A DNA stretch of 62,685 nt, counting the filler, from Schmidtea nova (Eukaryota): the NCBI GenBank assembly GCA_044892505.1. It is 6 parts of 2 records of this genome, joined end to end, with 100 filler letters (N's around TTAATTAATTAA, not from the genome) between each part and the next. Parts side by side here need not be neighbours in the genome. Positions count along the whole stretch, not along the records: positions 10,860 to 27,541 come from CM097883.1; 5 more parts are not named here. One strand, written 5' to 3'. The translations under genes were made by a program, and so were the position numbers. Shown in pieces: positions 1-62,685 of this stretch. A model generated the notes under the pieces. It had not been told where the DNA came from. It made no database searches and worked only from the letters and a program-made list of their open reading frames with translations. The stretch's first letter is position 1. Each line of letters begins with the position of its first letter.

Positions 1-13552: not shown

Positions 13553-13602
<50 letters not shown>
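13553..13602. repeat. (TA)n microsatellite abutting the 5' end of the non-LTR element; other (TA)n tracts at ~12830, ~21670, ~25232 and ~62466
   Basis: Direct reading of the sequence. Confidence 0.95.
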
Positions 13603-13607
<5 letters not shown>

Positions 13608-13634
13608 TCTCTTTTAATTCTTCTCTTTTCAAAA

Positions 13635-16220
13635 ATGATTGCAACTCAAACTCAAATGCCTAATGGTGAATATAAATTTGGAGATGAACAATGTGTTCTC
13701 TCCTCTCGTGTGGATGAGCTGGATGCTTCTTTCAAGAAAATCCTTAGTAAGCTTGATTTGATTGTTAATTTTTTTAATTTAAATAACAATGAAACACAAT
13801 TATTTGATAAAAATAATGTTTCTTTTTTTGACAATCTTGCGAAATCGCAACGATTGTATGAGATTGGAAATGCTGATAGTGTTCGATCTGTGGATCAGCA
13901 CCCAAATGTTGATGGATTTACTTTTGGAGATAATAGGAGCATTTCTCTGGTCGGGGACTTGAAAGGGGATAAAATTGAGCCGTCCCAGATAAAAATTAGT
14001 TTATTTAAAAATGATAATAAAAATAAATCTCAGTTTATTTCAGCATATTCAGAAAAGGTTAATTTTCCAGAGCTTAAACTGGACAATTCGATCAATGGAA
14101 AATCAAATGAAAGTTTTTTTGTGGGAGTGGAAGTAGAAAAGAAGTCTGCTGAACTTGAGAAGTCAAATTCCATAGTTAAGATTAAGTTTGATGGGAAAAA
14201 TCCTGATATAAGTCATGTAAAACATTTTTCAAAGTTTGAACGTTTCTTAACGAGTTTCCCACGTCACCTTTATAAAAGAGAAAGACAAAAACTTTTTGAA
14301 TCATTCCCACAACTTTCCCAATTGATTAAATTAAGAGATTCAGCACAGAAATTTTCTAAAATAAATAATTTACTAGGTAAAATTCCGAGAAAGGACAACT
14401 TGCTGTTTATCGCTGGATTTAGTAAGCTCTTTTATAGAAATAGATATATTTGTGTCCTTGTTGAGTTTGGGCCCACTGATTACAAACCAAACGCTCTTGA
14501 TGGTAAAACATCTAAAAATAAAACTTACCTAATAGGCTCCAAAGTTATTGAACCCTTGAGTAACCGTAATAAGTTTATTCCTGCCTCTCTTTGCATAAAG
14601 AAGTTTCTTTATGCCCTCACAGATAGATTTTCAGGAACTATTACGATAAAGAATGTTAAGGATCGGGAGATCCGAATTAATAAAATTTTAGACGAACTAA
14701 AACAAAGTGGAGAGATTCCGAATTTCTTAATCAATTCTCAGTTAAAGTATTCAAATGGAGAGTTTCTTCTGTTAGACCTTATTAATTCCGATGAATTAGT
14801 TGGCGACAGCACTGATCTAAACCCAATCGATCTTTCTCGCTCTGAATTGGAAGAATTAACAAGATCCTTTCCTGAAATTCCAAAGCTCTACTTTATGGAA
14901 AACGTGAACAGGTATCCTGATTTATTATTTAATTTAATTAAAGAATTAAAAACTATAAAACATTTTCCTAATGAGATTTCATTTGTTGGGGGTAAATTTG
15001 TTAAAAATAAAATTTTTCAAAACTCTGTTGGACTGCACGATAATGGTGCGTCTGACATAATGTTTAATCTTGGCTTATTAGACTTTGTAGAAATGTCAAA
15101 TGTGGACATTGAGTTCAATAAATTATTAAAACAGCCTCAGTCACCTGAAAAATTAATTAATATAATATTTTACTTAAATTACCTAAACGTACAGGGATCT
15201 TTAAAATGCAAAATAAATTTATCATTTAATATATATGTTTATAATTACATTCGTAACTGCTTCCTAATGCACTCGATTGTGAAGCTTGAGAGTGTAGACT
15301 CCTTATGCTGCGATAATATTGAATCCTGGGCTATGGAACTAATTAAAAAACTACCTACCAACTCCTATTACAACAAAAGCTGCCAAGAGCGCTTCCTAAA
15401 ACTCAAACAAACTTTTATACTTCAAGAGATCGATAAGATAAACAACATCATCTCTCCAAAAACTATTTTGGATATTAACAACTTCTTTGATTCTATCGAT
15501 AATCTTTTGCCAAATAAAGCACAACAACTAACAGCACTTGAAAATATAGGACGTGGAATTAACGAATTCCAAGACGATTTGGATAACTCAAACACCTTGA
15601 AAGCGAAAAGACTCTTATTCTTTCTTATTAGAGATAAAAAAACTTTTCTTTTAAAAAATAAATTTACCTTCCGCGTTCCCAAGTACTGTAGAAAGATTTG
15701 TACTCCAGAAATGAGCGAAGGTATATCTAGAATCTTATGCTCTATTAAGCTAACTGTCAATGAAAAACTTGCTATAGAAAAGGTTGATAAGCCTGTGATG
15801 GGGAACAATGAGAATACTGAAAAGCTTGTAAACGAGCCTCTTTTTTCTATTCCTGAATGCGATGAAGCTGAAATAAATTACAATTTGGTAGAAAACCCTA
15901 CAAATAAATTTCCTGTCGATATTGATGAAAATTTGACATCAAACACTGAATTAATTGATAGTGAGTCTCAAGACTCTTCGAAAAGCCTATTAAAAAAACC
16001 AAACGTATGGCTATCAAAAACAAATGAAGTTGTGTGCCTGCACCAGTCTCAATATCTGCCCCAATCTCAACAGAGACTGATGCAGACAGCACATTTCCTA
16101 AAAAATTTAAACCATCTAAAATCACAAATATATTGCGTGATCCTAAAATATGGTTTACTGATGATGACATTGATAACTATCTTGAATGTCATATCAATGA
16201 CCCTAAATTTGCTCCAATAA
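13635..16220 (+). CDS. N-terminal ~800 aa of the retrotransposon polyprotein (function unknown)
   Basis: Open 861-codon frame; the reading frame appears to shift near 16030 into the protease region. Confidence 0.7.
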   Translation: MIATQTQMPNGEYKFGDEQCVLSSRVDELDASFKKILSKLDLIVNFFNLNNNETQLFDKNNVSFFDNLAKSQRLYEIGNADSVRSVDQHPNVDGFTFGDNRSISLVGDLKGDKIEPSQIKISLFKNDNKNKSQFISAYSEKVNFPELKLDNSINGKSNESFFVGVEVEKKSAELEKSNSIVKIKFDGKNPDISHVKHFSKFERFLTSFPRHLYKRERQKLFESFPQLSQLIKLRDSAQKFSKINNLLGKIPRKDNLLFIAGFSKLFYRNRYICVLVEFGPTDYKPNALDGKTSKNKTYLIGSKVIEPLSNRNKFIPASLCIKKFLYALTDRFSGTITIKNVKDREIRINKILDELKQSGEIPNFLINSQLKYSNGEFLLLDLINSDELVGDSTDLNPIDLSRSELEELTRSFPEIPKLYFMENVNRYPDLLFNLIKELKTIKHFPNEISFVGGKFVKNKIFQNSVGLHDNGASDIMFNLGLLDFVEMSNVDIEFNKLLKQPQSPEKLINIIFYLNYLNVQGSLKCKINLSFNIYVYNYIRNCFLMHSIVKLESVDSLCCDNIESWAMELIKKLPTNSYYNKSCQERFLKLKQTFILQEIDKINNIISPKTILDINNFFDSIDNLLPNKAQQLTALENIGRGINEFQDDLDNSNTLKAKRLLFFLIRDKKTFLLKNKFTFRVPKYCRKICTPEMSEGISRILCSIKLTVNEKLAIEKVDKPVMGNNENTEKLVNEPLFSIPECDEAEINYNLVENPTNKFPVDIDENLTSNTELIDSESQDSSKSLLKKPNVWLSKTNEVVCLHQSQYLPQSQQRLMQTAHFLKNLNHLKSQIYCVILKYGLLMMTLITILNVISMTLNLLQ

Positions 16221-16640
16221 AATGCTTTCAATTAGAAATCTTACGGGCAAATCTTTGCGAAACCATTTTTCGAATGCCAGACAGAGTAATATCTGCGCAA
16301 ACTCTATAAACTCAATAAATATTAATAAAACTCATTGGATTATTTTTGTGTATTGTAAAACTTCATTAACTTCATACTTTGTAGATCCTCTTTTCAACAA
16401 CCGCCATTCGTTGACCAATAGATTTGACGCTCTTCAAACTACAATAGTTTTGAATCGTCTTTTTAACCTTAAAGCTGCACTATTTTTCCACCCACATAAA
16501 AATTTTGTCTACCAAAATAATAACTATGACTGTGGGCCTTACATCTGTGCTTATGCTATGATGATAAGTGGTACATGGCAAAAATTTCCTTATGATTTTA
16601 TAGAAAATATCAGAAAAGATGTCTACCAATTTAAACTTAC
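16034..16640 (+). CDS. Ulp1/C48-like cysteine protease domain with intact catalytic residues (frameshift near 16300)
   Basis: WFTDDDIDNYL (cf. WLNDEVINFY), NKTHWIIFV (His), YFVDPL (Asp), QNNNYDCGPYICAY (Gln/Cys). Confidence 0.85.
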
Positions 16641-18212
16641 TTTAAATAACATAGTCCCAAAATCATCTGGAGGTGGTGAATCTAAACTCACTAACCCTAA
16701 GAGAGTGAAAAAAGACAAAACTCTAAATATTTCTAATAAACACGACCACATCTTCCTTATGAAACGTAATGCCTGCATCTCGTCTTTGATTACCTAATGG
16801 TTTAAAGACCATAAAGACATCTTGGTCCTACACTAAATATAATCTCTAGAAATAACTCATTTATTAGAGAAAATGTCACTTTTAAAAATTTTCTCGGGAT
16901 TAACCATGTCATCAGTGTTATCCCAAATGATAATTACTGGTGTTTATATCTTTTTTCTATTACACATGGTGCAAGTTACGTTTTTAACAATCAAGAAAAA
17001 CCTTTTTCTGACCGTTTACTTGGCATCGGCGAAAATATTACTGACTACTTGAATAAGTTCTTTCTATCAACAAACATTTCTTTTAAACCTAACCACGGCT
17101 TGGAACTGGTGCCCAACATCTCTGATGATACAATTCTCTTTGCGTCGGTTTTTATTAAGCTTCTTGAGAAACTTTTGTTTAATAAAGTTATTCATTTTTT
17201 AAATATACACAAATCATTAAACTCAATAAAATTAAGGGAAACAAATGAAATCTCTCAGAATCTAAACTCACATATTCTAAAATTTCGGATAAAATAATTT
17301 CAATGTTTTTTGATAATTTAAATTTACCCAAGACTTTTTTTTATTGAGTGCGACCATGTGTACGGCTATTCTTGACGATTGTACTCAACACATAAATGAT
17401 TTTCTGAATTTTGAAAATATATGCAAATCACAAATCATCTTTGCGATTGTTGCTCCCCCTAAACAACGTGAAATTTTGCTCATTCTCGATTATAGTGTTG
17501 ACACCTTTTATCTTGTAAACCCAACATCTTTAACTGTGAACGACAATTATCTGTCTCCTTGCAGAATTCTGAGAAATAAAATAAATGACATAAAAGATAC
17601 ACCTGGCCGCGTTTTGAATCTTTCTGAATGTCCCCATGACATCCGCAGCTCAGGTCTTGTTAGTAAAATTCTCTTGTGTGCGTTTATTAATAATTTCTCG
17701 AAAAATTTGCCCCTTGTAAATTTAAACTTGCGCGAGATTAGAGACGTGGTTGGCTCTTTGCTTATCTTTGTCAGGCAGCACGATAATATAGAGAACCCAA
17801 GTAACACTAAAATTATTCATAAAGCTATATTGAGAGTTCCGATAAAACAAAAGAGAACTAATGCTGAACTATTTTTAATTAAATGGGCAAATTATAGCAC
17901 AAATGAAATTATTCATGCGATTATGGAGCAATTCCCTGAAAAAGTGAAACCAGCTAAAAAACCATACTTGGGAACCAAAATTAAAACTTCTAAAATTAGC
18001 AAAAATAAATTAATCGATTTATTCATGAAAGATATGAAGTCAGCTGTCAATAAGGTCATCAACAATTTCGATGTACCGGCTCGACCAACTTTTCAGAACA
18101 TAGTTAAAAACTTTTCACATGAAACACCTGCACGTGGGCATTGGAAGAAACTATTTGACTTTTGTAAACACTCTCAAAATGTACTTCCTCTGAATGCTTC
18201 TCGAATAGGGAA

Positions 18213-19600
18213 GTGATGTATGAACTTAGGAGGGCTGACAACACTAGTCCTGGTATTGATGGATTACAATATCGTGACTTGTTGCGTCTAGATCCTGATG
18301 GTCATATACTTACTTTCTTGTTCAACAAGATCATTACAGAAAAGTCCATACCGGTTAGTTGGAAGGTCTACAAAACCACTCTAATCCCGAAACCTAATAA
18401 AAATGATAAATATTCAGATATATCATCCTGGCGCCCGATTGCCTTGCTATCCGTCATCTACAAAGTTTTTGCGTCCTGTATAACCACTCGTCTTGCATGC
18501 TGGATAAACTCTAATAAACTATTACATGTTGGACAAAAAGGTGGCTCCCAACATGAAGGTTGCGTTGAACACAACTCGATTCTGTCTGCTGCTCTGGAAC
18601 ATTCCAAATATAGTAAAAACTGTCCTCTTTCCATTGCTTGGCTCGACATAAAAGATGCTTTTGGTAGTGTCCCACATGATTACATGTGGTCCTTACTCCG
18701 ATACACTGGGGTAAGTGAAGACTTTACCTCCATCTTACAATTTTTATATTCTGACACGAGCTCCTTCTATAGTTGTGGTCCTATTCTGACACCAAAGATC
18801 CCAATTAAAAAGGGTGTCAAGCAAGGATGTCCCATCTCCATGATTTTGTTTGCTTTGGCGATTAATCCTGTGTTGGAAGCTGTTTCCAGAACAGTCTGTG
18901 ATGCTTTTGCTATTGGAGAATCATCTGTCAAAATTCTCGCGTATGCAGATGACATCGCATTTTCGCTAAATCTCCTAATGACCTGCAAAAACTCATTAAC
19001 ACTGCTGTCACAACTGCAACTAATATAGGCTTTGAATATCGGCCAGAGAAATGTGCTTATCTGCAACTTCCTAGAATTCACATTGACAGTGAAATTTCAA
19101 TCAATGGAGTTAAAATTAAAAAAACTACTGTCTAATGAATTTTATCAATACCTAGGTGTGCCAGTTGGCGAAGGAACTGACCAAAGTCCTTACGACATTC
19201 TACTGGAGGCACTCAAAGACACCAAAAAACTTGCTGATTCGGATTTGCTTGGGTAGCAAAAACTTAAAGCTTACAAAGTATTTATCCATTCTCGCTTGAT
19301 CTTCCCTTTTAGAACCCGTGAAATTAAAACTAGTGCACTTTCAAAATCTTATGATAATAAAAATCTTTCAGTTAACATCACGAGCCAGTTAAGGAAAACC
19401 TTAAGAAAAATGCTGCTTTTGCCTAATCACTCGGAAGTGAGTTATTTCTACAATTCAACTGAAAATGGGGGAGCAAACTGTGTTGATCTCCTCGACGAAT
19501 ATCACACACAGACTATCACACACTTTTTTCGATTAATCACGTCACAGTGTGACTTTGCAAGGAAAATTAATCTTGACTCTTTAGCTTTTGTCACCAGTCC
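18213..19600 (+). CDS. Non-LTR reverse transcriptase domain (frameshifted at ~18960 and ~19125; TAG at 19254)
   Basis: SPGIDG, LIPK, WRPIAL, LDIKDAFGSVPH, GVKQGCPIS, AYADD, PEKC, YQYLGV, GGAN. Confidence 0.95.
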
Positions 19601-19642
19601 ACGTGTTGGGATAAAAAATCCAACTCTTCAGGAAAGTCTTGA

Positions 19643-20641
19643 ATGGCTCAATGGAAAAGAGTCTCTTTCCCCCCATTCTGGAAAGAAAACTCGATTTCAA
19701 AGAGTTGGATTGCGATTGCTTTTTTTGAGAAGACGCACGACATCAACATCACGTTTACTATCACCAATAATGTACTATGTCTCTATATTAACACGAACGC
19801 ACGTGGTACATGTATTGTAACTCCCGACGAACGTGAGACCACGGCAAAAGTGTTGCACTTAGCGCTCAATGATTCATACTTGGTTAAATGGGAAAAAAGC
19901 TGTGTCTCAAACATTATCGCTTCAGCTGTAAAGCTTTCACCGACAGTAAACAAAGCTATCTATCGCAGTGATTTATCCGAGTTTGCTTGGAACTTTGTCC
20001 ATAGAGCACGCACCAACACTCTTTCCACCCTTGCAAAGCCTTATAATAGTGGAGAGGAAAGACTCTGTCGTCGATGTCATGATGAGGATGAAACCTCACC
20101 ACATGTACTTCAATCGTGCAAAGTTCATATGACTTTGGGCTCTGAACGACACGATGCTTGCCTTAAACTCATTTCTAATCCTCTCCAACTTAATAAAAAC
20201 CTAATTGTTGTTGTCAACCATGCCTGTTCACTTGTTCCGAGTTCTAAAGAGCGGGTGGATTTGCTGATAACTGATGTTCTTAGAAAAAGAATCTTCCTTG
20301 TTGACCTTAAATGTCCGAGTGATTCTTTATGTAACTTTGAGCGTGTAAATTTATTGAATTTGGAAAAATACAACTCTCTGAAAATCGATATTCAAACTGT
20401 CAAGTCTGACTTTAAAGTTGAACTCGATATTTGCATTATAGGCGCTCTTGGCTCTTTTCCTGTAGAAACTCCTCAGATCCTTCAGAAAATTGGCATAAAT
20501 AAAGGCCAGGTGGCTGGGTTATTAAAAAAGTGTGCAATTAGTAATATTGCAATCTCGGCAAAACGATGGTACTTCCACAAGAATGGTACACTGCCCATTT
20601 TCGAAAACGAGGAGCAATTCATTCGAATTAACAACAACTAA
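19643..20641 (+). CDS. CCHC zinc knuckle plus restriction-like endonuclease (RLE) C-terminus
   Basis: CRRCHDEDETSPHVLQSC, RHD, RVDLL...LVDLKCP, EKYNSL, IIGALGS. Confidence 0.92.
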   Translation: MAQWKRVSFPPFWKENSISKSWIAIAFFEKTHDINITFTITNNVLCLYINTNARGTCIVTPDERETTAKVLHLALNDSYLVKWEKSCVSNIIASAVKLSPTVNKAIYRSDLSEFAWNFVHRARTNTLSTLAKPYNSGEERLCRRCHDEDETSPHVLQSCKVHMTLGSERHDACLKLISNPLQLNKNLIVVVNHACSLVPSSKERVDLLITDVLRKRIFLVDLKCPSDSLCNFERVNLLNLEKYNSLKIDIQTVKSDFKVELDICIIGALGSFPVETPQILQKIGINKGQVAGLLKKCAISNIAISAKRWYFHKNGTLPIFENEEQFIRINNN

Positions 20642-20748
20642 ACGAGTCTGAATTCAACCGATGTCGTTCGATCTCGGAAGTTAAGCAGGTTAAGGCCTCG
20701 TTAGTACTTGGATGGGTGACCGCCTGGGAATACGAGGTGCTGTGAAAC
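20642..20748 (+). rRNA. 5S rRNA: 5S rRNA gene or gene segment, nt ~13-119, followed by a TTTT Pol III terminator; 5' ~12 nt diverged
   Basis: gatctcggaagttaagcagg...ttagtacttggatgggtgaccgcctgggaatac matches the eukaryotic 5S consensus (box A/IE/box C). cctcg/cgagg pairs by compensatory changes. T-runs start at 20749 and 20761. Confidence 0.93.
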
Positions 20749-20887
20749 TTTTCAAACTTCTTTTTTTTTTTTTAAATTTATTTCCTTTTCCTTTTTTATT
20801 TTTGATAACAATTACTTAACTTTGTTAGATATTTATTTAATTTTTTTTTAAATTTAAATTAAAAGTTTGAAATATCATAGCATTGTT

Positions 20888-21007
20888 TAAATAATCTCTT
20901 TTAATTCTTCTCTTTTCAAAAATGATTGCAACTCAAACTGAAATGCCTAATGGTGAATATAAATTTGGAGATGAACAATGTGTTCTCTCCTCTCGTGTGG
21001 ATAAGCT
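20888..21007 (+). repeat. 120-bp direct repeat of 13601-13720 (118/120 identical), including the ORF start
   Basis: Manual alignment; differences at repeat positions 53 and 116. Confidence 0.95.
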
Positions 21008-21748
21008 TGTTAGTTTTGGAGGGTTTTTTTTTCTTGATTCACTTTTATTTACCTTTTTTCTTTCCTTTCTTAATTATTTCTTATTTACTACTTCATTTTG
21101 TTTATAAATTTCTATCTTTGACCTGAAAACATCTTACCCTCTTTTTCTTGACGTTTTGCTCCGGTGAATAAACACTGTTTCCTCGTCCAGGAACAGCGTC
21201 TAGCTAATTATTATTTTTCCTTTAGCTCAATCAAAAGAAAATTTTAATCTTTAAAGAAAACTTACAGATAATTACTGTACATTTTCGAATACTTGACAAA
21301 ATCTGGAGAAACTTACTAAGAACTGAAAATCCGGAATTTAAATCTAAAGAAGAATACCTTTACCACTGATGACAATACAAACAATTTCAAGTGACAATAG
21401 AACACCAAAATGATTCCGATTGTTCGAAATCAAAGAGAAGTTTATCCAATATTGCAATGCCGGAATCCAAATCCGATGAAGATCACATTCACTGCCAGGG
21501 ACAATACAGGCAAATTCGAGTGACAATCGAGTCGAGAAAACCCTGAATATCATCCAATTGATCCAGATATTTCAGACTCTTCTGCCATAGAATATTGTCA
21601 GTATGGGATGCTCCATGTTGAGCTATGTCCCATTGGAAAATTATCATATTTTATTGAAATAAAATTTTATTATATATATATATATATATATATTATCAAT
21701 AGTTCCCATAATGATGACTATAGATCAAAATTTTTTTTATAAACAATA

Positions 21749-21781
21749 ACACAATATTTCGGCACAGCCTTTATCAAGTGT
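21749..21781 (-). ncRNA. Minimal type I hammerhead-like motif, U3-A8 core variant (Penelope pLTR-like)
   Basis: acac-TTGATAA-a-ggc tgt gcc-GAAA-tatt-gtgt: stem I acac/gtgt, stem II ggc/gcc, palindromic stem III AATATT. Confidence 0.65.
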
Positions 21782-22137
21782 GTATTTCCTATGATATATA
21801 TATACACCGTGTTTCAATGAATCCGTTCACCTATAATGCAGGTGAGTGAGATACATCACGGGTTATTATTACTCATTTTTTAAAACTTATTGGAATTAGC
21901 CATTTTAAAATGTCTTTCAGGTAATTTTTGTAATTAGGATAACTTTTAAGTCTTTTATTTTGATCTCATAATGATATGAGATCACTATAAAAGCTTTAAA
22001 AGGTTATCTTTATTCATCAATTTTATTTTTATTTAATTTTTAAATAATTAGTAGAAAATGTTTATGATATTATGGAATTATTAACATCAAAGGTAAGTAA
22101 AAATTCAATTCTAACTAATATTTATTTGATAAATACA

Positions 22138-22494
22138 TTAATCTCCAAATATTTCAATTTTTTGAAAACATTTAGAAAAAAATCGGCGAATGTGTAAGAA
22201 AAAGTTTTCCAAATCTTTATATTCATCTTTATTTAATTCGATTTCAAGAGCTTTTTTCACCAAACAAAATATATCTTGGAAAGACATAGCGGAGAAGCCA
22301 TTTGATTGTGAAATTGTCTTCCTTAAACTGCATTTGATTTTGCTAAATAAACTTTCGATTGGGATTAGTTTATTGAGGAACTTTCCCATTTCCTCCAAGG
22401 TTGCACCAACAATGTTTTCTACAAAATCTAACAACTTAATCCCTGTTTCTTCTGAAATTTGAGGCTTGCTACCACCTCTTTCTGATAGGTGGCC
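22138..22494 (-). mobile_element. Internally deleted Tc1/IS630-like transposase remnant
   Basis: HTH-like RGGSKPQISEETGIKLLDFVENIVGATLEEM joined directly to LIPIESLFSKIK (cf. LNPIE..W..LK). Confidence 0.5.
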
Positions 22495-23773
22495 ATATTT
22501 TTCATATTTATAAATTATTTTTTTATAGAATTTTTTGGTAGGCCAAGTAAGCTTCTCAAATGGAAGTATTTTCTTTTGCGTTTATGATTCTTGCTTTGTC
22601 GATATCTAAAATCCTATAAAAATCAAATAACTTTAAATATTTATTATTTCATCTTACGATTTTCGAACATTTTTTCGGATATCGGATGAAATGCAGTTGT
22701 ACGATGTTCCTGGAATATCTGAAAGGCTAAGACCATAATAAATATTTTTACCATTTTCCTAATTCATCTTCACGAAATACCATTGTTTCCAGTGAATTGT
22801 CTGAAAAACTGGGAAAATATAAATTTTTCAATACTTAAATTATAATACTTACGATGATATTTTATCATTTTCGCGGAAACTCAATGTAGATTCATCAGAT
22901 CCAATTATTGAAATTTTATTTTCGATTTTAATTTTCAATTTTTCTGCTGTTAAAAATTATATATGGTAGCCAGATTGAATAAAACAAAACACACCCATGA
23001 AAGTTACCATCTGTTTTTTTTCTATGTTTTGTGTTTGTGTGTGATTATTTTTTTTCTATCTCTTTGTCTACGACATAATAAATGGCCATTTTCAGTAAAA
23101 CAGCAATGAATTAGGTACAGGTAGGTGTGTATTTTTCTATAATATAAGCTATTTGATTATTATAGGCCGCCATATTCAGTGAAACCCGGTGTATGCAATG
23201 AGTTCTATAGTGGGTAATTAATAGTTCATAACTCATGCTGATTAGGTATGTATGTAGTTGTTGAGGATTTAAGAGCCCAAAACGTTATCCAGTAATAATA
23301 ACTGTGTCTTGACTGTAATGGTGATTGTTTTAAGAGTGTCTGAATGTGTGCGTGTGTATGTAATTATACTATAGGAACAAATAAATAAAGAACAATAAAT
23401 AATTTTACAAATTTTATTCTCTATAGACAACAATAAAATAAAAAAGAACTTGTACTCATGTAATCATAAAACAGTTTGTCATTCATAAATTTTCATCATT
23501 TTTCTCTTAAATATTTTCGATTTCATTTTAATTTCCAATTTTTTATTTGTCATTAGCAATTTCTTCTTATTTTCAAGTCCATCAATTATTTTGTCCTTAG
23601 CAATTTCTATAGCTATTTTATTTAACTATAGAAATTGCCATTTCAATTGATTTTTTTTATTTAATCATAATTATTATAATTATAATTGCAATTATTATGA
23701 CACCATTTAGTAAATATGAAATAAATTACCAACAATAAATATTTTTTAATAAAAATGTCTGTGCGTTACGATT

Positions 23774-23920
23774 TGAATTGCTTCCTTCTTCATATTGAAT
23801 AAAACTGCTATTTTTGAATTTGAATTTGCTTGCTGCTTAATATTGAAAAAACTGCTATTTTTGAATTTGAATTCGCTTGCTGCTTGAATAAAACTACTAT
23901 TTTGAATCTGCTGCTTTGCT
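23774..23920. repeat. About 3 tandem copies of a ~46-bp unit
   Basis: Repeated aaaactgctatttttgaatttgaatt(t/c)gcttgctgctt. Confidence 0.8.
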
Positions 23921-23974
23921 TTTGAGTTTTGTAAATGTCCGTTTATTTTTTAATTCTCCCTTCTTTTTGTAAAT

Positions 23975-24493
23975 TTAAACAATTTGATTAATATTTTTAT
24001 ACATAACTATATTTAATTTAATATATTGTTTGACATCTTTGAATAGGGCGTACCAGGTGACTTTCTGGCGGAGTAGTGCGAAAGTGAATTTATTGTCGGG
24101 GTAATGAAGATTATGAAGGTTAGAGAAACGCTTCTTCGCGGAGTGATTCGTGTAGTATGGGCACAGAGTGTTGGTAAAGGATGTGTTGTAATGTATGCCG
24201 TCAATGAGTTTGTGGGAGTATTTGAACCTGGAAATGTCGATCTCGGAGGGTGGTTTGGAAGCTAGGGGGTATAACGAGAAGATGAGAAAAAAGGATATTG
24301 AGTTTAAAATCGCGCGTGAAAAACAGTCTGCAATTACGTTGTCACCTCCTGCAATGTGTTTAATCTCGAAATCAAAAGATGATAGAAAAACGAGTTGACG
24401 GAACACCCTATTTGAAGGATCTTTCATGGTGAGGCAGTGTAGGAGAGGTTTGTGGTTGGTGAATATTGTGAAATGTCTACTCTCTAAGAAGTG
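23975..24493 (-). mobile_element. Ty3/gypsy RNase H-linker-integrase fragment
   Basis: HFLESRHFTIFTNHKPL...RQLVFLSSFDFEIKHIAGGDNVIADCFSR. Confidence 0.85.
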
Positions 24494-24519
24494 CCGGAAA
24501 TGTTTAACGGACAGTTTTC

Positions 24520-24940
24520 TGTATTGTTCTTTGCTCTGTTCTCGTTTATATTTTCAAACGTCATGGGTGAAATGCCACATACATTGGAAAAGACTGCCCG
24601 TCTTCTCTGTATTCGAGTTTCAGAGCGGAGTCAATTAATGGGATTTAGCGTTGTTTTCAGTCATATCGTTGTTTGTGAATATGTGAGTGTGAGAGTTTTG
24701 GGTCCGTGTGTTTGCCTCATTTTTTGCGGTTTAAGTAAATTAACTGATGTGGTTGTTGATGGTGTTTATTTTCTTCTTTTGATTTGTGTTCTATACTCGT
24801 TTAATTTTTCAAATGTCATGGGCGTAATGCCACATACTTTGGACAAGACTGACCGTCTTTTCTGTACTCGAGTTTTAGAGCATTTTCAATTGGGGATTAT
24901 GGATTTCGTTTTCAATCATTCTGTTGTTTATAAATATGAA
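24520..24940 (+). mobile_element. Decayed Penelope-like GIY-YIG endonuclease fragment, tandemly duplicated (~260-bp period)
   Basis: LVYIFK.HG*NATYIG plus KTARLLCIRVSE; second copy KCHGRNATYFG plus KTDRLFCTRVLEH. Confidence 0.7.
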
Positions 24941-25157
24941 AATATTTATAATATATTCTTAAAAAAAATATTTTTTTGTATAAAAATAAAAGAATATTAT
25001 ATTTTTAAGATTAATTTATTTAAATTAAAAACTTTTAAATAGATATAAATTTTTTGACTATAAAAAATTTAAAATATATATTTTATTTTAAAAATTAATA
25101 CTAATTTGTTCGAATAAATCGATTTATGTGATTTATATTTCGATGTAAGATTGGGTA

Positions 25158-25198
25158 GCACCTGATGAAGAGAATTAAGTTCTCGAAATATATTGTGC
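25158..25198 (+). ncRNA. Minimal type I hammerhead ribozyme (Penelope pLTR)
   Basis: gcac-CTGATGA-a-gagaa ttaag ttctc-GAAA-tatatt-gtgc; palindromic stem III AATATATT; ~250 nt downstream of the GIY-YIG remnant. Confidence 0.8.
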
Positions 25199-25227
25199 AA
25201 AATATATATTTGGATTCTCGTTTGTTG

Positions 25228-25264
<37 letters not shown>

Positions 25265-25371
25265 AAATTTGAAATTCGAATTTGGCTTACTATAGCAAAC
25301 GCTATAGTAAGCCAAATCGACAGAAATAAAAAAATCAATGAAAAAAGAAATTTAAAAATATTTCAAAGAAT

Positions 25372-25665
25372 ACAACTATTTGTCCAATCTCAAATCCAAT
25401 TTATTAAGAAGATCTATTAAACTTTTAAAGAAACTTTCAAAGAAACTCCCCATTTGCCAAACACAACAACTATTTTGCCCAATCTCAAATCCAATTTATA
25501 AAGAAGAACTATTAAACTTTTAAAGAAACTTTCAAAGAAACTCCCCATTTGACAAACACAACAACTATTTTGTCTAAGCTCAAATCCAGTTTTTAAAGAG
25601 ACTCTTAACGGAACTTAAAGAAACTTTTTAAAACAACTTCCCATTTGTCCAACTTAACAACTATT
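25372..25665. repeat. About 3 tandem copies of a ~95-bp unit
   Basis: acaactatt recurs at ~25372, 25466, 25561 and 25656 with conserved intervening sequence. Confidence 0.8.
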
Positions 25666-25783
25666 TTTAACCCAAACAATCTAATACAAGTAATTTATCG
25701 TGGTTTTGTAGTTAGACTTTACATTACTTGTTTGATATTAATATATTTTATTAGTTTATTTTATTATTTGAATTTATTATTAT

Positions 25784-27122
25784 TGTACTCGCACGACACA
25801 GCATACACCCCGAGTGTCGGCACATTGCTAACGTCAGACTCTCTCGGGCACTTCCATTCCTCTTACAATGCGAATTAATTATAATGCGAATTCATGAGAA
25901 ATGAAATAAATTTTCTGGGACACACACTAAACGACAAAGGAACACAGCCGATCGAAAACAAAATAAACAATATAAAAAACTACAAACTACCTACAAACAC
26001 AAGAGAGTTGAGGAGATTTTTAGGAATGGTAAACTTCTACCATTCTTACATCCCAAACTGCAGTATATTACTAGCACCATTAAATGACATTATCACAACA
26101 AAACGAAATGTCACAATAAACTGGACTCAAAAAACAACCGAAACATTCGAGAAAGCCAAAGAAAGTCTTTCAACGGCAACACTACTCGGATATCCAGATC
26201 CAGAAATAGAATACCAATTAACTACAGACTGCTCAGGTTTCGCAATGGGTGCAACAATTTTCCAGGAAAACAAATTCGGAAAACAACCACTAGGTTTCTC
26301 CTCTAAAAAGCTAAAGTCACACCAAACAAGGTATTTGACTTTCGACGGAGAACTCCTAGCAATACATGATTCAATCAAACACTTCCAACATTTACTCGAA
26401 GGGCGAACTTTCAAAATATTCACCGACCACAAACCGCTAACAAACGCAATTGAAATGAAAAATCCTTCACCAAGGCAGATCAAACAAATCAACCTCATTT
26501 CACAATTCAATTGTACAATAAACTGTGTAGCGGGAAAATCAAACATAGCAGCAGACGCCTTATCCAGAACCGAAAGTGACATAATTCCTTAGAATTCGGA
26601 GAAATAATTGATTTGGATCAAATCAAACCCAAACAAAACGAAACAATAAGGAAACTGTCTACTAAACACAGCCTGAAACTCCAAGAACTTAACAGAGTAT
26701 GGTACGATGTATCCAACGAAAGCAACAGACAAATTCTACTACCCGAAGAATTCGGCCAAAAATGCATCGAAAAGATCCACTCAATTAATCACCCGGGAAA
26801 CAAAACAACTTTCGAATTAATTCACAACAATTATATATAGCCTGACATGAGGAAAGAGGTAAAAAAGTTTGTCAAAAGCTGCCATAATTGCCAAATAAGC
26901 AAACCGACAAAGAAAATCAAAACAGAAAAAGTAAACTTCCCAAGTAGTCAACTCTTCGAGGTGATTCACATAGACATAGTAGAACCGTTACCACCGAACA
27001 ACGGGTACAACTACTTACTAACAATCATCGACAGAAAGACAAACTGGTTTGAAATCGTCCCAATAAAAGTGTCGGCACATTGCTAACGTCAGACTCTCTC
27101 GGGCACTTCCATTCCTCTTACA
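25784..27122 (+). mobile_element. Ty3/gypsy pol fragment (RT C-terminus, RNase H, integrase N-terminus) bracketed by an LTR-like 55-bp direct repeat
   Basis: FLGH, LRRFLGMVNFY, TDCSGFAMGA, TDHKPL, ADALSR, HSINHPG, CHNCQ, IHIDIV. Identical repeats at 25813-25867 and 27068-27122 end in TACA. Confidence 0.88.
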
Positions 27123-27710
27123 CTACAAAAAATAGACTACCAAACAAACATTAANNNNNNNNNNNNNNNNNNNNNNNNNNNNNNNNNNNNNNNNNNNNNN
27201 NNNNNNNNNNNNNNNNNNNNNNNNNNNNNNNNNNNNNNNNNNNNNNNNNNNNNNNNNNNNNNNNNNNNNNNNNNNNNNNNNNNNNNNNNNNNNNNNNNNN
27301 NNNNNNNNNNNNNNNNNNNNNNNNNNNNNNNNNNNNNNNNNNNNNNNNNNNNNNNNNNNNNNNNNNNNNNNNNNNNNNNNNNNNNNNNNNNNNNNNNNNN
27401 NNNNNNNNNNNNNNNNNNNNNNTTTCAAGGTCAGTTAAAAAAGTAGTTTGTATACTGACACCGAAATGAGTGTAAAGTGACATTTTTATTCCATTTTTCA
27501 AATCACCACTTTGAATTTTAAAACTCAGATGAGTTTTTGAGNNNNNNNNNNNNNNNNNNNNNNNNNNNNNNNNNNNNNNNNNNNNTTAATTAATTAANNN
27601 NNNNNNNNNNNNNNNNNNNNNNNNNNNNNNNNNNNNNNNNNGTCTGATGACTTGTTTGTTTTTAACAAGTAAAGCTTGTGATTATTTGTGATACCCAGTG
27701 CAAATCCCCA

Positions 27711-27752
27711 ATAGCAGACTAGTTTCGAGCTTTTGGCTCTCATCAGTGCTAT
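27711..27752 (-). ncRNA. Canonical minimal type I hammerhead ribozyme with a GUC cleavage triplet
   Basis: atagca-CTGATGA-gagc caaaa gctc-GAAA-ctagtc-tgctat; 6-bp stem I; palindromic stem III ACTAGT. Confidence 0.88.
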
Positions 27753-27858
27753 GCAGGAGACGCGGAAATTTCTCTCCGCGCCAAGTAAGTATAAAACAAA
27801 GTCGAAAGATTTTTGTTATATACTATACCTGGTACACTGGATAAAACATCACTTGAAT

Positions 27859-28086
27859 ATACGAGGTCCTACAGATAATCTATAACTTGCAAACATGGCT
27901 TATGAATTTCATTTTCGCCTCTGCGCACTAAAAGTGTTCAACAGAAACTGTTTGCAAGCGCAACCGACTGCCTTAGCTTCATTATTTCAATTAATTACAG
28001 TTTCTGTAATTGTATAAGGAGTTTTTAAAAAGGAATTACAAATTACAGCTAATCGAACAATACTGGTTTTATTGAAAATCACATAA
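27859..28086 (+). pseudogene. Possible Maverick/Polinton major capsid protein C-terminus
   Basis: LITVSVIV*GVFKKELQITANRTILV resembles the Polinton MCP terminal motif (V.VIVY.EF...LEI...R.V); it lies directly upstream of the protease remnant. Confidence 0.45.
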
Positions 28087-28197
28087 TTTTAATGGTTATA
28101 ATTTTAAATGGTTATAAACTATAAAAAAGTTATAAACTTAAAATTTATCATCAAATGAAGTAAGATTTTAATTTAATTTAAATTTTTATTTTTATTA

Positions 28198-28520
28198 GTT
28201 CTATTCAGATTGAATATATTGCTAGAAGATTATTGGGATAGGAATTTCTTGGTGTTTTTCCGTTGGATAAAATCCCATATATTGATGTAAACAAATCTTT
28301 GATTGTCAATACTCAATCATCAAACCTTAATGGTGAACATTGAATTGCAGTTTATGTGAAACCCGATAAAATACACGTGTTTGATTCAATGTGATTTTAT
28401 TATCCGCCGCTATTGATTAAAAGAATATCGTCAATGTTGATGCCAATTGTATATAACAGAATCTGATACCAGAATCCAATGACAAAAACATGTGGTCAGC
28501 TTGTATAGCGTAGTTAATAA
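28198..28520 (+). pseudogene. Maverick/Polinton adenain-like cysteine protease remnant
   Basis: FLGVFPLD, IVNTQSSNLNGEH*IAVY, VFDSM*, YQNPMTKTCGQ; several nonsense codons. Confidence 0.85.
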
Positions 28521-29049
28521 AGATGTTTAATAAACATATATTTGTATTGAAAATTTGTATTATTTTTAATTCATAATTTTATCAATTTTAATTAAATTTG
28601 TTTTGTTTAAAATTTTACGTTGCAGTTATCTAATTCGTGTGCTTATGTGTGTATCCATGGTAATGTTGATGTGTTGTGTATCATGTAATAATTAAGTATA
28701 TAAACGAGAAAAATTCATTTTAAAATCACTTTTTACTTGATCCCAAATTTGGTAAGTTGATTTTTGTTTAAAGATTTTTTGAATTAATTTTTATTATTTT
28801 TATAATTTTGTGATATTAGAAGGTATTTCTGAAAATATGAATTTCAATTTAATAAAGAAAATGCAAACAATTATTTTATAAAACAAATTTCCCAAAGAAG
28901 AATGTCAAATGTACGTATTTTTAAAATTCTATTTAATGTATTAACATTCTAAAATTAAATTCAAATTAATTGAATATTTATTTAGTTAATTTGAATTTAA
29001 ATTTAGAAAGTTAAATAATTATTAATTTTTAATGATAATTATTAACATA

Positions 29050-29490
29050 TATTATTTAAATTTTAATTAAATTCGAATTATTTGAATATTTAAATAATTC
29101 AATAGTTGAATTATTTAAATATTTATTTAATTTAAATTTAAATTTTATATGCAAAATTAAATATTTAAACAAAATGTATTTTGATTAATATTAATATTAA
29201 AGATATGTAAATTAATTCAAACTATTTGAATATTTAAATAATATATTAGTTGAATTATTTAAATATTTATTTAATTTGAATTTAAATTTTATATGCAAAA
29301 TTAAATATTTAAACAAAATGTATTTTGAGTAATATTAATATTAAAGATATGTTAATTAATTTGAATTATTTAAATATTTAAATAATATATTACTTGAATA
29401 ATTTACTTATTTATTTAATTTGAATTTGAATTTTATATGCAAAATTAAATATTAAAACAAAATGAATTTTGGATAATTATGATATTAAAC
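29050..29490. repeat. About 3 tandem copies of a ~145-bp AT-rich unit
   Basis: aattttatatgcaaaattaaat recurs at ~29140, 29285 and 29428. Confidence 0.85.
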
Positions 29491-30779
29491 ATTTAAATGA
29501 AAAACTAATCTATTTTTCATAGTTGTAAACTAAATATTTCAATAAAAAAGACAAGATTTGAAAATTAAAGTTTATTCATATAAAATAGATTCTATAATTT
29601 TCCAAACTGGCCTGACTGTATTGTTTGTTTCTTTAAAACCCTGTATCCTTATCTTGATTTGATACATTGAATTTTCTTCATGATTTTTAAAATTACAATC
29701 TTTATTAATATTCATGAACGTAAAATCTTCATTAAATTGCATTTCTTTATTAATTGCTAGTAAATTTTCACTTATATTTCATCTATCGATATCTCCAATT
29801 TTCCCAACTTGAATATTGTATAATGATTGTTTCAATATAACTGGTTCCTTAATATAAAAAGAAAATAATAATAATTGTTTTTGATAAATTAATTACCTTA
29901 AATAAATATGTTATTGGGAATTTTAAATATTCCATCGAATATTGAAGAAATCGCACTGCAGGATTTCTAATCAAATTAGCTGCCGAAATAGAATTTTCTT
30001 CAAGAATAATTTTCATAACTTCTTGTTTGGTCATCTTTTTTAATCCTAAAATAAAAAATTAAAAAATATTCATTTTTAAATAATAAAACTTACTTTTAAG
30101 TTGAAACATTTTTAAAATGAAATCTATATTTTATCAGATCATTTATATATATTTTCTAAATTTATATTATCCAATCAAAATTCGTTTAACATTTTATTTG
30201 ATTTTCATTGATTATTATTTATGTGTGCAGATACACGCTTTAATGATATTTTTAAATTGATTTATACATGTTAATTTTTATATGCATATTTTTAATATTT
30301 TTAATTTTTTATAGGCGGATTATATCCCCAATATTGTAATTCATCTTATCATGATGAAAACTGTCATTATTCGATGGAAAGATATTATTCATACACCCAT
30401 AACCGCATCACTTACCTTATTTGTCCCACTTGTAATTCTACTTCTGTCTTTTCTTATGTAGACTTTTATAAGTTTCATTGTGAACATTTGAATCACCACG
30501 TAATATTNNNNNNNNNNNNNNNNNNNNNNNNNNNNNNNNNNNNNNNNNNNNNNNNNNNNNNNNNNNNNNNNNNNNNNNNNNNNNNNNNNNNNNNNNNNNN
30601 NNNNNNNNNNNNNNNNNNNNNNNNNNNNNNNNNNNNNNNNNNNNNNNNNNNNNNNNNNNNNNNTATTAAGAATAAAAATATTAATAATAATAAAAGAAAA
30701 ACACTTATCTGTGATCCCACCCCAAATTAATTAATTAAATGAAATGAAATAGTTGTTCTTTCTGACGACGATGATATAA

Positions 30780-33090
30780 TTGTTCCTTCTGAAATAGTTG
30801 TTCTTTCTGATGACGAACCCATCATAGATGTTCAATATGGTGGTTTCCTTCTTCCTAATGTTAAGTTTGATTTAAGAAAATTTAAGAAAATCACACGACA
30901 CATTTGGCTTTGAAAACTGTAATTTTACACGATATTTAAGTCAATAAATTAAATGACGTTATTAATGAAATGGGGTCTGTCAAAATACAATTTTGTGTTG
31001 ACGTAGAGTTTGAAAAAGATGGTGAATTTTAATCATTTATCATTTCAAACTCTGCAAGACCTATGAGTGATACGTTTTTTGATGAAGGTATTACTCTTTT
31101 AAATGAAAAAATATCTTAAATTAATGAAAAGGGAAGTAATTGGGTTATCAACAAACTCAACGAAATCCATTTTGTATTAACTAAATTTGCAGAAATAAGT
31201 CGATTGAGTGGCAGAGGTCATATAAATACTCCAATTTCTTTATTGACAAAACATTGTACAGTAAATGCAATTAATTCCGATGATTTATGTTTCATTTATA
31301 GCATCTTAGCTATTTTGAAATATGATGAGGTAGATAATAATAGAAATAGAACAAATAATTATAACCTTTCTGATCTTGTCTTAAACCCTTCAGAAATGCC
31401 TATGAGACTGTAATATTTCAAAATTTGAGGCTAAAAACCCTGAACTTGTATTTAATGTTCTTTCTTATAATGAAGATGCTTTGCTTGATATTTTGGCAAA
31501 TCCTGAAGTTTTTAAACATCCCTGTGTTGACATTATCCACAGGTCGAAAGTTGTTGGGGGAATTCCAATTAATTTAATTTTGTTGGAAAGTGGTGATGCA
31601 TATCATTATATTGCAGTCACCGATCTTGAAAGGCTTTTGAATCTTGACGATCATTCAATTTCCAATACTCGCATTCAAAGTATATGGTGTCATCGATGCT
31701 TGAATAGATTTAGAAAACAGGAAGCATTTAATTGTCATCAACAGTTGTGTGCTAAAAATCAATTAGGTACAACTCTTTATACTTTACCAAGATATAAAGA
31801 TTTACAATTTAGTAATTGGGGCAAAACAATTTCCTCCCTTTTGTTGTTTACGCCGATTTTGAGGCAATCTTACCTGTCTTACATGTTCCAATATCTTCCG
31901 GTCTTTTACTTGTAAATAACTTTACTGGCGAAAATATTTACAAGAGTTTCTTAGGTCTTGATTGCGTGACTAATTTTCTTACTGAAATTAGTGATATTTC
32001 TGAAACTATTGTTTATCCCTTTTATAAAAATAATTACAAAAAAGCACTTTTAATGGCAGCGGCTAATAAACGAGCATTTTCAATGGCGACAATTTGTTAT
32101 CTTTGTAAGAAAACCTTAGTCAAACTGGTGAGGGATCATGATCATTACACTGGTGAATTTTTGGGTGCAGCATGTAATTCTTGTTTCAAATCCTGTCGCT
32201 TAAACAAGTTTTTACCCGTTATTTGTCATAATTTAAATAATATTACTTGCACCATATTCTTAAATATGGTTTGGCTAATTTTACAACTTGGAAGGTTTCT
32301 TGTATTCCAACAACCAGTGAAAAAAGGATTGGTGATTTAACCATTAAATTCATTGATTCTCTCCAGTTTGTTAACTCTAGCTTAAATGACGCCGTTAAAA
32401 CTCTTACTTGTTTGCCTTTGATTAGATCTGAATTGTTGATTGTAAGGGTATTTTTCATTATGATTTTGCCACATCTTTAGAAATCCTTAACAACACTAAA
32501 GAATTGCCACCAAAATGGGAAGGTGTTAAACAAGACGGATATGATAAGGCATTGGTGATTTGGAGGGAATCCCAGTGTCAAACTCTGTGTGACTATATGA
32601 TGGTCTACCTTAAACTGGATGTTTTCTTCTTGTTAATTTCTTTCAACAGTTTAGGGCTAAATCTATAGCTCACAGTAGACTTGAGCCTTTGAATTTCTTG
32701 GGGATTTCATGTATGTCGTGGGCTTCTGCGCTTATTACCTTGGATGAACCTCTTGAGTTGCTCCAGGATATGGAGATTTATAATTTTTTCCGAAGGGGGA
32801 TCTGTGGTGGATTGACATTTGTCAACAAGCATCATGTAGTATCCTCCGAAACGACCGAACTTTTATACATTGATATAAATAATTTATACGGGTGGGCTTT
32901 AAGTCAAAAATAACCTTATGGTGAATTTAGTTGGATCACAGATTAAAATAAATTAAATAAATAAAATATATTAATGGATGCTGATTTAGCTATTTTAACT
33001 TATGGCGTGATTTTTGAAGTGGATCTTGAAATCCCTTCAGAAATTTACGATAAATTAAATGATTTCCCGGTTGCAACAGAGAAAATGTGT
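30780..33090 (+). pseudogene. polB: Decayed protein-primed family B DNA polymerase of a Maverick/Polinton (copy 1, 3'-truncated)
   Basis: GSNWVINKL, NAINSDDLCFIYSILA, VVYADFEAIL, RDHDHYTGEFLGAACNSC, YIDINNLYGWALSQK; many stops and frameshifts. Confidence 0.9.
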
Positions 33091-35672
33091 ATTTTTATGT
33101 AAAAGTTCTTGAATTCTAACCAATTTTAACCAAGTAAGGTTTTTTCATGTAAAATTGATCGGAGAAGACCAATTTTTCATGTTTTTACATTTTGACCTTT
33201 TTTTGTTCGCCATTGAATTCTCAGTAGATTGGTATAAAAATTATTGAAATCTTTGCATTTTTGAAAGCTTTGGAAAAAATGATGAAAAAAATAATTTATT
33301 TTATATTTTTTGCAAAAATTATGAAAAAATAAAAAATATATTAAATTTCAGTATTACATCATCAATTGCGTAATAAATACACGTTTATATACATTTTTGA
33401 AGTTATTACAAAATTACGTAACAAAAATTTACGAACCGCTATGTAATAAATATTGTAGTATTATGTGATGATTACGTAACATATAATTAATTACGCAATG
33501 ACTACATACTACACAAAATATTGTGTAATGATTATGCACCATGTTAAGTGTCACATAATGATAATGTAATTTGTAAAGTATTGCGTAATTTTGGGTGGAG
33601 ACGGGAGTAAACTGTATATTGATTATGTAATATATACAGTCTAGGGATAAATGGCTTGTGCTAGATCAATCACTACTCTCTACTAATGTCATTNNNNNNN
33701 NNNNNNNNNNNNNNNNNNNNNNNNNNNNNNNNNNNNNNNNNNNNNNNNNNNNNNNNNNNNNNNNNNNNNNNNNNNNNNNNNNNNNNNNNNNNNNNNNNNN
33801 NNNNNNNNNNNNNNNNNNNNNNNNNNNNNNNNNNNNNNNNNNNNNNNNNNNNNNNNNNNNNNNNNNNNNNNNNNNNNNNNNNNNNNNNNNNNNNNNNNNN
33901 NNNNNNNNNNNNNNNNNNNNNNNNNNNNNNNNNNNNATAAATATATTTATTATTACTTTTATTATAATATTATCATTTCTTTTATTATCATTCGTTTTAT
34001 TATTAAATTACAACTGTCATTTAAAAACTTTAACCAAATTTTTAAATAAAAAATATAAAACAATTCACAAATCTTACATTTGGATATATTTCCTCCATTC
34101 CTCGTATTAATTATCGTCGCGGTATTAAAATCATTTCCATTATTCATCGCGGAATTATGCGTCGCAGCATTAAAAGTGTTCCTCGGGACATTAAAGTCAT
34201 TCATCACGGAATTTAAATTTTGTGTAAAGCATTTGTTAAATATTTAATAATAATAATAATTTTACAATTTGCATGCGTTTCATTACCATTTAATTATATT
34301 ACTTTCATTTAAAATATTCATTTCATTTAATCCATTTTCTATAATTGGTATTAATACATATTAATAATAATCAAGAAATCTACTATTGAAGCCATTCGAG
34401 CCAATTAAAATAGTTGTTCCAGTCATTGCCCCACTTGGAACATTTACATTATTATTTCTTAACATTACTGAAAGAATAATAGTTTAAAAATAATAAAATA
34501 AAATAAACTTACTACTGACACCATTGACATTCATATATTTTACGTTTGAAATATTGCTGAACATATCGAATAATTGATTATAATTAATGATAATAAAGTT
34601 TTGTGATATAGTAAAATGTGATTAAAATAATGAAAACATTACCTTATATCGGCTATTGCATAATATTAATTCAGTCAATGAAATTCGTTTATAGATAGAA
34701 AAAATTCGCACGCACACATACAACATTGATTTACATACTGTGTGTATTGTCATAAGCGCATGTAATACATGAATGTTACGTCATACATAATATTTAGTCA
34801 CACACATGATTACTCACACAAGATTACCACAGAGGTCATGCATCTCAATTGCAAAGCAATTAATTTTGTATTGAAAATAATTAATTTTTCAAATAATCGG
34901 AAAACTTTGTCAAATTATCAGAAAAATCTTCTACGTCCTTAACNNNNNNNNNNNNNNNNNNNNNNNNNNNNNNNNNNNNNNNNNNNNTTAATTAATTAAN
35001 NNNNNNNNNNNNNNNNNNNNNNNNNNNNNNNNNNNNNNNNNNNCGAAAGTAGTAGACGGAATTCCTATTAACTTGATTCTTTTGCAAAATGGTGACTCTT
35101 TTCATTATATAGCAGTAACCAATCTTGATAGGCTTTTAAATCTTGACAATAAATCAATATCTGGTACTCGTATTCAAAGTATATGGTGCCATCGGTGCTT
35201 GAATGGGTTTAGATATCAAGATTCATTTGATCGTCATCAAGAGTTGTGTTCTAAAAATCAATTAGGCACAACTCTATATACTTTACCTAAAAATCCTTAT
35301 TTGACATTTAGTAATTGGGGCAAAACAATTACTCCACCTTTTGTAGTTTACACCGATTTTGAGGCAATCTTACCTGCTGATGATAAGTACTTTCAAAGAC
35401 ATGTCCCAATATCTGCCGGTCTTTTACTTGTAAATAATTTCACTGGAGAAAAAATTTACAAGAGTTTCTTGGGTCTTGATTGCGTTACTAATTTCCTTGC
35501 TGAAATTAACAATATAGGTGAAGAAATTGTTTTTCCTTTTTATAAAAACAATTACAAAAAAACACTTATTATGACATTCGAAAATAAAAGATCATTTGCC
35601 TCATCTACTATTTGTTATCTTTGTAAAAATCGCTTAGTTAATCCGGTTAGAGACCATGATCATTACACTGGT

Positions 35673-62685: not shown

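Follow-up and report, generated by a model that had tools for sequence, protein, structure and literature searches.

A decayed retrotransposon of Schmidtea nova with a restriction-like endonuclease ends directly on a 5S rRNA gene remnant

NeSL-related families of non-LTR retrotransposons are described as targeting SL, U2, 28S and tRNA-Arg/Glu/Pro genes as well as (TG)n repeats (Kojima and Jurka 2015, PMC4640811); an initial annotation of the locus studied here had named SL, 28S and U2, a list that lacked the tRNA genes and microsatellites. The same account places Utopia, an element with a restriction-like endonuclease (RLE), and Keno, an APE element, at one common U2 site, and it describes Phytophthora Utopia as missing the 5′ U2 piece, while the string "5S r" does not occur in its main text (PMC4640811). 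Mutsu inserts approximately 20 nt from the 5′ end of 5S (PMC5340908), and the annotation's view of Mutsu as the 5S-specific retroelement needs to be widened by the DNA transposon Dada-5S, which also targets 5S (PMC8869645). In R2Bm, about 250 nt of the 3′ UTR are essential (PMC3747384). No RLE element in 5S was found in the literature searched, a search that Repbase and Fell et al. 2025 lay outside, and none is named in the available text of PMC10946416, PMC8869645, PMC13580325, PMC13586686 and PMC3747384. As far as we could find, 5S has been reported as a target only for elements unrelated to the RLE type.

Anatomy of the element

The window, that is, the whole stretch of 62,685 nt that was analysed, contains a broken two-ORF non-LTR retrotransposon of the RLE type that spans positions ~13,600–20,646 on the + strand and whose 3′ end lies on a 5S remnant. 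The stretch was matched in six public runs of three studies, four of which (X1, X2, X5 and X6) were compared, all as contigs. The features are as follows.

13601..13634, + strand: leader 5′ of ORF1, the most 5′ sequence assignable to the element
13635..16220, + strand: ORF1, ~860 aa, no recognised family (covered by ~6%-diverged contigs of X5 and X6)
16034..20641, + strand: ORF2, broken in the window copy (homologues are single proteins of ~1,500 aa)
16315..16700, + strand: first Ulp1-like (C48) protease domain, with His, Asp and Q-x4-DC residues present
16830..17750, + strand: two more predicted Ulp1-like domains, degenerate, without catalytic residues (profile–profile matches in the homologue alignment)
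18168..19028, + strand: reverse transcriptase core (PF00078, E 9.7e-21)
20066..20119, + strand: CCHC zinc knuckle, CX2CX8HX4C (motif)
20147..20641, + strand: restriction-like endonuclease and C-terminus up to the TAA at 20639–20641 (RH, R-x-D, D-x-K and KY motifs)
20642..20646, + strand: non-coding bases between the stop codon and 5S identity (3–5 nt)
20647..20748, + strand: 5S rRNA gene remnant, nt 18–119, with internal control region (Rfam, bulk 5S comparison)
20749..20773, + strand: T4 and T13 runs, Pol III terminator-like (sequence)
20888..21007, + strand: second copy of the leader and ORF1 start, 120 nt, 98% identical to 13601–13720, fused to other repeated DNA

An (AT)n run (13552–13601) lies directly 5′ of the leader, and the true 5′ end of the element was not found. 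ORF1 was assigned to the element because the X5 and X6 contigs, ~6% diverged, cover it in line with ORF2; it has neither a Pfam family nor an atlas match, none of 7,999 candidates proved homologous, and its predicted fold was unusable (pLDDT 31). Late in ORF1 (15980–16040), contigs of all four runs have one base more than the window. With this extra base, ORF1 would end a few codons ahead of the ORF2 start and in its frame, which suggests a reinitiation or read-through layout. Compared with the homologue P0001, the window ORF2 carries at least five frame changes and three stops; four homologues nevertheless align in order from 16034 to 20620. An MP[AV] N-terminus, present in 10 of the 19 aligned proteins, corresponds to the GTG-CCT-GCA start region of the window, indicating that the two-ORF layout is a family trait.

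The protease family PF02902 was matched in the window just under the cut-off (E 5e-4) and also in 16 of 19 homologues, and hhalign comparisons for the extra Ulp1-like repeats gave 88% (E 3e-6), 74% (E 3e-5) and 17% (E 1.5e-3). Three Ulp1-like domains thus stand in tandem (16315–17750), catalytic residues being found in the first only; the homologues P0152 and P0164 also show two. Self-processing or SUMO removal as the role of the protease would be speculation.

The last ORF (19643–20641) encodes both the CX2CX8HX4C knuckle and an R2-type RLE. The RLE region gave a profile match to R2 structures (E 1.7e-32), and the predicted fold of the knuckle–RLE part (pLDDT 95) superposed on R2Tg (E 3e-12, TM 0.69). 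No APE domain was matched by Pfam in the element's ORFs or in 19 homologues, no N-terminal zinc finger was seen in ORF2, and self-BLAST detected no LTRs or other terminal repeats, the only repeat being the 120-nt ORF1 piece. The order found, a reverse transcriptase followed by a CCHC knuckle and a PD-(D/E)xK-type endonuclease with neither APE nor LTRs, is that of an RLE-type non-LTR element. After the last W..H motif, the window ORF has 21 residues compared with 5–27 in nine of its closest homologues, indicating that the ORF is of natural length and not cut short.

The 13 best homologues, on contigs of 4–8 kb, share 50–63% reverse transcriptase (RT) identity with the window element, and named NeSL/Utopia-like proteins share 33–42%. 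In a FastTree RT tree of 120 rows (4 short ones dropped), which contained no R2, R4, HERO, R5 or LIN reference and in which the NeSL and Utopia labels were inferred from host names, the window grouped with P0001 and P0002 (0.98) within an unnamed clade (0.96) that joined Caenorhabditis and Utopia-like proteins (0.93). This placement is consistent with, but does not prove, membership of the NeSL clade in the broad sense. The homologue searches returned no R5 or LIN sequence by name, and a profile search with 12 homologues gave no named close relative. Relatives accompanied by DNA were found for 0 of 28 candidates in viral contigs, 0 of 31 in prokaryote genomes and 29 of 71 in metagenome contigs, with coverage from RT to RLE only in L001 and L002. 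These two nearest loci with DNA (28–30% identity) continue into ordinary 3′ sequence with no Rfam match (8 of the 29 loci scanned). No homologue C-terminus read into 5S (blastx, 274 proteins, best E 0.13), and a 22-nt 5S pattern occurred in no stretch of the viral and genome contigs.

Several other features of the window were recorded. The 20888–21007 copy joins other repeated DNA at 21007/21008, and an identical fusion is present in one X6 loose end, which leaves 20888–21640 as a possible non-autonomous derivative or repeat family of its own. A hairpin like Rfam mir-753 (49 bits, cut-off 62) lies at 21942–22003 and 48643–48918, in a repeat with an inverted copy; mir-753 is a planarian family, so that the hairpin hints weakly at the host group. 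The regions 23975–26592, 31816–32340 and 36198–44491 contain fragments of an LTR-element RNase H, an endonuclease VII-like ORF, a hAT transposase, a Polinton-type DNA polymerase B and DUF4371, and no host gene was recognised among their Pfam matches. Long near-perfect palindromes (97–99%) at 1–405 and 42063–42266 are probably assembly or amplification artefacts. Five 100-nt linkers, each composed of 44 N, a 12-nt all-frame-stop palindrome and 44 N (10760–10859, 27542–27641, 34944–35043, 41167–41266 and 57846–57945), look artificial, so that neighbourhood across them means nothing.

The 5S junction and its recurrence

Rfam matched 5S at 20630–20748 on the + strand with 71 bits against a cut-off of 38, the sole gathering-level RNA family match in the window; no ribozyme or tRNA was matched. 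The initial annotation had described an RLE ORF ending with the TAA at 20639–20641 and 5S just after it, on which Rfam and the ORF calls agree. Its start of 5S at nt ~13 was corrected to nt 18 (20647) because the head of bulk 5S before 20647 differs from the window: a bulk 5S contig of run X2 has the loose end CCATACTAA (nt 9–17), with which the window agrees at 5 of 9 positions. If 20646 is a private change, the earliest possible start is nt 16 (20645), placing the junction between 20644/20645 and 20646/20647. The separate head that bulk 5S shows before 20647 means that complete 5S genes exist and that the element takes the place of nt 1–17. Where the annotation saw no separate 3′ UTR, five bases (20642–20646) separate the stop from 5S, and with 5S identity starting at nt 16–18 the element's own 3′ UTR amounts to only 3–5 nt. 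The annotated Pol III control region and T-run terminator were borne out, as the positions of box A, IE and box C, which we take from Xenopus numbering, all fall inside the remnant, and T4 (20749–20752) and T13 (20761–20773) both lie 3′ of 5S. The 3′ end of 5S is a genomic T-run, not poly(A). Compared with bulk 5S, the remnant differs at one base (20663) and keeps helix IV/V pairing.

The annotation had further proposed that the 3′ end of the element mimics the displaced 5S head, on the basis of a 7/10 match to the 5S 5′ end. The arithmetic was right, but the match is significant (p 0.004–0.007) only for a window chosen after the fact, this core being equalled by 10 of 4,581 windows. Over the full 17-nt head, for which nt 9–17 were observed and nt 1–8 predicted from helix I, the agreement was 8/17 (p 0.057–0.092 against three local backgrounds), and 285 of 4,574 ORF2 windows reached 8/17 or better; mimicry was therefore not established. 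Nor was a stop codon within 5S-derived sequence; only 4 of the 9 helix I pairs would be preserved. No stable structure appeared in the element's last 200 nt (z −0.38), and in the predicted structure of a chimeric RNA (20630–20752) nt 1–13 were unpaired (z −1.04).

We also searched the window for further pieces of 5S. It holds no second 5S, and the copy is not in a visible 5S array. Neither a 5′ junction on 5S nor a matching empty site was seen. No 5S head was found upstream of either ORF1 start (p 0.05–0.93), tests for a degenerate head ahead of 20888 or of the (AT)n run were not significant (p 0.38, 0.93, 0.048 and 0.70), and a 14-nt likeness upstream of both ORF1 starts gave p 0.06–0.44. Such a lone 5S outside any array, with no head upstream and with only 3–5 nt of 3′ UTR otherwise left to the element, would fit a rather improbable alternative in which the 5S body (nt 18–119) and T-run are captured cargo that now serves as the element's 3′ UTR, insertion taking place at other, perhaps T- or AT-rich, sites. 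Fish R2 families with a 28S-derived 3′ UTR offer a precedent (PMC5035012). The captured 28S of these R2 families is described as diverged (PMC5035012), whereas the 5S remnant still scores 71 bits with helix IV/V kept; in addition, the break sits where Mutsu also inserts.

An accidental join in the assembly is hardly credible. The gapped short-read scaffold has 15 N runs and five linker-like joins within the window, but no N occurs between 10860 and 27154, a stretch that includes the element and the junction, and the same join is present in an independently assembled contig of another study. This contig (X5 record 21, study P2) is a single 2,331-nt sequence that runs from 18438 to 20748, from the RT through the whole 5S remnant, at ~6% divergence (135 other letters and 5 gaps; of its length, ~2,200 nt belong to the element and 102 nt to 5S). 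With the join repeated in a diverged contig from another study, an accident of assembly does not account for it. The probability that the two would lie within 20 nt of each other by chance is at most ~5e-4, on rough assumed copy numbers.

Divergence from the window was 0.8–1.6% in the pieces checked of X1 and X2 and 5.5–6.1% in those of X5 and X6. The comparison covered 24 of 604 loose ends, 15 of 51 joints and 32 of 1,646 pieces, beyond which non-5S 3′ flanks could lie. Among the matches listed, a contig bridging the junction was present in one of the four runs (X5), and none of the 24 loose ends showed a non-5S continuation of the element's 3′ end. In X2, a contig with the bulk base at 20663 aligned over at least 68 nt on both sides and hence crosses the junction, according to our own reading of contig-end distances, which was calibrated on X5 records 14, 17 and 20. 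The X6 piece at 20663 (end distance 12) fits an element contig that stops ~30 nt into the shared 5S, but also fits a piece that starts at 20652. The same 3′ junction in 5S is thus present in the window copy and X5 record 21 and implied in X2, a small sample. In two X2 contigs, 5S is joined at 20680/20681 (5S nt 51/52) to an unrelated, AT-rich end; this may be another element that entered box A of 5S, or a 5S pseudogene that is truncated.

The base at 20663 bears on the cargo alternative, since contigs of X2, X5 and X6 at this site have the bulk base, not that of the window. On the other side, a minority of the depth at 20663 lacks the bulk base in X1 (2,032 of 147,290) and X2 (641 of 139,994), and the X5 element contig crosses the 5S from end to end while another 5S contig of greater depth (~287, aligned over ~94 nt) also covers 20663, as captured cargo would allow. 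As two X5 contigs cannot share 31-letter words, this pair indicates either a distinct element-linked 5S version or a second organism in the run.

Several frame breaks of the window copy are missing from the contigs of all four runs, so that intact family members likely exist, as judged from these contigs. The absence of these breaks in X5 fits an active family rather than a shared fossil, and in this respect speaks against a single old insertion of a non-specific RLE element in one 5S gene, inherited or duplicated as DNA. We consider such a history quite unlikely, a random landing on a 5S gene being a priori rare (at most ~5e-4), even though the join is documented in no more than two to three copies, the ~6% divergence could be that of one orthologous locus in two species, and some NeSL/R2-type families are described as non-specific (PMC5035012). 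The X5 contigs do not cover 21113–21640; this would speak against simple orthology, although a gap in contig coverage is no proof. All four runs showed depth rising toward the 3′ part, a pattern that 5′ truncation would produce, but depth in contigs cannot be read as copy number.

Insertion model and implications

What was observed, at this locus and in the runs, comprises the anatomy, the junction, the absence of the 5S head and the recurrence of the join in a second, diverged copy. The reading that we favour, and hold to be probable, is that this is a decayed RLE element whose family inserts sequence-specifically into 5S genes near nt 16–18 by target-primed reverse transcription (TPRT). The 5S-targeting RLE family proposed initially thus remains the best reading, given the second diverged copy, though the rider that its 3′ end mimics 5S was not established. 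This targeting reading gains because NeSL-related families already target Pol III and snRNA genes. By analogy with R2, a bottom-strand nick made by the RLE near nt 15–17 of 5S DNA would free a 3′ OH, which would prime reverse transcription of an RNA whose end lies at the stop codon or just beyond it. The 5S gene would be left split, with nt 18–119 and the terminator downstream of the element, and the 5S head would probably be deleted or displaced at the 5′ junction, as in oomycete Utopia.

With only 3–5 non-coding bases available, candidates for a protein-binding RNA signal are the last coding region and read-through 5S; the lack of unusual structure in the last 200 nt keeps read-through 5S among them. 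A more far-reaching version, which we put forward as doubtful, is that the lineage gave up its own 3′ UTR and uses 5S as both landing site and 3′ end. Transcripts would then read through into the 5S body, whose RNA would provide the protein-binding structure and pair with the nicked primer strand, and Pol III might start in the element's last codons (20630) via the internal promoter to yield a chimeric 5S-sized RNA. Read-through copies would scatter 5S remnants if 5S acted as the 3′ end, which would explain the orphan 5S locus.

If the targeting reading is true, 5S rDNA joins the targets of RLE retrotransposons. The window family and Mutsu at nt 16–20 of 5S would then represent a second convergence of unrelated endonucleases on one spot of a small-RNA gene, after Keno and Utopia on U2. 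A 3′ UTR of 3–5 nt would challenge the rule drawn from R2 that the protein chooses its template via a structured 3′ UTR, and with no visible zinc finger or Myb in ORF2, target recognition must differ from that of R2. Since R2-type proteins are under development for site-specific gene insertion, a natural 5S-directed enzyme would be directly testable. As to novelty, a 5S preference may already stand in Repbase or in Fell et al. 2025, a survey that may list 5S among insertion preferences. The closest described systems can be set beside the element one by one.

Comparison with known systems

Mutsu has an APE endonuclease and belongs to the Tx1 clade. Zebrafish MutsuDr1–7 resemble the window element in being two-ORF non-LTR retrotransposons with a 5S remnant directly downstream, but they are described as L1-type (Repbase L1-2/3/5_DR), with a 3′ poly(A) and an unrelated enzyme architecture (PMC5340908). 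Identity with Mutsu was rejected, the window element having a C-terminal RLE, no APE and no poly(A). Other mobile DNA is likewise associated with 5S sequence in the accounts of Dada-5S, SINE3 and Cassandra. Dada differs in being a DNA transposon with its target in the 3′ half of 5S (PMC8869645); SINE3 and Cassandra, as described, are non-autonomous, and their 5S sequence serves as a promoter, placed at the head or in LTRs and not at the 3′ end.

R2 supplies the model mechanism, TPRT, and the knuckle–RLE fold matches R2Tg (TM 0.69), whereas R2 has one ORF, N-terminal zinc fingers with Myb, and a 28S target. R5 has two ORFs, as does the window element. In R5/LIN of planarians, the likeness lies in target switching, with 28S and Pol III genes targeted in one lineage, while the LIN 3′ ends that are listed have AT-rich or poly(T) tails before the target, unlike the window element (PMC4640811).

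Within the NeSL clade, two assignments were tried and rejected. NeSL-1 proper does not fit, as the 3′ flank is 5S and not a spliced-leader exon and the branch is separate from the Caenorhabditis proteins; Utopia does not fit, as the 3′ flank is not U2 from nt 39 and Utopia is described as usually having one ORF with N-terminal zinc fingers (PMC4640811). The likeness to the clade as a whole extends over the RT followed by a CCHC knuckle and RLE, the N-terminal Ulp1-like protease shared with nematode NeSL and Utopia-1_TSP, and a 5′ piece of the target gene that is often not found (PMC4640811). As in the descriptions of NeSL-1, Utopia, R5/LIN and NeSL-1_TV, the 3′ end lies flush on a truncated multicopy small-RNA gene. 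Set against the clade members so described, the window element is distinguished by its probable 5S target, its two ORFs, the tandem array of three Ulp1-like domains and a 3′ UTR of 3–5 nt.
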